Part shown: piece after piece, positions 1-64,000 of the stretch
How the letters are laid out: each line of letters opens with the position of its first letter
How positions within the stretch are numbered: position 1 is the stretch's first letter
Sequence record: LR746311
Length of the DNA: 64,000 nt
Strand: one strand, 5' to 3'
Source of the DNA: Shigella phage vB_SsoM_113
Position numbers and translations under genes: made by a program
Notes under the pieces: model-generated
Databases searched by the model: none
What the model was told of the DNA's origin: nothing
The model's input: the letters and a program-made list of their open reading frames with translations, nothing else

Positions 1-581
1 ATAAAATTAATAATAAAATTTATATTGGTGTGCATTCTACCGAAAATTTAGATGATGGATATATGGGTTCTGGTAAATTATTAAAACGAGCCCAAGATAA
101 GTATGGTATAGAAAATTTCTCTAAAGAAATATTAGAGTATTTTGATGATAAAGAATCTATGCTTGAAGCCGAGAAAAATATTGTTACAGAAGAGTTTTTA
201 AATAGACCAGATGTGTATAATTTAAAACTTGGCGGTGAAGGTGGATGGGACCATATAAATAATTATCCTATGACAGATCAGCAACGCGAATTAATTTCAT
301 TGGGTGTTAAAAAGGCACATTCTAATGGAAAATTAAAAGGATGGTCTTCAAATGGATTAATGAAGAATGGCTTTGCTGGTAAAACTCATTCTCAAGAAGC
401 TAAACGTAAAATAGCAAAAGCGAACGAAGCAAAAGTTTCTGCAGATGAAAGAAAAAGAAGAATAGAAATTTCTAAATTATATGATTTTTCTAAGCGCGGT
501 GAATTATCTAAATATGCTAAGCATATTGTCGTAAGTCATACTCAAGCAAAAAGAATTCTAAATCAAATTAACAATATATAA
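1..581 (+). CDS. segB: GIY-YIG homing endonuclease (SegB-like), 5' end outside window
   Basis: Open in frame from window edge to stop at 579-581; N-terminus KIYIGVHST...YMGSGKLL fits the YIG half of GIY-YIG; sits directly upstream of the tRNA cluster as recalled for T4 segB. Confidence 0.6.
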   Translation, partial: KINNKIYIGVHSTENLDDGYMGSGKLLKRAQDKYGIENFSKEILEYFDDKESMLEAEKNIVTEEFLNRPDVYNLKLGGEGGWDHINNYPMTDQQRELISLGVKKAHSNGKLKGWSSNGLMKNGFAGKTHSQEAKRKIAKANEAKVSADERKRRIEISKLYDFSKRGELSKYAKHIVVSHTQAKRILNQINNI

Positions 582-587
582 ATATTT

Positions 588-677
588 GGAGGCGTGGCAG
601 AGTGGTTTAATGCACCGGTCTTGAAAACCGGCAGTCGCTCCGGCGACTCATAGGTTCAAATCCTATCGCCTCCGCCA
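588..677 (+). tRNA. tRNA-Ser (anticodon UGA), class II, encoded CCA
   Basis: Acceptor GGAGGCG/CGCCTCC; anticodon stem CCGGT/ACCGG with loop CTTGAAA; long variable arm; T-arm TAGG-TTCAAAT-CCTA; 3' GCCA. Confidence 0.85.
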
Positions 678-682
678 GTTTT

Positions 683-758
683 GCTGATTTAGCTCAGTAG
701 GTAGAGCAACTCACTTGTAATGAGAAGGTCGGCGGTTCGATTCCGTCAATCAGCACCA
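683..758 (+). tRNA. tRNA-Thr (anticodon UGU), encoded CCA
   Basis: Acceptor GCTGATT/AATCAGC; D-arm GCTC-AGTAGGTA-GAGC; anticodon loop CTTGTAA; T-loop TTCGATT; 3' ACCA. Confidence 0.85.
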
Positions 759-759
759 A

Positions 760-834
760 GGCCCTGTAGCTGGAAGGTTCAAGCAAGCGACTCATAATCG
801 CCAGATGGTGGTTCAATTCCACCCAGGGCCACCA
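760..834 (+). tRNA. tRNA with CAU anticodon (Ile2-type if lysidine-modified, otherwise Met), encoded CCA
   Basis: Acceptor GGCCCTG/CAGGGCC; anticodon loop CTCATAA; T-arm GGTGG-TTCAATT-CCACC; T4 carries a CAU-type tRNA-Ile at the equivalent position (recalled). Confidence 0.75.
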
Positions 835-843
835 AATTAATTT

Positions 844-930
844 GGGGAGTTATCCCGTAGAGGTAGCGGTGTGGACTGTAAATCCATTGTCATTGCGACT
901 CGGGTGGTTCGACTCCATCACTCCCCACCA
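844..930 (+). tRNA. tRNA-Tyr (anticodon GUA), class II, encoded CCA
   Basis: Acceptor GGGGAGT/ACTCCCC; anticodon stem TGGA/TCCA with loop CTGTAAA; long variable arm; T-loop TTCGACT. Confidence 0.75.
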
Positions 931-934
931 ATTT

Positions 935-1009
935 GGATGTGTAGCTCAATGGCAGAGCGATCGCCTGTTAAGCGATTGGTTATAGGTTCGAATCCTATCA
1001 CGTCCGCCA
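935..1009 (+). tRNA. tRNA-Asn (anticodon GUU), encoded CCA
   Basis: Acceptor GGATGTG/CACGTCC; anticodon stem ATCGC/GCGAT with loop CTGTTAA; T-arm TAGG-TTCGAAT-CCTA. Confidence 0.8.
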
Positions 1010-1013
1010 AATC

Positions 1014-1089
1014 CGAGGCATAGCTCAGAAGGAAGAGCAAGGACCTTCTAAGTCCTAGGTCGTAGGTTCGATCCCTACTGCCTCGACCA
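1014..1089 (+). tRNA. tRNA-Arg (anticodon UCU), encoded CCA
   Basis: Acceptor CGAGGCA/TGCCTCG; anticodon stem GGAC/GTCC with loop CTTCTAA; T-arm GTAGG-TTCGATC-CCTAC. Confidence 0.85.
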
Positions 1090-1105
1090 ATTAAGTGAGG
1101 AAAAT

Positions 1106-1456
1106 ATGAAAGGTAATGTTTATTTAGTAGTTCATGATTTAACATTCTATTTTAATCATAATGACACTGTTATTTCTGAACGTGTAATTAATTTGCTTTA
1201 TCAGCATGCAGATTATGTTTATGTCGAAAACGAATATGGTCATTGGCAATTTCTCAAAAATCGTTCATTTGGTTTAGATGGTTACGAATATTTTGAACGT
1301 AAAGACCTTTTAGATAAAATTCCGTTATCTACACAATATCAAAATCACAAGTCTTTATATAAATGCCGTCCAATTCGAAATGCTGAATCTGCGTATGAAG
1401 CAATTGATTTATGGCGTAAACGCCGTGAACAGATTGATGCTTTAAAAGAATATTAA
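1106..1456 (+). CDS. hypothetical protein (116 aa)
   Basis: ORF track; SD GAGG 7 nt upstream of ATG; immediately follows tRNA-Arg. Confidence 0.6.
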   Translation: MKGNVYLVVHDLTFYFNHNDTVISERVINLLYQHADYVYVENEYGHWQFLKNRSFGLDGYEYFERKDLLDKIPLSTQYQNHKSLYKCRPIRNAESAYEAIDLWRKRREQIDALKEY

Positions 1457-1767
1457 GAAACCGGGTCGCTACCGGTAAGTCGTCGGACTGATGTTCCCTG
1501 GGTAAGGACTGGCATTAACAAATCTTTATGATCTGTTAATGTCCCCTTACATCACAGCAGAAACGGCGCGCAGAATTATCGATTCGAGGAAATATTTTTG
1601 CCGTAAGCCGAGTAGCGTTTTTGACGGAACGTTCGGATATGGTCGAGATATGGCCTTTTAAAAATATTGAGTAGCGTCAACTGCTTAATAACCGGGTTCG
1701 AATCCCGGCGTTTCGTACAAACACTTGCCTTAGCAGGTGGAACCCCGACAAGGTTGCCGCAAGGCTT
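1457..1767 (+). ncRNA. candidate small stable RNA(s) downstream of tRNA cluster
   Basis: About 310 nt with no ORF, tRNA-like T-arm CCGGG-TTCGAAT-CCCGG near 1690-1707, ends at a strong terminator; T4 has two stable RNAs (rnaC, rnaD) beside its tRNAs (recalled). Confidence 0.3.
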
Positions 1768-1796
1768 AGCCCCGACCGAAAGGTTGGGGCTTTTTA
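1768..1796 (+). terminator. rho-independent terminator (10-bp stem, GAAA loop, T-run)
   Basis: AGCCCCGACC-GAAA-GGTTGGGGCT followed by TTTTT. Confidence 0.7.
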
Positions 1797-1797
1797 G

Positions 1798-1805
1798 TAT
1801 AAATA
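1798..1805 (+). promoter_or_regulatory. T4-type late promoter box TATAAATA
   Basis: Exact TATAAATA about 40 nt upstream of the first CTS-protein gene. Confidence 0.6.
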
Positions 1806-1845
1806 CAGTAGTATATTAAATCCACGAATTAAAACAGGAAATAAG

Positions 1846-2319
1846 ATGAAATCATATGCTCAATTTTTAAATGAAGCGGTGTTAAATGAAGCATCTAGCA
1901 CCGAAATTCAAGCTGTCGCAAAAGCAGCCATTGCAGCGGGTAAATATTCCTATAAAGATGCTTCTGACGAATCACGATTCCAGTTTGCTCGCGACATGAA
2001 AGCAGAAGGATTTACGGGAAATGCAGTTAGTATGGCCTGGAAAAGTTTAGTTGCTACTGGCGCTGCTTTTGCAAAGGCTTCGGGTAAACCTGCTCCTAAA
2101 GCAGATCCTAAAGCTACACAAGAAAAAAATATCGTTAAAGGAATTATCGCTAAATATGAAGCTATCCTTAAAGAGCTTTTAGTAATCAAAACCGAAGGCC
2201 AAAAGTTAGCCCGTGCTTATAGTTTCAAAGATAATCCGCATGTTCACTCTCTTGAGTATGTTGAAGACATCCAAAAAATTATTAAAGACCGCATTTGGTC
2301 TGCTAAACAAATCAAATAA
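1846..2319 (+). CDS. internal head protein-like (capsid targeting sequence at N-terminus)
   Basis: N-terminus MKSYAQFLNEA matches the T4 internal-protein targeting pattern MKTYQEFIAEA (recalled); late promoter upstream; terminator downstream. Confidence 0.7.
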   Translation: MKSYAQFLNEAVLNEASSTEIQAVAKAAIAAGKYSYKDASDESRFQFARDMKAEGFTGNAVSMAWKSLVATGAAFAKASGKPAPKADPKATQEKNIVKGIIAKYEAILKELLVIKTEGQKLARAYSFKDNPHVHSLEYVEDIQKIIKDRIWSAKQIK

Positions 2320-2327
2320 CATTCTTA

Positions 2328-2355
2328 ACCCCAGCCGAAAGGTTGGGGCTTTTTA
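2328..2355 (+). terminator. rho-independent terminator, near-duplicate of 1768-1796
   Basis: ACCCCAGCC-GAAA-GGTTGGGGCT plus TTTT; 3' half identical to the terminator at 1778-1798. Confidence 0.7.
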
Positions 2356-2444
2356 GTTTGAATCACTCGGATAACGCTGTTACGGATAATAACAAAGTAA
2401 TAAATAATTAATAACCAACCGATAGATTATTTCAAGGATTTTAA

Positions 2445-3008
2445 ATGAAAACCTATGCCGAATTTTTAACCGAAGCAGCAAAATTACCATCTGAAGCAGA
2501 TCTTACTAAAGTATTCTTCCACTTGGACCCAAAAGACCGCGGCGATTTTCTTAAGTGGAAAGCTAAAGCTATTGAAATGTACAACATCGATAATAGTTCT
2601 TTTACAATGAGTCAAGAAAATAAATTCAATAAAGCATTTTTCAAAATTTCTAAGAAATTGGCATCTGGCGCTCAGGTTCCTAAATCTGTATTAGCTACTC
2701 CTGAACGTGCACCTGTTAAAATTTCTAAGAATATGTTCGACACTAAAAAATACGTTAATGCTTTGAATAAAGCTCTTGATGCATTGGATGATGCAAAGAA
2801 GGCAGCCCGCGATCTTCAAGACGTGTACACCGATTTTGACCGCAAAACTAAAGGTTCTATTTCAAATAGCGAACGCAATAGTGTAAGTGTTTATTCTGAT
2901 AGCCTTGATGTTCTTGGCGATGCGTATACTGAAATTAAAAATCGTATTAACACTGCATCTAAGCTAAAAGCTGCTGCAGAAGCTATAATAACTAAACTAG
3001 GTAAATAA
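2445..3008 (+). CDS. internal head protein-like (capsid targeting sequence at N-terminus)
   Basis: N-terminus MKTYAEFLTEAAKLP; basic and Lys-rich; terminator hairpin follows. Confidence 0.7.
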   Translation: MKTYAEFLTEAAKLPSEADLTKVFFHLDPKDRGDFLKWKAKAIEMYNIDNSSFTMSQENKFNKAFFKISKKLASGAQVPKSVLATPERAPVKISKNMFDTKKYVNALNKALDALDDAKKAARDLQDVYTDFDRKTKGSISNSERNSVSVYSDSLDVLGDAYTEIKNRINTASKLKAAAEAIITKLGK

Positions 3009-3016
3009 TTTTAAAT

Positions 3017-3041
3017 CCCTATCTAAATGATAGGGCTTTTT
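3017..3041 (+). terminator. rho-independent terminator
   Basis: CCCTATC-TAAAT-GATAGGG followed by CTTTTT. Confidence 0.6.
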
Positions 3042-3164
3042 GGTATTTAGGCCTTTCTGGACCTCTCTAGGCATCATTTAGTTTATACCCTTTATAATAT
3101 ATTATCCTATCCTTTAATTGCCCATCCCTGCCCTAGAATTCCCTAAAAATTTTTTCACAAAACT

Positions 3165-3194
3165 GTTTACATCTCTGTTCTTCCATGGTACTAT
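3165..3194 (+). promoter_or_regulatory. T4-type early promoter (GTTTAC ... TGGTACTAT)
   Basis: A/T-rich upstream TTTTTCACAAAA, -35 GTTTAC, 18-bp spacer, extended -10 TGGTACTAT; part of a cassette repeated elsewhere. Confidence 0.7.
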
Positions 3195-3237
3195 ACAACT
3201 ATCAACTACTGATATAGAAAACAACTTGGAGAATGAA

Positions 3238-3501
3238 ATGGATAATTACGGCGAACTGTTCAACTTCTTTATGAAATGCGTTTCAGAAGATTTCGGTCGT
3301 ACAGTGAATGATATTAAAGTTATCGGTCCTGATCATCCGATGTTTGAAACTTACGCAGTAATGGGTAATGAAGACGGTCAGTGGTATACTGTAAAAGTTG
3401 TGATTAATATGTTCACAGCAGAAGGTTATGTTAAACTGTCTTCTAAAGTTTACCACGATAACGACGAAATCGCAGAAGAATATTTCAATAATATGAAATA
3501 A
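3238..3501 (+). CDS. hypothetical protein (87 aa)
   Basis: ATG at 3238 with GGAG 6 nt upstream; the track ORF from 3118 would run through its own promoter. Confidence 0.6.
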   Translation: MDNYGELFNFFMKCVSEDFGRTVNDIKVIGPDHPMFETYAVMGNEDGQWYTVKVVINMFTAEGYVKLSSKVYHDNDEIAEEYFNNMK

Positions 3502-3502
3502 G

Positions 3503-3531
3503 TTTACACAGGCTCATGATTGAGATATTAT
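3503..3531 (+). promoter_or_regulatory. T4-type early promoter with flanking 10-bp dyad
   Basis: GTTTAC at 3503-3508, -10 TATTAT; perfect inverted repeat ACAGGCTCAT / ATGAGCCTGT at 3508-3517 and 3530-3539. Confidence 0.6.
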
Positions 3532-3556
3532 GAGCCTGTAACTTGAGGAGAACATT

Positions 3557-3892
3557 ATGAAACGTAACTTTAGTAAAGCTTTTTGTAATCGAAATTATTA
3601 TCCCGAAGAGCTTTTTGAATCTAAGGAATTTAAAGAGTTTAACGAACGCTCTCAAAACATGCCTGTACAGTGGGTATTGGATTATGCTAACCGTATCTTT
3701 GAAGGTGTACGTTTCGTTGGCCCTGATGATGAAGCTCCTTATTTTAAAAAGGCTTGGGAACTTGCTAACCAAGCATATATCAATGCTTTAGAATCTTCTA
3801 AAGGCACTGACGATGATTTTACTTTATTGGCTATCAATGATGCCGTTATCGAGGCCATTGACGTCTTTATCGATGAGATAGACGAAGAATAA
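3557..3892 (+). CDS. hypothetical acidic protein (111 aa)
   Basis: ORF track; SD GAGGAG upstream; promoter upstream. Confidence 0.65.
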   Translation: MKRNFSKAFCNRNYYPEELFESKEFKEFNERSQNMPVQWVLDYANRIFEGVRFVGPDDEAPYFKKAWELANQAYINALESSKGTDDDFTLLAINDAVIEAIDVFIDEIDEE

Positions 3893-3922
3893 GTTTACAA
3901 TCTATTAAAAACGTGATATTAT
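3893..3922 (+). promoter_or_regulatory. T4-type early promoter
   Basis: GTTTAC at 3893-3898, about 18-bp spacer, -10 TATTAT. Confidence 0.55.
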
Positions 3923-3949
3923 CTAATTGTATCAACCTAAGGAAATACT

Positions 3950-4543
3950 ATGAACACACTGAAGAAAATTGTTGAGTTTATTCGCACTAAACTTGGTTCT
4001 GCTATGGCTAAAAATTTATCTGTTGAAGAACAGTATACTGCTGCGGCAGCAAAACTACTTGATAAAATTAAAGATCTAAAAACTGCTTCTGTTAAATCTA
4101 TTAATGAAGAAAAACGTATTCGTGAACTTATTGTCGAAAAGAATCGACAGGCTGAATCAAAAGAGCGTGAAATTCGTAAACTTCTTTCCGAAGGTCAAGA
4201 TGTAACAATGCATGCTAAACTTGGTTTACTATATCGTCGAACAGCTGAGCAGTTGACTACTAAGGCTGACGGTTATGCTGAAATGCGAATTGAAATCGCC
4301 AAGAAAGTAGTTGAGTTAGATGATGCTCGTCAAGAGCTTGCAGTTAAATTGGAATATATCCGTGAAACTCGTGCGGCAAATGCCCTTGGAATTAGTACTG
4401 CAGATGATGTAGTTGAAATTGCAGCACTGACTAAGGTTGATATTGAAGATACCCTTGCTCGAGTTGAAACCTTTAATGGTAATATTTCTGGGGTTGAAAC
4501 TACCTCTGCCGATGTTCAGGAATACATTAATTCTCTGAAATAA
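3950..4543 (+). CDS. coiled-coil protein, possibly PspA/IM30-like (197 aa)
   Basis: Long heptad-rich helical sequence with a layout resembling E. coli PspA (recalled); SD AAGGAA upstream; PspA assignment is tentative. Confidence 0.6.
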
Positions 4544-4546
4544 TGA

Positions 4547-4566
4547 TAAGGGGCTTCGGCCCCTTA
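4547..4566 (+). terminator. terminator-like hairpin (weak U-tract)
   Basis: AAGGGGC-TTCG-GCCCCTT; trailing U-run is poor. Confidence 0.4.
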
Positions 4567-4584
4567 TACTTGGAGTAAATAGGA

Positions 4585-5559
4585 ATGAAAATGAAAATGC
4601 AAAGTGATTTCAATTCAATGTTTGAAGAGTTCCAAAGACAGGTTGATGTTCCAGACCAATTACTAAATGCTCTTAAACGCATGGCAGAAGGACGTAATTA
4701 CTATTGGGGGTCTTCATATGAAACCGATGAAAGCCTTTCCGGAAGATTTTCTAGAGGTAAAAAGTCTTTAATACGTCCTGGAATACTCATTAACAGTATT
4801 GAATCAATTCATTCATTGATGTGTGATTTTGATGTTGAATTTACTGATTTCATTTCTCCTGAATGGACGGTTTGTTATTTAAACGACGATTATGATTATC
4901 TTGGCGTTTATAGTTTAAGTGATGCATGGTTTAAACGTAATTTACAAAAATCAAATTTATTTTATATTGATACTACGGTAAAATTTCAGGGAAAGAAATA
5001 TTTCTTTACTCTTATAGTTGACTCTGAAACAAAATATGAAAATAAGCGTATTCTTAGTAAAAAGAATATCTTAACTATTGTTGATGATCTTTTTGATAAA
5101 TTCGTAGAAAATCCCAATTTTGAAAGCGATTTATTATTAGAAAATTTGTTAAGGAATGTAGAGAATATGTCAAAGCCATCACTATACCTTCCAAGTAAAC
5201 CTGTGAAGTATGAACCAAAGCGTCAGCTAATTTCTACTGATGTGTTAATAGGTCCTGTGGTAGCTGTATCATTTGTGATTTTGGTGATTGCTGGAATGGT
5301 TATAGACGTTATGACTGATATTGAATCTGGTGTAATATTTGGAGCAACACTAATTCTTCCATTGGTAGTTCCGCTTTTATTAGTACCTGTAAATTGGGTA
5401 GGATACTGGTATCAAGGAAGACATTATCGTAAACGTGTACGTGATTGGAAAGCTCAGTGTAAAAAGATTAAAAAGGAACACCAGCTTAAGCTAGATATGT
5501 ATGAATTTGATGAAATTATGAAATTTGTTAAGGAATCACGATGCAAAAGCCAAAACTAA
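4585..5559 (+). CDS. membrane-anchored protein (324 aa), C-terminal TM segments
   Basis: ORF track; hydrophobic stretches near residues 210-270; charged tail containing Cys. Confidence 0.65.
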   Translation: MKMKMQSDFNSMFEEFQRQVDVPDQLLNALKRMAEGRNYYWGSSYETDESLSGRFSRGKKSLIRPGILINSIESIHSLMCDFDVEFTDFISPEWTVCYLNDDYDYLGVYSLSDAWFKRNLQKSNLFYIDTTVKFQGKKYFFTLIVDSETKYENKRILSKKNILTIVDDLFDKFVENPNFESDLLLENLLRNVENMSKPSLYLPSKPVKYEPKRQLISTDVLIGPVVAVSFVILVIAGMVIDVMTDIESGVIFGATLILPLVVPLLLVPVNWVGYWYQGRHYRKRVRDWKAQCKKIKKEHQLKLDMYEFDEIMKFVKESRCKSQN

Positions 5560-5903
5560 ATAAAGTCAAATATTCGTTTCCTGAGGCACTATTAATTCTT
5601 GCTGTATCAGTATTTGCAGCTCTTGCGGGTAGTCTTATTGGATTGTTAATTGACTGTTTTATTTTAAACATCGATAGTTCAGCAATTATAACAGATGTTT
5701 GGAGTGAACTTCGTTTTACTATAGCGATTTCATTATTTTCATTCTTTGGTACCATGTTATATTTTCATTATGATAATTTTAAAATAAATTGGCAAAGAAA
5801 AAAGGATTACAAAATACAATTAAAGGAATATAATAGCTATATGTCTTATATTGAAAAAGAATCAATGGAAGAGTTTGTGAGTGATTGTAGGAAAATTAAA
5901 TGA
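5541..5903 (+). CDS. small membrane protein (120 aa)
   Basis: ORF track; two hydrophobic helices; tail ...CRKIK resembles neighbours. Confidence 0.6.
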   Translation: MQKPKLNKVKYSFPEALLILAVSVFAALAGSLIGLLIDCFILNIDSSAIITDVWSELRFTIAISLFSFFGTMLYFHYDNFKINWQRKKDYKIQLKEYNSYMSYIEKESMEEFVSDCRKIK

Positions 5904-6388
5904 TTTTAAAAACTCGCTGGTATGATTTAGATGATGGGGACGATGGCATTTCAGTTGATAGAGTTGACTGGAGCGGCTGTTCTGAAGATACAAAGAAACG
6001 ATTAATTAGGGAGTTTAGAATGGGATATCAAGCAGTTAAGCCATCTACTGTAACAGATGATAAATTCGTGTGTATTCATAATGGTCGTGCTAAGTTAACG
6101 AATGCTGAATGGTTCACAGATAAGATTATGATTCTGTGGTATATCATTAGTCTTCCTGTGTCATCATTCGTATTTTACTTTTTTATAAAAAATCCAATGG
6201 ACAGAATAGGAGATTGGATTCTTTTAACCATACTTGTTAATATTTTTACAGCATCAATATTATCAGGAATATGGTACATGTTCATTGAAATGCCATGGCG
6301 GATGCGCAGACAACAAAAGATTTTTGATGAAAAGAAATATGCTCAAAATTTAAATAATTTTATCACTGAATGCAGGAAATTAAAATGA
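5900..6388 (+). CDS. membrane protein (162 aa)
   Basis: ORF track; two hydrophobic helices; tail ...ECRKLK. Confidence 0.6.
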   Translation: MILKTRWYDLDDGDDGISVDRVDWSGCSEDTKKRLIREFRMGYQAVKPSTVTDDKFVCIHNGRAKLTNAEWFTDKIMILWYIISLPVSSFVFYFFIKNPMDRIGDWILLTILVNIFTASILSGIWYMFIEMPWRMRRQQKIFDEKKYAQNLNNFITECRKLK

Positions 6389-6825
6389 AAACATTATCAG
6401 CTGGTATTATCTTTATGACAGAAGATAAAGATTTATTTATGGGACGAGTTACCGGTTCTCGTAAACCTGGAATGATGGCACATCGCTGGGATATTCCAAA
6501 GGGGCGTGTAGAAAGTTCTGATTTGAATGCACTGGAAGCTGCAAAAAGAGAATGCTCAGAAGAGACTGGTTTTATCGATTATAATCCAGACCTTCTAGAA
6601 GACTTAGGTGTATTTAAATATTCTAGTAATAAAGACTTACAGTTATTTTATTATACGATTCCAGTAGAGCATGAGATGTTTAGAAATTGCCATTGCGAGT
6701 CTTATTTTGAAAATAAAGATGGCGTTATGATTCCAGAGATGGATGCTTTTGCTCTTATTCCTCGTACTCAGTGGCAATATGTGATGGGTCCTTCACTTTA
6801 CCGAATAATGAACAACCTCTTTTAA
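6385..6825 (+). CDS. nudE: Nudix hydrolase
   Basis: Nudix box GRVESSDLNALEAAKRECSEETGF; immediately upstream of e, as T4 nudE (e.1). Confidence 0.75.
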   Translation: MKTLSAGIIFMTEDKDLFMGRVTGSRKPGMMAHRWDIPKGRVESSDLNALEAAKRECSEETGFIDYNPDLLEDLGVFKYSSNKDLQLFYYTIPVEHEMFRNCHCESYFENKDGVMIPEMDAFALIPRTQWQYVMGPSLYRIMNNLF

Positions 6826-7356
<531 letters not shown>

Positions 7357-7363
7357 AGCTATT

Positions 7364-7392
7364 TACTTTCTCCTAGAATTGTGATAGTATAT
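7364..7392 (+). promoter_or_regulatory. early promoter-like element upstream of denV
   Basis: -35-like ATTTAC, 17-bp spacer, TGTGATAGTAT extended -10. Confidence 0.5.
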
Positions 7393-7415
7393 TCACAGTT
7401 ACTTGGAGGGATAAA

Positions 7416-7832
7416 ATGACTCGTATTAATTTGACTTTAGTATCTGAACTTGCTGATCAACATTTAATCGCAGAATACCGTGAATTGCCGCGTGTTTTTG
7501 GTATAGTTCGTAAGCATGTGGCAAACGGTAAGCGCGTTAAAGATTTTAAAATATCTTCTAAATTTATTTTAGGTTCTGGTCATGTTACTTTCTTTTACGA
7601 TAAGTTAGAATTTTTGCGAAAGCGTCAATCGGACATTATAACGGAATGCTTAAAACGCGGGTTCAGTATAAAAGATACTGAAGTTCCTGACATCAGCGAT
7701 ATTCCAGTAGAATGGAAAAATGATTATAATCCATGCAAATCAGCTATTAAGTTGAGTCAACAACGACTCGATGAAAAAATTTTAATGAAGCCACACTGGT
7801 ATAAGTATTACGGCAAAAATATTTACATTTAA
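7416..7832 (+). CDS. denV: endonuclease V (pyrimidine dimer DNA glycosylase)
   Basis: 138 aa; N-terminus [17 protein letters not shown]...[10 protein letters not shown] matches recalled T4 endoV. Confidence 0.95.
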
Positions 7833-7929
7833 ATAACATGGGAATAACCTGGACCTCATGATTCTGTGAGGGATTCCCACCAACCTGTAATAAGGTCGAG
7901 CCCAAGTGCGGTAATGGGTAAATACAGAA

Positions 7930-8517
7930 ATGGACAATTCATGCGCCATGGAATGGCCCAAATTTAGAGAGAATAAAATGAGAACATTTTTAACTGGTCC
8001 TTATCTATCCCTGATGAATGCTTTTACACACCATTCTGATGCTAGAGTAGAAGAAATTTGTAAAAACGAATATATCCTGCCATTTGAAGACTTGCTTAAA
8101 CAGTATTGCACACTTCGACTAGACGGTGGACGTCAATCTGGTAAATCAATTGCTGTGACTAACTTTGCTGCTAATTGGTTGTATGATGGCGGAACAGTTA
8201 TTGTTCTTTCTAATACTTCAGCTTACGCTAAAATTTCTGCAAATAACATTAAAAAGGAATTTTCACGTTATTCTAATGATGATATACGTTTTCGTTTATT
8301 TACTGATTCTGTACGCAGTTTTATTGGTAATAAAGGAAGCAAGTTCAGAGGTTTATCGCTTTCGCGAATTTTGTATATAATTGATGAGCCTGTCAAATCT
8401 CCTGATATGGATAAGATTTACGATATTCATATTGAAACTGTGCAACACTGCTGCAATAGTAAATGCTGCATTGGCGGTATTACTCGTCCGCAGTTTTTCG
8501 TAATTGGAATGCAATGA
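7930..8517 (+). CDS. hypothetical protein with P-loop-like GGRQSGKS and C-terminal Cys cluster
   Basis: ORF track; start may instead be ATG at 7978; Walker-A-like GxxxxGKS; CCNSKCC near C-terminus. Confidence 0.55.
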   Translation: MDNSCAMEWPKFRENKMRTFLTGPYLSLMNAFTHHSDARVEEICKNEYILPFEDLLKQYCTLRLDGGRQSGKSIAVTNFAANWLYDGGTVIVLSNTSAYAKISANNIKKEFSRYSNDDIRFRLFTDSVRSFIGNKGSKFRGLSLSRILYIIDEPVKSPDMDKIYDIHIETVQHCCNSKCCIGGITRPQFFVIGMQ

Positions 8518-8843
8518 TGACAGATACGCAACTTTTCGAATATCTTTATTTTTCGCCAAAAACTATTAAAAATAAATTGGTGAATCATTTTGAAATTTTG
8601 GCAAATAACAACGTCTTGAGCGAATTTTATCCCAAGCAATACAAATTACAAAAAGGTGTATTCAAAGGATGCAGAGTTTTGTGCACTGCTCCTAATGCAA
8701 GATTAATGAATAAAATTCCATATTTTACCATGGAATTTATTGATGGACCATTTAAAGGATTAATTACTCAAAGTTTAATGGCATATGATTCTGAGCCATT
8801 TTTAATTAAAGAACAATCTTGGATAAAATTATTTTCTAATTGA
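8514..8843 (+). CDS. hypothetical protein (about 110 aa)
   Basis: ATGATG start overlapping the preceding stop; the track ORF begins upstream at 8463. Confidence 0.5.
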   Translation: MMTDTQLFEYLYFSPKTIKNKLVNHFEILANNNVLSEFYPKQYKLQKGVFKGCRVLCTAPNARLMNKIPYFTMEFIDGPFKGLITQSLMAYDSEPFLIKEQSWIKLFSN

Positions 8844-8849
8844 GGTTAT

Positions 8850-9212
8850 ATGAAAGCATATCAAATTCTTGAAGGCACACATAAAGGTACTATTTATTTT
8901 GAAGATGGTATTCAAGCACGAATTATTGTCTCTAAAACCTTTAAAGTGGACTCTTTTGTAGACCCAGAAATTTTCTACGGTTTGCATGCCCGTGAAATTG
9001 AAATTGAGCCACAGCCTACAGTTAAAATTGAAGGTGGTCAACACCTGAACGTTAACGTTCTGCGTCGTGAAACTCTGGAAGATGCAGTTAAGCATCCGGA
9101 AAAATATCCGCAGCTGACCATCCGTGTATCCGGTTATGCAGTTCGCTTTAACTCTCTGACTCCGGAACAGCAGCGCGACGTTATCGCTCGTACCTTTACT
9201 GAGAGCTTGTAA
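8850..9212 (+). CDS. autonomous glycyl radical cofactor (GrcA/YfiD-like)
   Basis: C-terminal 60 aa [60 protein letters not shown] matches recalled E. coli GrcA with glycyl-radical motif RVSGY; host-like codons in 3' half. Confidence 0.85.
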
Positions 9213-9433
9213 TGGCAAAGATAATTATTGAAGGTTCTAAAGATGTGTTAAATGCTTTCGCCGAGTGGTTTAGTAATTCAGGCGAACAGCAATTTAATGA
9301 AGCGTGGACCATGGGTGATATTGATGGAATTTATCCTACGACAGAAATTTCTGTTCAAGGATATGGCATTCATGAACCTATTCGTTTAGTTGAATATGAT
9401 TTATGTACTGGTGAGGAAGTCAAATATGATTGA
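9212..9433 (+). CDS. hypothetical protein (73 aa)
   Basis: ORF track; tightly packed. Confidence 0.5.
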   Translation: MAKIIIEGSKDVLNAFAEWFSNSGEQQFNEAWTMGDIDGIYPTTEISVQGYGIHEPIRLVEYDLCTGEEVKYD

Positions 9434-9692
9434 AGATATTAAAGGTTATAAGCCACATACCGACGAAAAAATCGGTAAAGTAAATGCTATTAAAGACGCT
9501 GAAGTTCGTTTAGGACTTATCTTTGATGCTTTATATGATGAATTCTGGGAAGCACTAGATAATTGCGAAGACTTTGAACTCGCGAAGAATTATGCTGAAA
9601 GCCTCGATCAGTTAGCTATTGCTAAAACGAAACTCAAAGAAGCCAGTATGTGGGCTTGTCGTGCTGTGTTCCAACCAGAGGAAAAATACTAA
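9426..9692 (+). CDS. hypothetical protein (88 aa)
   Basis: ATG at 9426 with GGAAG upstream; track ORF starts at 9390. Confidence 0.5.
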
Positions 9693-9970
9693 TGGCTCAA
9701 TTAAGCGCAGGGTTTGGTTATGAGTATTATACTGCCCCTCGTCGTGTGTCTGCTGCTCCTAAGAAAATTCAAAGTCTTGATGACTTCCAGGAAGTAGTCC
9801 GTAACGCTTTCCAGGACTATGCACGGTATCTTAAAGAAGATTCACAGGACTGTCTCGAAGAAGATGAAATTGCTTACTATACGCAGCGTCTTGAACAGCT
9901 CAAAAATCTACATGAGGTTCGTGCAGAAGTTTCAAAGTCTATGAATAAATTGATTAGATTTAAAGAATAA
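9692..9970 (+). CDS. hypothetical protein (92 aa)
   Basis: ATG overlapping preceding stop (TAATG); track ORF starts at 9650. Confidence 0.5.
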
Positions 9971-9973
9971 CTG

Positions 9974-10002
9974 TTTACTTTTCCTCTTGACTGTGGTATA
10001 AT
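9974..10002 (+). promoter_or_regulatory. T4-type early promoter with flanking dyad
   Basis: GTTTAC, 17-bp spacer, TGGTATAAT; inverted repeat CTCTTGACTG / CAGTTAAGAG brackets the -10. Confidence 0.7.
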
Positions 10003-10029
10003 TTTTCTATCAGTTAAGAGGAGAACAAC

Positions 10030-10491
10030 ATGACTATCAATACAGAAGTTTTTATCCGTCGAAATAAGCTTCGTCGTCATTTTGAGTCGGAGTTTCGTCA
10101 AATTAACAATGAGATTCGTGAGGCATCAAAAGCAGCAGGAGTCTCATCGTTTCATCTAAAATATTCTCAACATCTTCTTGATCGTGCAATTCAACGGGAG
10201 ATTGATGAGACATATGTTTTTGAATTATTCCATAAAATAAAAGACCATGTTTTAGAAGTTAATGAATTCCTGAGTATGCCTCCGCGTCCTGACATTGACG
10301 AGGATTTTATTGATGGGGTTGAATATCGTCCTGGACGTTTAGAAATCACAGATGGAAATCTTTGGCTTGGATTTACGGTTTGTAAGCCTAATGAGAAGTT
10401 CAAAAACCCGTCACTTCAATGCAGGATGGCAATTATCAACAGTCGTCGTTTACCAGGAAAGGCTTCTAAAGCAGTAATTAAAACTCAATGA
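10030..10491 (+). CDS. regB: RegB endoribonuclease
   Basis: 153 aa; matches recalled T4 RegB in length and N-terminus MTINTEVFIRRNKLRRHFESEF. Confidence 0.85.
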   Translation: MTINTEVFIRRNKLRRHFESEFRQINNEIREASKAAGVSSFHLKYSQHLLDRAIQREIDETYVFELFHKIKDHVLEVNEFLSMPPRPDIDEDFIDGVEYRPGRLEITDGNLWLGFTVCKPNEKFKNPSLQCRMAIINSRRLPGKASKAVIKTQ

Positions 10492-10498
10492 GGTAAGC

Positions 10499-11044
10499 AT
10501 GAGAAAAGCACTACTCGCTGGTCTATTGGCCATTTCAATGATGGCACATAGCTCCGAGCATACTTTCAGTAATGTCCAACTCGATAACATGCGTTACGCA
10601 TATCAATTCGGGGAACAATTTTCTAAGGATGGAAAATATAAAACACACAAAAATATCCACAAGAGCGGATTAGGTCATATAATGGCTGCTATTTTGTGGC
10701 AAGAAAGCTCTGCCGGAGTTAATTTAAAATCTAAACCAAAGCATCATGCCTATGGAATGTTCCAAAATTATTTGCCTACTATGCGAGCAAGAGTTAAGGA
10801 ACTTGGTTATAATATGACCGATGCTGAAATAAAAAGAATGTTGAATAAACGGTCCAATTCAGCTTCCTGGGCGTACATTGAACTTTCTTATTGGTTAAAT
10901 ATACATAAGGGCGATATAAGAAAGGCGATATCCTCTTATAATTCGGGATGGAATGTTAAAGCAGGTTCTAAATATGCTTCTGAAGTCCTAGAAAAGGCTA
11001 ATTACCTTAAAAATAATAAACTTTTGGAAATAGTAAATGACTAA
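10499..11044 (+). CDS. secreted protein with signal peptide (Vs.1-like position)
   Basis: N-terminal signal peptide MRKALLAGLLAISMMAHS; 181 aa. Confidence 0.6.
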   Translation: MRKALLAGLLAISMMAHSSEHTFSNVQLDNMRYAYQFGEQFSKDGKYKTHKNIHKSGLGHIMAAILWQESSAGVNLKSKPKHHAYGMFQNYLPTMRARVKELGYNMTDAEIKRMLNKRSNSASWAYIELSYWLNIHKGDIRKAISSYNSGWNVKAGSKYASEVLEKANYLKNNKLLEIVND

Positions 11045-11384
11045 AATTTTGGTTTTATGTATAGGATTAATTTCATTTTCTGCTTCTGCGTTAGCAGATA
11101 CATCATATACTGAAATTAGAGAGTATGTAAACCGTACTGCCGCGGATTATTGTGGGAAAAATAAAGCATGCCAAGCTGAATTTGCGCAGAAATTAATATA
11201 TGCATATAAAGACGGAGAAAGAGATAAATCAAGCAGATACAAAAATGATACATTGTTAAAACGATATGCTAAAAAGTGGAATACCTTAGAATGTTCAGTT
11301 GCGGAGGAGAAAGATAAAGCCGCTTGTCATTCAATGGTTGACCGTTTAGTAGATTCTTATAATCGAGGATTGAGTACTAGATGA
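11037..11384 (+). CDS. vs: valyl-tRNA synthetase modifier-like (115 aa)
   Basis: 115 aa as recalled for T4 Vs and in the regB/tk interval; identity not verified. Confidence 0.45.
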   Translation: MTKILVLCIGLISFSASALADTSYTEIREYVNRTAADYCGKNKACQAEFAQKLIYAYKDGERDKSSRYKNDTLLKRYAKKWNTLECSVAEEKDKAACHSMVDRLVDSYNRGLSTR

Positions 11385-11860
11385 TTGTAAAATATATCAA
11401 GGGCGATATTGTCGCCCTATTTCTTCAAGGTAATATTATTGCGCACGGGTGCAATTGCTTCCACACAATGGGCTCTGGCGTAGCGGGTCAATTAGCAAGA
11501 GCCTATCCCAAAATTTTAGAAATAGATAAAACCACTACCGAGTACGGTTCTCGTGATAAATTAGGCGATATGTCTATTGTTTTTAAACATAGTCCTACGG
11601 GATTTGGTATATGCTATAACCTGTATACACAATACGAACCGGGTCCTAATCTTGATTATGGTGCTTTAGTAAACTGCATGATAGAATTAAATCTACAGGC
11701 AGAAACCCTTTTGTTTAAACCAGTAATTTACATTCCACGTATAGGTTGCGGTATTGCTGGCGGCGATTGGGATAAGGTTTCTAAATTAATCGACATGTTT
11801 ACTCCTGATATTGATTTAATAGTGGTGGATTATGAAAGTACATTACCCGCATCCGTTTGA
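11381..11860 (+). CDS. macro domain protein (ADP-ribose binding/processing)
   Basis: Macro-domain glycine-rich motifs NIIAHGCNC...GSGVAG and IGCGIAGG; 159 aa. Confidence 0.7.
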   Translation: MIVKYIKGDIVALFLQGNIIAHGCNCFHTMGSGVAGQLARAYPKILEIDKTTTEYGSRDKLGDMSIVFKHSPTGFGICYNLYTQYEPGPNLDYGALVNCMIELNLQAETLLFKPVIYIPRIGCGIAGGDWDKVSKLIDMFTPDIDLIVVDYESTLPASV

Positions 11861-12044
11861 TCCTAAAAACAAAGTGGAAATTATTCGTCAATGGGAACGC
11901 ATTTGCCGTACTAAATGCCCAATTAATAGTCCACATGGTGTAGATAAAGACTATATTGGAACATTCGTTGAATATACCTTTATTGATAAGAAAGGTCGTA
12001 AACAACACGTAGAAGAATATTGTTTAAAGGTTACATGGTTATGA
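11832..12044 (+). CDS. hypothetical protein (70 aa)
   Basis: ORF track. Confidence 0.45.
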   Translation: MKVHYPHPFDPKNKVEIIRQWERICRTKCPINSPHGVDKDYIGTFVEYTFIDKKGRKQHVEEYCLKVTWL

Positions 12045-12247
12045 GCCAAACAAGTATTCTTAAAAATGCCCACTGCGAAAAGTGTGAATGGCCAGTTGTT
12101 TTTGCTTTATGTAATGATGAAATGGCTTGTGATTTCGATTATTGGTGCTATTGTTCTAATAAAGGATGCATCAATCATAAAGGTGAAGGATTTTATTCAG
12201 GATTTTATCCTTATCCCGATTTCGTTAAAGAAGGTAAACCAAAATGA
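12020..12247 (+). CDS. hypothetical Cys-rich small protein
   Basis: ORF track; CxxC pairs (CEKCEW, CYCSNKGC) suggest metal binding; start uncertain. Confidence 0.45.
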   Translation: MFKGYMVMSQTSILKNAHCEKCEWPVVFALCNDEMACDFDYWCYCSNKGCINHKGEGFYSGFYPYPDFVKEGKPK

Positions 12248-12417
12248 ATAGTTTTGAGTTACAATATGAAGTGTTATGTGAGCTTGATAATTTAATTGAA
12301 CTCGCTGTCAATAAAGGTTTTGCCATTGGAATCGGTCAAAAAGATACTGGTCATTTAACTATGGAAATATTTAAGCAAAAGCGAATTATTTTAAAACTCC
12401 TGGAAATTAATATATGA
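12244..12417 (+). CDS. hypothetical small protein (57 aa)
   Basis: Hand-translated ORF MNSFELQYEVLCELDNLIELAVNKGF..., start overlapping preceding stop; below the track's 60-aa cut-off. Confidence 0.4.
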   Translation: MNSFELQYEVLCELDNLIELAVNKGFAIGIGQKDTGHLTMEIFKQKRIILKLLEINI

Positions 12418-12599
12418 GTCTGAGTAAAGAACAAAAAGATAAATTGTTTGAGCTTATCCATGAACTTCTAGATGAGCATACAGAAGCAAACACCTTTTAT
12501 GATGAATGCGGCCCGCTATCTCCCGATCAGCAAGAAGAATTTGCTGATCGGTTTGATAAGAAAGAAAACGAATTAATAGCTTATGTGAATACGCTTTAA
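12414..12599 (+). CDS. hypothetical small helical protein (61 aa)
   Basis: ORF track; shares the N-terminal pattern of the 14230-15331 array. Confidence 0.5.
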   Translation: MSLSKEQKDKLFELIHELLDEHTEANTFYDECGPLSPDQQEEFADRFDKKENELIAYVNTL

Positions 12600-12608
12600 G
12601 AAGGTGAT

Positions 12609-13190
12609 ATGGCGAGTTTAATTTTTACTTACGCAGCAATGAATGCTGGAAAATCTGCTTCTCTTTTGACTGCTGCACATAATTATAAAGAACGCGGAAT
12701 GGGTGTATTAGTTCTTAAGCCTGCTATTGATACTCGCGATTCTGTCTGTGAAGTCGTTTCTCGCATTGGAATTAAGCAGGAAGCGAATATTATTACGGAT
12801 GATATGGATATTTTTGAGTTCTATAAATGGGCTGAAGCACAAAAAGATATTCATTGTGTATTTGTAGATGAAGCCCAGTTTTTAAAAACTGAACAGGTGC
12901 ATCAATTAAGCCGAATTGTTGATACATATAATGTTCCTGTTATGGCTTATGGACTAAGGACTGATTTCGCTGGAAAATTATTTGAAGGTTCTAAAGAACT
13001 TTTGGCGATTGCAGATAAACTTATTGAACTAAAGGCAGTTTGTCATTGTGGTAAAAAAGCTATTATGACAGCTCGATTAATGGAAGATGGAACACCAGTT
13101 AAAGAAGGTAATCAAATCTGTATTGGTGATGAAATTTATGTTTCTTTGTGTAGAAAACATTGGAATGAATTAACTAAAAAGCTCGGTTAG
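12609..13190 (+). CDS. tk: thymidine kinase
   Basis: 193 aa; P-loop MNAGKSASLL; matches recalled T4 Tk. Confidence 0.95.
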   Translation: MASLIFTYAAMNAGKSASLLTAAHNYKERGMGVLVLKPAIDTRDSVCEVVSRIGIKQEANIITDDMDIFEFYKWAEAQKDIHCVFVDEAQFLKTEQVHQLSRIVDTYNVPVMAYGLRTDFAGKLFEGSKELLAIADKLIELKAVCHCGKKAIMTARLMEDGTPVKEGNQICIGDEIYVSLCRKHWNELTKKLG

Positions 13191-13200
13191 TGTAAAAGTT

Positions 13201-13208
13201 ATAAATAG
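13201..13208 (+). promoter_or_regulatory. late promoter box TATAAATA
   Basis: Exact TATAAATA about 25 nt upstream of ORF 13233. Confidence 0.55.
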
Positions 13209-13232
13209 GTTTATCTAACTAAAGGGGTATAT

Positions 13233-13445
13233 ATGCTACAATTAACTGAAAAGCAACTTCGCAATCTTACTGTTCTTCAATTAGATGAAATTCGTAGGGA
13301 AGTTGGAAATATCATTTCAGCTTTGCGTCGAGAAGTATCACTCAACCAATCTCCGGCAGACTATACTAGATTGCGAAATTTTGAAAAATACCTTGATAAA
13401 GTTAAGGCCGTGCATCGGCATAAAGTAAATACAGGACAAAAATGA
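13233..13445 (+). CDS. hypothetical protein (70 aa)
   Basis: ORF track; SD AAAGGGG upstream. Confidence 0.55.
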
Positions 13446-13457
13446 TAGGAGGCCTTT

Positions 13458-13751
13458 ATGGCCTTAAAAGCAACGGCACTATTTGCCATGCTAGGATTAG
13501 CGTTTGCTTTATCTCCACCAATTGAAGCGAATGTCGATCCTCATTTTGATAAATTTATGGAATCTGGTATTAGACACGTTTATATGCTTTTTGAAAATAA
13601 AAGCGTAGAATCATCTGAACAGTTCTATAGTTTTATGCGAACGACTTATAAAAATGACCCGTGCTCTTCCGATTTTGAATGTATAGAGCGAGGCGCGGAG
13701 ATGGCACAATCATACGCTAGAATTATGAACATTAAATTGGAGACTGAATGA
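13458..13751 (+). CDS. rI: lysis inhibition regulator RI
   Basis: 97 aa with N-terminal signal-anchor; MALKATALFAMLGL...NVDPHFDKFMESGIRHVYMLF matches recalled T4 RI. Confidence 0.9.
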   Translation: MALKATALFAMLGLAFALSPPIEANVDPHFDKFMESGIRHVYMLFENKSVESSEQFYSFMRTTYKNDPCSSDFECIERGAEMAQSYARIMNIKLETE

Positions 13752-14134
13752 AATTCAGCGACTTTTCACAAAGTGGAAAACCTTCAAAGGCAGATGAATA
13801 CTTAGGTTTATTAATGGCTGCACAAGCTTATTTTCATTCTGCACATTTTGAAACTAAAAGTTATGCTAGACACAAAGCATACGATTTTATTTTCTCTGAA
13901 TTGCCAGATTTGATTGATAAATTTGGTGAGCAATATTTGGGGTATTCTGGTAGAAAATACACGCCTTCTATTCCAGATGCCAGTAAACTTCCTACCGATA
14001 CAATTAAAATGATTGATCACATACTAGATCAATCTAACAGCATTTATAAAGAAATGCCTCCAGCCATTCAAAGCACGATAGATGATATCACTGGGATGTT
14101 TTACCAGAGTAAATATCTTCTTTCCCTCGAATAA
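13748..14134 (+). CDS. hypothetical protein (128 aa)
   Basis: ORF track; start overlaps rI stop. Confidence 0.6.
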
Positions 14135-14138
14135 CATT

Positions 14139-14162
14139 AGTCTCCTTCGGGAGACTTTTTTC
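14139..14162 (+). terminator. rho-independent terminator
   Basis: AGTCTCC-TTCG-GGAGACT followed by TTTTTT. Confidence 0.75.
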
Positions 14163-14171
14163 ATTTTACCG

Positions 14172-14201
14172 GTTTACTTTCAATTTGAGCTGTGATACTA
14201 T
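14172..14201 (+). promoter_or_regulatory. T4-type early promoter
   Basis: GTTTAC, 18-bp spacer, TGATACTAT. Confidence 0.65.
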
Positions 14202-14229
14202 ACAACCATCGGATAAAGAGGAGAACAAC

Positions 14230-14418
14230 ATGAAAATTGAAGCACTCAATCAAGAAGGAAATATCTACGTCATCATTAATGGTGATTTTTTCGTCGACAT
14301 GGATGAAGTTACTAGTGAAGAACTTGTAGAACTTCTTAAGAAACGTTATGATATGTGTGATGAAGCTGCAACTCATATGGCGTGTGCAATATTCTCTCTT
14401 TCATATGTGGTGGAATAA
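14230..14418 (+). CDS. small helical protein (62 aa), member of tandem small-ORF array
   Basis: ATG at 14230 with GAGGAG upstream. Confidence 0.55.
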
Positions 14419-14621
14419 TGACTAGAATTGAACAAGCAGATAAAATTAAAGAATTGGTAGCTTTAATTCGCAAAGCAGATGAGGAACTTAGTGACTTTGC
14501 TTGGTTTTCGGCAGGCATTGCAAATAAAGGTATTGAAAAATTTGAAGCTAAAGTTAATAATGCTGTAGAAGCTTTAGATATGTTTCTTGATGAAATTATC
14601 GATCATAATACGAGAGTTTAA
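14418..14621 (+). CDS. small helical protein (67 aa), array member
   Basis: ATG overlapping preceding stop; [17 protein letters not shown]... Confidence 0.55.
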   Translation: MTRIEQADKIKELVALIRKADEELSDFAWFSAGIANKGIEKFEAKVNNAVEALDMFLDEIIDHNTRV

Positions 14622-14623
14622 GT

Positions 14624-14818
14624 ATGCTGACAAGTGAACAGTTTGAAAAAATCATTAAATTAGCACGTGATATTGAAATAGATTCATACCAATTAGCAGT
14701 TGAGCATTGTGAAGGATACTCATACGATGGTATAGAAGCAGCTAAAAAGGATTTGGATAAATCCAAAGCTAAGTTAGTTCAATATCTTGAAATGATTAGG
14801 TGGAATAATGAAAACTGA
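14624..14818 (+). CDS. small helical protein (64 aa), array member
   Basis: ORF track; MLTSEQFEKIIKLARDI... Confidence 0.55.
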   Translation: MLTSEQFEKIIKLARDIEIDSYQLAVEHCEGYSYDGIEAAKKDLDKSKAKLVQYLEMIRWNNEN

Positions 14819-14982
14819 AAAGCAGATGTTTTTAATGAAGCTAATTGAAGAATATGCTAATGCAGTTTCTGACTATGAGTATTCTGCTCGGGAAAGAGGT
14901 ACAGCTTTCGCAAAGGAAGAAATGAAAATCATGGTTGATGCTCACACAAAGCTTCAGAATTTTATTGAAAACGTCATTTAAT
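14809..14982 (+). CDS. small helical protein (57 aa), array member
   Basis: Hand-translated ORF MKTEKQMFLMKLIEEYANAV... Confidence 0.4.
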
Positions 14983-14983
14983 G

Positions 14984-15013
14984 GTTTACAAGTTGGCAAG
15001 GTTATGGTATAGT
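14984..15013 (+). promoter_or_regulatory. T4-type early promoter with imperfect flanking dyad
   Basis: GTTTAC, 18-bp spacer, TGGTATAGT. Confidence 0.65.
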
Positions 15014-15145
15014 AATCTTGTCAACTGCCAAGGAGAAGAGAATGAAAGTTTTGTTTGTTGTGTATGTGATGATTCAATACAATTACCCAATGTTTACTTA
15101 TAATCTGGTGAACAACATTATTGATATTATTCAAAGGAGCATGTA

Positions 15146-15331
15146 ATGACAGATGAACAAGCTTTTAAGTTAAGAGAATTAATTGAGACTTATAGTAAAG
15201 CTGTTCGTGCATCAACAATTATTGATGAATCAGCTTTCTCCGGACACGCTAATAAGATTAAATACAAAACTCTTATGGAAGAAGCTAAAGTAAATCTTGA
15301 TTCTTATATTAAAACTTTAATTGGTAAATAA
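15146..15331 (+). CDS. small helical protein (61 aa), array member
   Basis: ORF track; SD AAGGAG upstream; MTDEQAFKLRELIETY... Confidence 0.55.
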   Translation: MTDEQAFKLRELIETYSKAVRASTIIDESAFSGHANKIKYKTLMEEAKVNLDSYIKTLIGK

Positions 15332-15332
15332 T

Positions 15333-15875
15333 ATGAAAGCTATTATTGAAACAACTGATTTGTTCGGTGATCTAGTTATCGAAAAACGTGGTAATGTATA
15401 CGTTCTGACACAGGAAGACGATAGTATTACTATTCTTCCTATGGAACTAGCTGCGATTTTATCTTATACTCCCCCAGGAGTTACCAGTGTAACTAATATC
15501 ACAGGCGACCTCCAAGTTCGTTTTTATCGTGGCACTCACGGTGGTAATATTGAAACTGAACTTGTGTGTCTTTCTATCAATAATTGGGCAACATTCGTTG
15601 TTAAGGTGAAAGAATTCTTGGAATCTGAATCAGCCGAAACATCTGAAAAGGCTAAACTTCAATGGGCTAAAGATCGCAGTGCTAGCATTATTAATCCAGT
15701 AGCTGCAAACTATACTACGACTTTGGATGTCAAAACTTCTTATGAAGATGGTGATGTCGTACTTGTTCGCCAAATTGATGATTCTCGAGCACATATTGTC
15801 ACATTTACCAAAGACGAAGCTATTGCGCTAAAGACTTATCTCGATTCTGTCATTCCAACTATGATTTCAAAGTGA
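15333..15875 (+). CDS. hypothetical protein (180 aa), paralog of next gene
   Basis: ATG at 15333; C-terminus DEAIALKTYLDSVIPTM resembles SEAEAMIKYLTTVTPSM of the next ORF. Confidence 0.6.
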   Translation: MKAIIETTDLFGDLVIEKRGNVYVLTQEDDSITILPMELAAILSYTPPGVTSVTNITGDLQVRFYRGTHGGNIETELVCLSINNWATFVVKVKEFLESESAETSEKAKLQWAKDRSASIINPVAANYTTTLDVKTSYEDGDVVLVRQIDDSRAHIVTFTKDEAIALKTYLDSVIPTMISK

Positions 15876-15881
15876 GGAAAT

Positions 15882-16403
15882 ATGTTTATTTCAAGTGAAA
15901 GCGGTTTAATTCGTGTTGAATTTAAAAATGACATCTTTCTTATTCAAGGAGATGATATTATTAAAATGAGTTATGATGAAATCAAGAAAATTTGTCATGC
16001 TCTTGAAAGTCATGGAAAAGTGAACGCTGTTATTGATATAGGTGATTTATGGGTGACACTTTATGAAGTATCCGAAGGATTTAACATTGAAGATGAAAAC
16101 AACATCTTAGCTATTGACAAAAGAAGTGATTTGTTTGATGTGTTAAAAGTTTATGAACAGTCAAACGGTGGAAGAAAAGCTGCATTGATTTATCAAAAAC
16201 CACATTCATGTGGAACTGCTTCAATCATTTCAGATATTGAAGATGAAACTGATACTTATATGTGTGTTTTAAAAGCTGGTGGTGACCGTCATCCGGATTT
16301 TATTTCTATTCGTCAAAACAATGGAGAAATTTCATTATCAAAATCAGAAGCTGAAGCTATGATTAAGTATTTAACAACTGTTACACCTTCAATGAAAGGA
16401 TGA
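15882..16403 (+). CDS. hypothetical protein (173 aa), paralog of previous gene
   Basis: ORF track; SD GAGGAA upstream. Confidence 0.6.
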   Translation: MFISSESGLIRVEFKNDIFLIQGDDIIKMSYDEIKKICHALESHGKVNAVIDIGDLWVTLYEVSEGFNIEDENNILAIDKRSDLFDVLKVYEQSNGGRKAALIYQKPHSCGTASIISDIEDETDTYMCVLKAGGDRHPDFISIRQNNGEISLSKSEAEAMIKYLTTVTPSMKG

Positions 16404-16873
16404 TTATAATTATGGTTATTAATGAAAACTCTTGGCATTATAAATTATTCAAAATGTTTAACGACGAATGGAAACGACCTAAGACACTTTGTGCATATTT
16501 TTGGTCTATTGTTATCCCTACATTTTTCGTTTCTTTTTTCGGATGTACTATACTCGCAGGTCTAACTATTATCTGTGCAGAAATCATACAGAAATGGCTT
16601 ATTTTTGGTAGTTTATGGACTCTTATTCCATCAGCATTTATACTTGCCATTTTGCTTGTTTTACTTATTATTGGTTCATTTGTTATTCCTGCACAACTAC
16701 ATGAAAAATATAAAGATTATAAATGGAAAAAGGATTATGCTTTACATGTAGAAAATATTGATAGGGCGTATAAAGGTTTACCTCCTATTCAACCCAAGAA
16801 ATCTATTATCGTCGAATTTTTAAAAGCGCGTAAAGCTAAAGTATGTCCTGTTATTGAATATAAGGCTGAATGA
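16400..16873 (+). CDS. membrane protein (157 aa, about three TM helices)
   Basis: ORF track; hydrophobic segments. Confidence 0.6.
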   Translation: MIIIMVINENSWHYKLFKMFNDEWKRPKTLCAYFWSIVIPTFFVSFFGCTILAGLTIICAEIIQKWLIFGSLWTLIPSAFILAILLVLLIIGSFVIPAQLHEKYKDYKWKKDYALHVENIDRAYKGLPPIQPKKSIIVEFLKARKAKVCPVIEYKAE

Positions 16874-17883
16874 TGAAAACAGTAATGAAAAGCTATTTTG
16901 GTAGTCATCTTTATGGAACTTCTACTCCAGAATCTGATGTAGATTTTAAAGAAATCTTTGTTCCTCCTGCTCGCGATATTCTTATCGGAAATGTTAAAGA
17001 GCATATGAGTAAAAACACTAACAACACATCATCTAAAAACACTAAAGATGATATTGACCATGAACTATATAGTCTTAAGTATTTCTTTAAATTAGCTGCA
17101 GATGGTGAAACTGTAGCATTGGATATGCTCCACACTCCACCGGAACTAGTGGTTAAATCTGATTTGCCTGATGTATGGAAGTTTATTCAAGACAATCGTT
17201 CTCGTTTTTATACGACTAACATGAAATCCTATTTAGGATATGTTCGCAAGCAAGCTTCTAAATACGGTGTTAAGGGTTCTCGTTTGGCCGCATTACGTGA
17301 TGTATTGAAAGTAGTTAATCAAATCCCTGAGCAATGGGTTGATTACCAAGAAGACGGTTCCATTAAGCAGCGTCGAACTAAAGTTGAAGATATTAAGCAT
17401 CGTCTTCCAGAGAACGAATTCTGTGAATGGGTATTCCATAATCATGAGAAAACAGGCCCACAAACGTTCTACACCGTGTTGGGTCGTAAATATCAAACAA
17501 TGCTTTCTCTTATCGAGCTTAAGCAATCTTTGAATAAACTTGATGCTGAATACGGCGAACGCGCTCGTAAGGCCGAAGCTAATGAGGGCATTGACTGGAA
17601 AGCTCTGAGTCATGCTTGCCGTGGTGGACTCCAACTATTGGAAATTTACAAAACTGGTGACTTAGTCTATCCACTTCAAGATGCTCCATTTATTCTCGAC
17701 GTGAAGTTGGGTAAACATCCATTTAAAACTGTTCAAGAGTTTTTGGAAGATGTGGTCGATCAAGTAGAAGCAGCATCCATTGAAGCTTCTAAGAACGGTA
17801 TGCAGCAAAAAGTAGACATGGGTTTCTGGGATGACTTCCTTGAGAGGGTTTATCTTGAAAACCACCGAAGTTATTATAAATGA
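16870..17883 (+). CDS. Pol-beta superfamily nucleotidyltransferase-like protein (337 aa)
   Basis: N-terminal YFGSHLYGTSTPESDVDF fits the GS-x10-DxD nucleotidyltransferase signature; about 230-aa helical C-terminal extension. Confidence 0.65.
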   Translation: MMKTVMKSYFGSHLYGTSTPESDVDFKEIFVPPARDILIGNVKEHMSKNTNNTSSKNTKDDIDHELYSLKYFFKLAADGETVALDMLHTPPELVVKSDLPDVWKFIQDNRSRFYTTNMKSYLGYVRKQASKYGVKGSRLAALRDVLKVVNQIPEQWVDYQEDGSIKQRRTKVEDIKHRLPENEFCEWVFHNHEKTGPQTFYTVLGRKYQTMLSLIELKQSLNKLDAEYGERARKAEANEGIDWKALSHACRGGLQLLEIYKTGDLVYPLQDAPFILDVKLGKHPFKTVQEFLEDVVDQVEAASIEASKNGMQQKVDMGFWDDFLERVYLENHRSYYK

Positions 17884-17885
17884 TA

Positions 17886-17909
17886 GGGAGCCTTCGGGCT
17901 CCCTTTTTT
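17886..17909 (+). terminator. rho-independent terminator
   Basis: GGGAGCC-TTCG-GGCTCCC followed by TTTTTT. Confidence 0.8.
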
Positions 17910-17933
17910 ATTTCAAAATTTTTTCACAAAACG

Positions 17934-17963
17934 GTTTACAAGCATAAAGCTTTATGGTACTAT
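17934..17963 (+). promoter_or_regulatory. T4-type early promoter (repeated cassette)
   Basis: TTTTTTCACAAAACGGTTTACA ... TGGTACTATACAACTATCAACT, near-identical to cassettes at 3151 and 45311. Confidence 0.7.
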
Positions 17964-17997
17964 ACAACTATCAACTGATACGGATTTGGGGAATAAA

Positions 17998-18147
17998 ATG
18001 AAAACTACGTTAATTGAAGTAAAAAAGTTGATTGACACAGAAGAAATTTCAGCTTATTTTGAAAATTTCTTAGAAGATGCAACTGAAGATAACGCAGTTT
18101 ATCTCGCTCAGAAAATTATAGAAACATATTTGGAGCAGAATCAATGA
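17998..18147 (+). CDS. hypothetical small acidic protein (49 aa)
   Basis: Hand-translated ORF with SD GGGG upstream and cassette-type leader; below the track cut-off. Confidence 0.4.
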   Translation: MKTTLIEVKKLIDTEEISAYFENFLEDATEDNAVYLAQKIIETYLEQNQ

Positions 18148-18407
18148 CAGTTTACGTAGATGTTTTAATGAATCATGGATGGAAACTTCGCGGTCATCCA
18201 ACTAAAAATTGTCATATGTTCACTGATGGAGATATTGAAGAGCTTCATAAAATGGCAGAAGCAATAGGAATGAAACGTTCTTGGTTTCAAGATAAACGCA
18301 TTAAACATTATGACTTACATGCTCGCCGACGCCAAAAAGCCGTAGAACTTGGAGCTGTAGAAGTATCTCGTCGCGAAGCAGTAAAAATTTGGCAAACATT
18401 AAAATAA
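18144..18407 (+). CDS. DUF4031-like small protein (87 aa)
   Basis: MTVYVD...HYDL pattern recalled for the DUF4031 family; assignment tentative. Confidence 0.5.
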   Translation: MTVYVDVLMNHGWKLRGHPTKNCHMFTDGDIEELHKMAEAIGMKRSWFQDKRIKHYDLHARRRQKAVELGAVEVSRREAVKIWQTLK

Positions 18408-18410
18408 ATT

Positions 18411-18440
18411 GTTTACAGTAGGGTAGTAGTGTGATACTAT
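18411..18440 (+). promoter_or_regulatory. T4-type early promoter with flanking dyad
   Basis: GTTTAC at 18411-18416, -10 TACTAT; inverted repeat TAGGGTAGTAG / CTATTACCCTA. Confidence 0.6.
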
Positions 18441-18476
18441 TACCCTATCAAAACAAATGTGAAATTGGAGAATAAA

Positions 18477-19445
18477 ATGAAAACTGTAACTATCAATAAG
18501 GGTATCTACTTCGGTAAAGAAATCTCTGGAACTTTTGAGCTCTTAGGCGAATGGTTCCCAGATAATGCTCCGGTAGATGCACAAGGAGATGGTAAAGTTT
18601 TTGTTGAAATTGACGGTAAACGTCGCGGTGTTTGGGTTTACAAATCAGATATTTCATATGATGGTGTAAAAGTTGAAGAAGTTAAAGAATCGTATGAAGA
18701 TATGAAAACCCGCATTAATAAAAGATTTAATGTTATGGGAATGATGACGAATGGTATTATTAATGGAAATATTCGTTCATTGATTATCTCTGGTGCAGCA
18801 GGTATTGGTAAAACGTATTCTTTAGATAAAGCTTTGAATAAAGCAAATGATATTGGATACATTGAATATAAAAGCATTAATGGTAAAATCTCTGGTATTG
18901 GTCTTTATGAGCAGCTTTGGAATAATCGTGAAGAGAATTCTGTCCTTTTGATTGATGATGTGGATGTTTTCTCTGATATGGATATTCTTAATCTTCTAAA
19001 AGCCGCTCTGGACACTGGAGAGACCCGTAAAGTCTGCTGGAGCACTGCGTCTTCTTACTTAGAAGAAAAAGGCATTGAGCGTGAGTTTGAATTTAAAGGA
19101 ACGATTGTTTTTATCACAAACGTTGACATTGACCGCGAATTAGACCGTGGTACTAAACTTGCTCCACATTTACAAGCATTAGTGTCCCGCTCGGTTTATT
19201 TAGATTTGGGTGTTCACACTAATGAAGAAATTATGGTCAGGGTTGAAGATGTTATTCTTTCAACTGACATGATGCAAAAGCGCGGTCTTTCTGATGAAGA
19301 AACTTATAAAGCATTATCATGGATGAAAGTTAATGTTAATCGTTTACGCAATGTTTCACTGCGTACTGCTCTTTATCTTGCTGACTTTATTATGACCGAC
19401 AAAAACGGTTGGGAAGAAATCGCTGAGGTTACTCTTCTGAAATAA
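18477..19445 (+). CDS. AAA+/P-loop ATPase (322 aa)
   Basis: Walker A GAAGIGKT, Walker B LLIDDVD, sensor-like FITNVD; ATG at 18477 with GGAG upstream. Confidence 0.7.
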   Translation: MKTVTINKGIYFGKEISGTFELLGEWFPDNAPVDAQGDGKVFVEIDGKRRGVWVYKSDISYDGVKVEEVKESYEDMKTRINKRFNVMGMMTNGIINGNIRSLIISGAAGIGKTYSLDKALNKANDIGYIEYKSINGKISGIGLYEQLWNNREENSVLLIDDVDVFSDMDILNLLKAALDTGETRKVCWSTASSYLEEKGIEREFEFKGTIVFITNVDIDRELDRGTKLAPHLQALVSRSVYLDLGVHTNEEIMVRVEDVILSTDMMQKRGLSDEETYKALSWMKVNVNRLRNVSLRTALYLADFIMTDKNGWEEIAEVTLLK

Positions 19446-19546
19446 TTCATAAGAGGACTTCTATGACAAAAAGGCAGTTCAGAAATAGATTATATGGACT
19501 GCCATTAAAAAGATGACTAGAATTAAACTGGTGAATGGAGGTAGTG

Positions 19547-19849
19547 ATGTTATACTCAAAGGCTCGTGAAATTTACGAAACTAAAATTAAAGAAGCAGTA
19601 TTTCAGTTCGCAACGACAATGCGATGGACAAATGACTGGGAGTATTCAAAAAATCATAAGAAGCCCATGGTGACAAGAAAGGCTCATATGTTAGTGTTAA
19701 TAGACCGTGAGCAGATTAAAGCCCGAGAAGCCCTCCAGAATCATAAAAAGGCTGCCTTTGAATGGTTTATGGATAACACTGCTCCTGAGACCAAGAAAGC
19801 GGTAAGTGCATGGTTCAGTGGAAAAAATTGTGAAAGAAGTTTCTTTTAG
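19547..19849 (+). CDS. hypothetical protein (100 aa)
   Basis: ATG at 19547 after GGAGG; track ORF starts at 19535. Confidence 0.5.
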   Translation: MLYSKAREIYETKIKEAVFQFATTMRWTNDWEYSKNHKKPMVTRKAHMLVLIDREQIKAREALQNHKKAAFEWFMDNTAPETKKAVSAWFSGKNCERSFF

Positions 19850-19851
19850 TG

Positions 19852-19881
19852 GTTTACAAGACTGTTCCTCTGTGGTACTAT
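19852..19881 (+). promoter_or_regulatory. T4-type early promoter (repeated cassette)
   Basis: GTTTACAAGACTGTTCCTCTGTGGTACTATACAACTATCAACT, identical over about 45 bp to 45324-45366. Confidence 0.7.
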
Positions 19882-19909
19882 ACAACTATCAACTACGGAG
19901 GAACACAAA

Positions 19910-20437
19910 ATGAACGCTAAAGATATTTTCAACTTGGTAAATTACAACGATGGTAAATTTAAATCTGAGGCACAAAGCAAGTTCTTTAATGACATCTCAA
20001 TCGGAGGTGAAATCACTGTTGATGGAGGACAAATTTACAAATCCCGTTGGAATTGGATCGTTATTATTGATGAGATCGGTATTGTAGAAATTTACAAAAA
20101 TACGAATAAAAATCGTACATTACACTGGTCTCGTGATACTAACGAACAGTACAAAAAGGATAAAGCATCTAAATTATCTCGTGTAACTCAAGAAGATATT
20201 GAGTTCATCAAGAAAGATATTTTAATGTATGATAACTTAATTGCTGAAGAGCAAGCTGTTATTGATAAATTTGACGAGATTAAAGCTTCTCGTGAAATTC
20301 CTGATTTTATGAAAGAATCAGTAAATGAACGATACACTCTCATTTCAGAGCGTATTGAAACTTACAAAAAGCAAAGAGCTGAACGCCAAAATACTCTTCG
20401 GAAGTTTGAAGAACGGTTAAAGACGGTACTCGCATAA
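19910..20437 (+). CDS. hypothetical protein (175 aa)
   Basis: ORF track; SD GGAGG upstream. Confidence 0.6.
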   Translation: MNAKDIFNLVNYNDGKFKSEAQSKFFNDISIGGEITVDGGQIYKSRWNWIVIIDEIGIVEIYKNTNKNRTLHWSRDTNEQYKKDKASKLSRVTQEDIEFIKKDILMYDNLIAEEQAVIDKFDEIKASREIPDFMKESVNERYTLISERIETYKKQRAERQNTLRKFEERLKTVLA

Positions 20438-20440
20438 CCG

Positions 20441-20463
20441 CTTTATACCAAGGATGGTATAAT
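20441..20463 (+). promoter_or_regulatory. extended -10 promoter-like element inside a palindrome
   Basis: TTATACC-AAGGAT-GGTATAAT: TGGTATAAT extended -10 within a 7-bp inverted repeat; no clear -35. Confidence 0.35.
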
Positions 20464-20492
20464 GGTTCTAAGCCCTTTTAATTGAGATTATT

Positions 20493-20900
20493 ATGAAACA
20501 GTTGATAATTAAAAGATTGAATTTATTGATATGTTGTTTATGTGTAGTAGTTGCATATGGTTATTACGCAATTAATGATTATATGCATTATAAAGATTAT
20601 GATGTTACTGTAGTTAATACCATTACAGGAACACAAGGAAAAGGGTCTAGTTTATCGTTTATTGCCGTATATGAACTCAAAGATGGTTATAGATTTAGTG
20701 AATATATTTCCCCAGAGATGTATTCTTCAATAGAAAAAGGTGATAATATTACTGTAAGTTTACGTCCTTTCGACGTAAAACAGACATTGTTTGATAATAT
20801 TGTTTGGTTCTTTGGAATGGTATTAGTTCAATCTGTGTGTGGTGCTTATATAGTCTGTTCCATCTTATTCTGTATATTTAGTAAAATTGAAATTGAGTGA
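20493..20900 (+). CDS. membrane protein (135 aa)
   Basis: ORF track; N- and C-terminal hydrophobic helices. Confidence 0.6.
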   Translation: MKQLIIKRLNLLICCLCVVVAYGYYAINDYMHYKDYDVTVVNTITGTQGKGSSLSFIAVYELKDGYRFSEYISPEMYSSIEKGDNITVSLRPFDVKQTLFDNIVWFFGMVLVQSVCGAYIVCSILFCIFSKIEIE

Positions 20901-20907
20901 GGAAAAT

Positions 20908-21798
20908 ATGTCAGTAGTAATTAATAATGTCAATGCAGTAATTAAATCTTTAGTTAATAAAAAAATGATGAATGAATGGACTGTATTTCGCAGTGCAGAG
21001 CCAGATAAATTTTTTCATAGATTTAACCCAACTTTGGATTTGAATGTTATTGACAGAGATGTTCATGCAGAAATTTTAGATAAGTTTAAAGTTGATATTG
21101 GATTTGGATTAGAAAAACATTTGCAGCGAACAAACGGATCTGGAATGAGTTTATCTAATCGCATTATGAAAGCCCTTAATAAAATTGGAGCATTGTCTCG
21201 TATTAACGCGAGTGAAATCCTTCGTAATTATAATAAAGGATATGACCTTTATGGTCGACTAATGCCAAAATTATCATTCGATCAAATGATTGCGGATTTG
21301 TGGGAAAATCAAAGACGATTATTAGCATTAGGCGCTCGATTAGCTAAAGGTCTAGATAAACAAATGATTTTTAAGACCAATAATACAGAAGACCTTAAAT
21401 GCTTTAAATTTAGTATTCGTGGCGATGATTATTATATCAGAGCTCGCTCTACAGATTATGTCAATATGGGGCATCATCTCTGTTTAGCTTTTGAAGTTTT
21501 AAAAGAAGCTGGAACATTAGAATATTCATCTGGTGCAAAATGCCCTATTGGTTCAAGTTGTATTTTAATTTATCGCCCGGATGAATCCAGTTCAACTACA
21601 TTGCCTACGAAACCTGTATCAGTTCGTAGTAACGAAAAACATTCTGAACAAATTGATTATTTTAATAAACAGATTGAAGAGCTGAATATTTCTATTCAAC
21701 AATATGATGATGAAATTTTCAGACTATCTGGACTGAGTAGTAAAGCTAAATCTGAGCGTGAAAAGTTAATTAAAATTGTCGATTTACTTAAATCTTAA
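20908..21798 (+). CDS. paralog family member A, C-terminal coiled coil (296 aa)
   Basis: ATG at 20908 after GAGGAAAA; helical tail EQIDYFNKQIEELNISIQQYDDEIFRL... Confidence 0.65.
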   Translation: MSVVINNVNAVIKSLVNKKMMNEWTVFRSAEPDKFFHRFNPTLDLNVIDRDVHAEILDKFKVDIGFGLEKHLQRTNGSGMSLSNRIMKALNKIGALSRINASEILRNYNKGYDLYGRLMPKLSFDQMIADLWENQRRLLALGARLAKGLDKQMIFKTNNTEDLKCFKFSIRGDDYYIRARSTDYVNMGHHLCLAFEVLKEAGTLEYSSGAKCPIGSSCILIYRPDESSSTTLPTKPVSVRSNEKHSEQIDYFNKQIEELNISIQQYDDEIFRLSGLSSKAKSEREKLIKIVDLLKS

Positions 21799-21806
21799 GG
21801 AATACC

Positions 21807-22829
21807 ATGAAAACTCGTTCTCAAATTGAAGATATGGTTCGTAATGCCAGCTATACTCGTGATGCTATGACGTTTTTGTGTGAAAATAATTTAGACCTTG
21901 GTAAAGTTAATTGTTCCATTCATGCCTTTAAACATCTGAACAGCAGTGAATGGGTGCGCAATTTTAACCAAGCAGGATATATTACACAAATGACGGCTCG
22001 TGAGCAGCTCACTGATTTCTGTAAAACTATTGATTATAAAAATCCTCTATTTGTTCAAGGTGTTGGCCAAAGTAAGGTCGATTTATCATCTGGATTTTTC
22101 AATCCAAATCATTATCGTATTGAATGGAGATTTATTGCTCTATTCCGTAAACAATTAAAACAAATTTTATCAATTGCGAGTCGATTAAAAGGTTCTGATA
22201 TTAACTTAAAGAATCTGAAATTTGATGGTTATACTCTTCAGATGGAAGTAAGACCATTAAAAGAAAATAACAGAACTGCGCGAATTAGCTTTAAACCTAA
22301 TACAAAAAATTCTCTTTCAATTTGCGAATGCCTTAAATCACAGTTGACAGAAGCATTTAAGTATATGGATGTTGTTGCCGCTGTTCAGTCTAAGATTTTA
22401 CCTCATTTTGAGCGAAATTGGGAACATACAACAACGTATGAACTTGATATGATCGTTTCATTTAAATACGATTTTTTGAGAAAGGACGAAGTCCCACAAG
22501 AGAAAAAGCAGGAAGTGCAAGATAACTTAAATTTATCCAATTACTCATCAAACGATCCTAAATTTTGGATGTATAGTTCAAGTAATAAAGATGCATGGAA
22601 ATTCAATAAAGTGAATTTTCTTCCTGTTGAAAATCCGAGTCTTAAACCTGTTGAAAAATGGCATGCGGATGCGATTGAGAAGTCTATCAAGGCAGTAGAT
22701 GATGAACTCGTTAAAGCAACTAATGAAGTGTTAGAAGCTGAAAAGATGCTAGAAAAAGCTCAAGAAAAAGTCAAAAATCTTACGAAGCAACGTTCTAAAC
22801 TGAACAATGCACTAAATGCACTAAACTAG
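21807..22829 (+). CDS. paralog family member B, C-terminal coiled coil (340 aa)
   Basis: ORF track; internal motif WRFIALFRKQLKQILSIASRL shared with member C; coiled-coil tail. Confidence 0.65.
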   Translation: MKTRSQIEDMVRNASYTRDAMTFLCENNLDLGKVNCSIHAFKHLNSSEWVRNFNQAGYITQMTAREQLTDFCKTIDYKNPLFVQGVGQSKVDLSSGFFNPNHYRIEWRFIALFRKQLKQILSIASRLKGSDINLKNLKFDGYTLQMEVRPLKENNRTARISFKPNTKNSLSICECLKSQLTEAFKYMDVVAAVQSKILPHFERNWEHTTTYELDMIVSFKYDFLRKDEVPQEKKQEVQDNLNLSNYSSNDPKFWMYSSSNKDAWKFNKVNFLPVENPSLKPVEKWHADAIEKSIKAVDDELVKATNEVLEAEKMLEKAQEKVKNLTKQRSKLNNALNALN

Positions 22830-22859
22830 TTTACTTTGCCACAAGGATGTGGTATAATG
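22830..22859 (+). promoter_or_regulatory. T4-type early promoter
   Basis: GTTTAC, 18-bp spacer, TGGTATAAT. Confidence 0.65.
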
Positions 22860-22886
22860 TTCTTACTTTCTACTGAGGAGATTAAT

Positions 22887-23888
22887 ATGACTCGTAACGA
22901 ATATATCAAATCATTCAATAGCGTTATTGATGATAAAGTTAAGACTGTGTCTAGTCAGAATAGTGTTATTTCCATTATCAATCAATGGCTCAATAATACT
23001 GATGCAAGTATTGTTTCTTCAAGCAAATTTATTCATGAAGTTCATAAAATTTCTAGTCGCGAATATAAAGATGATATTAAGGAAACTTTTAAAGGTTCTC
23101 GTCTTCTTTCATATTTAGTTAATCAAGATATTCTTGGTAAATTTGGGAAAGAAATTAAACGAACTAAAGATGTAGTAGGATACAGTTGGTTCGGTGATGT
23201 TAATTCTTATCATCTTAATAATAAAGAAGACCCTGAGAATATTTTTACTCGTCGTTGGATTAGTAATTTTAGACTTTTCAAGAAGCAAATTCTAAAATCA
23301 GCTTCTAAATTATGCTATGGTGATTATCGTCAAATCCATCCTTGGGCTTCTGATATGATTATCATAAAAGAATATGAGCTTGATAAAAATAAAGCAGCTA
23401 TTTTTGTGAATTATGAATTTTTTACACCAGAAGCTAATCAAAAGAACATTAATAAATTTTTCTCAATTGCTAGCGATATAACTCGTCAGTTAGAGACCGC
23501 ATTACTTTGTATGGAAACAGTAGAAAATATTCATACTTATCCTTTTAAGAATATATGCGGTTGGGAAGGATATAAAATTGTAGTTAGTCTCCGTGAAGTA
23601 AAGTGTGCGTACTCACCGACTGATAAAGAAATTTACCAACAAAAATGTGATGAAATTGTGAATACTCCTAAAGAAGAAACTACCCTTGAGGAACTAATGG
23701 AATGTCTTGACGATTCACCTGAACCGGTAGAAATTCGTCCAGAAGTTATTGCACTAGAAAAAGCTTATAAAGAAGTTCTAGAAATTTCTAATAAAGCGCA
23801 GAAAGATTATGAGCAGGCTAAAAGGATTTGGGAAGAATCTGTTAATCGCCTGGATCGTCTTGAACAAGCTTTACAGTTAATTAAGTAA
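22887..23888 (+). CDS. paralog family member C, C-terminal coiled coil (333 aa)
   Basis: ATG at 22887 after GAGGAG; internal motif WISNFRLFKKQILKSASKL; coiled-coil tail. Confidence 0.65.
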   Translation: MTRNEYIKSFNSVIDDKVKTVSSQNSVISIINQWLNNTDASIVSSSKFIHEVHKISSREYKDDIKETFKGSRLLSYLVNQDILGKFGKEIKRTKDVVGYSWFGDVNSYHLNNKEDPENIFTRRWISNFRLFKKQILKSASKLCYGDYRQIHPWASDMIIIKEYELDKNKAAIFVNYEFFTPEANQKNINKFFSIASDITRQLETALLCMETVENIHTYPFKNICGWEGYKIVVSLREVKCAYSPTDKEIYQQKCDEIVNTPKEETTLEELMECLDDSPEPVEIRPEVIALEKAYKEVLEISNKAQKDYEQAKRIWEESVNRLDRLEQALQLIK

Positions 23889-23940
23889 TTTAAAGCCAAG
23901 GATGGCTCGGAGTATAAATCATTAACCAAGTGAGAAGAAC

Positions 23941-24867
23941 ATGAAAACTCGTAAACATTATATTGATTATTTTGACAGCCTTATTACTAAACACCGTAAT
24001 TATCAGATCGGACACAGAGCAGTAATCAATAATATTCTTCGTGATTTTTTAGACTATATTGGATGGGAAAACCATATTTGTAAAGATACACAAAATGCAT
24101 ATTCACATTCTCTTGGTTCTTTGCTAGAGTGGTTCAAACGTTCCCGATTACTATCTTCTGTAATAGCTGTTAATAATGTTAAAAAATTTATGTATCCAAG
24201 CTACATTGAGACTAATGTATCAAATGCTAATGTTGTTACATTTAATATTATTAATGACGTGAAAAGAACTTATTTAGAAGAATGGTTTTCTAAAAATAGT
24301 AAAGAAAAATTCGCTAGTGAGTTTTCAGGTGAATTTAATGAGAACGTTAATATGCTTTTTAAGCATTCTCGTAGACTGTTTTGTCATGGTGATAATCGTA
24401 CTATTAATGTGAATGTAAAAGACTGGGTTACTGCTAAATTCACTCCATCATCCCAGAATGGACAATTTGAATTATCAATTATCATTTGTGCTCCGCACGA
24501 GATATATAAAAATCTTCCGTATATGAAACCGCACGAAGCTAATAAACACAATGAAACTATTAGTTCTTTGGCTTATAATTTGCGTGAGTTATTATCTAAT
24601 ATGGATGTAGTTAAATCCTTTGATGATAATACGAATTATGGTCTTTCACTGTTTGAAACTAAATTTGTTATTAAGTTAAAGGACCCCAGCGAATTTAAAC
24701 CTACACCAAAGCACAATCATGGGAATGATACTATGAAAGAAGAACGTGAATATCTCAGTGCTCGTTTGATTGAAGTTGAAAAACAGATTGAAGAGCATAC
24801 TAAAGTTCTTAAGGCTTTAACCGCCAAAGCAGATGGTTTACGTGATGCTATTGAGGTGCTGAAATGA
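23941..24867 (+). CDS. paralog family member D, C-terminal coiled coil (308 aa)
   Basis: ORF track; SD GAGAAG upstream; coiled-coil tail EEREYLSARLIEVEKQIEEHTKVLKAL... Confidence 0.65.
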   Translation: MKTRKHYIDYFDSLITKHRNYQIGHRAVINNILRDFLDYIGWENHICKDTQNAYSHSLGSLLEWFKRSRLLSSVIAVNNVKKFMYPSYIETNVSNANVVTFNIINDVKRTYLEEWFSKNSKEKFASEFSGEFNENVNMLFKHSRRLFCHGDNRTINVNVKDWVTAKFTPSSQNGQFELSIIICAPHEIYKNLPYMKPHEANKHNETISSLAYNLRELLSNMDVVKSFDDNTNYGLSLFETKFVIKLKDPSEFKPTPKHNHGNDTMKEEREYLSARLIEVEKQIEEHTKVLKALTAKADGLRDAIEVLK

Positions 24868-25181
24868 AAAAGCGTCTATTAGAAGATATTGCAGCTTCAA
24901 GTAATTCCAGTCTAATTAAAATTATTATGGCTGGTGAAGAAGACGATTTGGAAATGCGTGGAAAGATTCATGGTTGTGACGATTTAGATTTTAAACCTCC
25001 AGCTTGGGATGCCATTATGGCTATGGTTGAACGTCGCGAAAGGGCTTCTAAAAACGTTCCTAATTGTCCTGAATGCGGTACTGAACAGGTACAATTAGTT
25101 CATTGGCAAACTAGTAATCTTCGTTATAAATGTCGTCATTGTAAACACCGATTTGAGAGAGAAGAAAATGTCCAAGCGTAA
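24864..25181 (+). CDS. zinc-ribbon protein (105 aa)
   Basis: C-terminal CPECG...CRHCKH four-Cys motif. Confidence 0.6.
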
Positions 25182-25419
25182 AGAATATATGAAGACTGCT
25201 GAAATGGCAGTCCGCGAATTAGCAATAGCTTATTATTATGAACATGGTAAATTTCCTGATAGATACAGCGTGCTTAAATCTGCTTTAACTCGTTCATATA
25301 AAAATATGCTATCAGAAGTAAGTGATATTATATACAAACATAAAGAACAAACGGGCCAAAGTCTTGATTACGACGAGACTTTTAAACAAGTACTAGGAAT
25401 TAAGGAATATTATGTTTAA
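25168..25419 (+). CDS. hypothetical protein (83 aa)
   Basis: ATG at 25168; track ORF starts at 25153. Confidence 0.5.
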
Positions 25420-25675
25420 AGTATATGGTTATGATAGCAGTATCCATAAATGCGTGTATTGTGATAATGCAAAACGTCTTTTGACTGTGAAGAAACAGCC
25501 GTTTGAATTTATCAACATTATGCCGGAAAAAGGTGTTTTTGATGATGAGAAAATCGCTGAGCTTCTGACGAAACTAGGTCGTGATACTCAAATTGGTTTG
25601 ACAATGCCGCAAGTATTTGCTCCTGATGGAAGTCATATTGGTGGATTTGACCAATTGCGGGAATACTTTAAATGA
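25412..25675 (+). CDS. nrdC: glutaredoxin/thioredoxin NrdC
   Basis: 87 aa; [23 protein letters not shown] with CVYC active site matches recalled T4 NrdC. Confidence 0.9.
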
Positions 25676-25887
25676 TGCTCGAAGGAACTGATTATATCCA
25701 TGACTACCGCGGAAGCGCGGTATATGTAGGTGATGAGGTTGCAGTTTATTATGGGTATGGAACTTTGATGACAGCAAAGGTTATTCAAATTAAAAATAAT
25801 CGTGCTAAACTCGAAGTTTATTATTCTAATGGTGAAAAGTCTATTTCTAAATGGAAATATGGCGATTGTATGGTCAAACTGGGGTAA
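25672..25887 (+). CDS. hypothetical protein (71 aa)
   Basis: ORF track. Confidence 0.5.
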   Translation: MMLEGTDYIHDYRGSAVYVGDEVAVYYGYGTLMTAKVIQIKNNRAKLEVYYSNGEKSISKWKYGDCMVKLG

Positions 25888-25889
25888 AT

Positions 25890-26060
25890 ATGATTTACGA
25901 TATTAGCGTATCAAGAACTCCGTCAATGGTTACTATTCCTGCTGAAGAATTAGATCGTCTTCAGAAAATTGAAGAACTTCTTTGGGAAATTGAATCTGAT
26001 TTGCCATCAGGACTAGAATCCTGGATTGATTATGAAGAACTTAATAAATTGCGAAATTAA
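25890..26060 (+). CDS. hypothetical small protein (56 aa)
   Basis: ATG at 25890; track ORF starts at 25851. Confidence 0.4.
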   Translation: MIYDISVSRTPSMVTIPAEELDRLQKIEELLWEIESDLPSGLESWIDYEELNKLRN

Positions 26061-26070
26061 TTGGTGAAAA

Positions 26071-26391
26071 ATGACTATTGAAAATAAATTAGATGTTGAT
26101 GCAGTTCTGAGTGAAATCATCGAAGACCATGATGCATTTTCAGAAAATTATGATTTCGATTTTTCGGATTATCTTAAACCTGTCGAAATAGAAGATTGGG
26201 TACAAGATGGCAAATGCCAATATCGTCAGTGTGTTTATTTTAGTCCAAAACATAACGTTCATGTGTCTGTAAATGAAACTCGCTCAGGTTCTTACCATTC
26301 TGACTGGTATTATGCAGTTCCGACTGTTGAACTAGTCGAGCCCCATGAACGTGTAGTAACTCAGACAATACGAGAATGGATTACGCTATAA
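26071..26391 (+). CDS. hypothetical acidic protein (106 aa)
   Basis: ORF track. Confidence 0.55.
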   Translation: MTIENKLDVDAVLSEIIEDHDAFSENYDFDFSDYLKPVEIEDWVQDGKCQYRQCVYFSPKHNVHVSVNETRSGSYHSDWYYAVPTVELVEPHERVVTQTIREWITL

Positions 26392-26514
26392 AACCTTGGT
26401 GGGCGGCTAGATGGGAAACTGTAGAGCCAGAGCCGGAAGAACCGGTTTACACTGATGAAGAAACAGTATATAATGAACCAACGATAAACGACTTAATTGA
26501 TATGGAGATGGGAT

Positions 26515-26961
26515 ATGATTGCAGTAGATAAGTGGTTTAAAATTAATCGTGCTGATAAAGAGCTGTGTAATTACTGGCCGGAACTTGGTGCAGGTACTGT
26601 CTTTAAAGTTCGTGAACTTGTAAAAGAATGTGAAGATGATATAGAACCTGATACTGGAATTATTGAAATTGAACTTTCTGGTGGAAAGATTATTAACATC
26701 TACGATAAGCCAACTGCCTATTGGTGCTTATGGAATACTGAATCAGTAGAAAATGGCGAAATTGAAGAGGTCGTAGAACGAGTTGATCAAGTTATTCATA
26801 AACCTAAAGCCGCTTTTCAAGGTGAACGCATTTCATATGCATTAGCTAAATTAGCTGCACAAGAAAATAACGATGGTTATGAAGGAAATTTGATGCAAGC
26901 TGCGGCAGAATATATTGAATGGCTTGAAACTCAAAATTCTTTTTCTGACCGAGCGTTTTAA
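26515..26961 (+). CDS. hypothetical protein (148 aa)
   Basis: ATG at 26515 after GGAGATGGG; position upstream of gene 49. Confidence 0.55.
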   Translation: MIAVDKWFKINRADKELCNYWPELGAGTVFKVRELVKECEDDIEPDTGIIEIELSGGKIINIYDKPTAYWCLWNTESVENGEIEEVVERVDQVIHKPKAAFQGERISYALAKLAAQENNDGYEGNLMQAAAEYIEWLETQNSFSDRAF

Positions 26962-27137
26962 TGAAAACCGAATTAATTTATACTGAAAAGTTAAATGGTG
27001 GTAAAGTCTGGAAACTTTTTATTAAAGGAAGTCCTACTGACCCTAATATGACCACTTGTGTAGGAACTTATTCTCGTCCTACTAAAAAGATGATTCGACA
27101 ATATAAGCGATTGCATCGAATGTTTTACAATACTTGA
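26961..27137 (+). CDS. hypothetical small basic protein (58 aa)
   Basis: Hand-translated ORF starting at TAATG overlap. Confidence 0.35.
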   Translation: MKTELIYTEKLNGGKVWKLFIKGSPTDPNMTTCVGTYSRPTKKMIRQYKRLHRMFYNT

Positions 27138-27178
27138 AAATAATAAATACCCTTATCTATTTAAGGTAAGGGTTTATT

Positions 27179-27652
27179 ATGTTATTGACTGGCAAATTAT
27201 ATAAAGAAGAAAAACAGAAATTTTATAACGCACAAAACGGTAAATGCTTAATTTGCCAACGAGAACTAAATCCTGATGTTCAAGCTAATCACCTTGACCA
27301 TGACCATGAATTAAATGGACCAAAAGCAGGAAAGGTACGTGGATTGCTCTGTAATCTTTGCAATGCAGCGGAAGGTCAAATGAAACATAAATTTAATCGT
27401 TCTGGCTTAAAGGGACAAGGCGTTGATTATCTTGAATGGTTAGAAAATTTACTTACTTATTTAAAATCCGATTACACCCAAAATAATATTCACCCTAACT
27501 TCGTTGGAGATAAATCAAAGGAATTTTCTCGTTTAGGAAAAGAGGAAATGATGGCTGAGATGCTTCAAAGAGGATTTGAATATAATGAATCTGACACTAA
27601 AACACAATTAATAGCTTCATTTAAGAAGCAGCTTAGAAAGAGTTTAAAATGA
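27179..27652 (+). CDS. 49: endonuclease VII (Holliday junction resolvase)
   Basis: 157 aa; Cys-rich N-terminus CLICQRELNP...HLDHDHELNG matches recalled T4 gp49. Confidence 0.9.
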   Translation: MLLTGKLYKEEKQKFYNAQNGKCLICQRELNPDVQANHLDHDHELNGPKAGKVRGLLCNLCNAAEGQMKHKFNRSGLKGQGVDYLEWLENLLTYLKSDYTQNNIHPNFVGDKSKEFSRLGKEEMMAEMLQRGFEYNESDTKTQLIASFKKQLRKSLK

Positions 27653-29466
27653 CAATTGAAAAAGAAATTGAAGGATTGATTCATAAAACTAATAAAGACC
27701 TTTTAAACGAGAATGCTAATAAAGATTCTCGTGTTTTTCCAACTCAACGGGACCTTATGGCTGGTATTGTGTCTAAACACATTGCCAAAAATATGGTCCC
27801 GTCTTTTATTATGAAAGCGCATGAAAGCGGAATTATCCATTTCCATGATATTGATTATTCCCCTGCTCTTCCATTTACTAATTGCTGTTTAGTAGATTTA
27901 AAAGGAATGCTTGAGAACGGATTTAAGCTCGGTAATGCGCAGATTGAAACTCCTAAATCAATCGGCGTTGCTACTGCAATTATGGCACAAATTACTGCAC
28001 AGGTTGCTTCTCATCAATATGGCGGAACGACTTTTGCGAATGTAGATAAAGTACTTTCTCCTTATGTTAAACGCACCTATGCAAAACATATTGAGGACGC
28101 AGAAAAATGGCAAATCGCTGATGCGTTGAATTATGCCCAATCTAAAACAGAAAAAGACGTATACGATGCATTCCAAGCTTATGAATATGAAGTAAATACT
28201 CTCTTTAGTTCAAACGGACAAACGCCTTTTGTAACAATTACATTTGGTACGGGAACTGACTGGACTGAACGAATGATTCAGAAAGCAATTCTGAAAAATC
28301 GTATTAAAGGTCTTGGTCGCGATGGGATAACTCCTATTTTCCCTAAGCTTGTTATGTTCGTTGAAGAAGGTGTTAATCTTTATAAAGACGATCCAAACTA
28401 TGATATTAAGCAGCTTGCTCTAGAGTGTGCAAGCAAAAGAATGTATCCTGATATTATTTCAGCTAAGAACAATAAAGCTATCACCGGTTCATCTATTCCT
28501 GTTTCTCCAATGGGTTGCCGTAGTTTCTTGAGCGTATGGAAAGATTCGACTGGTAATGAAATTCTTGATGGACGTAATAATCTTGGCGTTGTAACACTGA
28601 ATCTTCCTCGCATTGCGTTAGATTCTTATATTGGAACACAGTTCAATGAACAGAAATTTGCTGAATTGTTCAATGAACGAATGGATTTGTGTTTTGAAGC
28701 TTTGATGTGTAGAATTAGTTCCTTAAAAGGAGTTAAAGCGACTGTTGCTCCTATTCTTTACCAAGAAGGTGCATTTGGGGTTCGTCTTAAACCTGATGAC
28801 GACATAATTGAGTTATTTAAAAACGGTAGAAGTTCAGTGTCCTTAGGATACATTGGTATTCACGAATTGAATATTCTTGTCGGTCGTGATATTGGACAGG
28901 AAATTTTAACTAAAATGAATGCTCGTCTTAAGCAGTGGACTGAAAGAACCGGTTTTGCTTTTAGCTTGTATTCTACTCCTGCTGAAAACCTGTGCTATCG
29001 CTTCTGTAAACTTGATACTGAGAAATATGGAAGTGTAAAGGATGTTACTGATAAAGGCTGGTACACTAACAGTTTCCATGTTTCAGTAGAAGAAAATATC
29101 ACTCCGTTTGAAAAGATTTCTCGCGAAGCCCCATATCATTTCATTGCGACAGGTGGTCACATTTCTTATGTTGAACTTCCTGATATGAAAAATAACCTAA
29201 AAGGTCTTGAGGCTGTATGGGATTATGCTGCACAACATTTAGATTATTTTGGTGTTAATATGCCGGTAGATAAATGTTTTACATGCGGAAGTACCCATGA
29301 AATGACTCCTACTGAAAACGGGTTTGTTTGTTCTATTTGTGGAGAAACTGATCCTAAAAAGATGAACACAATAAGAAGAACTTGTGGCTATTTGGGAAAT
29401 CCGAATGAACGCGGATTTAATCTTGGAAAAAATAAAGAAATCATGCATAGGGTTAAACACCAATGA
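27649..29466 (+). CDS. nrdD: anaerobic ribonucleoside-triphosphate reductase
   Basis: 605 aa, continuous (no intron); C-terminal Zn-ribbon and glycyl-radical region; matches T4 NrdD length. Confidence 0.92.
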   Translation: MTIEKEIEGLIHKTNKDLLNENANKDSRVFPTQRDLMAGIVSKHIAKNMVPSFIMKAHESGIIHFHDIDYSPALPFTNCCLVDLKGMLENGFKLGNAQIETPKSIGVATAIMAQITAQVASHQYGGTTFANVDKVLSPYVKRTYAKHIEDAEKWQIADALNYAQSKTEKDVYDAFQAYEYEVNTLFSSNGQTPFVTITFGTGTDWTERMIQKAILKNRIKGLGRDGITPIFPKLVMFVEEGVNLYKDDPNYDIKQLALECASKRMYPDIISAKNNKAITGSSIPVSPMGCRSFLSVWKDSTGNEILDGRNNLGVVTLNLPRIALDSYIGTQFNEQKFAELFNERMDLCFEALMCRISSLKGVKATVAPILYQEGAFGVRLKPDDDIIELFKNGRSSVSLGYIGIHELNILVGRDIGQEILTKMNARLKQWTERTGFAFSLYSTPAENLCYRFCKLDTEKYGSVKDVTDKGWYTNSFHVSVEENITPFEKISREAPYHFIATGGHISYVELPDMKNNLKGLEAVWDYAAQHLDYFGVNMPVDKCFTCGSTHEMTPTENGFVCSICGETDPKKMNTIRRTCGYLGNPNERGFNLGKNKEIMHRVKHQ

Positions 29467-29933
29467 ATTATGATAGATTTTATCCTTGTGATTTTGTGAA
29501 TGGCCCTGGATGCAGGGTCGTTCTTTTCGTTACAGGTTGTTTGCATAAATGCGAAGGGTGTTATAATAAATCAACATGGAATGCTAGAAATGGCATTCCA
29601 TTCACTGGTGAAACACTGGAACAATTAATTGAATGTTTGAATAATGATTATATAGAAGGATTAACTATAACTGGAGGAGACCCTCTCTATCCTGATAACC
29701 GAGATGTTGTTCATTGCATTGTTCAAACAGTAAAAAATCTTTATCCAAATAAAAGCATTTGGTTGTGGACAGGATATAAGTTTGAGGATATTAAACAACT
29801 AGAAATGCTTAAATATGTTGATGTTATTATTGATGGGAAGTATGAGAAAAATCTTCCGACTAAAAAGCTGTGGCGAGGATCAGATAATCAGCGACTTTGG
29901 TCAAATACCGATGGGGTGTGGAAACATGATTAA
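29463..29933 (+). CDS. nrdG: anaerobic RNR activating enzyme (radical SAM)
   Basis: 156 aa; Cys-rich radical-SAM-type N-terminus CLHKCEGC; overlaps nrdD stop. Confidence 0.88.
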   Translation: MNYDRFYPCDFVNGPGCRVVLFVTGCLHKCEGCYNKSTWNARNGIPFTGETLEQLIECLNNDYIEGLTITGGDPLYPDNRDVVHCIVQTVKNLYPNKSIWLWTGYKFEDIKQLEMLKYVDVIIDGKYEKNLPTKKLWRGSDNQRLWSNTDGVWKHD

Positions 29934-30048
29934 ATTGAATTATATTATGGACACTATAAATGATATGATTTTTCATTTTGGTCCAGAATTTTATTCGCAA
30001 TATAGTTTAGTGCTTATCAATGCTTGGTTAATCAATTAAGGGTAAAAT

Positions 30049-30261
30049 ATGTATAAATTTCGCAAAGGTTTAGCTGATTTTCTTACAACTGTAACATTCT
30101 TTCTGTTTATGGCAGTTGGAGCTATTTTCCTTATTCCTTTTATTGTTATATTTTTCGTGATTAGTTTGATTTCTCCAGAAAAAGGACTGTCTTCTAGCGA
30201 GTTCAATGAGCGTCTGGATAAAATTACTAATAAGCTGAATGCTGCTCTTAGTAAGGAATAG
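30049..30261 (+). CDS. small membrane protein (70 aa)
   Basis: ORF track in clear intergenic gap; one long hydrophobic helix. Confidence 0.5.
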   Translation: MYKFRKGLADFLTTVTFFLFMAVGAIFLIPFIVIFFVISLISPEKGLSSSEFNERLDKITNKLNAALSKE

Positions 30262-30263
30262 TT

Positions 30264-30572
30264 GTGAAACAAAACAAGATTGAAGTCTATGGAATTCCAG
30301 ATGAAGTAGGTCGTTGTCCTGGATGTCAATCAGTTACAAAACTTCTAAAGGAGCTCAATGCTCCTTTTACTTTCTATAAAGTTCTTACAAATAATGGTAA
30401 GATTGAGTATGATCGTCCACTGATTGTATCTCTTGCTAAACGATCTGGATTCACATCTCTTAACATTCGTTATCCAGTCATTTTCATCAATGATTCTAGA
30501 CAAAAGAACATTAAACACTTCAAAGAAACTCTCATTTCACTTGGATATGATAGAGATATCATAGAAGATTAA
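30264..30572 (+). CDS. nrdH: glutaredoxin-like protein (NrdH-like)
   Basis: 102 aa; CPGC redox motif; GTG start after AAGGAA; position after nrdG. Confidence 0.65.
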   Translation: MKQNKIEVYGIPDEVGRCPGCQSVTKLLKELNAPFTFYKVLTNNGKIEYDRPLIVSLAKRSGFTSLNIRYPVIFINDSRQKNIKHFKETLISLGYDRDIIED

Positions 30573-30576
30573 GACG

Positions 30577-30597
30577 GGCCCTCTGGGCCTTTCTTTC
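30577..30597 (+). terminator. terminator-like hairpin
   Basis: GGGCC-CTCT-GGGCC... followed by TTTCTTTC. Confidence 0.5.
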
Positions 30598-30670
30598 TCA
30601 CATTCTGTATATTACCATTCTAAGCTATCGTTCCCTTCTTATCGTTCCCTAAAATAATTTTCACAAAGTT

Positions 30671-30700
30671 GTTTACAACAAGTTCAAACTGTGGTATTAT
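30671..30700 (+). promoter_or_regulatory. T4-type early promoter
   Basis: TTTTCACAAAGTTGTTTACA, 18-bp spacer, TGGTATTAT. Confidence 0.65.
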
Positions 30701-30730
30701 TAACATATGAATTGCCTTTGAGGATTTGAT

Positions 30731-30913
30731 ATGGTTGTGGTTGATAAAGAAATTAAAAAGGGACAATATTATTTTATTAATGGTAATGTTGTTCGTGTTA
30801 CTTACGTAAACGGTTTTGAAGTTTATTATCTTATACTCAAGTTACATAAACAGATGATTTGTGACCGTGCTGTATTTAGTTCAGTTGCTAAGGAAATTAA
30901 ACTCCATGGGTAA
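30731..30913 (+). CDS. hypothetical protein (60 aa)
   Basis: ORF track; SD GAGG upstream. Confidence 0.5.
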   Translation: MVVVDKEIKKGQYYFINGNVVRVTYVNGFEVYYLILKLHKQMICDRAVFSSVAKEIKLHG

Positions 30914-31199
30914 AACGTATCGTCGTAAAGATTTAAAAGTACGTGATTATGACTATTTCGGAAAGCGTAAAGCTCCTGATGGTGTAAGTCATAAAGATAT
31001 GGTTGAAAACATTTTTCGCTCTGATAAATGGCGTAGAATGAAAGGCATCGATTCAGAAGTTAAAGATGAGCTAAATCGCCAATTACGTGGTGAAGTAAGA
31101 AAGTTGAAAAAATCAGTTTACATTGATGATGATTTTGATTATAATACTTCTCAACGAGTTGCTAAGCGTAAATCAAACGAGTGCTATCGTTACAGCTGA
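30906..31199 (+). CDS. hypothetical basic protein (97 aa)
   Basis: ATG at 30906; Arg/Lys-rich, possible nucleic-acid binder. Confidence 0.5.
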   Translation: MGKTYRRKDLKVRDYDYFGKRKAPDGVSHKDMVENIFRSDKWRRMKGIDSEVKDELNRQLRGEVRKLKKSVYIDDDFDYNTSQRVAKRKSNECYRYS

Positions 31200-31206
31200 G
31201 GAAAAT

Positions 31207-31338
31207 ATGAATATCAAACGCATGCTTTTTAAACAAGGATTATACACTTTAAATGTTGCTCCAAAGGGCGATACGACCAAGTGGTCAGTAAATGACTGGA
31301 TTAAATTTATTGATGAAAATGGTAACTGGAAAATTTAA
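31207..31338 (+). CDS. hypothetical small protein (43 aa)
   Basis: ATG after GAGGAAAA; short. Confidence 0.35.
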   Translation: MNIKRMLFKQGLYTLNVAPKGDTTKWSVNDWIKFIDENGNWKI

Positions 31339-31539
31339 ATGAATCCTGAATCTAAATTATCGCAACGAATTTCTGAAGCTCGTCGTCAGTTCTTTGAAAA
31401 TATGATAGCCCAAGGTATTGATGACGAAGTTTTTCTAAACTGGTTTTGGAATCACAAATATTCAAGTTGCTCAGGAGCGATATTAATATCAGCCGCAATG
31501 ATGTACGAAGGCTGGAAGGGTGCCAAACGGTTTAGCTAA
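31339..31539 (+). CDS. hypothetical protein (66 aa)
   Basis: ORF track; followed by terminator. Confidence 0.5.
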   Translation: MNPESKLSQRISEARRQFFENMIAQGIDDEVFLNWFWNHKYSSCSGAILISAAMMYEGWKGAKRFS

Positions 31540-31560
31540 GGGCTTCGGCCCTTTTTTTGG
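31540..31560 (+). terminator. rho-independent terminator
   Basis: AGGGC-TTCG-GCCCT followed by TTTTTTT. Confidence 0.8.
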
Positions 31561-31593
31561 ATAATAAAATTTTAATGCAATTGAGGATAATGT

Positions 31594-31899
31594 ATGACTA
31601 TTCAAATTAAAAACGCCATCAATTCTTACGCATATGATAAAGTAGTTTCTTTGCTAGAAAAAGGCGATATTGTAACTCCTCAAATTTTGGATAAATGGGA
31701 AAAAGAGCTTCATCAGACGATGAAACAGAATGATCAGAAGATTGGGCGCAATACTGTCCGTGAATTGTTGGTTCAATATATCTTGTCAGAATTTGATGTT
31801 AAAGCTTTTGGCGTAGAATCTAAAGCTTATCAAAAGCATGAAATTTCCGATAAAACTATTCGTCGTATGAAAAATCAACGCAAGAAAAAAATTTGCTGA
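31594..31899 (+). CDS. hypothetical protein (101 aa)
   Basis: ORF track; SD GAGGA upstream. Confidence 0.55.
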   Translation: MTIQIKNAINSYAYDKVVSLLEKGDIVTPQILDKWEKELHQTMKQNDQKIGRNTVRELLVQYILSEFDVKAFGVESKAYQKHEISDKTIRRMKNQRKKKIC

Positions 31900-31917
31900 T
31901 CTGAAAATTGCTAAGGT

Positions 31918-32139
31918 ATGAATATGAACGAAGCTCTTATTAACGATTTACGTCTTGCCGGATATGAAGTAAATACAAATGGCATTGGTTTAACTCAAAT
32001 TGAAGGAAATGGATTCATCCTTGAGTATGAATTTAGCCAATGGTGGTTATACGCTAATTACGGCGAATTGATTGAATATGTTGACCAGTTTGATTCACTA
32101 GATGCAGCTCTTGAAGCGGCTAAGTTGATGAATGTATGA
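31918..32139 (+). CDS. hypothetical protein (73 aa)
   Basis: ORF track. Confidence 0.5.
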   Translation: MNMNEALINDLRLAGYEVNTNGIGLTQIEGNGFILEYEFSQWWLYANYGELIEYVDQFDSLDAALEAAKLMNV

Positions 32140-32405
32140 AATTAATTAATATTTCTATTGCTATTGAAAATTTTGGTATTTTCTATGTTGACCAATACAT
32201 GAAAATTTCATTTTTCCCAAATAAAACTGGTGTTGGATATTGGGAAAGCCATGTTTCTGAATTAAATGAAAGTAAATATTCTAATACCCATAAAAAGTTT
32301 TTAGACTTTTTATATCGCGCTGATATTACTGAACATTATATAGATATTCATGAATTTAAAAAGATGATGGAGAAAGTGTTCCAAGCATACTGCTTACTTA
32401 GATAA
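32136..32405 (+). CDS. hypothetical protein (89 aa)
   Basis: ORF track. Confidence 0.5.
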   Translation: MKLINISIAIENFGIFYVDQYMKISFFPNKTGVGYWESHVSELNESKYSNTHKKFLDFLYRADITEHYIDIHEFKKMMEKVFQAYCLLR

Positions 32406-32418
32406 CTGATATCCTCTA

Positions 32419-32462
32419 TGCTTTAAGATAGATCTTCAAATATTATGATATAATAGATCTAT
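32419..32462 (+). promoter_or_regulatory. MotA-box-like motif and -10-like elements inside an 8-bp dyad, upstream of gene 55
   Basis: TGCTTTA at 32419-32425; TATAAT at 32449-32454; inverted repeat ATAGATCT / AGATCTAT; spacing not ideal for a canonical middle promoter. Confidence 0.3.
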
Positions 32463-32483
32463 GAATTGAGCTAAGAGGTGAAA

Positions 32484-33041
32484 ATGTCAGAAACTAAGCC
32501 TAAATATAATTACGTAAACAATAAAGAGCTTTTACAAGCTATTATTGATTGGAAAACAGAATTAGCAAATAATAAAGACCCAAATAAAGTAGTTCGTCAG
32601 AATGATACTATCGGATTAGCCATTATGCTTATTGCAGAAGGCTTATCTAAACGTTTCAACTTTTCAGGATACACCCAATCCTGGAAACAAGAAATGATTG
32701 CAGATGGTATAGAAGCTTCTATTAAGGGGCTTCATAATTTTGATGAAACGAAATATAAAAACCCACATGCATATATAACTCAAGCTTGTTTTAATGCATT
32801 CGTCCAACGTATTAAAAAAGAACGTAAGGAAGTTGCAAAGAAATACAGTTACTTCGTTCACAATGTCTATGACAGTCGTGACGACGATATGGTTGCGTTA
32901 GTAGATGAAACTTTTATTCAAGACATCTACGATAAAATGACGCATTACGAAGAATCAACCTATAGAACACCGGGGGCTGAAAAGAAAAGTGTTGTAGACG
33001 ATTCTCCTAGTTTGGATTTTTTATATGAGGCTAACGATTAA
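32484..33041 (+). CDS. 55: late-transcription sigma factor gp55
   Basis: 185 aa; [24 protein letters not shown] matches recalled T4 gp55; ATG at 32484 after GAGG. Confidence 0.9.
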
Positions 33042-33243
33042 CCTCTCCGGATTCTTGGAAGAAATACCTGAAGTTGAAGCTATTCCCTATTTACTTAAAA
33101 TGTATCTCAGGGAAGTTTTAGCTCTTGACATTGATATTGATCCAGAAAATCCGTATGATACCGCTTTTAAATCTAACGGTGTAGAATTAAACTATCGGTA
33201 TCATTTAACAGATGATGATTTTTATTTTATATTAGAGAAATAA
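33025..33243 (+). CDS. hypothetical protein (72 aa)
   Basis: ORF track. Confidence 0.45.
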
Positions 33244-33244
33244 T

Positions 33245-33562
33245 ATGACTGATAAACCCGAAATTAATGATGAAGTGGAAAAGCTTATTTCTTCTATTGA
33301 AGAAAAGAACCGTCTTGAAGCAGAAAGAAAAGCAAATAAGTTATTGTCTAAAAACAAACGTGAACTGAACCGTCTTTATAAGTACGCTCAGATTGCAGCT
33401 GAAAACAATAATTTTGCTCAATACGAATACGCTATCAAGAAAAGTCGGGATATTCTAAAACAGCCATATAACGATGAACTCATTAGTATTCTTTGGAAGA
33501 CTACTAGATCGCAGATTGAGGATATGATTGATGCTTACACACGTAAAATTCAAGCGTCTTAA
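33245..33562 (+). CDS. hypothetical protein (105 aa)
   Basis: ORF track. Confidence 0.55.
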   Translation: MTDKPEINDEVEKLISSIEEKNRLEAERKANKLLSKNKRELNRLYKYAQIAAENNNFAQYEYAIKKSRDILKQPYNDELISILWKTTRSQIEDMIDAYTRKIQAS

Positions 33563-33737
33563 AATTAATGCAGGATTTACTGAATCTTTGAATGGTCATC
33601 TTTGTGTGAAAATTTCTGAAAAAGAATACCATGATAGTTCAATTAAAGAAGTTAATCCTCCTATTGTAAGAGCAGACCCTAATATGAAAGTGTGGGTTGA
33701 TTCTTATCAAGTTAAAAAATGGTGGCAACTGTGAAAG

Positions 33738-33911
33738 ATGAACGCCCAGACTTGTGAAATAGATTATAATAAAATTCGTTCCTCTAAAGTAGAAATGATG
33801 AGGCGCTTTAAAGAGTCTCATGATAAAGCTAAAGCAGAAGGAACTATAACACATAAACGTATAAAATTTAGAAGCTCTAACGAGCCTCTGTATGGTGTAT
33901 TATGCGGATAG
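33738..33911 (+). CDS. hypothetical small protein (57 aa)
   Basis: Hand-translated ORF; ends just before a GGAGC-TTCG-GCTCC hairpin. Confidence 0.35.
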   Translation: MNAQTCEIDYNKIRSSKVEMMRRFKESHDKAKAEGTITHKRIKFRSSNEPLYGVLCG

Positions 33912-33929
33912 GAGCTTCGGCTCCTATAT

Positions 33930-33953
33930 TGCTTTATAAATTTTTGGTAAAAT
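33930..33953 (+). promoter_or_regulatory. candidate MotA-dependent middle promoter for a-gt
   Basis: MotA box TGCTTTA, about 11-bp gap, -10 TAAAAT. Confidence 0.45.
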
Positions 33954-33977
33954 AAACCAAAACAATGAGGATATTAA

Positions 33978-35180
33978 ATGAAAGTATGCATTTTTATGGC
34001 TCGAGGTCTTGAAGGTTGTGGCGTAACTAAATTTTCTCTTGAGCAGCGTGATTGGTTTATTAAAAATGGTCATGAAGTAACTTTGGTTTATGCTAAAGAT
34101 AAATCATTTACCCGTAATTGCGCGCATGATTATAAATCATTTTCAATTCCGGTTTTATTGGCAAAAGAATACGATAAAACACTTAAGCTGGTAAATGATT
34201 GTGATATTCTAATTATCAATTCAGTTCCTGCTACTTCAGTAGAAGAAGACACTATTAATAACTATAAAAAAATTATTGATAACATTAAACCTTCGGTTCG
34301 TGTTGTAGTTTATCAACATGACCATTCTTCTCTTTCTTTGCGCCGAAATTTGGGATTAGAAGAAACTGTTCGTCGAGCTGATGTTATTTTTAGTCATTCT
34401 GATAATGGTGATTTTAATAAAGTTCTGATGAAAGAATGGTATCCAGAAACAGTTTCTCTGTTTGATGATATTGAAGAAGCACCGACTGTATACAACTTTC
34501 AGCCTCCTATGGATATTGCGAAGGTTCGATCAACCTACTGGAAAGATGTTTCTGAAATTAACATGAATGTCAACCGTTGGATTGGTCGTACGACTACATG
34601 GAAAGGTTTTTATCAGATGTTTGATTTTCACGAAAAACATCTTAAACCTGCAGGACTAAGTACTATTATGGAAGGTCTGGAACGTTCTCCAGCGTTCATT
34701 CCTATTAAAGAAAAAGGAATTCCATACGAGTATTATCGTCTTCATCAAGTAGACCAAATTAAAATTGCTCCTAATTTGCCGACGCAAATTCTCGACCGTT
34801 ATGTAAATAGCGAAATGCTTGAACGCATGAGTAAATCCGGATTTGGTTATCAGTTGAGTAAGTTGGACAAAAAATATCTACAACGTTCTTTAGAATATAC
34901 TCATCTCGAGCTTGGTGCATGTGGAACAATTCCAGTATTTTGGAAATCTACTGGCGAAAATTTAAAATTCCGTGTTGATAATACTCCGTTAATTTCTCAT
35001 GATAGCGGTATCGTTTGGTTTGATGAAAATGACATGGAATCAACATTTGAACGTATTAAAGAACTGTCATCTGACCGAGCTCTTTATGACCGTGAACGCG
35101 AAAAAGCTTATGAATTTTTGTATCAGCATCAAGATTCAAGCTTCTGCTTTAAAGAACAGTTTGACATTATTACAAAATAA
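33978..35180 (+). CDS. a-gt: DNA alpha-glucosyltransferase
   Basis: 400 aa; MKVCIFMARGLEGCGVTKFSLEQRDWFIKNGHEVTLVYAKDKSF matches recalled T4 alpha-gt. Confidence 0.92.
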   Translation: MKVCIFMARGLEGCGVTKFSLEQRDWFIKNGHEVTLVYAKDKSFTRNCAHDYKSFSIPVLLAKEYDKTLKLVNDCDILIINSVPATSVEEDTINNYKKIIDNIKPSVRVVVYQHDHSSLSLRRNLGLEETVRRADVIFSHSDNGDFNKVLMKEWYPETVSLFDDIEEAPTVYNFQPPMDIAKVRSTYWKDVSEINMNVNRWIGRTTTWKGFYQMFDFHEKHLKPAGLSTIMEGLERSPAFIPIKEKGIPYEYYRLHQVDQIKIAPNLPTQILDRYVNSEMLERMSKSGFGYQLSKLDKKYLQRSLEYTHLELGACGTIPVFWKSTGENLKFRVDNTPLISHDSGIVWFDENDMESTFERIKELSSDRALYDREREKAYEFLYQHQDSSFCFKEQFDIITK

Positions 35181-35194
35181 AGGGCTTCGGCCCT
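35181..35194 (+). terminator. terminator-like hairpin (weak U-tract)
   Basis: AGGGC-TTCG-GCCCT immediately after a-gt stop. Confidence 0.45.
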
Positions 35195-35356
35195 TTAGCT
35201 TTATACGGAGTTTGATATAATGATATTTCTTGGATATGTGATACTTTTTCTCGCATTTTATCTATTCACTAGAGCATGTTGGATTGGGTTCTTTAGCACT
35301 CCGGACGGATTTATTTCAATAATTTTATTTTGCATTTCAATGACGGTTCTTGATAT

Positions 35357-35980
35357 ATGAAAAAATATATAACTTATTTAACAATATATAGTGGAGATAA
35401 ACTTCCTCCTTTTTATATTGGATCTACGTCTTTAGATAGGCATTTAGCTGGATATCATGGTTCAGTTTTATCTAAAAAGTATAAGAAAATTTATAATAAA
35501 GAGCTTTCAGATAATCCTCACTTATTTGATTCATGCATTTTAGCTGAATTTGATACGCGTGAAGAAGCTATTAAATGCGAGTTATATTATCAACGATTGC
35601 ATGATGCAGTTAAAAATCCATTATTCTTTAATATGTCATATGCTGCTCCAAAAGGTTCATTTGGAAGAGATAATAAAGGACAAAATCATCCATTATATGG
35701 TTCTCATAATTGTAAAGGAAATATACATTCACATGATCCATTAACAGGAAAATCTGCCTTTTTGCCTTATATTCCAGAAGGTTATGTAAAAGGAAGGTCA
35801 AATAAATTTAAAGCTTCATCACATAATAAAGGTAAAAAATGGTATAATAACGGAGTTAAGCAAATGTTGTGTCATGAACCTCCTGGTCCTGAATGGACAA
35901 AAGGAAAAATTAAAGAACTGGTTTCAAAAGCAGCTAAATTAGGATGGAAAAGACACCATGAAAATACTAAACTTGGGTGA
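35357..35980 (+). CDS. GIY-YIG homing endonuclease-like protein (seg/mob-type)
   Basis: N-terminal ITYLTIYSGDK...FYIGSTS GIY-YIG-like motif; Gly/His/Lys-rich NUMOD-like repeats; wedged between a-gt and 47 and overlapping the 47 start. Confidence 0.65.
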   Translation: MKKYITYLTIYSGDKLPPFYIGSTSLDRHLAGYHGSVLSKKYKKIYNKELSDNPHLFDSCILAEFDTREEAIKCELYYQRLHDAVKNPLFFNMSYAAPKGSFGRDNKGQNHPLYGSHNCKGNIHSHDPLTGKSAFLPYIPEGYVKGRSNKFKASSHNKGKKWYNNGVKQMLCHEPPGPEWTKGKIKELVSKAAKLGWKRHHENTKLG

Positions 35981-36977
35981 TTGGCATTTAGGCGTTAAAG
36001 CTGATGATGAGTGGATTCGCGGTATTCAAATTGATGGAATTAAGCAAGCGATAGAATATTCTAAGAAAAATGGAATTACTGTATGGATTCAATATGGTGA
36101 TATTTTTGATGTGCGAAAAGCAATCACACATAAAACTATGGAGTTTGCCCGTGAAATAGTTCAAATGCTTGATGGTGCTGGAATCACATTACATACTATT
36201 GTAGGAAATCACGATCTCCACTACAAAAATGTAATGCATCCAAATGCTTCTACTGAGCTTTTGGCTAAATATCCTAATGTTAAAGTATATGATAAGCCTA
36301 CTACAGTAGATTTTGACGGATGTTTGATTGATTTAATTCCTTGGATGTGCGAAGAAAATACTGGTGAAATTCTTGAACACATCAAAACTTCATCTGCTTC
36401 TTTTTGTGTTGGTCACTGGGAACTGAATGGATTTTATTTTTATAAAGGAATGAAATCTCACGGTCTTGAACCTGATTTCCTTAAGACTTATAAAGAGGTG
36501 TGGTCTGGTCACTTCCATACTATCTCTGAGGCTGCTAACGTCAGATATATTGGGACACCATGGACACTAACTGCGGGTGACGAGAATGACCCTCGTGGGT
36601 TCTGGATGTTTGATACAGAAACAGAACGAATGGAATTTATTCCAAACAACACCACCTGGCATCGTCGAATTCAATATCCATTTAAGGGGAAAATTGACTA
36701 TAAAGATTTTACAAATCTATCAGTACGTGTTATAGTAACTGAAGTAGACAAAAATCTAACGAAGTTCGAATCTGAACTAGAAAAAGTTGTGCATTCATTA
36801 CGAGTTGTGTCAAAGATTGATAACTCTGTCGAGTCAGATGATAGTGAAGAAGTTGAAGTTCAATCTCTTCAGACATTGATGGAAGAATACATTAATGCAA
36901 TTCCAGACATCACTGATTCTGACCGTGAAGCACTTATTCAATATGCAAATCAGTTATATGTAGAGGCAACACAATGA
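35958..36977 (+). CDS. 47: recombination endonuclease subunit gp47 (Mre11-like)
   Basis: 339 aa; phosphoesterase motifs LGDWHLG, GDIFD, GNHD. Confidence 0.92.
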   Translation: MKILNLGDWHLGVKADDEWIRGIQIDGIKQAIEYSKKNGITVWIQYGDIFDVRKAITHKTMEFAREIVQMLDGAGITLHTIVGNHDLHYKNVMHPNASTELLAKYPNVKVYDKPTTVDFDGCLIDLIPWMCEENTGEILEHIKTSSASFCVGHWELNGFYFYKGMKSHGLEPDFLKTYKEVWSGHFHTISEAANVRYIGTPWTLTAGDENDPRGFWMFDTETERMEFIPNNTTWHRRIQYPFKGKIDYKDFTNLSVRVIVTEVDKNLTKFESELEKVVHSLRVVSKIDNSVESDDSEEVEVQSLQTLMEEYINAIPDITDSDREALIQYANQLYVEATQ

Positions 36978-37237
36978 CTTTTGATGAATTTAAAAATGTT
37001 ATGATGAGTCAGCATTTTGAATGCGAAGTAAAAGATGATATTGGGCATAAAGAAATTATTGAATATTGGTTTGAACCGCTAGAGGTTGAAGATAATTGTA
37101 TTAAAAAGGTTACGGTCTGCACTGACTGGGCTGTATCTTTTAACTTCAACATTTTAGATAATGACACACCTAAATCATTACAAGATATGGCTGTATCTTG
37201 TATTAAGGATGCATACTGTGAAGTTTTTGACATTTGA
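36974..37237 (+). CDS. hypothetical protein (87 aa)
   Basis: ORF track; between 47 and 46. Confidence 0.5.
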   Translation: MTFDEFKNVMMSQHFECEVKDDIGHKEIIEYWFEPLEVEDNCIKKVTVCTDWAVSFNFNILDNDTPKSLQDMAVSCIKDAYCEVFDI

Positions 37238-37424
37238 CCTTAACGATGAATTCATAGCAAATATTGATTACACTGAAGAAGATTCTAGATATGTTGGAAT
37301 AATTTATATCACATCAAAAGCAGCACAAGGTGTTGTTTGCATGGCTGAATTTGATGAATACTTTTTAGATTATGATGATATGATAGAATGGTCTAAAAGA
37401 TACATTAAAAGGAATCTTTTGTGA
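37209..37424 (+). CDS. hypothetical protein (about 71 aa, start uncertain)
   Basis: Track ORF 37161-37424; internal ATG at 37209 chosen; acidic. Confidence 0.35.
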   Translation: MHTVKFLTFDLNDEFIANIDYTEEDSRYVGIIYITSKAAQGVVCMAEFDEYFLDYDDMIEWSKRYIKRNLL

Positions 37425-39103
37425 AGAATTTTAAATTAAACCGAGTTAGGTATCAAAATATAATGTCAGTAGGTGGAAATCCTATTGACATTCAACTAGA
37501 TAAGTTTCAAAAAACTCTTATTACTGGACGAAATGGCGGTGGTAAGTCTACTATGTTAGAAGCCATCACATTTGGGCTTTTTGGCAAGCCATTTCGTGAT
37601 GTAAAGAAAGGTCAATTAATAAACAGCACAAATAAGAAAGAACTTTTAGTTGAACTGTGGATGGAATATGATGAAAAAAAGTACTATATCAAAAGAGGAC
37701 AAAAACCGAATGTTTTCGAAATCACCGTTAACGATACACGTCTTAATGAATCTGCCAGCAGTAAAGATTTCCAAGCAGAATTTGAACAGCTTATCGGAAT
37801 GTCATACGCCAGTTTCAAACAGATCGTCGTACTCGGCACGGCTGGATATACCCCTTTTATGGGCTTATCCACTCCTGCAAGAAGAAAACTCGTCGAAGAC
37901 CTGCTCGAAGTAGGAACATTAGCTGAAATGGATAAGCTCAATAAAGCACTAATACGTGAATTAAATTCACAAAACCAAGTGCTTGATGTTAAAAAAGATA
38001 GTATTATCCAACAAATTAAAATATATAATGATAACGTTGAACGCCAGAAAAAATTAACTGGTGATAACCTTACTCGTCTACAGAATATGTATGATGATTT
38101 GGCAAAAGAAGCCAGAACGCTAAAATCGGAAATAGAAGAAGCTAATGAAAGATTAGTTAATATTGTTTTGGATGAAGACCCGACTGATGCATTTAATAAA
38201 ATCGGTCAAGAAGCATTTTTAATTAAATCAAAAATTGACTCGTATAATAAAGTCATTAATATGTATCACGAAGGTGGATTATGTCCAACCTGTTTGTCAC
38301 AATTAAGTTCCGGTGATAAAGTTGTTTCTAAAATTAAAGATAAAGTTTCTGAATGCACACATTCGTTTGAACAGCTTTCAACACATCGTGATAATTTAAA
38401 AGTTCTCGTTGATGAATACCGAGATAATATTAAAACCCAGCAGACGTTGGCGAATGATATTCGCAATAAAAAGCAATCTCTAATCACGACGGTAGATAAA
38501 GCTAAAAAAGTTAAAGCAGCTATAGAAAAAGCATCATCCGAGTTTATTGACCATGCTGATGAAATAGCACTGCTTCAAGAAGAACTTGATAAAATTGTTA
38601 AGACAAAAACTAATTTAGTAATGGAAAAATACCACAGAGGAATTTTGACTGATATGCTCAAAGATTCTGGTATTAAAGGTGCTATTATTAAAAAGTACAT
38701 TCCATTATTTAATAAGCAAATTAACCATTATCTTAAAATAATGGAAGCGGATTATGTGTTTACATTAGATGAAGAATTTAATGAGACAATTAAATCCCGT
38801 GGTCGCGAAGATTTTAGTTATGCTTCATTTAGTGAAGGTGAAAAAGCACGAATCGATATTGCTCTTTTATTTACTTGGCGTGATATTGCTTCTATCGTAT
38901 CTGGTGTTAGTATTAGTACATTAATTCTTGATGAAGTGTTTGATGGGTCATTTGATGCCGAAGGTATTAAAGGTGTAGCTAATATTATAAATTCAATGAA
39001 AAATACTAATGTTTTTATAATTTCGCATAAAGACCATGACCCGCAAGAATATGGTCAGCATCTTCAAATGAAGAAAGTTGGTCGATTTACTGTAATGGTT
39101 TAA
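37421..39103 (+). CDS. 46: recombination endonuclease subunit gp46 (Rad50-like ATPase)
   Basis: 560 aa; Walker A GRNGGGKST, long coiled coil, CPTC zinc hook, signature/Walker B near C-terminus; GTG start. Confidence 0.92.
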   Translation: MKNFKLNRVRYQNIMSVGGNPIDIQLDKFQKTLITGRNGGGKSTMLEAITFGLFGKPFRDVKKGQLINSTNKKELLVELWMEYDEKKYYIKRGQKPNVFEITVNDTRLNESASSKDFQAEFEQLIGMSYASFKQIVVLGTAGYTPFMGLSTPARRKLVEDLLEVGTLAEMDKLNKALIRELNSQNQVLDVKKDSIIQQIKIYNDNVERQKKLTGDNLTRLQNMYDDLAKEARTLKSEIEEANERLVNIVLDEDPTDAFNKIGQEAFLIKSKIDSYNKVINMYHEGGLCPTCLSQLSSGDKVVSKIKDKVSECTHSFEQLSTHRDNLKVLVDEYRDNIKTQQTLANDIRNKKQSLITTVDKAKKVKAAIEKASSEFIDHADEIALLQEELDKIVKTKTNLVMEKYHRGILTDMLKDSGIKGAIIKKYIPLFNKQINHYLKIMEADYVFTLDEEFNETIKSRGREDFSYASFSEGEKARIDIALLFTWRDIASIVSGVSISTLILDEVFDGSFDAEGIKGVANIINSMKNTNVFIISHKDHDPQEYGQHLQMKKVGRFTVMV

Positions 39104-39158
39104 TTTATAAGAGATTATGCTTTAATTTATTAGAGTATAATCTCTATGGAGGAAAAAC

Positions 39159-39347
39159 ATGGAATATTCAACTGGACAGCATCTATTAACTATTCCTGAA
39201 ATAAAACGATATATTCTGAGAAATAATTTTTCTAATGAAGAGCATATAGTTACTGAATCTATGCTTAAGAATGCATTTAAAGCAGAATATACGAAAATAA
39301 TGTCCAACAGAAATGAAGCTTGGACTGTTACTGATTATTATGACTAA
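39159..39347 (+). CDS. hypothetical protein (62 aa)
   Basis: ORF track; SD GGAGG upstream. Confidence 0.55.
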   Translation: MEYSTGQHLLTIPEIKRYILRNNFSNEEHIVTESMLKNAFKAEYTKIMSNRNEAWTVTDYYD

Positions 39348-39356
39348 AGGTGTATT

Positions 39357-39746
39357 ATGACTAAAATTACTGTGAATTATACTGTTGATGTAAAAGATAT
39401 TCAGCCAAAACACGTGCGTTCTGATTCAAATCCACAAAACCAAAATAAAATTCGTCGAGCATGGGTTTTGTCTCTTTCTGATAACGCGATGGAAGTTATT
39501 CAGAACAAAATTAAATCTGCACCTGCTCGTCATGCGTATTATGAAGCTATCGATCGTGAAGTAAGTAATAAATGGATTGAACTAATGCGCAAACATACGA
39601 CAGAATCTTTAAATGCTGGTGCTAAATTTATTATGACTTCATGTGGTGAGCGCCTTGAAGATGATTATTGTGGTAATGCAGATGAACGTCTAATTGTTGC
39701 TGCTCAAATTGTTGCGGAAACAATTGCTGCCGATTTTAATCGTTAA
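39357..39746 (+). CDS. rpbA: RNA polymerase binding protein RpbA-like
   Basis: 129 aa, located immediately upstream of gene 45 as T4 rpbA (recalled); not verified. Confidence 0.55.
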
Positions 39747-39772
39747 TTGCTTTATTAAATTAGTTATAAAAT
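39747..39772 (+). promoter_or_regulatory. candidate MotA-dependent middle promoter for gene 45
   Basis: MotA box TTGCTTTA at 39747-39754, 12-bp gap, -10 TAAAAT. Confidence 0.55.
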
Positions 39773-39801
39773 TAAATCTCATTTGAATTGAAGGAAATTA
39801 C

Positions 39802-40488
39802 ATGAAACTGTCTAAAGATACTACTGCTCTGCTTAAAAATTTCGCTACTATTAACTCTGGTATTATGCTTAAATCTGGTCAATTTATTATGACTCGCGCA
39901 GTTAATGGTACAACTTATGCGGAAGCAAATATTTCTGACACTATTGATTTTGATGTAGCAATTTACGATTTGAACGGTTTTCTCGGTATTCTGTCCCTAG
40001 TTAATGACGATGCAGAAATTTCCCAGTCAGAAGATGGAAATATTAAAATTGCTGATGCTCGTTCAACAATTTTTTGGCCAGCAGCTGATCCGAGCACAGT
40101 AGTGGCTCCTAATAAACCAATTCCATTCCCGGTAGCATCTGTTGTTACTGAAATTAAAGCTGAAGACCTTCAACAACTGTTGCGTGTATCTCGTGGTCTG
40201 CAGATTGATACAATTGCTATCACAGTAAAAGAAGGTAAAATCGTAATTAACGGTTTTAATAAAGTAGAAGATTCTGCTTTGACCCGTGTTAAATATTCTT
40301 TGACTCTTGGTGATTATGATGGTGAAAATACATTTAATTTCATTATCAATATGGCAAATATGAAAATGCAACCAGGAAATTATAAACTTCTGCTCTGGGC
40401 AAAAGGTAAACAAGGTGCTGCTAAATTTGAAGGTGAACACGCGAATTATGTAGTAGCTCTTGAAGCTGATTCTACCCACGATTTTTAA
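39802..40488 (+). CDS. 45: sliding clamp gp45
   Basis: 228 aa; MKLSKDTTALLKNFATINSGIMLKSGQFIMTRAVNGTTYAEANISD matches recalled T4 gp45. Confidence 0.96.
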   Translation: MKLSKDTTALLKNFATINSGIMLKSGQFIMTRAVNGTTYAEANISDTIDFDVAIYDLNGFLGILSLVNDDAEISQSEDGNIKIADARSTIFWPAADPSTVVAPNKPIPFPVASVVTEIKAEDLQQLLRVSRGLQIDTIAITVKEGKIVINGFNKVEDSALTRVKYSLTLGDYDGENTFNFIINMANMKMQPGNYKLLLWAKGKQGAAKFEGEHANYVVALEADSTHDF

Positions 40489-40490
40489 TA

Positions 40491-40506
40491 AAGGGCTTCG
40501 GCCCTT
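40491..40506 (+). terminator. terminator-like hairpin (no clear U-tract)
   Basis: AAGGGC-TTCG-GCCCTT right after gene 45 stop. Confidence 0.4.
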
Positions 40507-40537
40507 AAATTTACACTAAAACTTGAATGAGGAAATT

Positions 40538-41497
40538 ATGATTACTGTAAATGAAAAAGAACACATTCTTGAACAGAAATATCGTCCATCTACTATCGAT
40601 GAATGTATTCTTCCCGCCTTTGATAAAGAAACCTTTAAATCTATTACAAGTAAAGGTAAAATTCCACATATTATTCTTCATTCTCCTTCTCCAGGAACAG
40701 GTAAAACAACTGTAGCAAAAGCATTGTGTCATGATGTAAATGCTGATATGATGTTTGTGAATGGATCAGACTGTAAAATTGATTTCGTTCGTGGTCCTTT
40801 GACTAATTTTGCTAGTGCAGCTTCATTTGATGGTCGTCAAAAAGTAATCGTTATTGATGAATTTGACCGTTCAGGGCTAGCAGAGTCTCAACGACATCTT
40901 CGTTCCTTTATGGAAGCTTATAGTTCAAACTGTAGTATTATTATTACTGCTAACAATATTGATGGTATTATTAAACCGCTTCAGTCACGCTGCCGAGTTA
41001 TTACGTTCGGTCAACCGACTGATGAAGATAAAATTGAAATGATGAAGCAGATGATTCGTCGATTGACTGAAATCTGTAAGCATGAAGGAATTGCTATAGC
41101 TGATATGAAAGTTGTAGCAGCTTTGGTTAAAAAGAATTTTCCTGATTTTCGTAAAACTATTGGTGAGCTCGATAGTTATTCATCTAAAGGTGTTTTGGAT
41201 GCTGGTATTTTATCACTGGTTACTAACGATCGTGGTACTATTGATGATGTTCTTGAATCTCTCAAAAATAAAGATGTTAAACAGCTCAGAGCTTTAGCGC
41301 CAAAATATGCAGCTGATTATTCGTGGTTCGTAGGTAAACTTGCCGAAGAAATCTATACACGTGTAACTCCGCAAAGTATTATTCGTATGTATGAAATTGT
41401 TGGTGAAAATAACCAGTATCATGGAATTGCGGCTAATACGGAATTACATTTAGCATATCTTTTCATTCAATTAGCATGCGAAATGCAGTGGAAGTGA
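40538..41497 (+). CDS. 44: clamp loader large subunit gp44
   Basis: 319 aa from ATG 40538; Walker [11 protein letters not shown]; matches recalled T4 gp44. Confidence 0.95.
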
Positions 41498-41498
41498 T

Positions 41499-42062
41499 AT
41501 GAGCTTATTTGAAGATGATATTCAATTAAACGAGCATCAAGTTGCTTGGTATTCAAAAGATTGGACAGCTGTCCAATCTGCTGCTGATTCTTTCAAGGAA
41601 AAAGCTGAAAATGAATTTTTTGAAATAATTGGAGCTATTAATAATAAAACTAAATGCTCTATTGCTCAAAAAGATTATTCAAAATACATGGTTGAGAATG
41701 CATTATCACAATTTCCTGAATGCATGCCAGCTGTATATGCTATGAATTTAATTGGATCAGGTTTAAGCGATGAAGCCCATTTTAATTATCTGATGGCTGC
41801 CGTTCCTCGGGGTAAAAGATATGGTAAATGGGCAAAACTGGTCGAAGATTCTACCGAAGTATTGATTATTAAGTTACTTGCTAAGCGGTATCAAGTTAAT
41901 ACAAATGATGCAATTAACTATAAATCAATTCTTACTAAAAATGGAAAACTTCCTTTAGTATTAAAAGAACTAAAAGGTTTAGTCACGGATGATTTTTTGA
42001 AAGAAGTGACTAAGAACGTAAAAGAACAGAAACAACTCAAAAAACTAGCATTGGAATGGTAA
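41499..42062 (+). CDS. 62: clamp loader small subunit gp62
   Basis: 187 aa; immediately after 44; matches T4 gp62 size and position. Confidence 0.9.
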
Positions 42063-42063
42063 A

Positions 42064-42432
42064 ATGATTGAAATTACTCTTAAAAAACCTGAAGATTTTC
42101 TGAAAGTAAAAGAAACTTTGACTCGTATGGGAATTGCTAATAATAAAGATAAAGTTTTGTATCAGTCCTGCCACATTCTTCAGAAAAAAGGACTATACTA
42201 TATCGTCCATTTTAAAGAAATGCTTCGTATGGATGGTCGCCAGGTTGAAATGACAGAAGAAGATGAAGTTCGCCGTGATTCGATTGCGTGGCTGTTAGAA
42301 GATTGGGGACTGATTGAAATCGTTCCTGGTCAAAGAACTTTTATGAAAGATTTAACCAATAACTTCCGAGTTATTTCTTTTAAACAAAAACATGAATGGA
42401 AACTCGTTCCAAAATATACGATTGGTAATTAA
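42064..42432 (+). CDS. regA: translational repressor RegA
   Basis: 122 aa; MIEITLKKPEDFLKVKETLTRMGIAN matches recalled T4 RegA. Confidence 0.92.
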   Translation: MIEITLKKPEDFLKVKETLTRMGIANNKDKVLYQSCHILQKKGLYYIVHFKEMLRMDGRQVEMTEEDEVRRDSIAWLLEDWGLIEIVPGQRTFMKDLTNNFRVISFKQKHEWKLVPKYTIGN

Positions 42433-42434
42433 GC

Positions 42435-42452
42435 AAGGGGCTTCGGCCCCTT
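42435..42452 (+). terminator. terminator-like hairpin after regA
   Basis: AAGGGGC-TTCG-GCCCCTT; weak U-tract. Confidence 0.4.
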
Positions 42453-42473
42453 ATTTGGAGTATAATATATTAA

Positions 42474-42510
42474 GAGCCTAATAACTCGGGCTATAAACTA
42501 AGGAATATCT
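42474..42510 (+). promoter_or_regulatory. gene 43 translational operator hairpin plus SD
   Basis: GAGCC-UAAUAACUC-GGGCU hairpin just upstream of SD AAGGAA; matches the gp43 autoregulatory operator recalled from T4. Confidence 0.7.
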
Positions 42511-45207
42511 ATGAAAGAATTTTATATCTCTATCGAAACAGTCGGAAATAACATTGTTGAGCGCTATATTGATGAAAACGGAAAGGAACGTACTCGTGAA
42601 GTAGAATATCTTCCGACTATGTTTAGGCATTGTAAGGAAGAGTCAAAATACAAAGACATTTATGGTAAAAATTGTGCTCCTCAAAAATTTCCATCAATGA
42701 AAGATGCACGAGACTGGATGAAGCGGATGGAAGACATCGGTCTCGAAGCTCTCGGTATGAACGATTTTAAACTCGCTTATATCAGTGATACATATGGTTC
42801 AGAAATTGTTTATGACCGAAAATTTGTTCGTGTAGCTAACTGTGACATTGAGGTTACTGGTGATAAATTTCCTGACCCAATGAAAGCAGAATATGAAATT
42901 GATGCTATCACTCATTATGATTCAATTGATGATCGTTTTTACGTCTTTGATTTGTTGAATTCAATGTACGGTTCAGTATCAAAATGGGATGCAAAGTTAG
43001 CTGCTAAGCTTGACTGTGAAGGTGGTGATGAAGTTCCTCAAGAAATTCTTGACCGAGTAATTTATATGCCATTTGATAATGAGCGCGATATGCTCATGGA
43101 ATATATTAATCTCTGGGAACAGAAACGACCTGCTATTTTTACTGGTTGGAATATTGAGGGATTTGACGTTCCGTATATCATGAATCGTGTTAAAATGGTT
43201 CTCGGTGAACGTAGTATGAAACGCTTCTCTCCAATCGGTCGAGTAAAATCTAAACTAATTCAAAATATGTACGGTAGTAAAGAAATTTATTCTATTGATG
43301 GCGTATCTATTCTTGATTATTTAGATTTGTACAAGAAATTCGCATTTACTAATTTGCCATCGTTCTCTTTGGAATCAGTTGCTCAACATGAAACCAAAAA
43401 AGGTAAATTGCCGTACGATGGTCCTATTAATAAACTTCGTGAGACTAATCATCAACGATACATTAGTTATAACATCATTGACGTAGAATCAGTTCAAGCA
43501 ATTGATAAAATTCGTGGGTTTATCGATCTAGTTTTAAGTATGTCTTATTACGCTAAAATGCCTTTTTCTGGTGTAATGAGTCCTATTAAAACTTGGGATG
43601 CTATTATTTTTAACTCGCTGAAAGGTGAACATAAGGTTATTCCTCAACAAGGTTCGCACGTTAAACAGAGTTTTCCGGGTGCATTTGTATTTGAACCTAA
43701 ACCGATTGCTCGTCGATACATTATGAGTTTTGACTTGACGTCTCTATATCCTAGCATTATTCGTCAGGTTAACATTAGTCCTGAGACTATTCGTGGGCAG
43801 TTTAAAGTTCATCCAATTCATGAATATATCGCAGGAACAGCTCCTAAGCCAAGTGATGAATATTCTTGCTCTCCGAATGGATGGATGTATGATAAGCACC
43901 AAGAAGGTATCATTCCAAAGGAAATCGCTAAAGTATTTTTCCAGCGTAAAGATTGGAAAAAGAAAATGTTCGCGGAAGAAATGAATGCCGAAGCTATTAA
44001 AAAGATTATTATGAAAGGCGCAGGGTCTTGCTCAACTAAACCAGAAGTTGAACGATATGTTAAGTTCAGTGATGATTTCTTAAACGAATTATCGAATTAC
44101 ACCGAATCTGTTCTTAATAGTCTGATTGAAGAATGTGAAAAAGCTGCTACACTTGCTAACACAAATCAGCTGAACCGTAAAATTCTTATTAACAGTCTTT
44201 ATGGTGCTCTTGGTAATATTCATTTCCGTTACTATGATTTGCGAAATGCTACTGCTATCACAATTTTCGGTCAAGTCGGTATTCAGTGGATTGCTCGCAA
44301 AATTAATGAATATCTGAATAAAGTATGTGGAACTAATGGTGAAGATTTCATCGCAGCAGGTGATACTGATTCAGTATATGTTTGTGTAGATAAAGTTATT
44401 GAAAAAGTAGGTCTTGATCGCTTTAAAGAACAAAATGATTTAGTTGAATTCATGAATCAGTTTGGTAAGAAAAAGATGGAACCTATGATTGATGTTGCAT
44501 ATCGTGAGTTATGTGATTATATGAATAACCGCGAGCATCTGATGCATATGGACCGTGAAGCTATTTCTTGCCCTCCGCTTGGTTCAAAGGGTGTTGGTGG
44601 ATTTTGGAAAGCGAAAAAACGTTATGCTCTGAACGTTTATGATATGGAAGATAAGCGATTTGCCGAACCGCATCTAAAAATCATGGGTATGGAAACTCAA
44701 CAAAGTTCAACACCAAAAGCAGTACAAGAAGCTCTCGAAGAAAGTATTCGTCGTATTCTTCAGGAAGGTGAAGAGTCTGTTCAAGAATACTACAAGAACT
44801 TTGAGAAAGAATATCGTCAACTTGATTATAAAGTTATTGCTGAAGTAAAAACTGCGAATGATATAGCGAAATATGACGATAAAGGTTGGCCAGGATTTAA
44901 ATGCCCGTTCCATATTCGTGGCGTACTAACTTATCGTCGAGCTGTTAACGGTTTAGGCGTAGCTCCAATTTTGGATGGAAATAAGGTAATGGTTCTTCCA
45001 TTACGTGAAGGAAATCCATTTGGTGATAAGTGCATTGCTTGGCCATCGGGCACAGAACTTCCAAAAGAAATTCGTTCTGACGTACTGTCTTGGATTGACT
45101 ACTCAACTTTGTTCCAAAAATCGTTTGTTAAACCACTTGCTGGTATGTGTGAATCGGCAGGTATGGACTATGAGGAAAAAGCTTCGTTAGACTTCCTGTT
45201 TGGCTGA
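42511..45207 (+). CDS. 43: DNA polymerase gp43 (family B)
   Basis: 898 aa; exonuclease motifs and polymerase motifs YGDTDS and KKRYA present. Confidence 0.97.
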   Translation: MKEFYISIETVGNNIVERYIDENGKERTREVEYLPTMFRHCKEESKYKDIYGKNCAPQKFPSMKDARDWMKRMEDIGLEALGMNDFKLAYISDTYGSEIVYDRKFVRVANCDIEVTGDKFPDPMKAEYEIDAITHYDSIDDRFYVFDLLNSMYGSVSKWDAKLAAKLDCEGGDEVPQEILDRVIYMPFDNERDMLMEYINLWEQKRPAIFTGWNIEGFDVPYIMNRVKMVLGERSMKRFSPIGRVKSKLIQNMYGSKEIYSIDGVSILDYLDLYKKFAFTNLPSFSLESVAQHETKKGKLPYDGPINKLRETNHQRYISYNIIDVESVQAIDKIRGFIDLVLSMSYYAKMPFSGVMSPIKTWDAIIFNSLKGEHKVIPQQGSHVKQSFPGAFVFEPKPIARRYIMSFDLTSLYPSIIRQVNISPETIRGQFKVHPIHEYIAGTAPKPSDEYSCSPNGWMYDKHQEGIIPKEIAKVFFQRKDWKKKMFAEEMNAEAIKKIIMKGAGSCSTKPEVERYVKFSDDFLNELSNYTESVLNSLIEECEKAATLANTNQLNRKILINSLYGALGNIHFRYYDLRNATAITIFGQVGIQWIARKINEYLNKVCGTNGEDFIAAGDTDSVYVCVDKVIEKVGLDRFKEQNDLVEFMNQFGKKKMEPMIDVAYRELCDYMNNREHLMHMDREAISCPPLGSKGVGGFWKAKKRYALNVYDMEDKRFAEPHLKIMGMETQQSSTPKAVQEALEESIRRILQEGEESVQEYYKNFEKEYRQLDYKVIAEVKTANDIAKYDDKGWPGFKCPFHIRGVLTYRRAVNGLGVAPILDGNKVMVLPLREGNPFGDKCIAWPSGTELPKEIRSDVLSWIDYSTLFQKSFVKPLAGMCESAGMDYEEKASLDFLFG

Positions 45208-45220
45208 TAGAATAAATCTA

Positions 45221-45241
45221 GGGACCTCCGGGTCCCTTTTT
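45221..45241 (+). terminator. rho-independent terminator
   Basis: GGGACC-TCCG-GGTCCC followed by TTTTT. Confidence 0.8.
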
Positions 45242-45323
45242 CATACAAGTAATATAAATCTATACTTAAGAAAAATAGATGATTCTAGGTCCTGTAAATT
45301 CATTAAAAATTTTTCACAAAACT

Positions 45324-45353
45324 GTTTACAAGACTGTTCCTCTGTGGTACTAT
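45324..45353 (+). promoter_or_regulatory. T4-type early promoter (repeated cassette)
   Basis: TTTTTCACAAAACTGTTTACAAGACTGTTCCTCTGTGGTACTATACAACTATCAAC. Confidence 0.7.
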
Positions 45354-45387
45354 ACAACTATCAACCAATACAAATTTGGAGAATGAA

Positions 45388-45768
45388 ATGAAAATTGCTA
45401 TTTTGGTTATTGCATTAGGTCTTACTGGTTGTGTAGCTCAAGGACCGGTAGTAAATCAGTCTGATGCAGGAAAAATTGTAAACTGTTCAAGCAAATTTTA
45501 TAATCCTAACGTCAAGTGTTATAAAGAGGCTCCAAAACAGACAGTAGAACAAATGCAGGCGAATTTTGACGAAGCTATTCGTCCAGACGAATCTGCTCAA
45601 GCATATCGTAATTCGGATGTAATTACACGCGAAGAAAAAATTGAAAACTACTGCGCCGAACTTTGGGCTAATTGGGCTAATAATTACCAATGGCGTACTG
45701 GTAAAAACGCTCCGATGGAGTATGTAGTGAATTCTTATAATTCATGCGTAAAAAATTTGACTAAGTGA
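45388..45768 (+). CDS. predicted lipoprotein (126 aa)
   Basis: Signal peptide with lipobox LTGC; ATG at 45388 after GGAGAATGAA. Confidence 0.65.
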   Translation: MKIAILVIALGLTGCVAQGPVVNQSDAGKIVNCSSKFYNPNVKCYKEAPKQTVEQMQANFDEAIRPDESAQAYRNSDVITREEKIENYCAELWANWANNYQWRTGKNAPMEYVVNSYNSCVKNLTK

Positions 45769-45775
45769 GGAAAAG

Positions 45776-46027
45776 ATGGAAACTTTAGTAGCAGGTTCAA
45801 TTTTTATGGTTTTAGTTTCAGGCGTGTTGGCTATTATTATATACATGCTTCCGTGGTTCATCGCCTTGATGCGTGGGTCAAAATCGACAGTAGGAATCTT
45901 TTTCACGTCTTTACTGTTTAATTGGTCAATTATTGGTTGGTTTATTACATTTATTTGGTCAATTGCGGGTGAAACTAAAAAATCCGCACAACCAAATCAA
46001 GTAATTATCATCAGAGAGAAGGAATGA
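45776..46027 (+). CDS. imm: immunity to superinfection membrane protein
   Basis: 83 aa, two TM helices; position between 43 and 42 as T4 imm. Confidence 0.8.
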   Translation: METLVAGSIFMVLVSGVLAIIIYMLPWFIALMRGSKSTVGIFFTSLLFNWSIIGWFITFIWSIAGETKKSAQPNQVIIIREKE

Positions 46028-46173
46028 AAAGCAAAATTTTAGCAGTATTGCTTTTAATCTTGATGATTATAATAAGTATATACTATAGCGTAACGGTTCC
46101 TTGTATGATTCCGACACTTATTATAGGTTGGGGTTTATTACTGTTACAAGTTAAATATGAATGCATCAATTGA
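46024..46173 (+). CDS. small hydrophobic membrane peptide (49 aa)
   Basis: Hand-translated ORF overlapping imm stop. Confidence 0.35.
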   Translation: MKSKILAVLLLILMIIISIYYSVTVPCMIPTLIIGWGLLLLQVKYECIN

Positions 46174-46180
46174 GGTTTAA

Positions 46181-46921
46181 ATGATTAACGATTATATGAC
46201 AGTTGAAGAAATCCGTCTTGATTTGGGTCTTGCATTAAAGGAAAAAGATTTCGTAATTGATAAAACTGGTGTTAAAACTATTGAAATTATTGGTGCATCA
46301 TTTGTAGCAGATGAACCTTTTATTTTTGGCGCTCTTAATGATGAATACATTCAGCGTGAACTTGAATGGTATAAGTCTCAAAGTCTGTTTGTTAAAGATA
46401 TTCCAGGTGAAACACCGAAGATTTGGCAACAGGTAGCATCTTCTAAAGGCGAAATTAACTCAAATTATGGTTGGGCCATCTGGTCAGAAGATAACTATGC
46501 CCAGTATGATATGTGTTTAGCTGAACTTGGTCAAAATCCTGATTCTCGACGTGGTATCATGATTTATACTCGTCCATCTATGCAGTTTGACTACAATAAA
46601 GATGGTATGTCAGATTTCATGTGTACGAATACCGTACAGTATCTGATTCGTGACAAGAAAGTCAATGCAGTTGTTAATATGAGAAGCAATGACTGCTGGG
46701 CAGGCTATCGTAATGATTATGCATGGCAAAAATACGTACTAGATAAATTAGTATCTGATTTGAATGCAGGCGACCCATCGCGGCAATATAAAGCAGGTTC
46801 TATTATATGGAACGTTGGAAGTCTTCATGTGTACGAAAATCAGTTTTATTTAGTTGACCATTGGTGGAACACTGGTGAAACTCATATTGCTAAAAAGGAT
46901 TATACTGGAAAATGGAAGTAA
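46181..46921 (+). CDS. 42: dCMP hydroxymethylase
   Basis: 246 aa; thymidylate-synthase-like fold sequence matching recalled T4 gp42. Confidence 0.95.
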   Translation: MINDYMTVEEIRLDLGLALKEKDFVIDKTGVKTIEIIGASFVADEPFIFGALNDEYIQRELEWYKSQSLFVKDIPGETPKIWQQVASSKGEINSNYGWAIWSEDNYAQYDMCLAELGQNPDSRRGIMIYTRPSMQFDYNKDGMSDFMCTNTVQYLIRDKKVNAVVNMRSNDCWAGYRNDYAWQKYVLDKLVSDLNAGDPSRQYKAGSIIWNVGSLHVYENQFYLVDHWWNTGETHIAKKDYTGKWK

Positions 46922-47553
46922 ATGTGCCACATGTTTATAAGTATAAACATCCTAAAACTAAAAAGTGGTATATAGGAAGTCATGATGGTCACAACCCAAA
47001 TTATGATGGTTCGGGTGTAGTTTGGCAACATGCTAAAAAGAAATATGGAATAAAATCCTTTAATAAAGAAATATTATATGAAGGACCAATGTTTAGACAG
47101 GTTGAAGAAATTATTTTAACTTGTTTAGATGCTGCTAATTGTCCGGATTCATATAATTTAAAGAATGAAGCATGGGGAGGAAGTTTTCCAGGCAAATTAA
47201 ATGGAATGTACGGTAAAAAACTATCTCCAGAAGAAAGATATAAGTGCGGAAATGCCTTTCGTGGAATCAAGCGTCCTGATCATTCTAAAAGAATGAAAGG
47301 CGAAGGTAATCCAATGTATGGTAAAAATGAGCAGGCATATGGAATTATAAATCGAGCAAAGGAAAATTCTGGTAAAACTTATGAAGAAATTTTTGGCGCA
47401 GAAAAAGCTAAAATAATTAAAGAAACGATGTCTAAAAATCGTAAAGGAAAACCTCATAATTTGATAGAAAAAATATGTCCGCATTGCGGACTAAAAGGAC
47501 GTGGGCCAAATATGACAAGATACCATTTTGACAAATGTAAGGCACTTAAATGA
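46912..47553 (+). CDS. GIY-YIG homing endonuclease-like protein (seg-type)
   Basis: N-terminal HVYKYKHPKTKKWYIGSHDG...YDGSG GIY-YIG motif; NUMOD-like GKK repeats; C-terminal CPHCG zinc knuckle; between 42 and the glycosyltransferase. Confidence 0.7.
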   Translation: MEVNVPHVYKYKHPKTKKWYIGSHDGHNPNYDGSGVVWQHAKKKYGIKSFNKEILYEGPMFRQVEEIILTCLDAANCPDSYNLKNEAWGGSFPGKLNGMYGKKLSPEERYKCGNAFRGIKRPDHSKRMKGEGNPMYGKNEQAYGIINRAKENSGKTYEEIFGAEKAKIIKETMSKNRKGKPHNLIEKICPHCGLKGRGPNMTRYHFDKCKALK

Positions 47554-48392
47554 TTCAATTCGTAATTCCAAGCTATCAACGCGTAGGGGCAGTTTCTGCC
47601 CTTGATATGTTTCCATCTGATTATGAACCACATATTGTAGTACGTAAACATGAAGAAAAAGCTTATTATGATGCTTACGGGTCTAGAGCCAAAATTATAA
47701 CTATTCCTGATGATGTCAATGGAATTGCTGGTACTCGTAAAGCAATTACTGATATGTATGCAGGTCAACGAATTTGGATGATTGATGATGATACTACTAT
47801 TCGTATGAGTTCAATGCGAAAAAGAGATGATCGTCGCTGCGTAGATAAAATTAATCAGTTAACTCGTGAACAGTTCTATGAATTGATTCAATACGTCGAA
47901 GATGCCATGGATTGTGGGTATTATCACGGTCATGCTCGTCTACCTATTTTTAAAATTACTTCATCTTGGGGTAATTATCGTGAAAATTCATATGGATTCA
48001 CGAATACTTGGTATGACCTCGGGAAACTTACAACAGAACAAATTGGATATGGAAAAATTGATTTATGCGAAGATATGTATGCATTTCTCAATTTAATTAA
48101 TCAAGGTTATCCGCATTTGGCCTTGTTCAAATATCTGGTTGTATCTGGAAAAGCGCAAGCTCCAGGCGGATGTAGTTCAATTCGTAGTAATTCAAAACAT
48201 AATAGAGCTCTTGAGCAAATCAATAGAGAGTTTCCAGAGCAAGCTCGTTGGAAAACATCGAATATTGAAAAGAGAAAATCGTTGGGTGAAGAAGACGAGC
48301 CATTAAAGGTTCTTCGCATGTGTGTTTCGCGCAAAGAAAAATCAGAAGCGTTTCATAAGTTTAATGCTATTCATCCAATAGCAGTTGATTAA
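47550..48392 (+). CDS. glycosyltransferase, not T4 beta-gt-like (280 aa)
   Basis: N-terminal VIPSYQR and WMIDDD (DxD) motifs typical of GT-A glycosyltransferases; occupies the beta-gt locus. Confidence 0.65.
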   Translation: MIQFVIPSYQRVGAVSALDMFPSDYEPHIVVRKHEEKAYYDAYGSRAKIITIPDDVNGIAGTRKAITDMYAGQRIWMIDDDTTIRMSSMRKRDDRRCVDKINQLTREQFYELIQYVEDAMDCGYYHGHARLPIFKITSSWGNYRENSYGFTNTWYDLGKLTTEQIGYGKIDLCEDMYAFLNLINQGYPHLALFKYLVVSGKAQAPGGCSSIRSNSKHNRALEQINREFPEQARWKTSNIEKRKSLGEEDEPLKVLRMCVSRKEKSEAFHKFNAIHPIAVD

Positions 48393-48469
48393 TGCCTAAA
48401 TTTATTGTGTTATAATTACTTTATCTTTAACCAGTGAGGAAAATATAATGATGCCTATGGAAAAAATGA

Positions 48470-49651
48470 ATGTCTATTGCAGATTTAAAATCCCGTTTGA
48501 TTAAAGCTTCCACTTCTAAAATGACTGCTGAACTGACTACATCTAAATTCTTTAATGAAAAGGATGTAATCCGTACAAAAATCCCAATGCTTAATATCGC
48601 TATTTCTGGTGCAATTGATGGTGGTATGCAGTCTGGTTTAACCATTTTTGCAGGTCCTTCTAAACACTTTAAATCAAATATGTCTTTGACTATGGTTGCG
48701 GCGTATTTGAACAAATATCCTGACGCGGTATGTCTATTCTATGATAGCGAATTTGGTATTACTCCAGCTTATTTGCGATCCATGGGAGTTGACCCGGAAC
48801 GAGTAATTCATACACCAATTCAGTCAGTTGAACAGCTGAAAATTGATATGGTGAATCAGCTTGAAGCTATTGAGCGTGGTGAAAAAGTTATTGTATTCAT
48901 CGACTCAATTGGTAATATGGCTTCTAAGAAAGAAACGGAAGATGCCTTGAATGAAAAATCTGTGGCAGATATGACTCGTGCTAAATCACTGAAGTCATTA
49001 TTCCGTATTGTTACTCCTTATTTTAGTATTAAAAACATTCCGTGTGTTGCGGTTAACCATACAATTGAAACAATTGAAATGTTTAGTAAAACCGTGATGA
49101 CAGGTGGTACAGGCGTAATGTATTCGGCTGATACTGTGTTCATTATCGGTAAGCGCCAGATTAAAGATGGTTCTGATCTTCAGGGGTATCAATTTGTTCT
49201 AAATGTAGAAAAATCTCGTACCGTTAAAGAAAAAAGTAAATTCTTTATTGATGTTAAATTTGACGGTGGCATCGATCCTTATTCTGGATTGTTAGATATG
49301 GCTCTTGAATTAGGATTTGTGGTAAAACCTAAAAATGGCTGGTATGCTCGTGAATTTCTTGACGAAGAAACCGGTGAGATGATTCGCGAAGAAAAATCTT
49401 GGCGTGCAAAAGATACCAATTGCACTACATTCTGGGGTCCTTTATTTAAGCATCAGCCATTCCGAGATGCTATTAAACGCGCTTATCAGTTAGGTGCTAT
49501 TGATAGTAATGAAATTGTTGAAGCTGAAGTTGATGAATTGATTAACTCAAAGGTTGAAAAATTTAAATCTCCAGAAAGTAAAAGTAAATCAGCAGCTGAT
49601 TTAGAAACTGACCTAGATCAGTTAAGTGATATGGAAGAATTTAATGAATAA
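48470..49651 (+). CDS. uvsX: recombinase UvsX (RecA-like)
   Basis: 393 aa; Walker A GPSKHFKS; DLKSRLIKASTSK N-terminus matches recalled T4 UvsX. Confidence 0.95.
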   Translation: MSIADLKSRLIKASTSKMTAELTTSKFFNEKDVIRTKIPMLNIAISGAIDGGMQSGLTIFAGPSKHFKSNMSLTMVAAYLNKYPDAVCLFYDSEFGITPAYLRSMGVDPERVIHTPIQSVEQLKIDMVNQLEAIERGEKVIVFIDSIGNMASKKETEDALNEKSVADMTRAKSLKSLFRIVTPYFSIKNIPCVAVNHTIETIEMFSKTVMTGGTGVMYSADTVFIIGKRQIKDGSDLQGYQFVLNVEKSRTVKEKSKFFIDVKFDGGIDPYSGLLDMALELGFVVKPKNGWYAREFLDEETGEMIREEKSWRAKDTNCTTFWGPLFKHQPFRDAIKRAYQLGAIDSNEIVEAEVDELINSKVEKFKSPESKSKSAADLETDLDQLSDMEEFNE

Positions 49652-49988
49652 AGATGATTTAGATTTAGATCTAGAAATTATTGATGAATCCCCCTCTTCG
49701 GAGGGGGAAGAAGAAAGAAAAGAACGTCTTTTTAATGAATCTCTTAAGATAATTAAATCTGCCATGGAAAATGTTATCCAGGAGATTGTCATTAAACTAG
49801 AAGATGGTTCTACACACATTGTGTATGTGACAAAATTAGATTGGGTTGATGGAAAAGTCGTAATGGACTTTGCTGTTCTTGACCAAGAAAGAAAAGCTGA
49901 GTTAGCTCCTCATGTAGAAAAATGTATTACAATGCAACTACAAGATGCATTTAATAAAAGGTCAAAGAAAAAATTTAAATTCTTTTAA
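49644..49988 (+). CDS. 40: gp40-like head assembly protein
   Basis: 114 aa from ATG 49644; between uvsX and 41 as T4 gene 40. Confidence 0.6.
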   Translation: MNKDDLDLDLEIIDESPSSEGEEERKERLFNESLKIIKSAMENVIQEIVIKLEDGSTHIVYVTKLDWVDGKVVMDFAVLDQERKAELAPHVEKCITMQLQDAFNKRSKKKFKFF

Positions 49989-49997
49989 GGAGTAAGT

Positions 49998-51425
49998 GTG
50001 GTAGAAATTATTCTTTCCCATCTCATATTTGATCAAGCTTATTTTTCAAAAGTTTGGCCATATATGGATTCAGAATATTTTGAAAGTGGTCCAGCTAAAA
50101 ATACATTCAAATTAATTAAATCTCATGTTAATGAATACCATAGCGTTCCATCTATTAATGCGTTAAATGTTGCATTAGAAAATAGTTCATTTACTGAAAC
50201 AGAATATTCTGGTGTAAAAACACTTATTTCAAAACTGGCCGATTCGCCAGAAGACCACAACTGGTTAGTAAAAGAAACAGAAAAATATGTTCAGCAAAGG
50301 GCGATGTTTAATGCTACGTCTAAAATAATTGAAATTCAAACTAATGCTGAGCTTCCTCCAGAAAAACGAAATAAGAAAATGCCAGATGTAGGTGCTATTC
50401 CTGACATCATGCGCCAAGCATTATCAATTTCATTTGATAGTTACGTTGGTCATGATTGGATGGATGACTACGAAGCACGTTGGCTATCTTATATGAATAA
50501 AGCTCGTAAGGTTCCATTTAGACTCAAAATTCTAAATAAAATTACTAAAGGTGGAGCTGAAACTGGAACACTGAACGTTTTAATGGCTGGTGTTAACGTC
50601 GGTAAGTCATTAGGTCTGTGTTCATTGGCAGCAGATTATTTGCAGCTCGGACATAATGTTCTTTACATTTCCATGGAAATGGCAGAAGAAGTCTGTGCTA
50701 AGCGTATTGATGCTAATATGCTTGATGTTTCTCTTGATGACATTGATGATGGGCATATTTCTTACGCTGAGTATAAAGGAAAAATGGAAAAATGGCGTGA
50801 GAAATCTACTCTTGGACGTTTAATCGTTAAACAGTATCCTACTGGTGGAGCAGACGCTAATACATTCAGGTCTCTCTTGAATGAATTGAAGCTCAAGAAG
50901 AATTTTGTTCCAACAATCATTATTGTTGACTATCTGGGTATTTGTAAATCTTGCCGCATCAGAGTTTATTCAGAAAATAGTTACACAACTGTTAAAGCTA
51001 TCGCAGAGGAATTGCGTGCTCTGGCTGTTGAAACCGAAACTGTTCTTTGGACCGCAGCACAGGTTGGTAAACAAGCTTGGGACTCTTCTGATGTTAACAT
51101 GAGCGATATTGCAGAATCTGCCGGCCTTCCAGCAACAGCCGATTTTATGCTTGCGGTCATTGAAACCGAGGAGCTAGCAGCTGCTGAACAACAACTCATT
51201 AAGCAAATCAAATCACGATATGGTGATAAGAATAAATGGAATAAGTTTTTGATGGGTGTTCAAAAAGGAAATCAAAAATGGGTAGAAATTGAGCAAGATT
51301 CTACTCCAACCGAAGTGAACGAAGTAGCAGGTTCACAGCAGATTCAGGCTGAACAGAATCGCTATCAAAGAAACGAATCCGCTCGAGCTCAGTTAGATGC
51401 TTTGGCAAATGAATTAAAATTTTAG
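49998..51425 (+). CDS. 41: replicative DNA helicase gp41
   Basis: 475 aa; GTG start; Walker A GVNVGKS; matches recalled T4 gp41 N-terminus MVEIILSHLIFDQAYFSKV. Confidence 0.95.
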   Translation: MVEIILSHLIFDQAYFSKVWPYMDSEYFESGPAKNTFKLIKSHVNEYHSVPSINALNVALENSSFTETEYSGVKTLISKLADSPEDHNWLVKETEKYVQQRAMFNATSKIIEIQTNAELPPEKRNKKMPDVGAIPDIMRQALSISFDSYVGHDWMDDYEARWLSYMNKARKVPFRLKILNKITKGGAETGTLNVLMAGVNVGKSLGLCSLAADYLQLGHNVLYISMEMAEEVCAKRIDANMLDVSLDDIDDGHISYAEYKGKMEKWREKSTLGRLIVKQYPTGGADANTFRSLLNELKLKKNFVPTIIIVDYLGICKSCRIRVYSENSYTTVKAIAEELRALAVETETVLWTAAQVGKQAWDSSDVNMSDIAESAGLPATADFMLAVIETEELAAAEQQLIKQIKSRYGDKNKWNKFLMGVQKGNQKWVEIEQDSTPTEVNEVAGSQQIQAEQNRYQRNESARAQLDALANELKF

Positions 51426-51454
51426 TTTACAAGCCGACAAGACTATGGTATAGT
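51425..51454 (+). promoter_or_regulatory. T4-type early promoter with 12-bp flanking dyad
   Basis: GTTTAC, -10 TGGTATAGT; inverted repeat CCGACAAGACTA / TAGTCTTGTTGG. Confidence 0.65.
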
Positions 51455-51483
51455 AGTCTTGTTGGTTAAATGAGGAGATTGTT

Positions 51484-51666
51484 ATGGAATTGGTAAAGGT
51501 AGTTTTTATGGGGTGGTTTAAGAACGAAAGCATGTTTACTAAAGAGATCACAATGATGAAAGATGACGTTCAATGGGCTACTACTCAATATGCTGAAGTT
51601 AATAAAGCGCTAGTTAAAGCTTTCATTGATGACAAGAAGGTATGTGAAGTGGATTGCCGAGGATAA
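51484..51666 (+). CDS. dmd: Dmd, inhibitor of RnlA/LsoA toxins
   Basis: 60 aa; MELVKVVFMGWFKNESMFTKEI... matches recalled T4 Dmd (gene 61.5). Confidence 0.9.
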   Translation: MELVKVVFMGWFKNESMFTKEITMMKDDVQWATTQYAEVNKALVKAFIDDKKVCEVDCRG

Positions 51667-51667
51667 T

Positions 51668-51925
51668 ATGCATATCGTTTTATTTAAACCTACTCCGTAT
51701 AATGTCAGGAAAAATACTCAATTCAAAGCACTTATTGCAGATACGTGGGAATTAGTATTAGATATTCCGGCAGAAGAAAGCCCTCCATTTGGTCGAGTGG
51801 AATTTATTAAGTTTGTTGTGCGCCCTACAAAGCGACAGATTCGTCAATGCAAAAGATACTTTCGTAAAATCGCCAAGTTAGAGAAACAGTTTGTAACATG
51901 TGATTATGCAGAAGTTTTAAAATAA
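51668..51925 (+). CDS. hypothetical basic protein (85 aa), T4 61.4 position
   Basis: ATG at 51668 after GAGGA. Confidence 0.55.
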   Translation: MHIVLFKPTPYNVRKNTQFKALIADTWELVLDIPAEESPPFGRVEFIKFVVRPTKRQIRQCKRYFRKIAKLEKQFVTCDYAEVLK

Positions 51926-51927
51926 CT

Positions 51928-51957
51928 GTTTACTTTTATTGGAAATTGAGATACTAT
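51928..51957 (+). promoter_or_regulatory. T4-type early promoter
   Basis: GTTTAC, 18-bp spacer, -10 TACTAT. Confidence 0.6.
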
Positions 51958-51985
51958 ATAAACATAAACTACTGAGGAGATTATC

Positions 51986-52279
51986 ATGAAAAAATTTATC
52001 TTTGCTGCAATTTTTGCTTTATCTTCTTGCGCTGCTCAGCCTGCTATGGCGGGTTATGACAAAGATTTGTGCGAATGGTCTATGACTGCAGATCAGACTG
52101 AAGTTGAAATTCAAATTGAAGCGGATATTATGAATATCGTTGAACGTGATCGTCCTGAAATGAAAGCTGAAGTGCAAAAACAACTTAAATCTGGTGGTGT
52201 AATGCAGTATAATTATGTTCTGTATTGCGATAAAAACTTTAATAATAAAAATATCATCGCTGAAGTGGTAGGTGAGTAA
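51986..52279 (+). CDS. sp: Spackle-like periplasmic protein
   Basis: 97 aa with signal peptide MKKFIFAAIFALSSCAAQPAMA; position matches T4 sp (61.3). Confidence 0.7.
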   Translation: MKKFIFAAIFALSSCAAQPAMAGYDKDLCEWSMTADQTEVEIQIEADIMNIVERDRPEMKAEVQKQLKSGGVMQYNYVLYCDKNFNNKNIIAEVVGE

Positions 52280-52291
52280 TTAGAGGTTAGT

Positions 52292-52648
52292 ATGTATAGT
52301 TCTGAATTTTCATATTTAAAAATGGAAAAAATTTCATACGATTTTATAGATGAAAAGGTTTATTACAGCTTCCATGAACCACGTTTTAATAGTGAGGTTG
52401 GGTTTATTATAGTAAAAGACAATTTCATTTTAAAAATATATTCGGCATTAAAGGATTTTCACTACGAAAATATTAACCTAAAATTTGATAAAGAAAACGT
52501 TCGTAATTGCGCAGTAACAATTACAGGAAATAAAGGTACATGCGTTATGCTATCTGATGAAATTAATGATTTGTTAAATGATGTAGAAAAAGTTGCTATT
52601 CCATCGATTGATGACCAAATTTTTAATGCTTTTATGAATAGAGGTTAA
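52292..52648 (+). CDS. hypothetical protein (118 aa), T4 61.2 position
   Basis: ORF track; SD GAGG upstream. Confidence 0.55.
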   Translation: MYSSEFSYLKMEKISYDFIDEKVYYSFHEPRFNSEVGFIIVKDNFILKIYSALKDFHYENINLKFDKENVRNCAVTITGNKGTCVMLSDEINDLLNDVEKVAIPSIDDQIFNAFMNRG

Positions 52649-52649
52649 T

Positions 52650-52814
52650 ATGAAAACATATAAAGAATTTATTAAAGAAGATATGGTAGCTGGAGATTCA
52701 GGTGGTAATCCTGAAAATATCTCCACTGGAACAACGTCAGGTGCTGTAGTAAATAAAGGTCCTGAACAGATTCCTAAAAAGAAAAAAGAGGAATCTAAAG
52801 AAAAAGAAGAGTAA
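52650..52814 (+). CDS. small protein with capsid-targeting-sequence-like N-terminus (54 aa)
   Basis: Hand-translated MKTYKEFIKEDMVAGDSGG...KKKKEESKEKEE; SD GAGG upstream; ends 2 nt before the gene 61 start. Confidence 0.5.
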   Translation: MKTYKEFIKEDMVAGDSGGNPENISTGTTSGAVVNKGPEQIPKKKKEESKEKEE

Positions 52815-52816
52815 AA

Positions 52817-53845
52817 ATGTCATCAATACCTTGGATTGATAATGAGTTTGCATACCGTGCATTGGCTCATTTACCTAAATTCGCACAAGTAAATAATAGT
52901 TCAACTTTTAAATTACGGTTTAGATGTCCTGTTTGTGGAGATTCAAAAACCGACCAAAATAAAGCCCGTGGATGGTATTATGGTGATAATAATGAAGGAA
53001 ATATTCACTGTTATAACTGTAACTATCATGCACCAATCGGAATATATTTAAAGGAGTTTGAACCTGATTTATATCGTGAGTATATCTTTGAAATAAGAAA
53101 AGAAAAAGGTAAAAGTCGTCCAGTAGAAAAACCTAAAGAACTTCCTAAACAACCTGAGAAGAAAATAATTAAATCTCTTCCGTCATGCATTAGATTAGAT
53201 AAACTGGCGGAAGACCATCCAATTATAAAATATGTAAAAGCTCGTTGTATTCCAAAGGATAAATGGAAATATCTTTGGTTTACAACCGAATGGCCTAAAT
53301 TAGTTAATAGTATAGCGCCAGGAACATATAAAAAGGAAATACCTGAGCCTCGTCTTGTTATTCCAATTTATAATGCTAACGGAAAAGCTGAGTCTTTTCA
53401 AGGACGTGCATTAAAGAAAGATGCTCCTCAAAAATATATCACCATCAAAGCTTATCCTGAGGCAACAAAAATTTATGGAGTCGAACGAGTCAAAGATGGT
53501 GATGTATATGTTCTAGAAGGACCTATAGATTCACTTTTTATTGAAAATGGTATAGCTATTACGGGTGGTCAATTAGACCTAGAAATTGTTCCATTTAAAG
53601 ATAGACGTGTGTGGGTTTTAGATAATGAACCTCGTCACCCTGACACTATTAAACGAATGACTAAATTGGTTGATGCAGGAGAAAGGGTTATGTTTTGGGA
53701 TAAATCTCCCTGGAAATCAAAAGATGTTAATGATATGATTAGAAAGGAAGGTGCAACCCCTAAACAAATTATGGAATATATGAAAAATAATATTGCCCAA
53801 GGGTTGATGGCTAAAATGCGGCTATCTAAATATGCTAAGATTTAA
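52817..53845 (+). CDS. 61: DNA primase gp61
   Basis: 342 aa; N-terminal Zn-ribbon CPVCGDSK...CYNCNYH and TOPRIM region. Confidence 0.93.
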   Translation: MSSIPWIDNEFAYRALAHLPKFAQVNNSSTFKLRFRCPVCGDSKTDQNKARGWYYGDNNEGNIHCYNCNYHAPIGIYLKEFEPDLYREYIFEIRKEKGKSRPVEKPKELPKQPEKKIIKSLPSCIRLDKLAEDHPIIKYVKARCIPKDKWKYLWFTTEWPKLVNSIAPGTYKKEIPEPRLVIPIYNANGKAESFQGRALKKDAPQKYITIKAYPEATKIYGVERVKDGDVYVLEGPIDSLFIENGIAITGGQLDLEIVPFKDRRVWVLDNEPRHPDTIKRMTKLVDAGERVMFWDKSPWKSKDVNDMIRKEGATPKQIMEYMKNNIAQGLMAKMRLSKYAKI

Positions 53846-54042
53846 ATTAACCCAACTAAAGCAAATGCTAAATCTACGAATGTATCAAGAGTAATTACTG
53901 GAATATTAACGCCATGAGCAATAGCAATTGGCGATAAAACAAAATTCCAGAGTAAAATTCCTACCATAGCAGAAATAGTAAAAGCTATACGTTTTTTATT
54001 ACCTTTTATGGCATTAACAAGTGCCATTAATTTTTGTACCAT
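53842..54042 (-). CDS. small hydrophobic membrane protein (66 aa) on the opposite strand
   Basis: Only non-overlapped minus-strand ORF in the window; SD AAGGAGG 4 nt upstream of ATG; two predicted TM helices. Confidence 0.5.
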   Translation of the reverse strand: MVQKLMALVNAIKGNKKRIAFTISAMVGILLWNFVLSPIAIAHGVNIPVITLDTFVDLAFALVGLI

Positions 54043-54055
54043 ATGTCCTCCTTAT

Positions 54056-54079
54056 TGCTTTATATATTTATTGTATAAT
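54056..54079 (+). promoter_or_regulatory. candidate MotA-dependent middle promoter for gene 56
   Basis: MotA box TGCTTTA, 11-bp gap, TATAAT. Confidence 0.5.
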
Positions 54080-54113
54080 TAATCTACTAACCCATGAATT
54101 GAAAGGAAAAATA

Positions 54114-54632
54114 ATGGCTTACTTTAATGAATGTAGTCAACTGATTGAAGGCGCTGATAAAGCTCAAAATGAATACTGGGATATTCTCGGCGATGAAAAA
54201 GACCCGCTGCAGGTTATGCTTGATATGCAGAAATCTCTGCAGGTTCGTTTAGCTAAAGATAAACCTGAATATAACCGTCATCCTGATGATTTGGCTACTG
54301 CAGGTGAAGTTGTTGATTGGCTGCGTAATCAGAAAGATTATATTGATGATGAATTCCGCGAACTTCTGACTTCTCTTGGTGGTATGAGCAATGGCGAAAA
54401 AGATGCATCTGCTGTATGGAAGCCTTGGAAGTCGCAACACGGTGAACGTCGTGAAACTCTGATTACTGATTTGTCTCCACAAGACCAGTTGGAAATTAAA
54501 TTCGAAATGATTGATATTCTTCATTTCGTTCTGAACATGTTCCAAGGCCTCGGTCTTACGGCTGAAGAAATCTTTAAACTTTATTATCTGAAAAATGCTG
54601 AAAACTTCGCTCGTCAAGACCGAGGTTATTAA
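54114..54632 (+). CDS. 56: dCTPase/dUTPase gp56
   Basis: 172 aa from ATG 54114 with SD AAAGGAAAA; MAYFNECSQLIEGADKAQNEYWDILG matches recalled T4 gp56. Confidence 0.9.
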   Translation: MAYFNECSQLIEGADKAQNEYWDILGDEKDPLQVMLDMQKSLQVRLAKDKPEYNRHPDDLATAGEVVDWLRNQKDYIDDEFRELLTSLGGMSNGEKDASAVWKPWKSQHGERRETLITDLSPQDQLEIKFEMIDILHFVLNMFQGLGLTAEEIFKLYYLKNAENFARQDRGY

Positions 54633-54856
54633 TGGCTCGTTTAAATAAACGCCAGCTTAAGAAAGCCCACAAGAAACGTATTGACCAGCTATTTAAAAAT
54701 TATGACAAGGAGCTCACATACGAGCTCTTATCTAATCAGCTTCGTGCAGTTGATTGGGGTGTAGAAGAAGGTCTTGATGAAATTTTTGTCAGTAAAGAAG
54801 CCTTAAAATTAATTATAGAGCATTCAAATGAAAATATCCAAAGAAGAATTTATTAG
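54632..54856 (+). CDS. hypothetical protein (74 aa)
   Basis: ORF track; start overlaps gene 56 stop. Confidence 0.55.
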   Translation: MARLNKRQLKKAHKKRIDQLFKNYDKELTYELLSNQLRAVDWGVEEGLDEIFVSKEALKLIIEHSNENIQRRIY

Positions 54857-55001
54857 ACGACAAAAAGCTTTAATTAATTTATACGAGTGGTATGCCTATC
54901 AACTTAAAGTAGATAGCTCTAATATAAATGCTGTAATGGCTTTATATAAACAAATTCAAGATGAACACGAATTCCTGGCACAAGTTTTCATTGAAGACTG
55001 A
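54828..55001 (+). CDS. hypothetical small protein (57 aa)
   Basis: Hand-translated ORF. Confidence 0.35.
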   Translation: MKISKEEFIRRQKALINLYEWYAYQLKVDSSNINAVMALYKQIQDEHEFLAQVFIED

Positions 55002-55009
55002 TATAAATA
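55002..55009 (+). promoter_or_regulatory. late promoter box TATAAATA upstream of soc
   Basis: Exact TATAAATA about 30 nt upstream of soc. Confidence 0.65.
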
Positions 55010-55040
55010 CACCTGTAATTAAACAATAAAGGAGTTTATT

Positions 55041-55277
55041 ATGGGTGGTTTCGTTAACATCAAGACCTTTACTCATCCAGCGGGTGAAGGCAAAGAAGTT
55101 AAAGGTATGGAAGTTTCTGTTCCGTTTGAAATTTATTCTAACGAGCATCGTATCGCAGATTCTCATTATCAAATCTTTCCGTCAGAAAAAGCAGCTTATT
55201 CTGATGTAGTTTCCGATGCAGCAACTTGGAAAACTAAGAATACTGCAATGTTTACGCCTACAGAAATAGGTGGTTAA
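55041..55277 (+). CDS. soc: small outer capsid protein Soc
   Basis: 78 aa; MGGFVNIKTFTHPAGEGKEVKGMEVSVPFEIYSNEHRIAD closely resembles recalled RB69-type Soc. Confidence 0.88.
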   Translation: MGGFVNIKTFTHPAGEGKEVKGMEVSVPFEIYSNEHRIADSHYQIFPSEKAAYSDVVSDAATWKTKNTAMFTPTEIGG

Positions 55278-55285
55278 AATTCAAG

Positions 55286-55310
55286 GACTCCTTCGGGAGT
55301 CCTTTTTTCA
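55286..55310 (+). terminator. rho-independent terminator
   Basis: GGACTCC-TTCG-GGAGTCC followed by TTTTTTC. Confidence 0.8.
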
Positions 55311-55319
55311 TTTTACCTG

Positions 55320-55349
55320 TTTACTTTCCAAAATGAGTATGGTATAATA
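55320..55349 (+). promoter_or_regulatory. T4-type early promoter
   Basis: GTTTAC, 18-bp spacer, TGGTATAAT. Confidence 0.7.
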
Positions 55350-55374
55350 GAATTATCTTACAGAGGAGAGCACT

Positions 55375-55581
55375 ATGTTAAATCGCTGGATTAAACCAAA
55401 TGAAGATTTAGATATTATCATTTCACGGCATGTAATGAAGAAATATGAACTACAGCCATGGTCTACAGAAGTTGTTGTGCATTCATTTATGATGTACGCA
55501 GATGGTTCTGTCGAATTTAATGCAGAGATTCGATATGATTATGGCGAGAAGCAAGTTGAATTCAAAAGAGGCTTTTTGTAA
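55375..55581 (+). CDS. hypothetical protein (68 aa)
   Basis: ORF track; SD GGAGAG upstream. Confidence 0.55.
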   Translation: MLNRWIKPNEDLDIIISRHVMKKYELQPWSTEVVVHSFMMYADGSVEFNAEIRYDYGEKQVEFKRGFL

Positions 55582-55919
55582 TGTTTATCTTTAATTGGTT
55601 TAAAAGTTTCTTTACGGATTTTTTCTCTACGACTCCCGGAGAAGGTGTAGTTCCTATTTCAAATGACTACCTTCCTTTAACTGTAGTTGAATATGTTTAT
55701 ATGGGAGATGGAACAGTAGAAGCAGTTACTATGACTTATGAAGAAGCCCAGGAATATTATAAAAATCCTTGGCGTTGGTCAACACCTACATCATCTAATA
55801 CGCAGAATACACAGTCTAGTTCTGATTCATATGATACTAATGTTCCTGTTCATGTGTGGACGGGCGATTCATGTGGAAGTTCTTGTGATTCTAGTTGTTC
55901 ATCTACATCTTGTGATTGA
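55581..55919 (+). CDS. hypothetical protein with Ser/Cys-rich C-terminal tail (112 aa)
   Basis: ORF track; tail [18 protein letters not shown]. Confidence 0.55.
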
Positions 55920-55927
55920 GGAAAATT

Positions 55928-56413
55928 ATGGAAGCAATTTTGTTTGAAATGTATATTAGCAGTGATAGCATGGCGTTTGCTAAAGATATTCCAATTACAG
56001 TAGCAGTAATAATTGATAAAAGATATGATAATAACATGTATCTAGTAGAAGATTTTATTTCAATGCCAGTTCCAGAAGATGTTGAAATAAAACTTAAAAA
56101 GATCGGAATTATTGAAACTGTACGAAATTCTCCATTTATGTCAATTCAAGCATTTACTAAATCTAACTATATTGATGTTGCTGAATCATATTATAACAAT
56201 AAACCATTGCCATTATATTCATATGATTCAGTATATGACTGGAAAATAGATAAAGGAAATAAATTTATAATTACGGAAGAAAATGCGCTGTCATATTTTA
56301 TTACCTCTTTATGGAATAGTTTAAATCCAAATTTGCTAAAAATTCATAAATTTGACGATGCTCCTACTATTGTTTTAGGTAAAACAAATGAAAGTTCTGA
56401 AGAAGATGCTTGA
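55928..56413 (+). CDS. hypothetical protein (161 aa)
   Basis: ATG at 55928 after GAGGAAAA. Confidence 0.55.
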
Positions 56414-56591
56414 ATGGTTCAATAGACCAAACTCAATGTATATTGATGATGGTTGGGTTGAACAAGCAAATAAAGAAATGCAGAACGAATCGGAAGAATG
56501 GATGAAATCAATGATTAGTGCTGAGAAAGAAAAGAAATTAGAACGCTCAGCGCTTAAATTGATGAGAGACATCTATGGGGATAAATCATGA
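56388..56591 (+). CDS. hypothetical protein (67 aa or shorter)
   Basis: ORF track; start uncertain. Confidence 0.4.
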
Positions 56592-56744
56592 ACAGAGATA
56601 TGACATTAGAAGAGGCTAAAGCTAAAGCAAATGAAGCAATGGATTTGCTTCTTAAAATTGGCAGTAAAATGATGGAAGAAAATGAGAAATATATCCAGGA
56701 AAACAAAATTCCTGACGGTCCATTAGTAGGCAAAAGGAAATCAC

Positions 56745-57215
56745 ATGATTGAAGTAGCAAAACATTATTCAATAGAATTTATGTCTAAAGAAGGTAAATC
56801 AGTAAATGCACTTGATAAAAAATGCTCATTAATTATTCCTTTAGTAGAAAATCCGGATCTTTTAATTAAAGATATAAAAGAAAGAAAATATCCAGAAAAT
56901 GTTATTCTAATTATAAAGCATACTGAAGATATTTTACAGAATACTGATTCACCGTTTTCTTCTTCTGAAGCTTTAACTATTAAAGGCTATAAAAGAGCCC
57001 ATGAATATGGTCTTTTTGACCTGTTTGAAGACGATAAAGTTAAATTAGCGAGTCAACCTTCTAAAAGTAAAACATTCATTATTGAAGATATTAAAGATAT
57101 AAATGCATTTGTTAAGATGGTCTGGGCTCATTTTGACGTTGGACTACGCTGGAGAATATCCGAAGAAGAAAGAAAGATTATTGAAGCTAATCGTTATTTT
57201 GGTTTTTATCGCTAG
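56745..57215 (+). CDS. hypothetical protein (156 aa)
   Basis: ORF track; line-numbering reads 1 nt off the track here. Confidence 0.55.
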
Positions 57216-57223
57216 GAATTAGT

Positions 57224-57406
57224 ATGGATTTATTTGAGATGTTAGAAGATAATCATTCTACGAATATCCAGAATGATTCTAGTGATTATAAGAAAGAGTA
57301 CCGTATAGTATTACAGAATTATGGAATTGAAGCCCCAGATGCTCTTCTAGAAGAACTAGCTTCATACCATCTTGACCCTCCGCCTTGGGCTCCCTGGGCA
57401 AAATAA
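57224..57406 (+). CDS. hypothetical acidic protein (60 aa)
   Basis: ORF track. Confidence 0.5.
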   Translation: MDLFEMLEDNHSTNIQNDSSDYKKEYRIVLQNYGIEAPDALLEELASYHLDPPPWAPWAK

Positions 57407-57417
57407 TTCAAAAAGTT

Positions 57418-57447
57418 GTTTACTTTCCTTCCTAACAATGATATGAT
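57418..57447 (+). promoter_or_regulatory. T4-type early promoter
   Basis: GTTTAC, 18-bp spacer, -10 TATGAT. Confidence 0.6.
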
Positions 57448-57473
57448 AGCTTCTGAAGTATATGGAGGCTATC

Positions 57474-58097
57474 ATGATTATTAATCTCGCAGATGTTGAA
57501 CAGTTATCTATAAAAGCTGAAAGTGTTGATTTTCAATATGATATGTACAAAATGGTCTGTGAAAAATTTACTGACTTTGAACAGTCAGTTCTTTGGCAGT
57601 GTATGGAAGCCAAAAAGAATGAAGCTCTTCATCGGCAGTTGAATAAAATCGTTAAAAAGCATTTAACTAAATCGCCTTATCAGCTATATCGTGGTATATC
57701 AAAATCGACAAAAGAACTCATTAAAGATTTACAAGTTGGAGAAGTGTTTTCAACGAACAGAGTAGATTCATTTACTACTAGTTTGCACACAGCATGTGGT
57801 TTTTCTTATGTTGAATATTCCACTGAAATAATATTTCGCTTAAAAACTGACAAAGCTTTTAATTATTCTGACCATATCAGCGATATTATACTTTCTTCTC
57901 CTAATACTGAGTTTAAGTATACATATGAAGATACTGATGGATTAGATTCAGAACGTACTGATAACTTAATGATGATTGTACGTGAACAAGAATGGATGAT
58001 TCCAATTGGAAAGTATAAAATAACTTCTATTTCAAAAGAAAAATTACACGATTCATTTGGAACATTTAAAGTGTATGATATTGAGGTAGTTGAATGA
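57474..58097 (+). CDS. modB: ADP-ribosyltransferase ModB-like
   Basis: 207 aa from ATG 57474 after GGAGG; paralog of next ORF; size and order match T4 modB then modA (recalled). Confidence 0.7.
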   Translation: MIINLADVEQLSIKAESVDFQYDMYKMVCEKFTDFEQSVLWQCMEAKKNEALHRQLNKIVKKHLTKSPYQLYRGISKSTKELIKDLQVGEVFSTNRVDSFTTSLHTACGFSYVEYSTEIIFRLKTDKAFNYSDHISDIILSSPNTEFKYTYEDTDGLDSERTDNLMMIVREQEWMIPIGKYKITSISKEKLHDSFGTFKVYDIEVVE

Positions 58098-58696
58098 AAT
58101 ATTCAGCAATGCAATTAAAAGATTTTAAAATAAAATCAATGGATGCATCGGTGCGTGCTTCTATTCGTGAAGAATTACTTTCTGAAGGATTTAATTTATC
58201 CGAAATTGAACTTTTAATTCATTGTATTACTAATAAGCCAGACGATCATTCTTGGTTAAATGAAATAATCAAATCTCGTTTGGTTCCAAACGATAAACCT
58301 CTTTGGAGAGGTGTTCCAGTTGAGACTAAGAAGGTGTTAAATCAAGGAATTGATATTATTACATTTGATAAAGTAGTATCAGCTTCATATGATAAAAATA
58401 TAGCTCTACATTTTGCTTCTGGATTAGAATACAACACACAAGTTATTTTTGAATTCAAAGCTCCTATGGTGTTTAATTTCCAGGAGTATGCTATAAAAGC
58501 TTTACGTTGTAAAGAATATAGCCCGAGTTTTAAATTTCCGGATAGCCATCGTTATCGTAATATGGAATTAGTTTCAGATGAACAAGAAGTAATGATACCA
58601 GCTGGAAGTGTATTTAGAATTGCGGATAGATACGAGTATAAAAAGTATTCAACATACACTATCTATACTCTTGATTTTGAAGGATTTAATCTATAA
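58094..58696 (+). CDS. modA: ADP-ribosyltransferase ModA-like
   Basis: 200 aa; paralog of preceding ORF (shared LWRGV/LYRGI and EQEVMIPAG/EQEWMIPIG segments). Confidence 0.7.
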   Translation: MKYSAMQLKDFKIKSMDASVRASIREELLSEGFNLSEIELLIHCITNKPDDHSWLNEIIKSRLVPNDKPLWRGVPVETKKVLNQGIDIITFDKVVSASYDKNIALHFASGLEYNTQVIFEFKAPMVFNFQEYAIKALRCKEYSPSFKFPDSHRYRNMELVSDEQEVMIPAGSVFRIADRYEYKKYSTYTIYTLDFEGFNL

Positions 58697-58751
58697 TGGA
58701 AGGACTTAGATTCATTATACCATGAAAGTTTTAAAGCATTTTCATAAAGTT

Positions 58752-58781
58752 GTTTACAAGTTGAAGTAAAAATGTTATAGT
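58752..58781 (+). promoter_or_regulatory. T4-type early promoter
   Basis: GTTTAC, 18-bp spacer, -10 TATAGT. Confidence 0.6.
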
Positions 58782-58810
58782 ATAAGTAGTTAACCGTCCG
58801 TGAGAAAAAT

Positions 58811-59557
58811 ATGAAACTGTCTAAAAATCAAATTCGTAAAATTACACGTCGTCTAGAGCATACCCAGGCATCTGCTAAAAGACGTTCTAAAGATTTTAAC
58901 TTAGACTTCAATTACATTAAGAACATTTTAGATCAGAAAGTTTGCGCTTACTCGGGAGAACCTTTTGATAATCGTATTGAAGGAGAGAAATTATCATTAG
59001 AACGTTTTGATAATAACGTTGGATACATTAAAGGGAATGTTATTGCAGTAAAGAAAAAGTACAATACATTTCGTTCTGATTATACTTTAGAAGAGTTGAT
59101 TGAAAAGCGTGATTTATTTGCTTTGCGAATTGGTCGTTCATCTGCGAAAAAAGTTCATAAACTAAATTTAGATGAAAAGAAATGGGCTAAAATCAAAAAG
59201 ACTTATAATCAAATTAAAGCTATACAGAAAAAACGTGAAAACCGAATTGAGCACATTTCTCAGCTTTCTAAATCAAAACAGACCTCTGACGTTAAGCTAA
59301 CGATTGTAGCACTCAAAGCTCGTATTGATGGTTCTCGTATAGCAGAAGGTGCTGAAGTTGTTAAATTGAACGTTCTTCTTAAAGGCTCTGATTGGAAAAC
59401 TGTGAAAAAGTTGTCAGAAGCAGAAATGCAATATGATATGTGTGATAAAATTATTCAAGGTGTAGAGCGGTATCAAAACTTGTCTTTTATTGATAAACTT
59501 AAACTAAAAAGAGGATATCCGCTAAATTGTTCAATTTTTAAACTTATCCGAGGATAA
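58811..59557 (+). CDS. srd: Srd-like protein (248 aa)
   Basis: Size and position between modA and dda match T4 srd (recalled); sequence not verified. Confidence 0.45.
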   Translation: MKLSKNQIRKITRRLEHTQASAKRRSKDFNLDFNYIKNILDQKVCAYSGEPFDNRIEGEKLSLERFDNNVGYIKGNVIAVKKKYNTFRSDYTLEELIEKRDLFALRIGRSSAKKVHKLNLDEKKWAKIKKTYNQIKAIQKKRENRIEHISQLSKSKQTSDVKLTIVALKARIDGSRIAEGAEVVKLNVLLKGSDWKTVKKLSEAEMQYDMCDKIIQGVERYQNLSFIDKLKLKRGYPLNCSIFKLIRG

Positions 59558-59558
59558 T

Positions 59559-59870
59559 ATGTTTTATGTATATGCGATAGTGTATAGAGACAAAGATGGA
59601 TTTGCAGTGCCTGTTCCTCTTGATGAACACCGCCCTGCTGTATTTTTTGAAAGGGAGATTGCTGATAAAGTATTTACCACTCTTAAAGAGCAGTATCGAC
59701 TAGCTTTGGGTATGGGAATTCCGAGATTAGTTGAGACTCCACGTAAGTTTTGGTTTAATAAAATAGAAGTTAAACATGTTAAGCCTGATGTAGACACGCA
59801 AAGATTATATCGGCGAATTTTAGATACTGGGCGTATTGTTAGTATACCAATTGCAGGGAATTTACGATGA
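59559..59870 (+). CDS. hypothetical protein (103 aa), dda.1 position
   Basis: ORF track; overlaps dda start. Confidence 0.55.
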   Translation: MFYVYAIVYRDKDGFAVPVPLDEHRPAVFFEREIADKVFTTLKEQYRLALGMGIPRLVETPRKFWFNKIEVKHVKPDVDTQRLYRRILDTGRIVSIPIAGNLR

Positions 59871-61186
59871 CATTTGATGATTTGACCGAAGGCCAGAAAA
59901 ATGCCTTTAACATCGTTATGAGGGCTATTAAAGAAAAGAAACATCATGTAACTATTAATGGACCTGCTGGTACTGGTAAGACTACTCTTACTAAGTTCAT
60001 CATTGAAGCTTTAATATCTACAGGCGAAACTGGCATTATTTTAGCAGCTCCTACTCATGCAGCTAAAAAGATTCTTTCAAAACTATCAGGGAAAGAAGCG
60101 AGTACTATTCACAGTATTCTCAAAATTAACCCGGTAACATATGAAGAAAACGTTCTTTTTGAACAAAAAGAAGTACCGGATTTAGCTAAATGTAGAGTAT
60201 TAATCTGCGACGAAGTGTCAATGTATGATAGAAAGCTATTTAAAATTCTGCTTTCAACTATCCCGCCGTGGTGTACTATAATTGGAATAGGCGATAATAA
60301 GCAAATTAGACCTGTTGACCCAGGAGAAAACACTGCTTATATCAGTCCATTCTTTACACACAAAGATTTTTATCAGTGTGAACTCACTGAAGTTAAACGC
60401 AGTAATGCTCCTATTATTGATGTAGCTACTGATGTTCGCAACGGTAAGTGGATTTATGATAAAGTTGTTGACGGGCATGGAGTACGTGGATTTACTGGTG
60501 ATACCGCTTTACGCGATTTTATGGTAAATTATTTTTCAATCGTAAAATCACTAGATGATTTGTTTGAAAATCGCGTAATGGCATTTACGAATAAATCTGT
60601 CGACAAGTTAAATAGCATTATTCGCAAAAAGATTTTTGAAACTGATAAAGATTTTATTGTCGGTGAAATTATTGTAATGCAGGAACCATTAATTAAAACA
60701 TATAAAATTGATGGAAAGCCTGTGTCAGAAATTATTTTTAATAACGGACAATTAGTTCGTATTATAGAAGCAGAGTATACATCAACATTTGTTAAAGCTC
60801 GTGGTGTTCCTGGAGAATATCTAATTCGTCATTGGGATTTAACAGTAGAAACTTACGGCGATGATGAATATTATCGTGAAAAGATTAAAATAATTTCATC
60901 TGATGAAGAGCTGTATAAGTTTAACTTATTTTTAGGTAAAACGGCAGAAACTTATAAAAATTGGAATAAAGGTGGAAAAGCTTCATGGAGTGATTTTTGG
61001 GATGCTAAATCACAGTTTAGTAAAGTGAAAGCACTTCCTGCATCAACATTCCACAAAGCTCAGGGCATGTCTGTAGACCGTGCTTTCATCTATACACCTT
61101 GTATTCATTATGCAGATGCTGAATTGGCTCAGCAGCTTCTTTATGTTGGTGTCACTCGTGGTCGTTATGATGTGTTTTATGTGTGA
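59867..61186 (+). CDS. dda: Dda DNA helicase (SF1B)
   Basis: 439 aa; Walker A GPAGTGKTT; MTFDDLTEGQKNAFNIVM matches recalled T4 Dda. Confidence 0.96.
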   Translation: MTFDDLTEGQKNAFNIVMRAIKEKKHHVTINGPAGTGKTTLTKFIIEALISTGETGIILAAPTHAAKKILSKLSGKEASTIHSILKINPVTYEENVLFEQKEVPDLAKCRVLICDEVSMYDRKLFKILLSTIPPWCTIIGIGDNKQIRPVDPGENTAYISPFFTHKDFYQCELTEVKRSNAPIIDVATDVRNGKWIYDKVVDGHGVRGFTGDTALRDFMVNYFSIVKSLDDLFENRVMAFTNKSVDKLNSIIRKKIFETDKDFIVGEIIVMQEPLIKTYKIDGKPVSEIIFNNGQLVRIIEAEYTSTFVKARGVPGEYLIRHWDLTVETYGDDEYYREKIKIISSDEELYKFNLFLGKTAETYKNWNKGGKASWSDFWDAKSQFSKVKALPASTFHKAQGMSVDRAFIYTPCIHYADAELAQQLLYVGVTRGRYDVFYV

Positions 61187-61192
61187 GGATAT

Positions 61193-61453
61193 ATGATTAA
61201 CATCAATTCAAAATATTTAAATCGTCTAATAGATGGTATAAAGAAGCATACTGATAAGCAAGATAACCTCAGTGTTATGATAACAGGAGCTGAGCTCCTT
61301 TATAAGCTTAATCTTATAAGTGATACTATACTAGCAATTAAACGAATTGAAAAACAATCATATCATAGTAATACAGACACGGTAATTACGCTAGATGAAA
61401 GTGTCTGTAAGCTGCTGATTAAATTTGAGGAAGCTATTCGTGGAAATAACTAA
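61193..61453 (+). CDS. hypothetical protein (86 aa)
   Basis: ORF track; SD GAGGA upstream. Confidence 0.55.
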   Translation: MININSKYLNRLIDGIKKHTDKQDNLSVMITGAELLYKLNLISDTILAIKRIEKQSYHSNTDTVITLDESVCKLLIKFEEAIRGNN

Positions 61454-61685
61454 AGATCAGTTTTATCTTCTTCAAGATAAAGTAAGCGAAATTTATGAAA
61501 TATCTTATAGTAAAAATTATGAAACTGTAAAAATTGAGTCTAGTAAGTTAATGCTTCAATTGGAAGAAATTGAACGAGATTTGACTGCGTTAGAATTCTT
61601 TTGCGGTAGAGTGAAAACTGTCACAATCAGTGATTATATTTTAGGTGAAATTAGCCATCTTTATAAGGCGATTATTAATGTTTGA
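61425..61685 (+). CDS. hypothetical protein (86 aa)
   Basis: ORF track. Confidence 0.5.
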   Translation: MRKLFVEITKDQFYLLQDKVSEIYEISYSKNYETVKIESSKLMLQLEEIERDLTALEFFCGRVKTVTISDYILGEISHLYKAIINV

Positions 61686-62361
61686 TTTTATTATAGATTT
61701 TGAAACAATGGGAAGCGGTGAAAAGGCAGCTGTTATTGATTTGGCTGTTATTGCCTTTGACCCTAATCCAGAAGTAGTTGAAACATTTGATGAATTAGTT
61801 TCACGTGGCATTAAAATCAAATTTGATTTAAAAAGCCAAAAAGGACATCGTCTTTTTACTAAAAGCACTATCGAATGGTGGAAAAATCAGTCTCCTGAAG
61901 CTCGAAAAAATATTGCACCATCAGATGAAGATGTAAGCACCATCGATGGTATTGTAAAATTTAATGATTATATCAATGCACATAACATCGATCCTTGGAA
62001 ATCTCAGGGCTGGTGCCGTGGAATGTCGTTTGATTTTCCAATTTTAGTCGATCTCATTCGCGATATTCAACGTCTTAACGGCGTTTCCGAGAATGAGCTT
62101 GACACATTTAAGTTAGAACCTTGTAAATTCTGGAATCAGCGTGATATTCGTACCAGAATTGAAGCACTTCTGCTTGTTCGTGATATGACCACATGTCCTC
62201 TTCCAAAGGGAACTTTAGATGGATTCGTTGCACATGATTCTATTCATGACTGTGCGAAAGACATCCTGATGATGAAGTATGCTTTGCGGTATGCTATGGG
62301 TCTTGAAGATGCTCCGTCAGAGGAAGAGTGCGATCCTCTGTCTCTTCCAACAAAACGATAA
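61678..62361 (+). CDS. dexA: exonuclease A (DnaQ-like 3'-5' exonuclease)
   Basis: 227 aa from ATG 61678; N-terminal FDFIIDFET acidic exonuclease motif; position after dda. Confidence 0.8.
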   Translation: MFDFIIDFETMGSGEKAAVIDLAVIAFDPNPEVVETFDELVSRGIKIKFDLKSQKGHRLFTKSTIEWWKNQSPEARKNIAPSDEDVSTIDGIVKFNDYINAHNIDPWKSQGWCRGMSFDFPILVDLIRDIQRLNGVSENELDTFKLEPCKFWNQRDIRTRIEALLLVRDMTTCPLPKGTLDGFVAHDSIHDCAKDILMMKYALRYAMGLEDAPSEEECDPLSLPTKR

Positions 62362-62384
62362 AAAGTAGCTATTTTGAATTAATA

Positions 62385-62414
62385 GTTTACAAACTCTTGG
62401 GACCAGAGTATAAT
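62385..62414 (+). promoter_or_regulatory. T4-type early promoter with perfect 7-bp flanking dyad
   Basis: GTTTAC, -10 TATAAT; inverted repeat GGGACCA / TGGTCCC. Confidence 0.65.
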
Positions 62415-62458
62415 GGTCCCGTGGAGTATAAAATCTTTTTAACAAGTGAGAGATAACT

Positions 62459-62956
62459 ATGATTATTAATATTGGTGAAATTGCTCGTGTATCTGATAAA
62501 TCCCGTTCTAAAGCAACAGGAAAATTGGTTGAAATTGTAAGCATTCAGCTTAAACATGGTGTTAAAGATGAAGATTCTGAAGTAAAAGTGCGTATCATTC
62601 CTAAAGATGGAAAGTCTAAACCTCAGTTTGGCTATGTTCGTGCGAAATTTCTTGAATCTGCGTTTTTGAAAGCTGTTCCTGCTAAAGGAATTGAAACGAT
62701 TGATACTTCGCACGTAGGTGTAGACTTTAAGTGGAAACTCGGTCAAGCTATTAAGTTCGTTGCTCCTTATGAATTCGAATTTACTGAAGATGAGGAAGGG
62801 GTTGTTCAAAAACACCGTACTCGCGCTATGTGTGCATACATTACCGATCAGTGGGTAGAAGATGGCGTTAAGTTGTACAACGCGGTATTTTTAGGAACAT
62901 ACAAAGTCATTCCTGAAAGTTGGATTAAACACTATAGCAAAGCCCGCTATGCATAA
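62459..62956 (+). CDS. hypothetical protein (165 aa)
   Basis: ORF track; SD GAGAGA upstream. Confidence 0.6.
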   Translation: MIINIGEIARVSDKSRSKATGKLVEIVSIQLKHGVKDEDSEVKVRIIPKDGKSKPQFGYVRAKFLESAFLKAVPAKGIETIDTSHVGVDFKWKLGQAIKFVAPYEFEFTEDEEGVVQKHRTRAMCAYITDQWVEDGVKLYNAVFLGTYKVIPESWIKHYSKARYA

Positions 62957-62980
62957 AGTTTAAAATTTTTTCATAAAACT

Positions 62981-63010
62981 ATATACATCGGTAGTTGATT
63001 ATGGTACTAT
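62981..63010 (+). promoter_or_regulatory. early promoter cassette variant with degenerate -35
   Basis: ATATAC in place of GTTTAC, then TGGTACTAT; leader near-identical to the 3195-3240 leader. Confidence 0.45.
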
Positions 63011-63053
63011 ATCAATATCAACTACTGATACAGAAAACAACTTGGAGAATAAA

Positions 63054-63323
63054 ATGGAAAATTTAATTATCATCGAACAATCTTTCAACGATTATGGTAT
63101 GGCTTACGGTTATCGTGCGATAATGGAAGATTCTCGTGGATGTGTTATCGATATTGCAGAATGCAAAGATTTACTGCAGCTTTTGAAGATTGTTCGCAAA
63201 AATTGGGATTGTGAAAACATTAAAGCTCGTGTTGTAACGGAAGAAGAAACTGTTTTTCATGATGTAAAATTCGCCAAAGGTGCTGCTACTCTTCTGAAAC
63301 GCATCGCTCCACTGTTCAATTAA
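63054..63323 (+). CDS. hypothetical protein (89 aa)
   Basis: ATG at 63054 after GGAGAATAAA, same leader as ORF 3238. Confidence 0.55.
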   Translation: MENLIIIEQSFNDYGMAYGYRAIMEDSRGCVIDIAECKDLLQLLKIVRKNWDCENIKARVVTEEETVFHDVKFAKGAATLLKRIAPLFN

Positions 63324-63336
63324 TGAGGAAATTGTA

Positions 63337-63552
63337 ATGAAACGTAAAACTGTTCAGAAATGCACTAATGACGAATTTGAAGATGTATTATTCGATCCAG
63401 ATTTGGTAGTAGTTCAAAAGGAACACACTGCTAAGTTTACTCACTTGACTTCGGTTTATGTGTATGAAAAGGTTGGTGATAAACACCCTATTTACGGTGT
63501 ATTCCGTGAAATTACTGAAGATGGCACAACTTACTGGAAGGAAATTTATTAA
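63337..63552 (+). CDS. hypothetical protein (71 aa)
   Basis: ORF track; SD GAGGAAA upstream. Confidence 0.55.
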
Positions 63553-63965
63553 TGGCTATTAAATTTGAAGTTAATAAATGGTATCAATTTAAAAATAAAC
63601 AAGCTCAAGAAGCTTTTATTGAAGACCATGCTGAGAATAAAATTTATGCAAAACGTTTAGGTATGCAACCTTTTAAAATCTTGGATGTTGATTCTCTTCA
63701 AACTCCAACTAAAATTATGACATCTAACGAAACACTATTTTTATATAGAGATACTTGCGATGAAAATTATATTTGTCTTTTAGCGGACGATGCAGAGTTC
63801 TTTGATGAAGTGGAAAATCCATATCAGGCAGCTGAAGAGCAAGAGCAGGAAGAGCAAGAACAAATAGAAGATTTCACAGAATTTCCTGTCATGAAAGTTA
63901 CTATTGAAAATAATGAACAGGCATGGTCCTTGTATCAGATGTTGAAAGCACACTTTAAGGAATAA
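63552..63965 (+). CDS. hypothetical acidic protein (137 aa)
   Basis: ORF track; [10 protein letters not shown] acidic tract. Confidence 0.55.
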
Positions 63966-64000
63966 TTATGCCAATGTATGATTATAAATGCCAATCCGAA

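Follow-up and report, generated by a model that had tools for sequence, protein, structure and literature searches.

The ORF at positions 8850-9212 of the 64,000-nt stretch of Shigella phage vB_SsoM_113 DNA analyzed here (LR746311; hereafter the window) raises the question of how a phage gene came to end in a sequence that reads like that of a bacterial host. A preliminary description, made from the letters alone, had proposed a chimeric gene in which a phage-specific 5' half was fused to a captured glycyl-radical domain of Escherichia coli GrcA (YfiD). The ORF encodes 120 aa, spans exactly these positions on the plus strand from ATG to TAA and, judged by its sequence and surroundings, corresponds to T4 gene vs.6 (Y06I), whose product is a small phage protein related to GrcA/YfiD; the YfiD homologue mentioned for T4 in the preliminary description is this very gene. 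It matches phrog_1209 (PHROG 1209) with an E value of 5.4e-62 across 1-120 of the 121 profile positions, its DNA is 100% identical to vs.6 of phage YUEEL01, and the gene order denV-vs.8-vs.7-vs.6-vs.5-vs.4-vs.3-regB shows synteny with YUEEL01 and T4. Upstream, the Shine-Dalgarno sequence overlaps the TGA stop codon of vs.7 (8841-8843), and downstream the vs.6 stop codon TAA shares its final A with the ATG of vs.5 (9212-9214). The features of the locus are as follows.

8842..8845, plus strand: Shine-Dalgarno sequence GAGG, by direct sequence reading, with a spacing of 4 nt to the ATG
8850..9212, plus strand: coding sequence of vs.6 (Y06I), a GrcA/YfiD homologue of 120 aa, assigned by ORF, identity, synteny and phrog_1209
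8850..9027, plus strand: phage-type 5' part, codons 1-59 and base 1 of codon 60, homologous to the disordered N-half of GrcA but diverged from it
9028..9202, plus strand: host-derived tract of 175 nt equal to E. coli grcA; its 57 complete codons, 61-117, correspond to GrcA residues 68-124, in the structured glycyl-radical domain
9066..9068, plus strand: Arg73 codon CGT, a site polymorphic between two common alleles of E. coli grcA (CGT/CGC)
9132..9134, plus strand: Gly95 codon GGT within RVSGYAV, the predicted glycyl-radical site, from the sequence and alignment to 6OWR and pyruvate formate-lyase (PFL)
9203..9212, plus strand: phage-type 3' end, consisting of base 3 of Glu118, AGC TTG and TAA, from comparison with E. 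coli grcA and related phages
9212-9433, plus strand: vs.5, from the ORF list

The T4 counterpart (T4p117, Vs.6/Y06I) has the same locus, gene order and length of 120 aa, its DNA is 98-99% identical, and T4 also carries the host-like tract; over 8850-9202 the two genes differ at 4 of 353 nt (~99%). The proteins differ in having V33 here and E33 in T4, and R73 here and H73 in T4, and because the host residue is kept at codon 73, the last 60 residues of the present protein are identical to those of E. coli GrcA. E. coli GrcA (YfiD, PDB 6OWR) shares the arrangement of an N-half followed by a structured glycyl-radical domain, and residues 61-120 of vs.6 are identical to it; it is, however, a protein of 127 aa whose gene lies between ung and eamB, whereas vs.6 sits in an early-gene cluster of a lytic phage.

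The preliminary description had taken the last 60 codons to encode essentially the E. coli GrcA C terminus, and the match is complete: all 60 residues equal GrcA residues 68-127, with RVSGYAVRF at aa 92-100. At the nucleotide level, 9028-9212 is 98.4-98.9% identical to grcA in 5,426 of 5,426 complete E. coli genomes, and 9028-9202 gives an unbroken match of 175/175 nt to a common grcA allele (strain SK1144). The host copy of the tract sits at the ung-grcA-eamB locus in all 5,426 genomes, and within the 64-kb window the tract is the only megablast match to E. coli chromosomes generally. Identity to grcA drops off sharply 5' of 9028 and beyond 9202. Both ends of the tract thus fall inside the ORF (left boundary 9027/9028, right boundary 9202/9203), with the homologous N-half upstream and phage-type final codons downstream. 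E. coli grcA ends in GAA AGC CTG TAA, followed by sequence unrelated to the phage, and the last three codons of vs.6 are variable among related phages.

The base composition changes with the boundary. The mean GC content of the window is 34.5%; 8850-9027 has 34.8% and the tract, 9028-9202, has 49.1%, a level that only 0.66% of the 175-nt stretches in the window reach. Third-position GC rises from 22% in codons 1-59 to 42% in codons 60-118; the 3' half uses CTG (five times), CGT (four), CCG and GGT (three each) and CGC (twice), and the 5' half uses CTT, TTG, CGA, CCA and CCT. The host-preferred codons, the higher GC of the 3' half and the sharp break within one ORF, all pointed out in the preliminary description, are therefore confirmed. 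Elsewhere in the window, GC-rich DNA is found at 577-1102 (a tRNA cluster), at 1597-1800, and at 50996-51197, the last within a long ORF of 475 aa and without an E. coli match. Among hosts, identity to the tract follows phylogeny, with 98.4% in Escherichia sp., 91.9% in Citrobacter and 87-91% in other enterobacteria. Because GC content and codon usage in the tract are those of the host and the host alleles grade by phylogeny, the transfer ran from host to phage.

To place the event among phages of E. coli, we compared the locus between Tequatrovirus and Mosigvirus, with the following third-position divergences and fixed differences.

vs.7: divergence 41%, 98 fixed differences
vs.6, 5' part: divergence 21%, 10 fixed differences
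vs.6, tract: divergence 4.8%, equal to the within-genus level, no fixed differences
vs.5: divergence 55%, 62 fixed differences

Between these genera the flanking genes are only 66-72% identical and the 5' part of vs.6 is 89% identical. The replacement is later than the Tequatrovirus/Mosigvirus split, and the patch is younger than the gene around it. An alternative history, to which we give slightly less than an even chance, is a single conversion in one ancestor, belonging to either Tequatrovirus or Mosigvirus, followed by phage-phage recombination between the genera in co-infection. The identical 5' junction in the two genera and the star-like diversity centered on the E. coli allele fit one such origin, as does the lower divergence between genera of a wider segment, ~8690-9027. 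Within genera, third-position diversity of the tract is 4-6%, similar to that of the 5' part, which agrees with a single conversion and counts against our main explanation. Tequatroviruses isolated on Yersinia retain the E. coli-type tract, a further point for a single conversion and a sign that exchange with the host is infrequent. On the other hand, the 5' part has 10 fixed differences and the tract has 0, so that a phage-phage exchange would need limits almost exactly at those of the tract, and an independent conversion is demonstrable in Jiaodavirus (below). Both E. coli alleles of codon 73 occur among the phages, but the site is hypervariable and the point is a weak one: the codon is CGC in RB69, Killian and L096, CGG in L098 and CAT, an Arg-to-His change, in T4. 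With four states among 13 phages, we gave the CGT/CGC difference little weight as a sign of several E. coli conversions. We also considered EC.W14-2, a 116-kb record with a 100% identical tract, as an independent conversion in a phage of T5 size and rejected this reading, as the phage is a Tequatrovirus whose record is short.

The case for recurrent replacement of vs.6 DNA by host DNA comes from phages of Klebsiella. In Jiaodavirus, GC jumps from 0.36 to 0.57 within vs.6, and the tract is 95.4-96.6% identical to K. pneumoniae grcA over its first 174 nt and, when the full 183 nt are counted, 93.4-94.5%, and uninterrupted matches reach 107 and 140 nt; the host locus on the donor side was confirmed as K. 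pneumoniae. This case became visible only after K. pneumoniae grcA had joined the host set. The gene position, the left junction (AAA ATT, then GAA GG...) and the placement of host DNA over the same domain are as in the present phage; the donor is different, the tract ends ~20 nt earlier, and it is somewhat more diverged from its donor. Identity of at least 90% to the K. pneumoniae tract was found in 137 Klebsiella-phage records, E. coli phages reaching 84-88%. At 19 of the 21 sites that distinguish E. coli from K. pneumoniae, the base in Klebsiella phage L118 is that of K. pneumoniae; the 5' part of this IMG/VR locus is frameshifted, hence the tract alone was used. With a patch in Jiaodavirus that derives from K. 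pneumoniae grcA, host replacement has occurred at least twice.

Related phages present the gene in a different state. The homologues of T5-like phages and of Karamvirus, Slopekvirus, Krischvirus, Pseudotevenvirus and Gualtarvirus likewise encode a two-part protein with the RVSGYAVRF domain, but the DNA of their radical domain shares only 72-87% identity with the nearest host grcA compared, and its longest exact matches measure 17-35 nt; when the first host set was used, the longest grcA run shared exactly by other T4-like and T5-like phages was 17-56 nt. We searched these groups for tracts from their own hosts and found none above 87% identity to any host compared, the host sets being restricted to GrcA proteins that resemble those of E. 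coli and Klebsiella. These homologues represent the gene in a state free of a recent host patch.

What the host DNA replaced depends on the nature of the 5' half. Illegitimate recombination could have given an unrelated phage ORF a host glycyl-radical domain and thereby created a new chimera, and the sharp break in composition at 9028 suits such a fusion, as do two negative searches: the phage N-half alone has no match in Pfam, and pairwise BLASTP of the phage and host N-halves gives none. A profile-profile comparison (hhalign) of the phage and host N-halves, however, is positive along the whole length (probability 94.4%, E = 8.4e-8), so that the absence of homology that the BLASTP result might suggest is rejected and the homology is instead remote. 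In line with this, a phmmer alignment pairs aa 22-120 of vs.6 with 6OWR, the structure of GrcA, at an E value of 7e-41, and the N-half is ~25% identical to that of GrcA and 7 residues shorter. Against the TIGR04365 model (spare_glycyl), vs.6 scores 151.3 bits, under the curated equivalog cut-off of 170, and E. coli GrcA scores 234; the lower score results from the diverged N-half. A fusion is also at odds with the same two-part protein in T4-like and T5-like phages lacking host-like DNA, and with the 3' end of the tract, which lies within the ORF and leaves the phage's last three codons and the stop/start overlap with vs.5 in place. We therefore regard a fusion as improbable. Of the chimera first proposed, the host-derived 3' half stands, and the phage-specific 5' half joined to a captured domain does not, because the N-halves are homologous and both ends of the patch lie within the ORF. 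Since the 5' half is a diverged GrcA N-half, the event is better described as a partial replacement: an older, full-length phage homologue of grcA had 9028-9202 swapped for the matching DNA of E. coli grcA.

The replaced segment has a defined role in the protein. Pfam Gly_radical matches vs.6 at aa 61-101 (66.9 bits), aa 58-120 align to residues 697-759 of the PFL chains 1H16 and 1CM5 (E = 6e-26), and Gly95 aligns with GrcA Gly102 and PFL Gly734, the conserved glycine for which PMC8683613 describes the radical role. According to the same source, YfiD residues 61-127 fold like PFL 693-759 and residues 1-60 are disordered. The tract thus encodes the structured glycyl-radical domain, with the fold of the C-terminal part of PFL. 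The gene and its function in PFL rescue were already known from T4 Y06I (2001): as cited in PMC8683613, Wagner et al. 2001 validated T4 Y06I and YfiD as spare parts for oxygen-cleaved PFL. By analogy with the literature on T4 Y06I and YfiD, host PflA would install a radical on Gly95 and the protein would dock on oxygen-cleaved PflB and restore its activity. Fermentative output of acetyl-CoA, formate and ATP could in this way be sustained under micro-oxic conditions even once host gene expression has been silenced by the infection.

The preliminary description had also suggested rescue of the phage's own NrdD. That enzyme is indeed encoded where it was said to be, ~18.4 kb downstream (27649-29466), and is followed by its activase NrdG at 29463-29933. 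NrdD is a glycyl-radical enzyme with a Gly_radical domain at aa 481-586, the two genes share a window with vs.6, and an early comparative paper proposed a role in nucleotide metabolism (PMC1524935). The radical domain of vs.6 is nevertheless that of host GrcA and of PFL, as the alignment to PFL 697-759 illustrates; BLASTP against this phage's NrdD gives an E value of 2.4, and the motif is RVSGYAVRF here and RRTCGYLG in NrdD. The activity validated for T4 Y06I was on cleaved PFL (Wagner et al. 2001, through PMC8683613), and the domain has been overwritten by the grcA of each host and not by nrdD sequence. The proposal of NrdD rescue thus finds no support, and a spare part for NrdD in place of host PFL is improbable.

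A match of this quality could in principle arise with no transfer of DNA, through strong constraint on the protein together with host-preferred codons. The domain is highly conserved as protein, and enterobacterial grcA genes, which have a codon bias in common, reach 87-92% identity among themselves in the tract. To obtain the identity expected under such convergence, we back-translated 58 residues in 200,000 trials with two codon usages. The usage of this phage gave 78.7 ± 2.2% identity (maximum 89%) and that of enterobacterial grcA 84.5 ± 2.2% (maximum 94%), and the probability of all 58 codons matching was ~1e-17. The nucleotide alignment thus gave 100% over 175 nt where 79-85% was expected, and near-identity at synonymous sites far exceeds what protein constraint would produce. 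In Cronobacter phage D6b and in L106-L108, the 60-aa C terminus is identical and the DNA is only ~83% identical to E. coli. Phage identities to the E. coli tract are bimodal: 642 records reach at least 95%, 3 lie at 90-95%, and no other record exceeds 87.4%, leaving a gap between 87% and 95%. At the sites separating E. coli from K. pneumoniae, the present phage has the E. coli base at 21 of 21, opposite to the K. pneumoniae bases of L118. Convergence is hardly credible on these numbers. Equally implausible is an assembly artefact in which host reads merged into the phage contig, a reading favored only by the tract being host DNA and contradicted by identical junctions in 642 independently deposited records, the T4 and RB69 reference genomes included. 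Taken together, the explanation that we hold to be highly probable is a vs.6 gene with a host-replaced tract that originated by recombination and encodes a spare part for PFL.

The anatomy of the tract suggests that the replacement was produced in the infected cell by recombination between the DNA of phage and host. The crossovers would lie in the two best-conserved blocks, one of 10 residues at the left end and ARTFTE at the right end. Such positions would account for the location of both ends within the ORF and for the intact state of the phage start, the N-half, the last three codons and the overlap with vs.5. A similar process has been described for the psbA gene of cyanophages, which exchanges sequence patchwise with host alleles. 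In both systems a metabolic gene of host type carried by the phage recombines intragenically with its host counterpart; the patch in vs.6, by contrast, is a single block of 175 nt that covers one structural domain, in a strictly lytic phage. A full-text literature search found no description of a host DNA patch in vs.6 or of its recurrence, and an earlier mention is possible.

The exact match to the host domain may have been selected for or merely tolerated. Only two residues of the domain distinguish E. coli GrcA from that of K. pneumoniae, and the patch could therefore be neutral. We consider it a tentative and rather unlikely idea that the spare part is kept matched to the host, with grcA repeatedly overwriting the radical domain under selection for fit to PflB and PflA. 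If this were true, E. coli phages would carry the E. coli domain and Klebsiella phages that of K. pneumoniae, and Haemophilus-like patches, with L114 and L116 as candidates, might possibly be found in phages of Pasteurellaceae; as the sole stretch in T4-type phages with usable homology to the host, vs.6 would also offer host DNA a permanent way in.

Phages of the T4 type break down the DNA of their host and, to our knowledge, are usually held to share essentially no DNA sequence with E. coli. The tract, which matches a core E. coli gene exactly, would mean that recombination between a lytic phage and the host chromosome leaves fixed products and can swap a single protein domain. It could, in addition, mark the historical host of a lineage, as with the Yersinia-isolated tequatroviruses that carry the E. 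coli patch. If the host match is selected, vs.6 would clearly exemplify how a phage adapts a metabolic spare part to the enzyme of its host.

The window belongs to a Tequatrovirus, a T4-type phage. Its region 8400-9700 shares 99.4% identity with Escherichia phage YUEEL01, and T4-like phage records match it by the hundreds at 94% identity or higher. The studied open reading frame sits at the T4 vs.6 position in the denV-vs.8-vs.7-vs.6-vs.5-vs.4-vs.3-regB cluster, and the closing A of its TAA stop doubles as the opening base of the vs.5 start codon:

8850-9212, + strand: vs.6 open reading frame, 120 aa
4 nt upstream of the vs.6 ATG, + strand: ribosome-binding site GAGG, from the sequence
9132-9134, + strand: codon of Gly95, the predicted radical glycine of the phage protein and counterpart of the YfiD radical glycine

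The protein matched phrog_1209 across its full length and the Pfam Gly_radical domain at aa 61-101, but it scored 151.3 bits against the curated bacterial GrcA equivalog, under the cut-off of 170, because its N-terminal half has diverged.

The preliminary description had read the C-terminal 60 codons as essentially those of E. coli GrcA, written in host-preferred codons with raised GC, and both points were borne out. Over the final 60 residues, RVSGYAVRF included, the protein does not differ from E. coli GrcA. As DNA, 9028-9212 was 98.4-98.9% identical to grcA in 5,426 of 5,426 complete E. coli genomes, and the nucleotide alignment with the allele of strain SK1144 was unbroken over 9028-9202 (175/175 nt). 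On the 5' side of 9028 the two DNA sequences can scarcely be aligned; at the other end, the final three codons (GAG AGC TTG in vs.6, GAA AGC CTG in E. coli) carry two synonymous differences and the similarity stops past the stop codon. The GC content rises from 34.8% in 8850-9027 to 49.1% in the tract (window mean 34.5%) and GC3 from 22% to 42%, with a codon shift toward CTG for Leu, CGT/CGC for Arg, CCG for Pro, and GGT for Gly. Across the 64 kb, just 0.66% of 175-nt windows have this much GC; apart from the tract, they fall in the tRNA cluster, 1597-1800, and 50996-51197. The segment 1597-1800, one of just four spots reaching the level of the tract, lies outside the predicted tRNA genes and had neither an Rfam match at the gathering threshold nor an E. 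coli match.

When the whole window was compared with the 5,426 E. coli genomes using megablast, the grcA tract was matched in every genome, and 25001-64000 had no match in any. A 52-nt stretch at about 17901-17952 matched one E. coli chromosome only, that of strain BE104, at 96%; 17884-17952 contains a terminator-like hairpin (AGGGAGCC TTCG GGCTCCC) with a T run, followed by a promoter-like GTTTACA...TACTATAC. Within the cluster of six tRNA genes at 588-1089 (Ser, Thr, Met, Tyr, Asn, and Arg), 839-995 matched tRNA arrays on E. coli plasmids of ~75-110 kb at 83-90%, with no match on chromosomes.

The identity of the tract to host grcA is far above what protein conservation gives, as three comparisons indicate. 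We back-translated the same 58 residues in 200,000 trials and scored the identity to E. coli: the codon usage of this phage gave 78.7 ± 2.2% (maximum 89%) and that of enterobacterial grcA 84.5 ± 2.2% (maximum 94%). The chance of a 58/58 codon match was 1e-28 and 1e-17, respectively, the observed match being 57/58. As a natural control, Cronobacter phage D6b and three IMG/VR loci (L106-L108) encode an identical 60-residue C-terminus with DNA ~83% identical to E. coli. Finally, the longest exact run with any grcA of the first host set reached 173-175 nt here, against 17-56 nt in the other phages of T4-like or T5-like type. What the preliminary description had named as grounds for refuting its reading was thus not observed.

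The tract moved from host to phage. Its composition is host-like rather than phage-like, every E. coli genome has the host copy at the conserved locus ung-grcA-eamB, and identity to the E. coli tract follows host phylogeny (Escherichia sp. 98.4%, Citrobacter 91.9%, other Enterobacteriaceae 87-91%). The idea of a chimeric gene formed by capture of a host domain thus holds for the host origin of the tract and fails for the fusion, since the 5' half is itself GrcA-homologous. Alone, that half gave no Pfam match and no pairwise BLASTP match to the N-terminal half of GrcA; profiles of the N-terminal halves from nine diverse phages and ten host GrcA proteins nevertheless aligned over their whole length (probability 94.4%, E = 8.4e-8). 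A phmmer alignment to the GrcA structure 6OWR spans aa 22 to aa 120, and T4-like and T5-like phages without host-like DNA also encode the same two-part protein. The gene vs.6 is thus an old phage homologue of grcA along its full length, and host DNA later overwrote part of it. The patch begins and ends inside the open reading frame, with its left end in a 10-residue block and its right end in ARTFTE, the two most conserved blocks; recombination between diverged homologues, the probable mechanism, would leave such a pattern. Residues 1-60 of E. coli YfiD are disordered and required for binding cleaved pyruvate formate-lyase (PFL) and for efficient radical installation, and residues 61-127 are structured, fold as PFL 693-759, and bear the radical glycine (PMC8683613). 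The tract covers GrcA residues 68-124; the patch is the structured domain.

Among phage records, identity to the E. coli tract was bimodal: 251 records at ≥99%, 391 at 95-99%, 3 at 90-95%, and the rest at ≤87.4%. The carriers include T4, RB69, RB51, and many Tequatrovirus and Mosigvirus isolates.

Divergence of vs.6 and its neighbors (DNA identity, window vs. RB69; third-position divergence between genera; fixed differences)
vs.7: 66%; 41%; 98
vs.6 5' part: 89%; 21%; 10
tract: 98.9%; 4.8%; 0
vs.5: 71%; 55%; 62
vs.4: 68% identity

Since divergence of the tract between genera does not exceed that within them (4-6% at third positions) and its variants are mainly private changes around the E. coli sequence, the tract is much younger than the Tequatrovirus/Mosigvirus split. 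A single replacement followed by spread through phage-phage recombination may account for this, and the identical junctions and similar within-genus diversity speak for few events; however, exchange limited almost exactly to the tract seems contrived, and the phages hold both E. coli alleles at codon 73, although this codon is hypervariable. Alternatively, several separate host-to-phage replacements may have occurred. Two Tequatroviruses isolated on Yersinia pseudotuberculosis, fPS-2 and PYps14T (matches H42 and H49), have a vs.6 98-99% identical to that of the window and keep the E. coli-type tract; rewriting on a new host is therefore not fast, and the tract records a historical E. coli host.

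Two further observations concern the same locus. The segment 8690-9027 (vs.7 3' end and vs.6 5' part) is 85-95% identical between the two genera and the flanking genes 66-72%, which suggests an older exchange or unusual constraint. Escherichia phage vB_Eco_Some (L177:301-742) carries a 79-nt tandem duplication within the host-like tract (CCATCCGTGTATCC...CGTACCTT repeated), out of frame and altering the annotated C-terminus, which may reflect either a genuine rearrangement or a misassembly.

Klebsiella phages of the genus Jiaodavirus show a stronger break inside vs.6, where GC climbs from 0.36 (5' part) to 0.57 (tract). The loci compared were:

L005:801-1163, L118, and L258:521-883: Klebsiella phage (Jiaodavirus) vs.6 copies
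L178:401-784: K. pneumoniae-type host grcA locus

The bacterial loci L178-L180, from gut metagenomes, match K. pneumoniae records of ung-grcA-srmB context over 1,181 nt, either exactly or at 99.5% identity. Over the first 174 nt, K. pneumoniae grcA was 95.4% identical to the tract of vB_VIPKPNOM02 and 96.6% to that of the IMG/VR locus L118, with exact runs of 107 and 140 nt. On the left, the junction matches that of T4; the right end comes ~20 nt earlier. At the 21 of 183 positions that differ between E. coli and K. pneumoniae grcA, the window agrees with E. coli at 21/21 and L118 with K. pneumoniae at 19/21. Against the K. pneumoniae tract, 80 phage records reached 95-99% and 57 reached 90-95%, all Klebsiella phages among the records listed, and E. 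coli phages 84-88%. The Jiaodavirus replacement, from K. pneumoniae grcA, is thus independent of the E. coli-type tract; host DNA has replaced the radical domain at least two times, and in both cases the donor was the host of the phage concerned. A third patch may exist in the T4-like IMG/VR contigs L114 and L116 from human-associated metagenomes, where the last ~90 nt of the vs.6 homologue resemble Haemophilus grcA (L087, L082); the sister contigs L112, L115, and L117 are much less alike, and the clustering of host-like informative sites (permutation p ~0.001-0.015) is only suggestive.

The preliminary description had proposed rescue of either PFL or the phage's own NrdD. Repair of NrdD (27649-29466) is not supported, the similarity being nonsignificant (E = 2.4) and the motif different. 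The nrdD region of the window (27649-29933) consists of one uninterrupted 605-aa open reading frame and an overlapping nrdG; the T4 reference nrdD bears a group I intron, and the gene here appears to be without it. The PFL role fares better. According to the account of Wagner et al. 2001 in PMC8683613, two proteins, YfiD of E. coli and Y06I of T4, have been validated as PFL spare parts: once PFL-activating enzyme has put the glycyl radical in place, the protein so activated forms a complex with oxygen-cleaved PFL and activity is restored. Y06I is the T4 homologue that the description had mentioned; the vs.6 protein differs from it by two residues and has a radical domain identical to host GrcA, so with high confidence we infer the same spare-part function. 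For the phage, this would sustain fermentative energy metabolism in micro-oxic conditions after shut-off of host gene expression.

Earlier work already covers the gene, how widely T4-like phages carry it, and what it does biochemically. In literature of incomplete coverage, we found no paper on the DNA-level host patch or its domain-exact extent, nor any on the patch being younger than the gene or on its K. pneumoniae counterpart in Jiaodavirus. We regard vs.6 as a known gene with a moderately interesting evolutionary feature attached, the host patch.

What the first reader, a model, noticed from the sequence alone, without database searches (positions are those of the whole stretch)
11381..11860. 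Phage macro-domain protein in a genome that also encodes ADP-ribosyltransferases
ORF 11381-11860 carries macro-domain glycine-rich motifs (NIIAHGCNC...GSGVAG and IGCGIAGG). The same window encodes ModA/ModB-like ADP-ribosyltransferases at 57474-58696. A macro domain could bind or remove ADP-ribose, either tuning the phage's own modifications or reversing host ADP-ribosylating defences such as DarT-type toxins. This is inference from domain content only.
Basis: inference. Interest (0 to 1): 0.5.

Follow-up and report, generated by a model that had tools for sequence, protein, structure and literature searches.

The report
T4-type phage anti-DarT macrodomain (Tk.4/AdfM)
This gene of a T4-like phage encodes a small ADP-ribose-removing (macro-domain) enzyme, a divergent version of the T4 gene tk.4/adfM that was recently shown to protect T4 from the bacterial DarTG2 defence, so the finding is real but already explained.

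Summary
The ORF at 11381-11860 is real and is a macro domain: Pfam Macro 32 bits against a cutoff of 22, PHROG 335 at E=1e-71, AlphaFold pLDDT 93.6, and top PDB matches to TARG1, BT1257, Poa1p and DarG.

The window is a Tequatrovirus. The ORF lies between vs and tk.3, which is the slot of T4 tk.4. A 2025 preprint named T4 tk.4 adfM and showed that deleting it makes T4 sensitive to DarTG2.

The window protein is only 58% identical to T4 Tk.4. The flanking genes are about 97% (vs) and 89% (tk.3) identical in DNA, so this is a gene-sized allele swap. The allele is under purifying selection (dN/dS 0.07 against JS98).

It keeps the ADP-ribose-binding Asn25 and both glycine loops. At the position of the catalytic lysine of DarG and TARG1 it has an invariant Gln84. 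The orphan hydrolase SCO6735, which cleaves thymidine-linked ADP-ribose, has an essential Gln at the same position.

The protein lacks DarG's C-terminal domain, and its bacterial relatives are stand-alone genes.

ModB and ModA are present at 57474-58696, but the macro family occurs in about three times as many phage records as ModA-like genes.

Verdict: an orphan DNA de-ADP-ribosylase acting against DarT2. This is inferred for this allele. It is already known, and of low interest.

The parts
11381..11860 (+). Macro-domain ORF, 159 aa. It is a divergent allele of T4 tk.4 / adfM.
   Evidence: ORF list. Pfam Macro 32 bits. PHROG 335 at 1e-71. AlphaFold2 pLDDT 93.6. Foldseek PDB hits to TARG1, BT1257, Poa1p and DarG. 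58% aa identity to T4 ORF 60.5 = Tk.4 over 155 aa with no gaps.
11365..11369 (+). Shine-Dalgarno-like GAGGA, 12 nt before the ATG. The ATG overlaps the vs stop codon (ATGA).
   Evidence: Read directly from the sequence. The T4 record X04567 annotates a ribosome-binding site at the same place for ORF 60.5.
9974..10002 (+). Sigma-70-like promoter (TTTACT-17-TG-TATAAT) upstream of regB. It is the probable early start of the regB-vs.1-vs-tk.4 transcription unit. This is inferred.
   Evidence: Consensus scan, 10 of 12 matches with an extended -10. The genes from regB to tk.4 abut or overlap. A consensus match alone is not proof of function.
11444..11458 (+). HGCNC motif (His22 to Cys26). Asn25 is the equivalent of DarG Asn22 and PhiKZ AdfM Asn23.
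   Evidence: Invariant in 46 family members. hhalign against the Thermus aquaticus DarG macrodomain places Asn25 on Asn22. The N23A mutation lowers PhiKZ AdfM activity (PMC13309987). His22 aligns with Poa1p His23.
11471..11488 (+). Glycine-rich phosphate-binding loop 1 (GSGVAG, residues 31-36).
   Evidence: G31 is nearly invariant; G33 and A35 are invariant. The loop aligns with MGAGIA of TARG1 and MGKGVA of DarG.
11618..11632 (+). NLYTQ motif (Asn80 to Gln84). Gln84 occupies the position of the catalytic Lys84 of TARG1 and Lys80 of DarG.
   Evidence: N80, Y82 and Q84 are invariant, and are 75 of 75 in the aligned bacterial relatives, where they were not part of the search pattern. Alignment to TARG1 and to DarG. 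SCO6735 Gln85 is at the same position and is essential (PMC9411070).
11735..11770 (+). Loop 2, PRIGCGIAGGDW (residues 119-130). Ala126 sits where TARG1 has Asp125.
   Evidence: Same pattern as SCO6735 PRIGCGLAGGTW and BT1257 PRIGCGLAGGKW. TARG1 has PRIGCGLDRLQW. The T4 allele has PRIGAGIGKGNW.
11451..11880 (.). Allele-swap segment. DNA identity to T4 drops to about 53-58% here, while the flanks stay high.
   Evidence: Pairwise alignment with T4 and segment identities: vs 97.4%; tk.4 nt 151-452 53.3%; tk.3 88.7% overall, rising to 92-98% from 11900. dS against T4 is 1.9, which is saturated.
11037..11384 (+). vs (valyl-tRNA synthetase modifier), the upstream neighbour that fixes positional orthology.
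   Evidence: Annotation of Sf21 and T4. 97.4% nt identity to T4.
11832..12044 (+). tk.3, the downstream neighbour. It overlaps the last 29 nt of the macro ORF.
   Evidence: ORF list and annotation. The overlap results from a 13-nt gap relative to T4.
57474..58097 (+). ModB ADP-ribosyltransferase. This is context named in the finding; no functional link to the macro gene was found.
   Evidence: ORF. Annotated 'ribosylates ribosomal proteins; ADP-ribosylase', 624 nt, in Sf21. Megablast 98.6% to records annotated modB/modA.
58094..58696 (+). ModA ADP-ribosyltransferase. This is context named in the finding; no functional link to the macro gene was found.
   Evidence: ORF of 200 aa. 99.5% aa identity to ime09 modA.

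Best explanation
The ORF encodes an early-expressed, stand-alone macrodomain of the ALC1-like class. It is the allelic counterpart of T4 Tk.4 (AdfM). When a host DarT2 toxin is unleashed by infection, it ADP-ribosylates thymidines in single-stranded DNA and stalls replication. The proposal is that the phage enzyme binds the ADP-ribose through Asp9, Asn25 and the two glycine loops, and hydrolyses the ribose-thymine bond. It would then act as an orphan antitoxin that restores phage DNA replication on DarTG2 hosts. The chemistry is probably that of SCO6735, with Gln84 positioning the distal ribose for attack by water. It is probably not the lysine mechanism of DarG and TARG1. What is shown here: the fold, the conserved residues, positional orthology, the allele swap and purifying selection. 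What is shown elsewhere: the anti-DarTG2 phenotype of T4 tk.4, and thymidine-ADP-ribose hydrolysis by SCO6735 and PhiKZ AdfM. What is inferred: that this 58%-identical allele does the same, and that the mechanism is enzymatic.
For: Macro fold and family membership. Same slot as T4 tk.4 between vs and tk.3, and 58% identity over the full length with no gaps. T4 tk.4 was the single hit under DarTG2, and a clean knockout sensitised T4. Every family-invariant residue is shared by the window and T4 alleles. Asn25 maps to DarG Asn22 and Gln84 maps to DarG Lys80 (hhalign probability 97.9%). SCO6735 has Gln85 at the same position; Q85A abolishes dT-ADPr hydrolysis, and SCO6735 rescues cells from DarT toxicity. 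[quoted passage not shown] The only PADLOC hit is DarG at 5e-7, and the best NCBIfam hit is antitoxin DarG. dN/dS is 0.07 against the JS98 allele at dS 0.67. The gene is translationally coupled to vs, downstream of an early-type promoter in front of regB.
Against: No experiment exists on this allele; 42% of its residues differ from the tested T4 protein. Loop 2 also differs: PRIGCGIAGGDW here against PRIGAGIGKGNW in T4. The T4 evidence is a preprint. It shows a phenotype, not biochemistry, and the authors themselves only call enzymatic removal 'likely'. The catalytic lysine of DarG, TARG1 and PhiKZ AdfM is absent. The phage family also lacks the longer mobile loop that marks the SCO6735/BT1257 subclass (6-residue insert in BT1257; paper). 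The SCO6735 precedent is therefore not exact. The closest single-sequence PDB hits also include Poa1p, an ADP-ribose-1''-phosphate phosphatase.
Confidence: 0.7

Rival explanations
1. The protein is a small-molecule ADP-ribose metabolite hydrolase, either a Poa1p-like ADP-ribose-1''-phosphate phosphatase or an O-acetyl-ADP-ribose deacetylase. It would tidy NAD-derived metabolites during infection. This is the activity implied by the database label 'phosphatase'.
For: Poa1p is among the best PDB sequence hits (E=1.6e-9; 3.8e-14 with the profile). The HxCNC motif matches Poa1p HSCNC, with His22 aligned to Poa1p His23, a residue that was mutated (H23A) for one of the deposited Poa1p structures. 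GenBank, PHROG and JGI labels read 'phosphatase', 'A1pp phosphatase motif' and 'O-acetyl-ADP-ribose deacetylase'.
Against: Those labels are transferred by homology and were never tested. No source of ADP-ribose-1''-phosphate is known in T4 infection (general knowledge). The T4 orthologue has a specific phenotype under DarTG2 and is dispensable on plain K-12. ALC1-like enzymes such as TARG1 have both metabolite and DNA activities, so a metabolite activity would not exclude the anti-DarT role.
Confidence: 0.1
2. The protein erases or tunes the phage's own ADP-ribosylation by Alt, ModA and ModB. Targets would be arginine-ADP-ribose on RNA polymerase alpha, ribosomal protein S1 and others, or ModB RNAylation.
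For: ModB and ModA are encoded in the same window. Arginine-specific macrodomains do exist, for example Legionella MavL (title and abstract of PMC10951314).
Against: The distributions do not match. The macro family is in 2789 phage records across many genera. ModA-like genes are in 927 records, with enterobacterial (T-even-type) names dominating the tally. The nearest solved relatives act on ester-linked or thymidine-linked ADP-ribose, not arginine (general knowledge for TARG1). tk.4 is 46 kb from modA/modB and in a different transcription unit. T4 tk.4 is dispensable without DarTG2.
Confidence: 0.05
3. The protein does counter a host ADP-ribosyltransferase, but differently from T4 AdfM. It might inhibit DarT by direct binding without catalysis. 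Alternatively, this allele might be tuned to a different toxin, such as another DarT2 variant or another nucleic-acid ADP-ribosyltransferase. That would explain why the allele has been exchanged.
For: Catalytically dead SCO6735 Q85A still inhibits DarT by interaction, more strongly than dead DarG or TARG1. The locus is a gene-sized swap with saturated dS inside otherwise 89-100% identical flanks. Many allele classes exist (97, 82, 79, 76, 65, 58% identity clusters). Loop 2 differs between the window and T4 alleles.
Against: All residues expected for ADP-ribose binding and SCO6735-type catalysis are invariant, which argues for an enzyme. Mosaic exchange of small early genes is ordinary in T-even phages (the tk.2/tk.1 region next door is also replaced), so the swap need not reflect specificity. 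The protein has no DarT-binding C-terminal domain.
Confidence: 0.12

Closest known systems
T4 Tk.4 = AdfM (anti-DarT factor macrodomain; bioRxiv 10.1101/2025.11.20.689424)
   Same: Same genomic slot between vs and tk.3. Same length class (155 against 159 aa). 58% identity with no gaps. All family-invariant residues are shared, including His22, Asn25 and Gln84.
   Different: 42% of residues differ. Loop 2 is PRIGCGIAGGDW here and PRIGAGIGKGNW in T4. The window protein has a 4-residue longer C-terminal tail that overlaps tk.3. DNA identity inside the gene is about 53-58% while the flanks are about 97% (vs) and 89% (tk.3) identical. The anti-DarTG2 phenotype has been tested only for the T4 allele.
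SCO6735 (Streptomyces coelicolor) and Bt_1257 (Bacteroides): orphan ALC1-like macrodomains, PDB 5E3B and 2FG1
   Same: Stand-alone proteins of about 150-180 aa. Gln at the position of the catalytic lysine. PRIGCGxAGGxW loop. BT1257 is the best PDB sequence match. SCO6735 hydrolyses thymidine-linked ADP-ribose and protects against DarT.
   Different: Only about 26% identity to BT1257. The phage family lacks the longer 'mobile loop' typical of that subclass (6-residue insert in BT1257 relative to the family profile; paper). The first motif is HGCNC instead of H-V-x-N (SCO6735) or HICND (BT1257).
DarG, the antitoxin of the DarTG2 toxin-antitoxin system (PDB 5M31, 5M3E, 5M3I)
   Same: Same macrodomain class. 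hhalign probability 97.9%, E=4.6e-13. Asn22 equivalent is conserved. Presumed same substrate, ADP-ribosyl-thymidine in ssDNA.
   Different: Lys80 is replaced by Gln84. There is no C-terminal DarT-binding domain: 159 aa against a DarG model of about 330-340 positions, of which only positions 2-142 match, scoring 27.7 bits against a cutoff of 250. It is not next to a darT gene.
PhiKZ gp104, also named AdfM (Cell Rep 2026, PMC13309987)
   Same: A phage-encoded orphan macrodomain that removes DarT2 ADP-ribose from DNA. The conserved Asn (N23) corresponds to Asn25 here.
   Different: A different lineage. BLASTP finds only motif-level similarity (23 aa, E=0.001). PhiKZ AdfM is DarG-like, keeps the lysine (K78), and matches the DarG macrodomains (M. 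tuberculosis and T. aquaticus) at 9e-25 and 3e-19. It is imported into the phage nucleus.
Human TARG1 (OARD1/C6orf130)
   Same: Top structural match (Foldseek E=6.5e-10, TM 0.72-0.83). ALC1-like class. It can also reverse DarT DNA modification (title and abstract of PMC8501950).
   Different: Neither residue of the catalytic dyad Lys84/Asp125 is conserved; the window protein has Gln84 and Ala126.
T4 AdfN (gp30.3, NADAR) and AdfA (gp61.2)
   Same: Functional analogues: phage orphan counter-defences against DarT toxins.
   Different: Unrelated folds. They act against DarTG1 (guanosine), not DarTG2. adfN lies outside this window, and full-length adfA is absent from its usual place in the window.

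Membership tests
Macro domain superfamily (Pfam PF01661) | Profile HMM score above the curated gathering threshold | tested here: met
   32 bits against a cutoff of 22, E=1.3e-7, covering profile positions 2-117 of 118.
Macro domain superfamily (Pfam PF01661) | Three-layer alpha/beta/alpha macro fold | tested here: met
   AlphaFold2 mean pLDDT 93.6, pTM 0.88. Foldseek PDB matches to TARG1, BT1257, Poa1p and DarG at probability 1.00.
Macro domain superfamily (Pfam PF01661) | ADP-ribose-binding residues: conserved Asn, two glycine-rich loops, and an Asp near the N-terminus | tested here: met
   Asn25, GSGVAG (31-36), GCGIAGG (122-128) and KGD (7-9) are present. G8, N25, G33, G122 and G124 are invariant and G31 nearly so; Asp9 is D in most family members and N in a few. 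Asn25 aligns with DarG Asn22. Binding itself was not measured.
T4 Tk.4 / AdfM (anti-DarTG2 factor of T-even phages) | Positional orthology: the gene lies between vs and tk.3 in the regB-tk early region | tested here: met
   Gene order regB, vs.1, vs, macro, tk.3 … tk, as in T4, Sf21 and JS98.
T4 Tk.4 / AdfM (anti-DarTG2 factor of T-even phages) | Full-length sequence homology to T4 Tk.4 | tested here: met
   BLASTP 58% identity, 74% positives, 155 of 155 residues aligned with no gaps, E=1e-70.
T4 Tk.4 / AdfM (anti-DarTG2 factor of T-even phages) | Protects the phage against DarTG2 | not testable with these tools
   Shown only for the T4 allele. It needs plaque assays with a deletion or complementation of this allele.
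SCO6735/Bt_1257-type orphan ALC1-like macrodomain | Gln in place of the catalytic Lys of TARG1 and DarG | tested here: met
   Gln84 aligns with TARG1 Lys84 and DarG Lys80. It is invariant in 46 family members and in 75 of 75 aligned bacterial relatives. SCO6735 Gln85 is equivalent to those lysines.
SCO6735/Bt_1257-type orphan ALC1-like macrodomain | Longer 'mobile loop', about 5 residues longer than in TARG1 and DarG | tested here: not met
   BT1257 carries a 6-residue insertion relative to the phage-family profile just after the NxYTQ…G motif. The paper states the long loop is characteristic of that subclass. The phage family is therefore a neighbour of the subclass, not a member of it.
SCO6735/Bt_1257-type orphan ALC1-like macrodomain | Stand-alone gene, not in a darT operon | tested here: met
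   The window gene is flanked by vs and tk.3. The 80 bacterial relatives are ORFs of at most 146-269 aa (median about 155), and no neighbour is conserved beyond a single clade.
DarG antitoxin (DarTG2) | Catalytic lysine (Lys80 in Thermus aquaticus DarG) | tested here: not met
   Gln84 is at that position.
DarG antitoxin (DarTG2) | C-terminal DarT-binding domain; full-length match to the DarG equivalog model | tested here: not met
   NCBIfam NF048014 scores 27.7 bits against a cutoff of 250, with only profile positions 2-142 of 338 matched. PADLOC DarG matches positions 3-144 of 329.
DarG antitoxin (DarTG2) | Encoded next to its darT toxin gene | tested here: not met
   The neighbours are the phage genes vs and tk.3.
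Poa1p-like ADP-ribose-1''-phosphate phosphatase | Sequence similarity including the HxCNC motif with the His mutated in the Poa1p structures (H23) | tested here: met
   E=1.6e-9 to 6LFU. HGCNC aligns with Poa1p HSCNC. H23A and S30A mutant structures are listed.
Poa1p-like ADP-ribose-1''-phosphate phosphatase | Appr-1''-p phosphatase activity | not testable with these tools
   This needs an enzyme assay. The 'phosphatase' label in the databases is transferred by homology.

The most novel reading that the evidence does not exclude
The Tk.4-type phage macrodomains, including this allele, may not be captured DarG antitoxins. They may be a separate, lysine-less branch of the ALC1-like class, recruited from stand-alone bacterial housekeeping macrodomains and using a Gln/water mechanism. 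The repeated gene-sized allele replacement at this locus (window-type against T4-type, with loop 2 GCGIAGGD against GAGIGKGN) might then reflect selection for different substrate or toxin specificities, for example different DarT2 variants or other base-linked ADP-ribosylation.
Probability: 0.25. Interest if true: 0.45.

Novelty: already known. Interest (0 to 1): 0.22.

Why it matters
DarTG systems block phages by ADP-ribosylating their DNA. How T-even phages escape DarTG2 was an open question until late 2025, when T4 tk.4 (adfM) was identified as the escape factor. This window carries the other common allele of that gene, so the finding mainly confirms an explained feature. Three things remain useful. 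First, roughly 300 database phage records carry the window-type allele, and it has not been tested. Second, the whole Tk.4 family lacks the DarG/TARG1 catalytic lysine and resembles SCO6735 chemistry, which the T4 preprint does not discuss. Third, the locus is a recombination cassette, which could help predict the host range of therapeutic T4-like phages on DarTG2-carrying strains.

Tried and rejected
1. Link to ModA/ModB. I compared the phage distributions by tblastn: 2789 records for the macro family against 927 for ModA-like genes. Co-dependence was rejected.

2. DarG membership. The PADLOC and NCBIfam DarG models hit only the macro half and score far below cutoff. Rejected.

3. Close kinship with PhiKZ AdfM. 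BLASTP finds only a 23-aa motif match. It is a different lineage that happens to share the name.

4. A darT or other conserved partner next to bacterial relatives. I clustered 692 neighbouring ORFs from 80 loci. The only shared neighbours are clade-level synteny, such as a beta-prime-type RNA polymerase subunit in Ruegeria and an aminoacyl-tRNA-synthetase-like ORF in Hyphomicrobiaceae, judged from the printed example sequences. No partner was found. The 80 loci were retrieved with patterns from two of the conserved motifs, so conservation of those motifs there is circular. Q84, N80, Y82 and D49 were not in the patterns.

5. A residue-level alignment to SCO6735 around Gln85. Only loop 2 aligned in the fragment search. 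The Gln equivalence therefore rests on my alignments to TARG1 and DarG plus the structural alignment in the paper. 5E3B was not among the top 50 Foldseek hits.

6. The hairpin at 11400-11418 as a terminator or regulatory RNA. The fold z-score is -1.76 and the U-tract is poor. It was not pursued.

7. Evidence that window-type phages are DarTG2-resistant. The AdfN paper tested the BASEL T-even phages only on DarTG1, so none was found.

I used DNA alignment instead.
Full report
WHAT IS THERE. The ORF at 11381-11860 (+) is real. It has an ATG start, encodes 159 aa, and carries the quoted motifs NIIAHGCNC, GSGVAG and IGCGIAGG. Its ATG overlaps the stop codon of the upstream gene (…AGATGA…), and a GAGGA Shine-Dalgarno sequence lies 12 nt upstream.

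The protein passes the Pfam Macro model: 32 bits against a cutoff of 22, E=1.3e-7, with nearly the whole profile covered. It matches PHROG 335 at E=1.2e-71. With an alignment of 46 homologues, AlphaFold2 gives a confident model (mean pLDDT 93.6, pTM 0.88). Its best solved-structure matches are TARG1, BT1257, Poa1p and the DarG macrodomains, all at probability 1.00.

WHERE IT IS. The window is a T4-like Tequatrovirus, read on the strand opposite to the T4 map. The local gene order is regB, vs.1, vs, macro ORF, tk.3 and so on to tk. The ORF therefore occupies the slot of T4 tk.4, called ORF 60.5 in the old T4 record.

A sigma-70-type promoter with an extended -10 lies just upstream of regB (9974-10002). 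The genes from regB onwards abut or overlap, so co-transcription as an early unit is plausible but inferred.

RELATION TO T4. The protein is 58% identical to T4 Tk.4 over 155 residues with no gaps. The DNA comparison is striking:
- The end of vs.1 is 100% identical to T4, and vs is 97.4% identical.
- Identity holds at 100% through about the first 40 nt of the macro gene and then decays (85.7% over its first 70 nt).
- It falls to about 53-58% through the rest of the gene.
- It recovers in tk.3 (88.7% overall, 92-98% from 11900).

Synonymous divergence from T4 inside the gene is saturated (dS 1.9), whereas the flanks are nearly identical. This is a gene-sized allele replacement.

The window-type allele is found at ≥90% protein identity in about 312 phage records. 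It is 93% identical in the Dhakavirus JS98. Against JS98, dN/dS is 0.07 at dS 0.67, so the allele is a functional gene under purifying selection. Protein clusters at 97, 82, 79, 76, 65 and 58% identity show that many alleles exist.

WHAT IS KNOWN ABOUT THE ORTHOLOGUE. A preprint of November 2025 (bioRxiv 10.1101/2025.11.20.689424) screened a T4 transposon library on a DarTG2 host. It found tk.4 as the single significant hit and showed that a clean knockout sensitises T4 to DarTG2. The authors named the gene adfM, for anti-DarT factor macrodomain, and judged enzymatic removal of ADP-ribose from DNA to be 'likely'.

Earlier work had shown that T4 lacking AdfA and AdfN stays resistant to DarTG2, and it predicted such a factor. 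Independently, the macrodomain gp104 of phage PhiKZ, also named AdfM, was shown in vitro to remove DarT2-made ADP-ribose from DNA. An N23A mutation in it reduced activity (PMC13309987).

ACTIVE SITE. Across 46 family members the invariant positions are G8, H22, G23, N25, C26, G33, A35, D49, G62, N80, Y82, Q84, P119, G122, G124 and W130.

A profile alignment to TARG1 places Gln84 on the catalytic Lys84 and Ala126 on Asp125. I rebuilt the Thermus aquaticus DarG macrodomain sequence from a PDB alignment and compared it with the family profile. The result (probability 97.9%, E=4.6e-13) places Asn25 on DarG Asn22 and Gln84 on DarG Lys80.

So the ADP-ribose-binding asparagine and both glycine loops are kept, but the lysine used by DarG, TARG1 and PhiKZ AdfM (K78) is not. 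This has a direct precedent. The orphan macrodomain SCO6735 of Streptomyces coelicolor has Gln85 at this position. It hydrolyses thymidine-linked ADP-ribose faster than DarG or TARG1, loses all activity when mutated to Q85A, and protects cells from DarT (PMC9411070).

The window protein also shares the loop PRIGCGxAGGxW with SCO6735 and with its 54%-identical relative Bt_1257. Bt_1257 is the best PDB sequence match. The phage family lacks the longer mobile loop of that subclass. It is therefore a neighbour of SCO6735 and Bt_1257, not a member of their subclass. The tested T4 allele differs from the window allele and from the family consensus in loop 2: PRIGAGIGKGNW, with Lys127 where more than 90% of members have Gly.

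NOT A DarG. The DarG models of PADLOC and NCBIfam are the best defence-related hits. However, only their macro half matches, and the NCBIfam score is 27.7 bits against a cutoff of 250. There is no C-terminal DarT-binding domain and no adjacent darT gene.

Relatives in bacterial genomes (80 loci, at most 44% identity) are stand-alone ORFs of about 150-190 aa in varied chromosomal contexts. No neighbour is conserved beyond a single clade. They all keep Gln84, Asn80, Tyr82 and Asp49, none of which was part of the search patterns. The family therefore looks recruited from orphan bacterial macrodomains rather than from DarG.

THE ModA/ModB IDEA. Macro relatives occur in 2789 phage records, including Klebsiella, Salmonella, Pseudomonas, Vibrio, Acinetobacter, Aeromonas and Felix O1-like phages. 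ModA-like genes occur in 927 records whose names are dominated by enterobacterial, T-even-type phages. The two are not co-dependent.

From the literature, Alt and ModA modify arginine, whereas this macrodomain class acts on ester-linked or thymidine-linked ADP-ribose. Arginine-specific macrodomains do exist (MavL), so this reading keeps a small probability.

VERDICT. The finding is a correct identification of a macro-domain gene. The most likely function is an orphan DNA ADP-ribosylglycohydrolase acting against DarT2, probably with SCO6735-like Gln chemistry. My confidence is about 0.7, because this allele itself has not been tested and the T4 evidence is genetic only. The gene is already annotated as a macro domain or 'phosphatase' in hundreds of genomes, so novelty is low. 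The residual interest lies in the missing lysine, the allele swapping and the untested window-type allele.

Noticed in passing
window 52292-52648 (+), between sp (51986-52279) and 61.1 (52650-52814): The full-length 61.2/adfA gene (210 aa in Sf21), which is the anti-DarT1 factor AdfA, is missing from its usual place. Only a 118-aa short paralogue (RB32 gp33-like) with the same C-terminus (…SIDDQIFNAFMNRG) remains. The roughly 620-bp difference from Sf21 is bounded by a 49-bp repeat encoding that shared C-terminus, which suggests deletion by recombination. The AdfN paper notes that only 13 of 17 Tevenvirinae carry adfA.
   Followed up: partly
window 11400-11418 (+): An 8-bp hairpin, AGGGCGAT-ATT-GTCGCCCT, lies within codons 7-13 (KGDIVAL) of the macro ORF and was flagged as terminator-like. 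The stem is identical in T4, JS98 and C6; only one loop base varies, although synonymous sites elsewhere are heavily diverged. The RNA fold z-score is only -1.76 and the U-tract is weak. It may simply mark the 5' recombination boundary.
   Followed up: partly
window 11832-12027 (tk.3): tk.3 has about 80% nucleotide matches in phages with genomes of about 130-150 kb that look rV5-like from memory (nieznany, KKP 3954, EP57, ETEC-TG; taxonomy not checked). It is annotated there as a hypothetical protein or 'ABC transporter ATP-binding protein'. If the family assignment holds, this would indicate exchange of this small gene between phage families (H131-H134).
   Followed up: no
window 12045-12600: The region between tk.3 and tk does not correspond to T4 tk.2/tk.1 (48% aligned identity with many gaps). 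It holds other small ORFs, including a Cys-rich 75-aa ORF at 12020-12247 (CEKCEW…CNDEMAC…WCYCSNKGCINH) of unknown function. This is a second cassette swap right next to the macro gene.
   Followed up: no
window 11832-11860: The macro ORF overlaps tk.3 by 29 nt because of a 13-nt gap relative to T4, where the two genes overlap by only 4 nt (ATGA). The extra C-terminal tail (…STLPASV) has low model confidence (pLDDT about 62) and is probably disordered.
   Followed up: partly
window 51484-51666 (+): A 60-aa ORF lies at the position of dmd, the T4 antitoxin mimic against RnlA/LsoA, judged by synteny with Sf21 gp38. If correct, the window holds a second, unrelated 'orphan antitoxin'. I did not verify this by a search.
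   Followed up: no

Follow-up and report, generated by a model that had tools for sequence, protein, structure and literature searches.

The window analysed here, a stretch of 64,000 nucleotides from Shigella phage vB_SsoM_113 (sequence record LR746311), is Tequatrovirus (T4-like coliphage) genome and carries the tk–rI–mobD region, in which the following features were located.

12414..12599, + strand: DUF7438 copy of the T4 tk.2 orthologue type, 61 aa (PF24219 E 4.6e-19, 69.0 bits; phrog_653)
14139..14156, + strand: intrinsic-terminator-like hairpin with T-run after rI.-1, invariant in 7 Tequatrovirus sequences
14173..14201, + strand: T4-type early promoter read from the sequence, TTTACT-17 nt-TACTAT with TG upstream, kept in T4 and 5 relatives
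14230..14418, + strand: mobD.5, 62 aa, first gene of its unit, not DUF7438 (phrog_3024 E 4e-44; T4 annotation)
14418..14621, + strand: mobD.4, DUF7438 copy, 67 aa, long-loop allele (PF24219 E 1.1e-15, 58.2 bits)
14624..14818, + strand: mobD.3, DUF7438 copy, 64 aa (PF24219 E 3.3e-17, 63.0 bits)
14808..14981, + strand: mobD.2a, intact full-length DUF7438 copy, 57 aa (PF24219 E 3.5e-16, 59.8 bits; phrog_2758)
14985..15013, + strand: second early promoter, TTTACA-17 nt-TATAGT, TG-extended, from the promoter scan, invariant across 7 phages
15042..15146, + strand: mobD.2, hydrophobic peptide of 34 aa, not DUF7438 (annotated mobD.2 at the same position in RB10, RB68 and Sf22)
15146..15331, + strand: fifth DUF7438 copy, 61 aa, near-neutral charge (PF24219 E 2.3e-14, 53.9 bits; phrog_4859)
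15333-15875 and 15882-16403, directly downstream of the 15146 copy: tandem y05I-like paralogues, putative transcription factors MobD.1

The initial annotation had read the ORFs at 14230, 14418, 14624, 14809 and 15146, together with one at 12414 upstream of tk, as a set of related small helical proteins, several of them overlapping start-to-stop. The ORFs exist as described, except that the fourth starts at 14808. Overlaps were found between mobD.5 and mobD.4 (TAATG) and between mobD.3 and mobD.2a (11 nt), but mobD.4 and mobD.3 are separated by a 2-nt gap. The stop codon of mobD.2 overlaps the start of the 15146 copy (TAATG coupling), which itself ends one base ahead of the mobD.1 start, and the 12414 copy, adjoining tk on the upstream side, has an ATG overlapping the stop codon of the ORF before it (ATGA). 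The hairpin at 14139..14156 sets the mobD.5 unit apart from the unit upstream. The promoter at 14173..14201 is the equivalent of the T4 mobD.5 promoter, which has been reported together with an early transcript (PMC1702504); it was absent from the promoter scan list because its score of 8/12 falls just below the threshold of the scanner. Conversion of the second promoter to T4 coordinates placed its -10 element at 57966-57961 and hence the start near 57954, which corresponds to Pe57954, a promoter named in PMC6024815. The gap in the proposed array between 14981 and 15146, overlooked at first reading, is filled by this conserved early promoter and by mobD.2, the first gene downstream of it (dN/dS 0.07, GRAVY +0.68). 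A 40-aa ORF at 14981-15103 was considered as a gene and rejected: the conserved early promoter lies within it, it matches no family, and at this place relatives annotate mobD.2 in another frame. The mobD region of T4 is mosaic and includes a homing endonuclease that is not present in the window.

Family membership was assessed with the Pfam model of DUF7438 (PF24219; 57 positions, gathering threshold 25 bits), against which five ORFs of the window score 54-69 bits, each covering model positions from approximately 1 to 57. Our own family HMM, searched against 953 six-frame ORFs of the window, retrieved exactly these five copies, the next best ORF having an E-value of 0.9. In a leave-out test, sequences with 35% or more identity to the tested copy were dropped from the HMM, the training pool having been collected by means of profiles in which all five copies were represented, and each copy was nevertheless recovered with an E-value of 2.6e-7 (12414), 3.5e-10 (mobD.4), 6e-9 (mobD.3), 5.1e-5 (mobD.2a) or 9.1e-7 (15146); none of 2000 composition-matched shuffles reached the real score and no other ORF of the window fell below an E-value of 0.1. 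Direct comparison of paralogue pairs was non-significant (phmmer E 0.15-9, identity 15-30%), as were some comparisons of orthogroup profiles, for example mobD.2a against tk.2, mobD.4 and mobD.3 (P 0.05-0.9). The window copies are 56-98% identical to their T4 or RB-phage orthologues and their genome positions match T4. Five of the six named ORFs therefore form one family by both Pfam and HMM, namely four of the five in the flagged array and the one upstream of tk, but the sixth, mobD.5 (14230-14418), is no member: it has no DUF7438 match at E<=1 in Pfam, and the family HMM does not retrieve it at E<10. The N-terminal pattern proposed as common to all six holds at the profile level but not in pairwise comparison, and in mobD.5 the resembling stretch, 'TSEELVELL', is internal. 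mobD.5 and rI.1, with their 'TSEE' and 'TEKQ' motifs, were considered as degenerate members and rejected, since the family HMM gives no score to either of them.

The flagged array is real but ordinary, consisting of true, anciently diverged copies of a phage family already catalogued in Pfam (PF24219) and in PHROGs, so that the finding re-identifies a known domain of unknown function. The name 'helicase loader' given to the 15146 copy derives solely from PHROG (phrog_4859) and RefSeq; Pfam assigns this ORF only DUF7438, and a profile search of all PDB sequences gave no helicase loader at E<=10. Searches with PADLOC and NCBIfam returned nothing credible, the sole PADLOC entry being a partial match of 12.7 bits to a methyltransferase model of 587 positions. 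Compared with T4, the window has no tk.1, itself a family member in that phage, carries an intact mobD.2a, which in the T4 reference is frameshifted with its two halves in two frames, and has the extra fifth copy at 15146.

Repeats at the DNA level were restricted to short two-copy matches, consistent with chance except for 13 identical nt shared by two start sites. Given the 15-30% identity of the paralogues and this lack of meaningful DNA repeats, the duplications are old and none is recent; the proposal that a small module was repeatedly duplicated is supported in this dated form, with counterparts in other genera. Positional counterparts of several copies were found in Mosigvirus, Gaprivervirus and Gelderlandvirus, and across genera the copies stay beside tk and beside mobD.1-type genes. 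Each Tequatrovirus carries 4-6 copies, and the fetched regions of other genera hold 2-3; in Melville no copy was detected in the mobD region at E<0.01. The 15146 type is accessory, being missing in T4 and RB68, and occurs in 192 phage records as against 585 for the mobD.3 type. A profile search of 1.84 billion proteins returned 39 representative clusters and the family is phage-restricted. The same search also drew two long coiled-coil proteins, which are matches of a spurious type. Matches fall in Straboviridae, in one N4-like phage and, weakly, in one Aeromonas phage; the single members in the N4-like phage and, again weakly, in a Casjensviridae phage lie in stretches without annotated tk or rI. 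The one distant member that was examined lies on a phage-like metagenome contig, and a tblastn search with the distant member P0143 against phage records found nothing.

Selection was estimated as dN/dS (NG86) in a small sample of seven genomes, the window phage against six other Tequatroviruses, which gave gene-wide values of 0.07-0.23 and values of 0.25-0.37 for the variable centre of the hairpin, with dS at saturation between the divergent alleles of tk.2. Purifying selection thus acts on each copy. These low values, without any sign of positive selection, weaken an arms-race reading, and the description of the genes as a fast-evolving inhibitor family could not be upheld. Variation in mobD.4 and tk.2 is concentrated at the hairpin tip with termini nearly invariant, and the N- and C-terminal helices are near-invariant across dozens of 90%-identity clusters. 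The loop-length alleles of mobD.4 span 60-70 aa, the hairpin tip of mobD.3 carries the invariant motif EHCEGYSY in its conservation profile, and the tk.2-type protein is 56% identical to T4 Tk.2 while its neighbour tk is 99% identical. Diversity arises by gain and loss of copies and by the swapping of old alleles, and such turnover is present among close relatives (4-6 copies, the T4 pseudogene, the tk.2 alleles).

All five copies are single-domain proteins of 57-67 aa. AlphaFold predicted a two-helix hairpin for both copies that were modelled, with helices at residues 3-28 and 34-60 in the 15146 copy (pLDDT 85) and at residues 5-32 and 37-60 in the 12414 copy (pLDDT 91.9). When the fold was searched against PDB and BFVD, every match was either a generic hairpin or an uncharacterised phage protein, and all had E>0.01; small uncharacterised proteins of similar fold occur in many T4-like phages. 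The two-helix hairpin is a generic fold and its matches carry no functional information. An acidic helix had been proposed as a general trait, which the net charges contradict, ranging from -10 (12414 copy) to +0.6 (15146 copy), with T4 tk.1 also at about -10; paralogue charge is thus too heterogeneous for any single DNA-mimic-like property.

Three solved structures were compared. Rop/Rom of ColE1 plasmids is a helical hairpin of 63 aa whose dimer forms a four-helix bundle and binds RNA kissing complexes. A DUF7438 copy has the same size and antiparallel hairpin, superposing with a TM-score of 0.85 and an rmsd of 1.3 Å over 57 residues, but at 16% identity, with a Foldseek E-value of 1.6-1.8 and without a Rop Pfam match at E<=1, so that this is a generic hairpin match only. 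Rop is moreover a plasmid copy-control gene, whereas the genes studied here are phage early genes, and for DUF7438 dimerisation and RNA binding are conjecture. Aqs1 of Pseudomonas phage DMS3 (PDB ID: 6v7w) is likewise small, phage-encoded and early, has a helical hairpin and binds the host regulator LasR; it exemplifies the blocking of a host protein through direct binding by a scaffold of this kind, a mode of action that DUF7438 may share. However, Aqs1 was a weak generic match (rank 33, E 3.0, TMq 0.65, 14% identity) from another phage group and host, and no evidence ties DUF7438 to quorum sensing. The sole solved structure with a near-threshold profile match (E 0.0014, 22 bits) was an anti-CRISPR (PDB ID: 23aa, chain A), a helical and acidic phage inhibitor, but this match is split into partial stretches (best i-E 0.05) and the protein has 108 aa and another architecture; the relation was judged unreliable, most likely reflecting compositional or helical similarity, and was kept as a lead only.

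Translation of the T4 orthologues is supported by published proteomics, in which MobD.3, MobD.4, Tk.1 and Tk.2 were all detected, MobD.3 and MobD.4 with early RNA and early protein and Tk.1 and Tk.2 with early RNA and middle protein (PMC9697503 and supplements). Both checks proposed in the initial annotation, similarity on formal alignment and translation, thus speak for genuine genes, the former through alignment and HMM and the latter through these T4 data. Knock-down in T4 had no fitness effect (PMC11879866 supplement) and the segment nrdC.11-mobD.3 is deletable (PMC9825161). tk.4, which belongs to the same early gene cluster and precedes the tk.2-like copy by approximately 550 bp, has been reported as the anti-DarTG2 factor AdfM (preprint 10.1101/2025.11.20.689424); an argument from this neighbourhood is weak because the whole T4 region is packed with small early genes. 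The searchable literature contains no functional study, partner, phenotype or activity for DUF7438, mobD.3, mobD.4, mobD.2a or tk.2.

The reading that we favour, at about an even chance of being right, is that the five genes are old DUF7438 paralogues encoding small early proteins that modulate partners in the host or its defences by binding. They comprise the T4 tk.2, mobD.4, mobD.3 and mobD.2a types and one extra copy, encode soluble proteins of approximately 60 aa with predicted antiparallel hairpins, and lie in tight, partly translationally coupled units behind sigma-70-type T4 early promoters, the array lying behind the two conserved ones. In T4, the orthologues are synthesised during the first minutes after infection and are dispensable on laboratory hosts. 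On the favoured reading, the copies would matter only on particular hosts. The positions conserved family-wide are mostly hydrophobic with a helix-like spacing of 3-4 and probably make up the scaffold. By contrast, each paralogue has helix surfaces and a hairpin tip of its own, conserved within it, which suggests that each paralogue probably binds a different macromolecular partner. Binding might take place as a Rop-like dimer. Our best guess at function is that of small early accessory proteins that bind partners from the host or the phage and serve takeover or counter-defence; in this role they would modulate proteins of the host or its defences stoichiometrically while takeover is at an early stage. 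A bolder version, which we regard as possible though doubtful, is that the paralogues form a diversified panel of early counter-defence or takeover binders on one hairpin scaffold, each neutralising a different host factor, with tip alleles (long or short loop in mobD.4, T4-type or RB-type tk.2) and copy gain and loss helping to set the host range of T4-like phages.

Other explanations were weighed against the same data. A chance resemblance among unrelated small helical or non-coding ORFs, sharing a common helix-start motif in an AT-rich genome, would account for the non-significant paralogue and profile-profile comparisons, and helical charged sequences can indeed draw spurious matches such as the two coiled-coil proteins. 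It is nonetheless effectively refuted by the curated Pfam model matching all five ORFs, by the leave-out HMM with its shuffles, by dN/dS well below 1 and by the T4 proteomics, and the similar lengths and the fold predicted for the two modelled copies also argue against it. That the copies are largely functionless duplicates of a hyperplastic region, persisting through recombination around the mobD homing-endonuclease site, appears quite improbable: the lack of a fitness effect upon knock-down or deletion, the frameshifted T4 mobD.2a, the patchy presence of copies and the mosaic region, with an endonuclease in T4 but not in the window, are as expected of such passengers, but purifying selection acts on every intact copy, the terminal helices are near-invariant, positional counterparts are kept across genera and the T4 proteins are expressed.

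Two further possibilities accept that the proteins are functional and differ as to the partner. Small acidic phage proteins such as Ocr, Arn and T7 gp5.9 act as DNA mimics, and the tk.2-type and T4 tk.1 copies, with a net charge of about -10 over 61 aa, could block host DNA-binding enzymes in this manner; alternatively, with Rop among the best solved-structure matches, the copies could be RNA-binding dimers tuning early phage or host mRNAs. Either nucleic-acid function is considered unlikely, since the Rop match is generic, charge is unconserved across paralogues and neither a basic patch nor any known motif for nucleic-acid binding was detected. We give similarly little weight to a role within the phage, as small adaptors or regulators whose partners would be not host proteins but MobD.1, thymidine kinase or the rI lysis-inhibition module. 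The conserved position beside tk and mobD.1-type genes and the single base between the 15146 copy and mobD.1, with the y05I-like paralogues directly downstream, are consistent with such a role, but copies come and go independently of these neighbours: RB68 and T4 have mobD.1 without the 15146 copy, the mobD region of Melville yielded none at E<0.01, and the N4-like and Casjensviridae members lie without annotated tk or rI nearby. Knock-down was moreover without fitness effect although rI and tk functions are measurable.

The practical gain is a cleaner annotation: it is now defined which ORFs are family members, T4 mobD.2a is recognised as a frameshifted copy, and the labels 'helicase loader' and 'molybdopterin ... 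MobD' on these genes are found to be unsupported. Should each copy of DUF7438 prove to bind a host or defence protein specifically, several new modules of phage–host interaction would be gained in the lytic phage that has been studied best, and the family would help to explain host-range differences among therapeutic T4-like phages.

The 3.5-kb stretch around the array shares 96-99% identity with hundreds of Tequatrovirus genomes, the closest being that of Escherichia phage vB_Eco_ZCEC15 (98.7%). On the + strand of the window the gene order, relative to annotated T4, is tk.4, tk.3, tk.2, tk, rI.1, rI, rI.-1, mobD.5, mobD.4, mobD.3, mobD.2a, mobD.2, mobD.1 and nrdC.11, and includes the following features.

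12414-12599, +, gene of the T4 tk.2 type, DUF7438 (T4 comparison, Pfam match)
12609-13190, +, tk, thymidine kinase
14139-14156, +, terminator-like hairpin 3' of rI.-1
14173-14201, +, T4-type early promoter 5' of mobD.5 (TTTACT-17 nt-TACTAT, TG upstream)
14230 (start), +, mobD.5, outside DUF7438 (T4 mapping)
14418 (start), +, mobD.4, DUF7438 (T4 mapping)
14624 (start), +, mobD.3, DUF7438 (T4 mapping)
14808 (start), +, full-length mobD.2a, DUF7438 (T4 mapping)
14985-15013, +, second early promoter, kept unchanged in seven phages
15042-15146, +, mobD.2, hydrophobic peptide of 34 aa
15146 (start), +, DUF7438 copy without a T4 counterpart

mobD.5 and mobD.4 overlap by 1 nt (TAATG), mobD.4 and mobD.3 are 2 nt apart, and mobD.3 and mobD.2a overlap by 11 nt; mobD.1 starts one base after the end of the 15146 copy. 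An identical 13-mer, GGTGGAATAATGA, comprising a Shine-Dalgarno sequence, spacer and start codon, lies 5' of both mobD.4 (14409-14421) and mobD.2a (14799-14811), both times overlapping the 3' end of the preceding gene; it could reflect chance or a common translational-coupling signal.

The initial annotation had read six small ORFs (the tk.2 type, mobD.5 to mobD.2a and the 15146 copy) as the likely result of repeated duplication of one module. Five of them are real homologues, matching Pfam DUF7438 (PF24219) over the full model with 54-69 bits (cut-off 25 bits), and the mobD.5 ORF, which did not match this model, drops out. The acidic helix proposed as a shared feature was not general, the net charge of the copies spanning -10 to +0.6. 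In PHROGs, tk.2, mobD.4 and mobD.3 are assigned to phrog_653, mobD.2a to phrog_2758 and the 15146 copy to phrog_4859, with cross-hits between these assignments at E 1e-3 to 1e-6. Pairwise identities among the window paralogues are 15-30% and direct comparisons using phmmer were not significant (E 0.15-9), so their similarity exists at the profile level only; no significant DNA repeats join the copies. When the window's 953 six-frame ORFs (30 aa or longer) were scanned with an HMM built from 21 family sequences, exactly the five copies were retrieved (next best E 0.9). Profile-profile comparison of shallow orthogroup alignments linked mobD.4 with mobD.3 (P 3e-5), tk.2 with mobD.4 (P 3e-4) and mobD.2a with the 15146 copy (P 2e-4); links between the tk.2/mobD.4/mobD.3 and mobD.2a/15146 subgroups reached P 3e-3 to 5e-3, and mobD.2a against tk.2, mobD.4 and mobD.3 was not significant. 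The HMM was also rebuilt for each copy after dropping all sequences that share 35% identity or more with it; every copy was still recovered, with E 5e-5 to 3.5e-10, from a training pool that is not fully independent, having been gathered with profiles containing all five. No further window ORF scored better than E 0.1 and, of 2000 composition-matched shuffles, none equalled the real score. This result is matched by the separately curated Pfam model and by the PHROG cross-hits, and the similarity among the five copies is upheld by family, leave-out and Pfam models. The array observation, confirmed in part, is correct in essence and already known: Pfam and PHROGs list the family with its several T4 copies, and deposited sequences match the window's proteins identically or nearly so.

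Searched exhaustively with an HMM, 1.84 billion representative proteins yielded only 39 clusters, nearly all of 53-67 aa; two of the clusters, long coiled-coil proteins, are apparently false positives. A word-indexed search gave 115 clusters at 90% identity, which split cleanly into five orthogroups and, where the source was named, came from T4-like coliphages or bacterial assemblies; one distant member lies on a metagenome contig that is phage-like. A tblastn search of 50,697 phage records recovered the mobD.3 type from 585 of them, the mobD.2a type from 491 and the 15146 type from 192.

DUF7438 copies per phage, from HMM scans of fetched loci (outside Tequatrovirus, 8-12 kb around the match only)
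T4 (Tequatrovirus): 4 intact (tk.2, tk.1, mobD.4, mobD.3) and a frameshifted mobD.2a
Window, ESh25, RB10, Sf22 (Tequatrovirus): 5 each
JEP6 (Tequatrovirus): 6
RB68 (Tequatrovirus): 4
MM02 (Mosigvirus): 3
PhAPEC2 (Mosigvirus): 2
P896 (Gaprivervirus): 3
Melville (Gelderlandvirus): 2, arranged in tandem 5' of tk
IME11 (N4-like): 1, among small genes adjoining a gp1-like ORF
13AC503A (Aeromonas Casjensviridae): 1 weak match

In T4, one DUF7438 gene is frameshifted (positions 5997-6178, minus strand, of the locus fetched from NC_000866): mobD.2a, annotated there with 38 aa, represents its N-terminal half, and the C-terminal half, KEEMKIMVDAHTKLQNFIENVI, can still be read in a different frame. The gene is intact, with 57 aa, in the window and most relatives.

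Two copies were modelled using AlphaFold2 with family alignments. The 15146 copy (helices 3-28 and 34-60, pLDDT 85) and the tk.2-type copy (helices 5-32 and 37-60, pLDDT 92) were predicted to share one fold, an antiparallel two-helix hairpin. Family-wide conservation covers an M-[IL]-T-x-E-Q stretch at the N-terminus, a glycine in the turn and, in both helices, hydrophobic residues at intervals of 3-4, and we infer that these positions form the scaffold; the remaining helix positions vary from paralogue to paralogue. Foldseek against the PDB returned generic hairpins only (E>0.5), among them Rop, HR1 domains and Aqs1 of phage DMS3, and the best viral models were uncharacterised proteins of ~60 aa from many T4-like and some other phages. 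Across all PDB sequences, the sole solved structure near threshold was PDB 23aa chain A (108 aa, deposited as 'Anti-CRISPR protein'), whose one marginal, fragmented profile match (E 0.0014) probably reflects helical or compositional similarity and is a lead only. PADLOC and NCBIfam searches with the copies gave nothing credible.

In comparisons of the window with six other Tequatroviruses, dN/dS of the DUF7438 copies is 0.07-0.23 (tk and rI.-1, 0.02; mobD.5 and tk.4, about 0.2), and selection on them looks purifying from these alignments. Variation in mobD.4 and tk.2, including indels, is centred on the turn between the helices, where dN/dS is only 0.27-0.37, and their first ~20 and last ~18 residues are almost invariant; the corresponding mobD.3 motif, EHCEGYSY, is invariant. 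At tk.2, two old alleles are 56% identical at the protein level with dS >1.5 (~1.9 for window versus T4), whereas the adjoining tk is 99% identical between window and T4 (dS ~0.1), giving a sharp mosaic boundary that points to allele exchange through recombination rather than rapid point mutation. T4 and JEP6 carry an extra copy, tk.1, between tk.2 and tk, which the window lacks.

T4 and five relatives retain the promoter at 14173-14201, and the T4 mobD.5 promoter and its early transcript have been described (PMC1702504). The 165-nt gap 5' of the 15146 copy contains the second early promoter and mobD.2, which this promoter drives. By coordinate conversion the T4 equivalent of this promoter has the -10 element at 57966-57961 and a start near 57954; it is the early promoter named 'Pe57954' (PMC6024815). 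MobD.2 (MKVLFVVYVMIQYNYPMFTYNLVNNIIDIIQRSM, 34 aa) is strongly hydrophobic and conserved (dN/dS 0.07), may be a small membrane peptide, and has a stop codon that overlaps the 15146 start codon as TAATG. A 40-aa ORF at 14981-15103, spanning the second promoter, was rejected as probably spurious.

In time-resolved omics of T4 (PMC9697503, supplementary files 4 and 6), mobD.3 and mobD.4 are classed as early RNA and early protein, tk.1 and tk.2 as early RNA and middle protein, and mobD.5, mobD.2a and mobD.2 as early RNA only (protein class 'NA'); proteomics bears out translation of the orthologues MobD.3, MobD.4 and Tk.2, and of Tk.1. Genome-wide dCas13d knock-down in T4 gave no fitness effect for mobD.2a, mobD.3, mobD.4, tk.1 and tk.2, which are listed there as of unknown function (PMC11879866 supplements), and a genome-reduction study obtained viable T4 with nrdC.11-mobD.3 removed (PMC9825161). 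The searchable literature assigns no function to any DUF7438 gene.

The neighbouring T4 macrodomain gene tk.4 is reported to encode the anti-DarTG2 factor AdfM (2025 preprint 10.1101/2025.11.20.689424), and the window carries a strongly diverged allele at 11381-11860 (+), 58% identical to T4 Tk.4. Directly downstream of the array is a second tandem duplication (15333-15875 and 15882-16403, +) of y05I-like 'putative transcription factor' genes of the T4 mobD.1 type (PF24449 and PF24448; mutual identity 29%). In T4 a single y05I-like gene precedes the mobD homing endonuclease, which is missing from the window; the second y05I-like gene and an ORF of 157 aa (16400-16873), by sequence apparently a membrane protein, take its place there. 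Database proteins of the mobD.4 and mobD.5 types are labelled 'Molybdopterin-guanine dinucleotide biosynthesis protein MobD', apparently through collision with the gene name mobD, those of the 15146 type 'Helicase loader', and the nrdC.11-type nucleotidyltransferase 'Thioredoxin'. Pfam and PDB searches gave no support for the molybdopterin 'MobD' or 'helicase loader' labels, and misleading product names are being propagated among orthologue annotations.

DUF7438 is a genuine family of predicted hairpin proteins of ~60 aa, restricted to phages and diversified long ago, and its genes lie behind early promoters, have translated T4 orthologues, are non-essential in the laboratory, are under purifying selection copy by copy and vary in copy content. 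Chance resemblance, read against the insignificant phmmer pairs on one side and the shuffles on the other, has a negligible probability. Functionless passengers, a reading that the dispensability in T4 favours and the low dN/dS opposes, are very improbable. A role directed at nucleic acids and an adaptor role internal to the phage are unlikely to an equal degree.

The conserved core and paralogue-specific surfaces suggest a single scaffold whose copies, perhaps as Rop-like dimers, would bind distinct partners. The genes are early, dispensable and patchily distributed and have an anti-defence neighbour, all of which favours host takeover or counter-defence as the process served; counter-defence specifically is a tentative reading, somewhat likelier than either the nucleic-acid or the phage-internal role. 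The overall explanation, to which we give about an even chance, is that DUF7438 would be a diverged scaffold family binding partners in host takeover or counter-defence.
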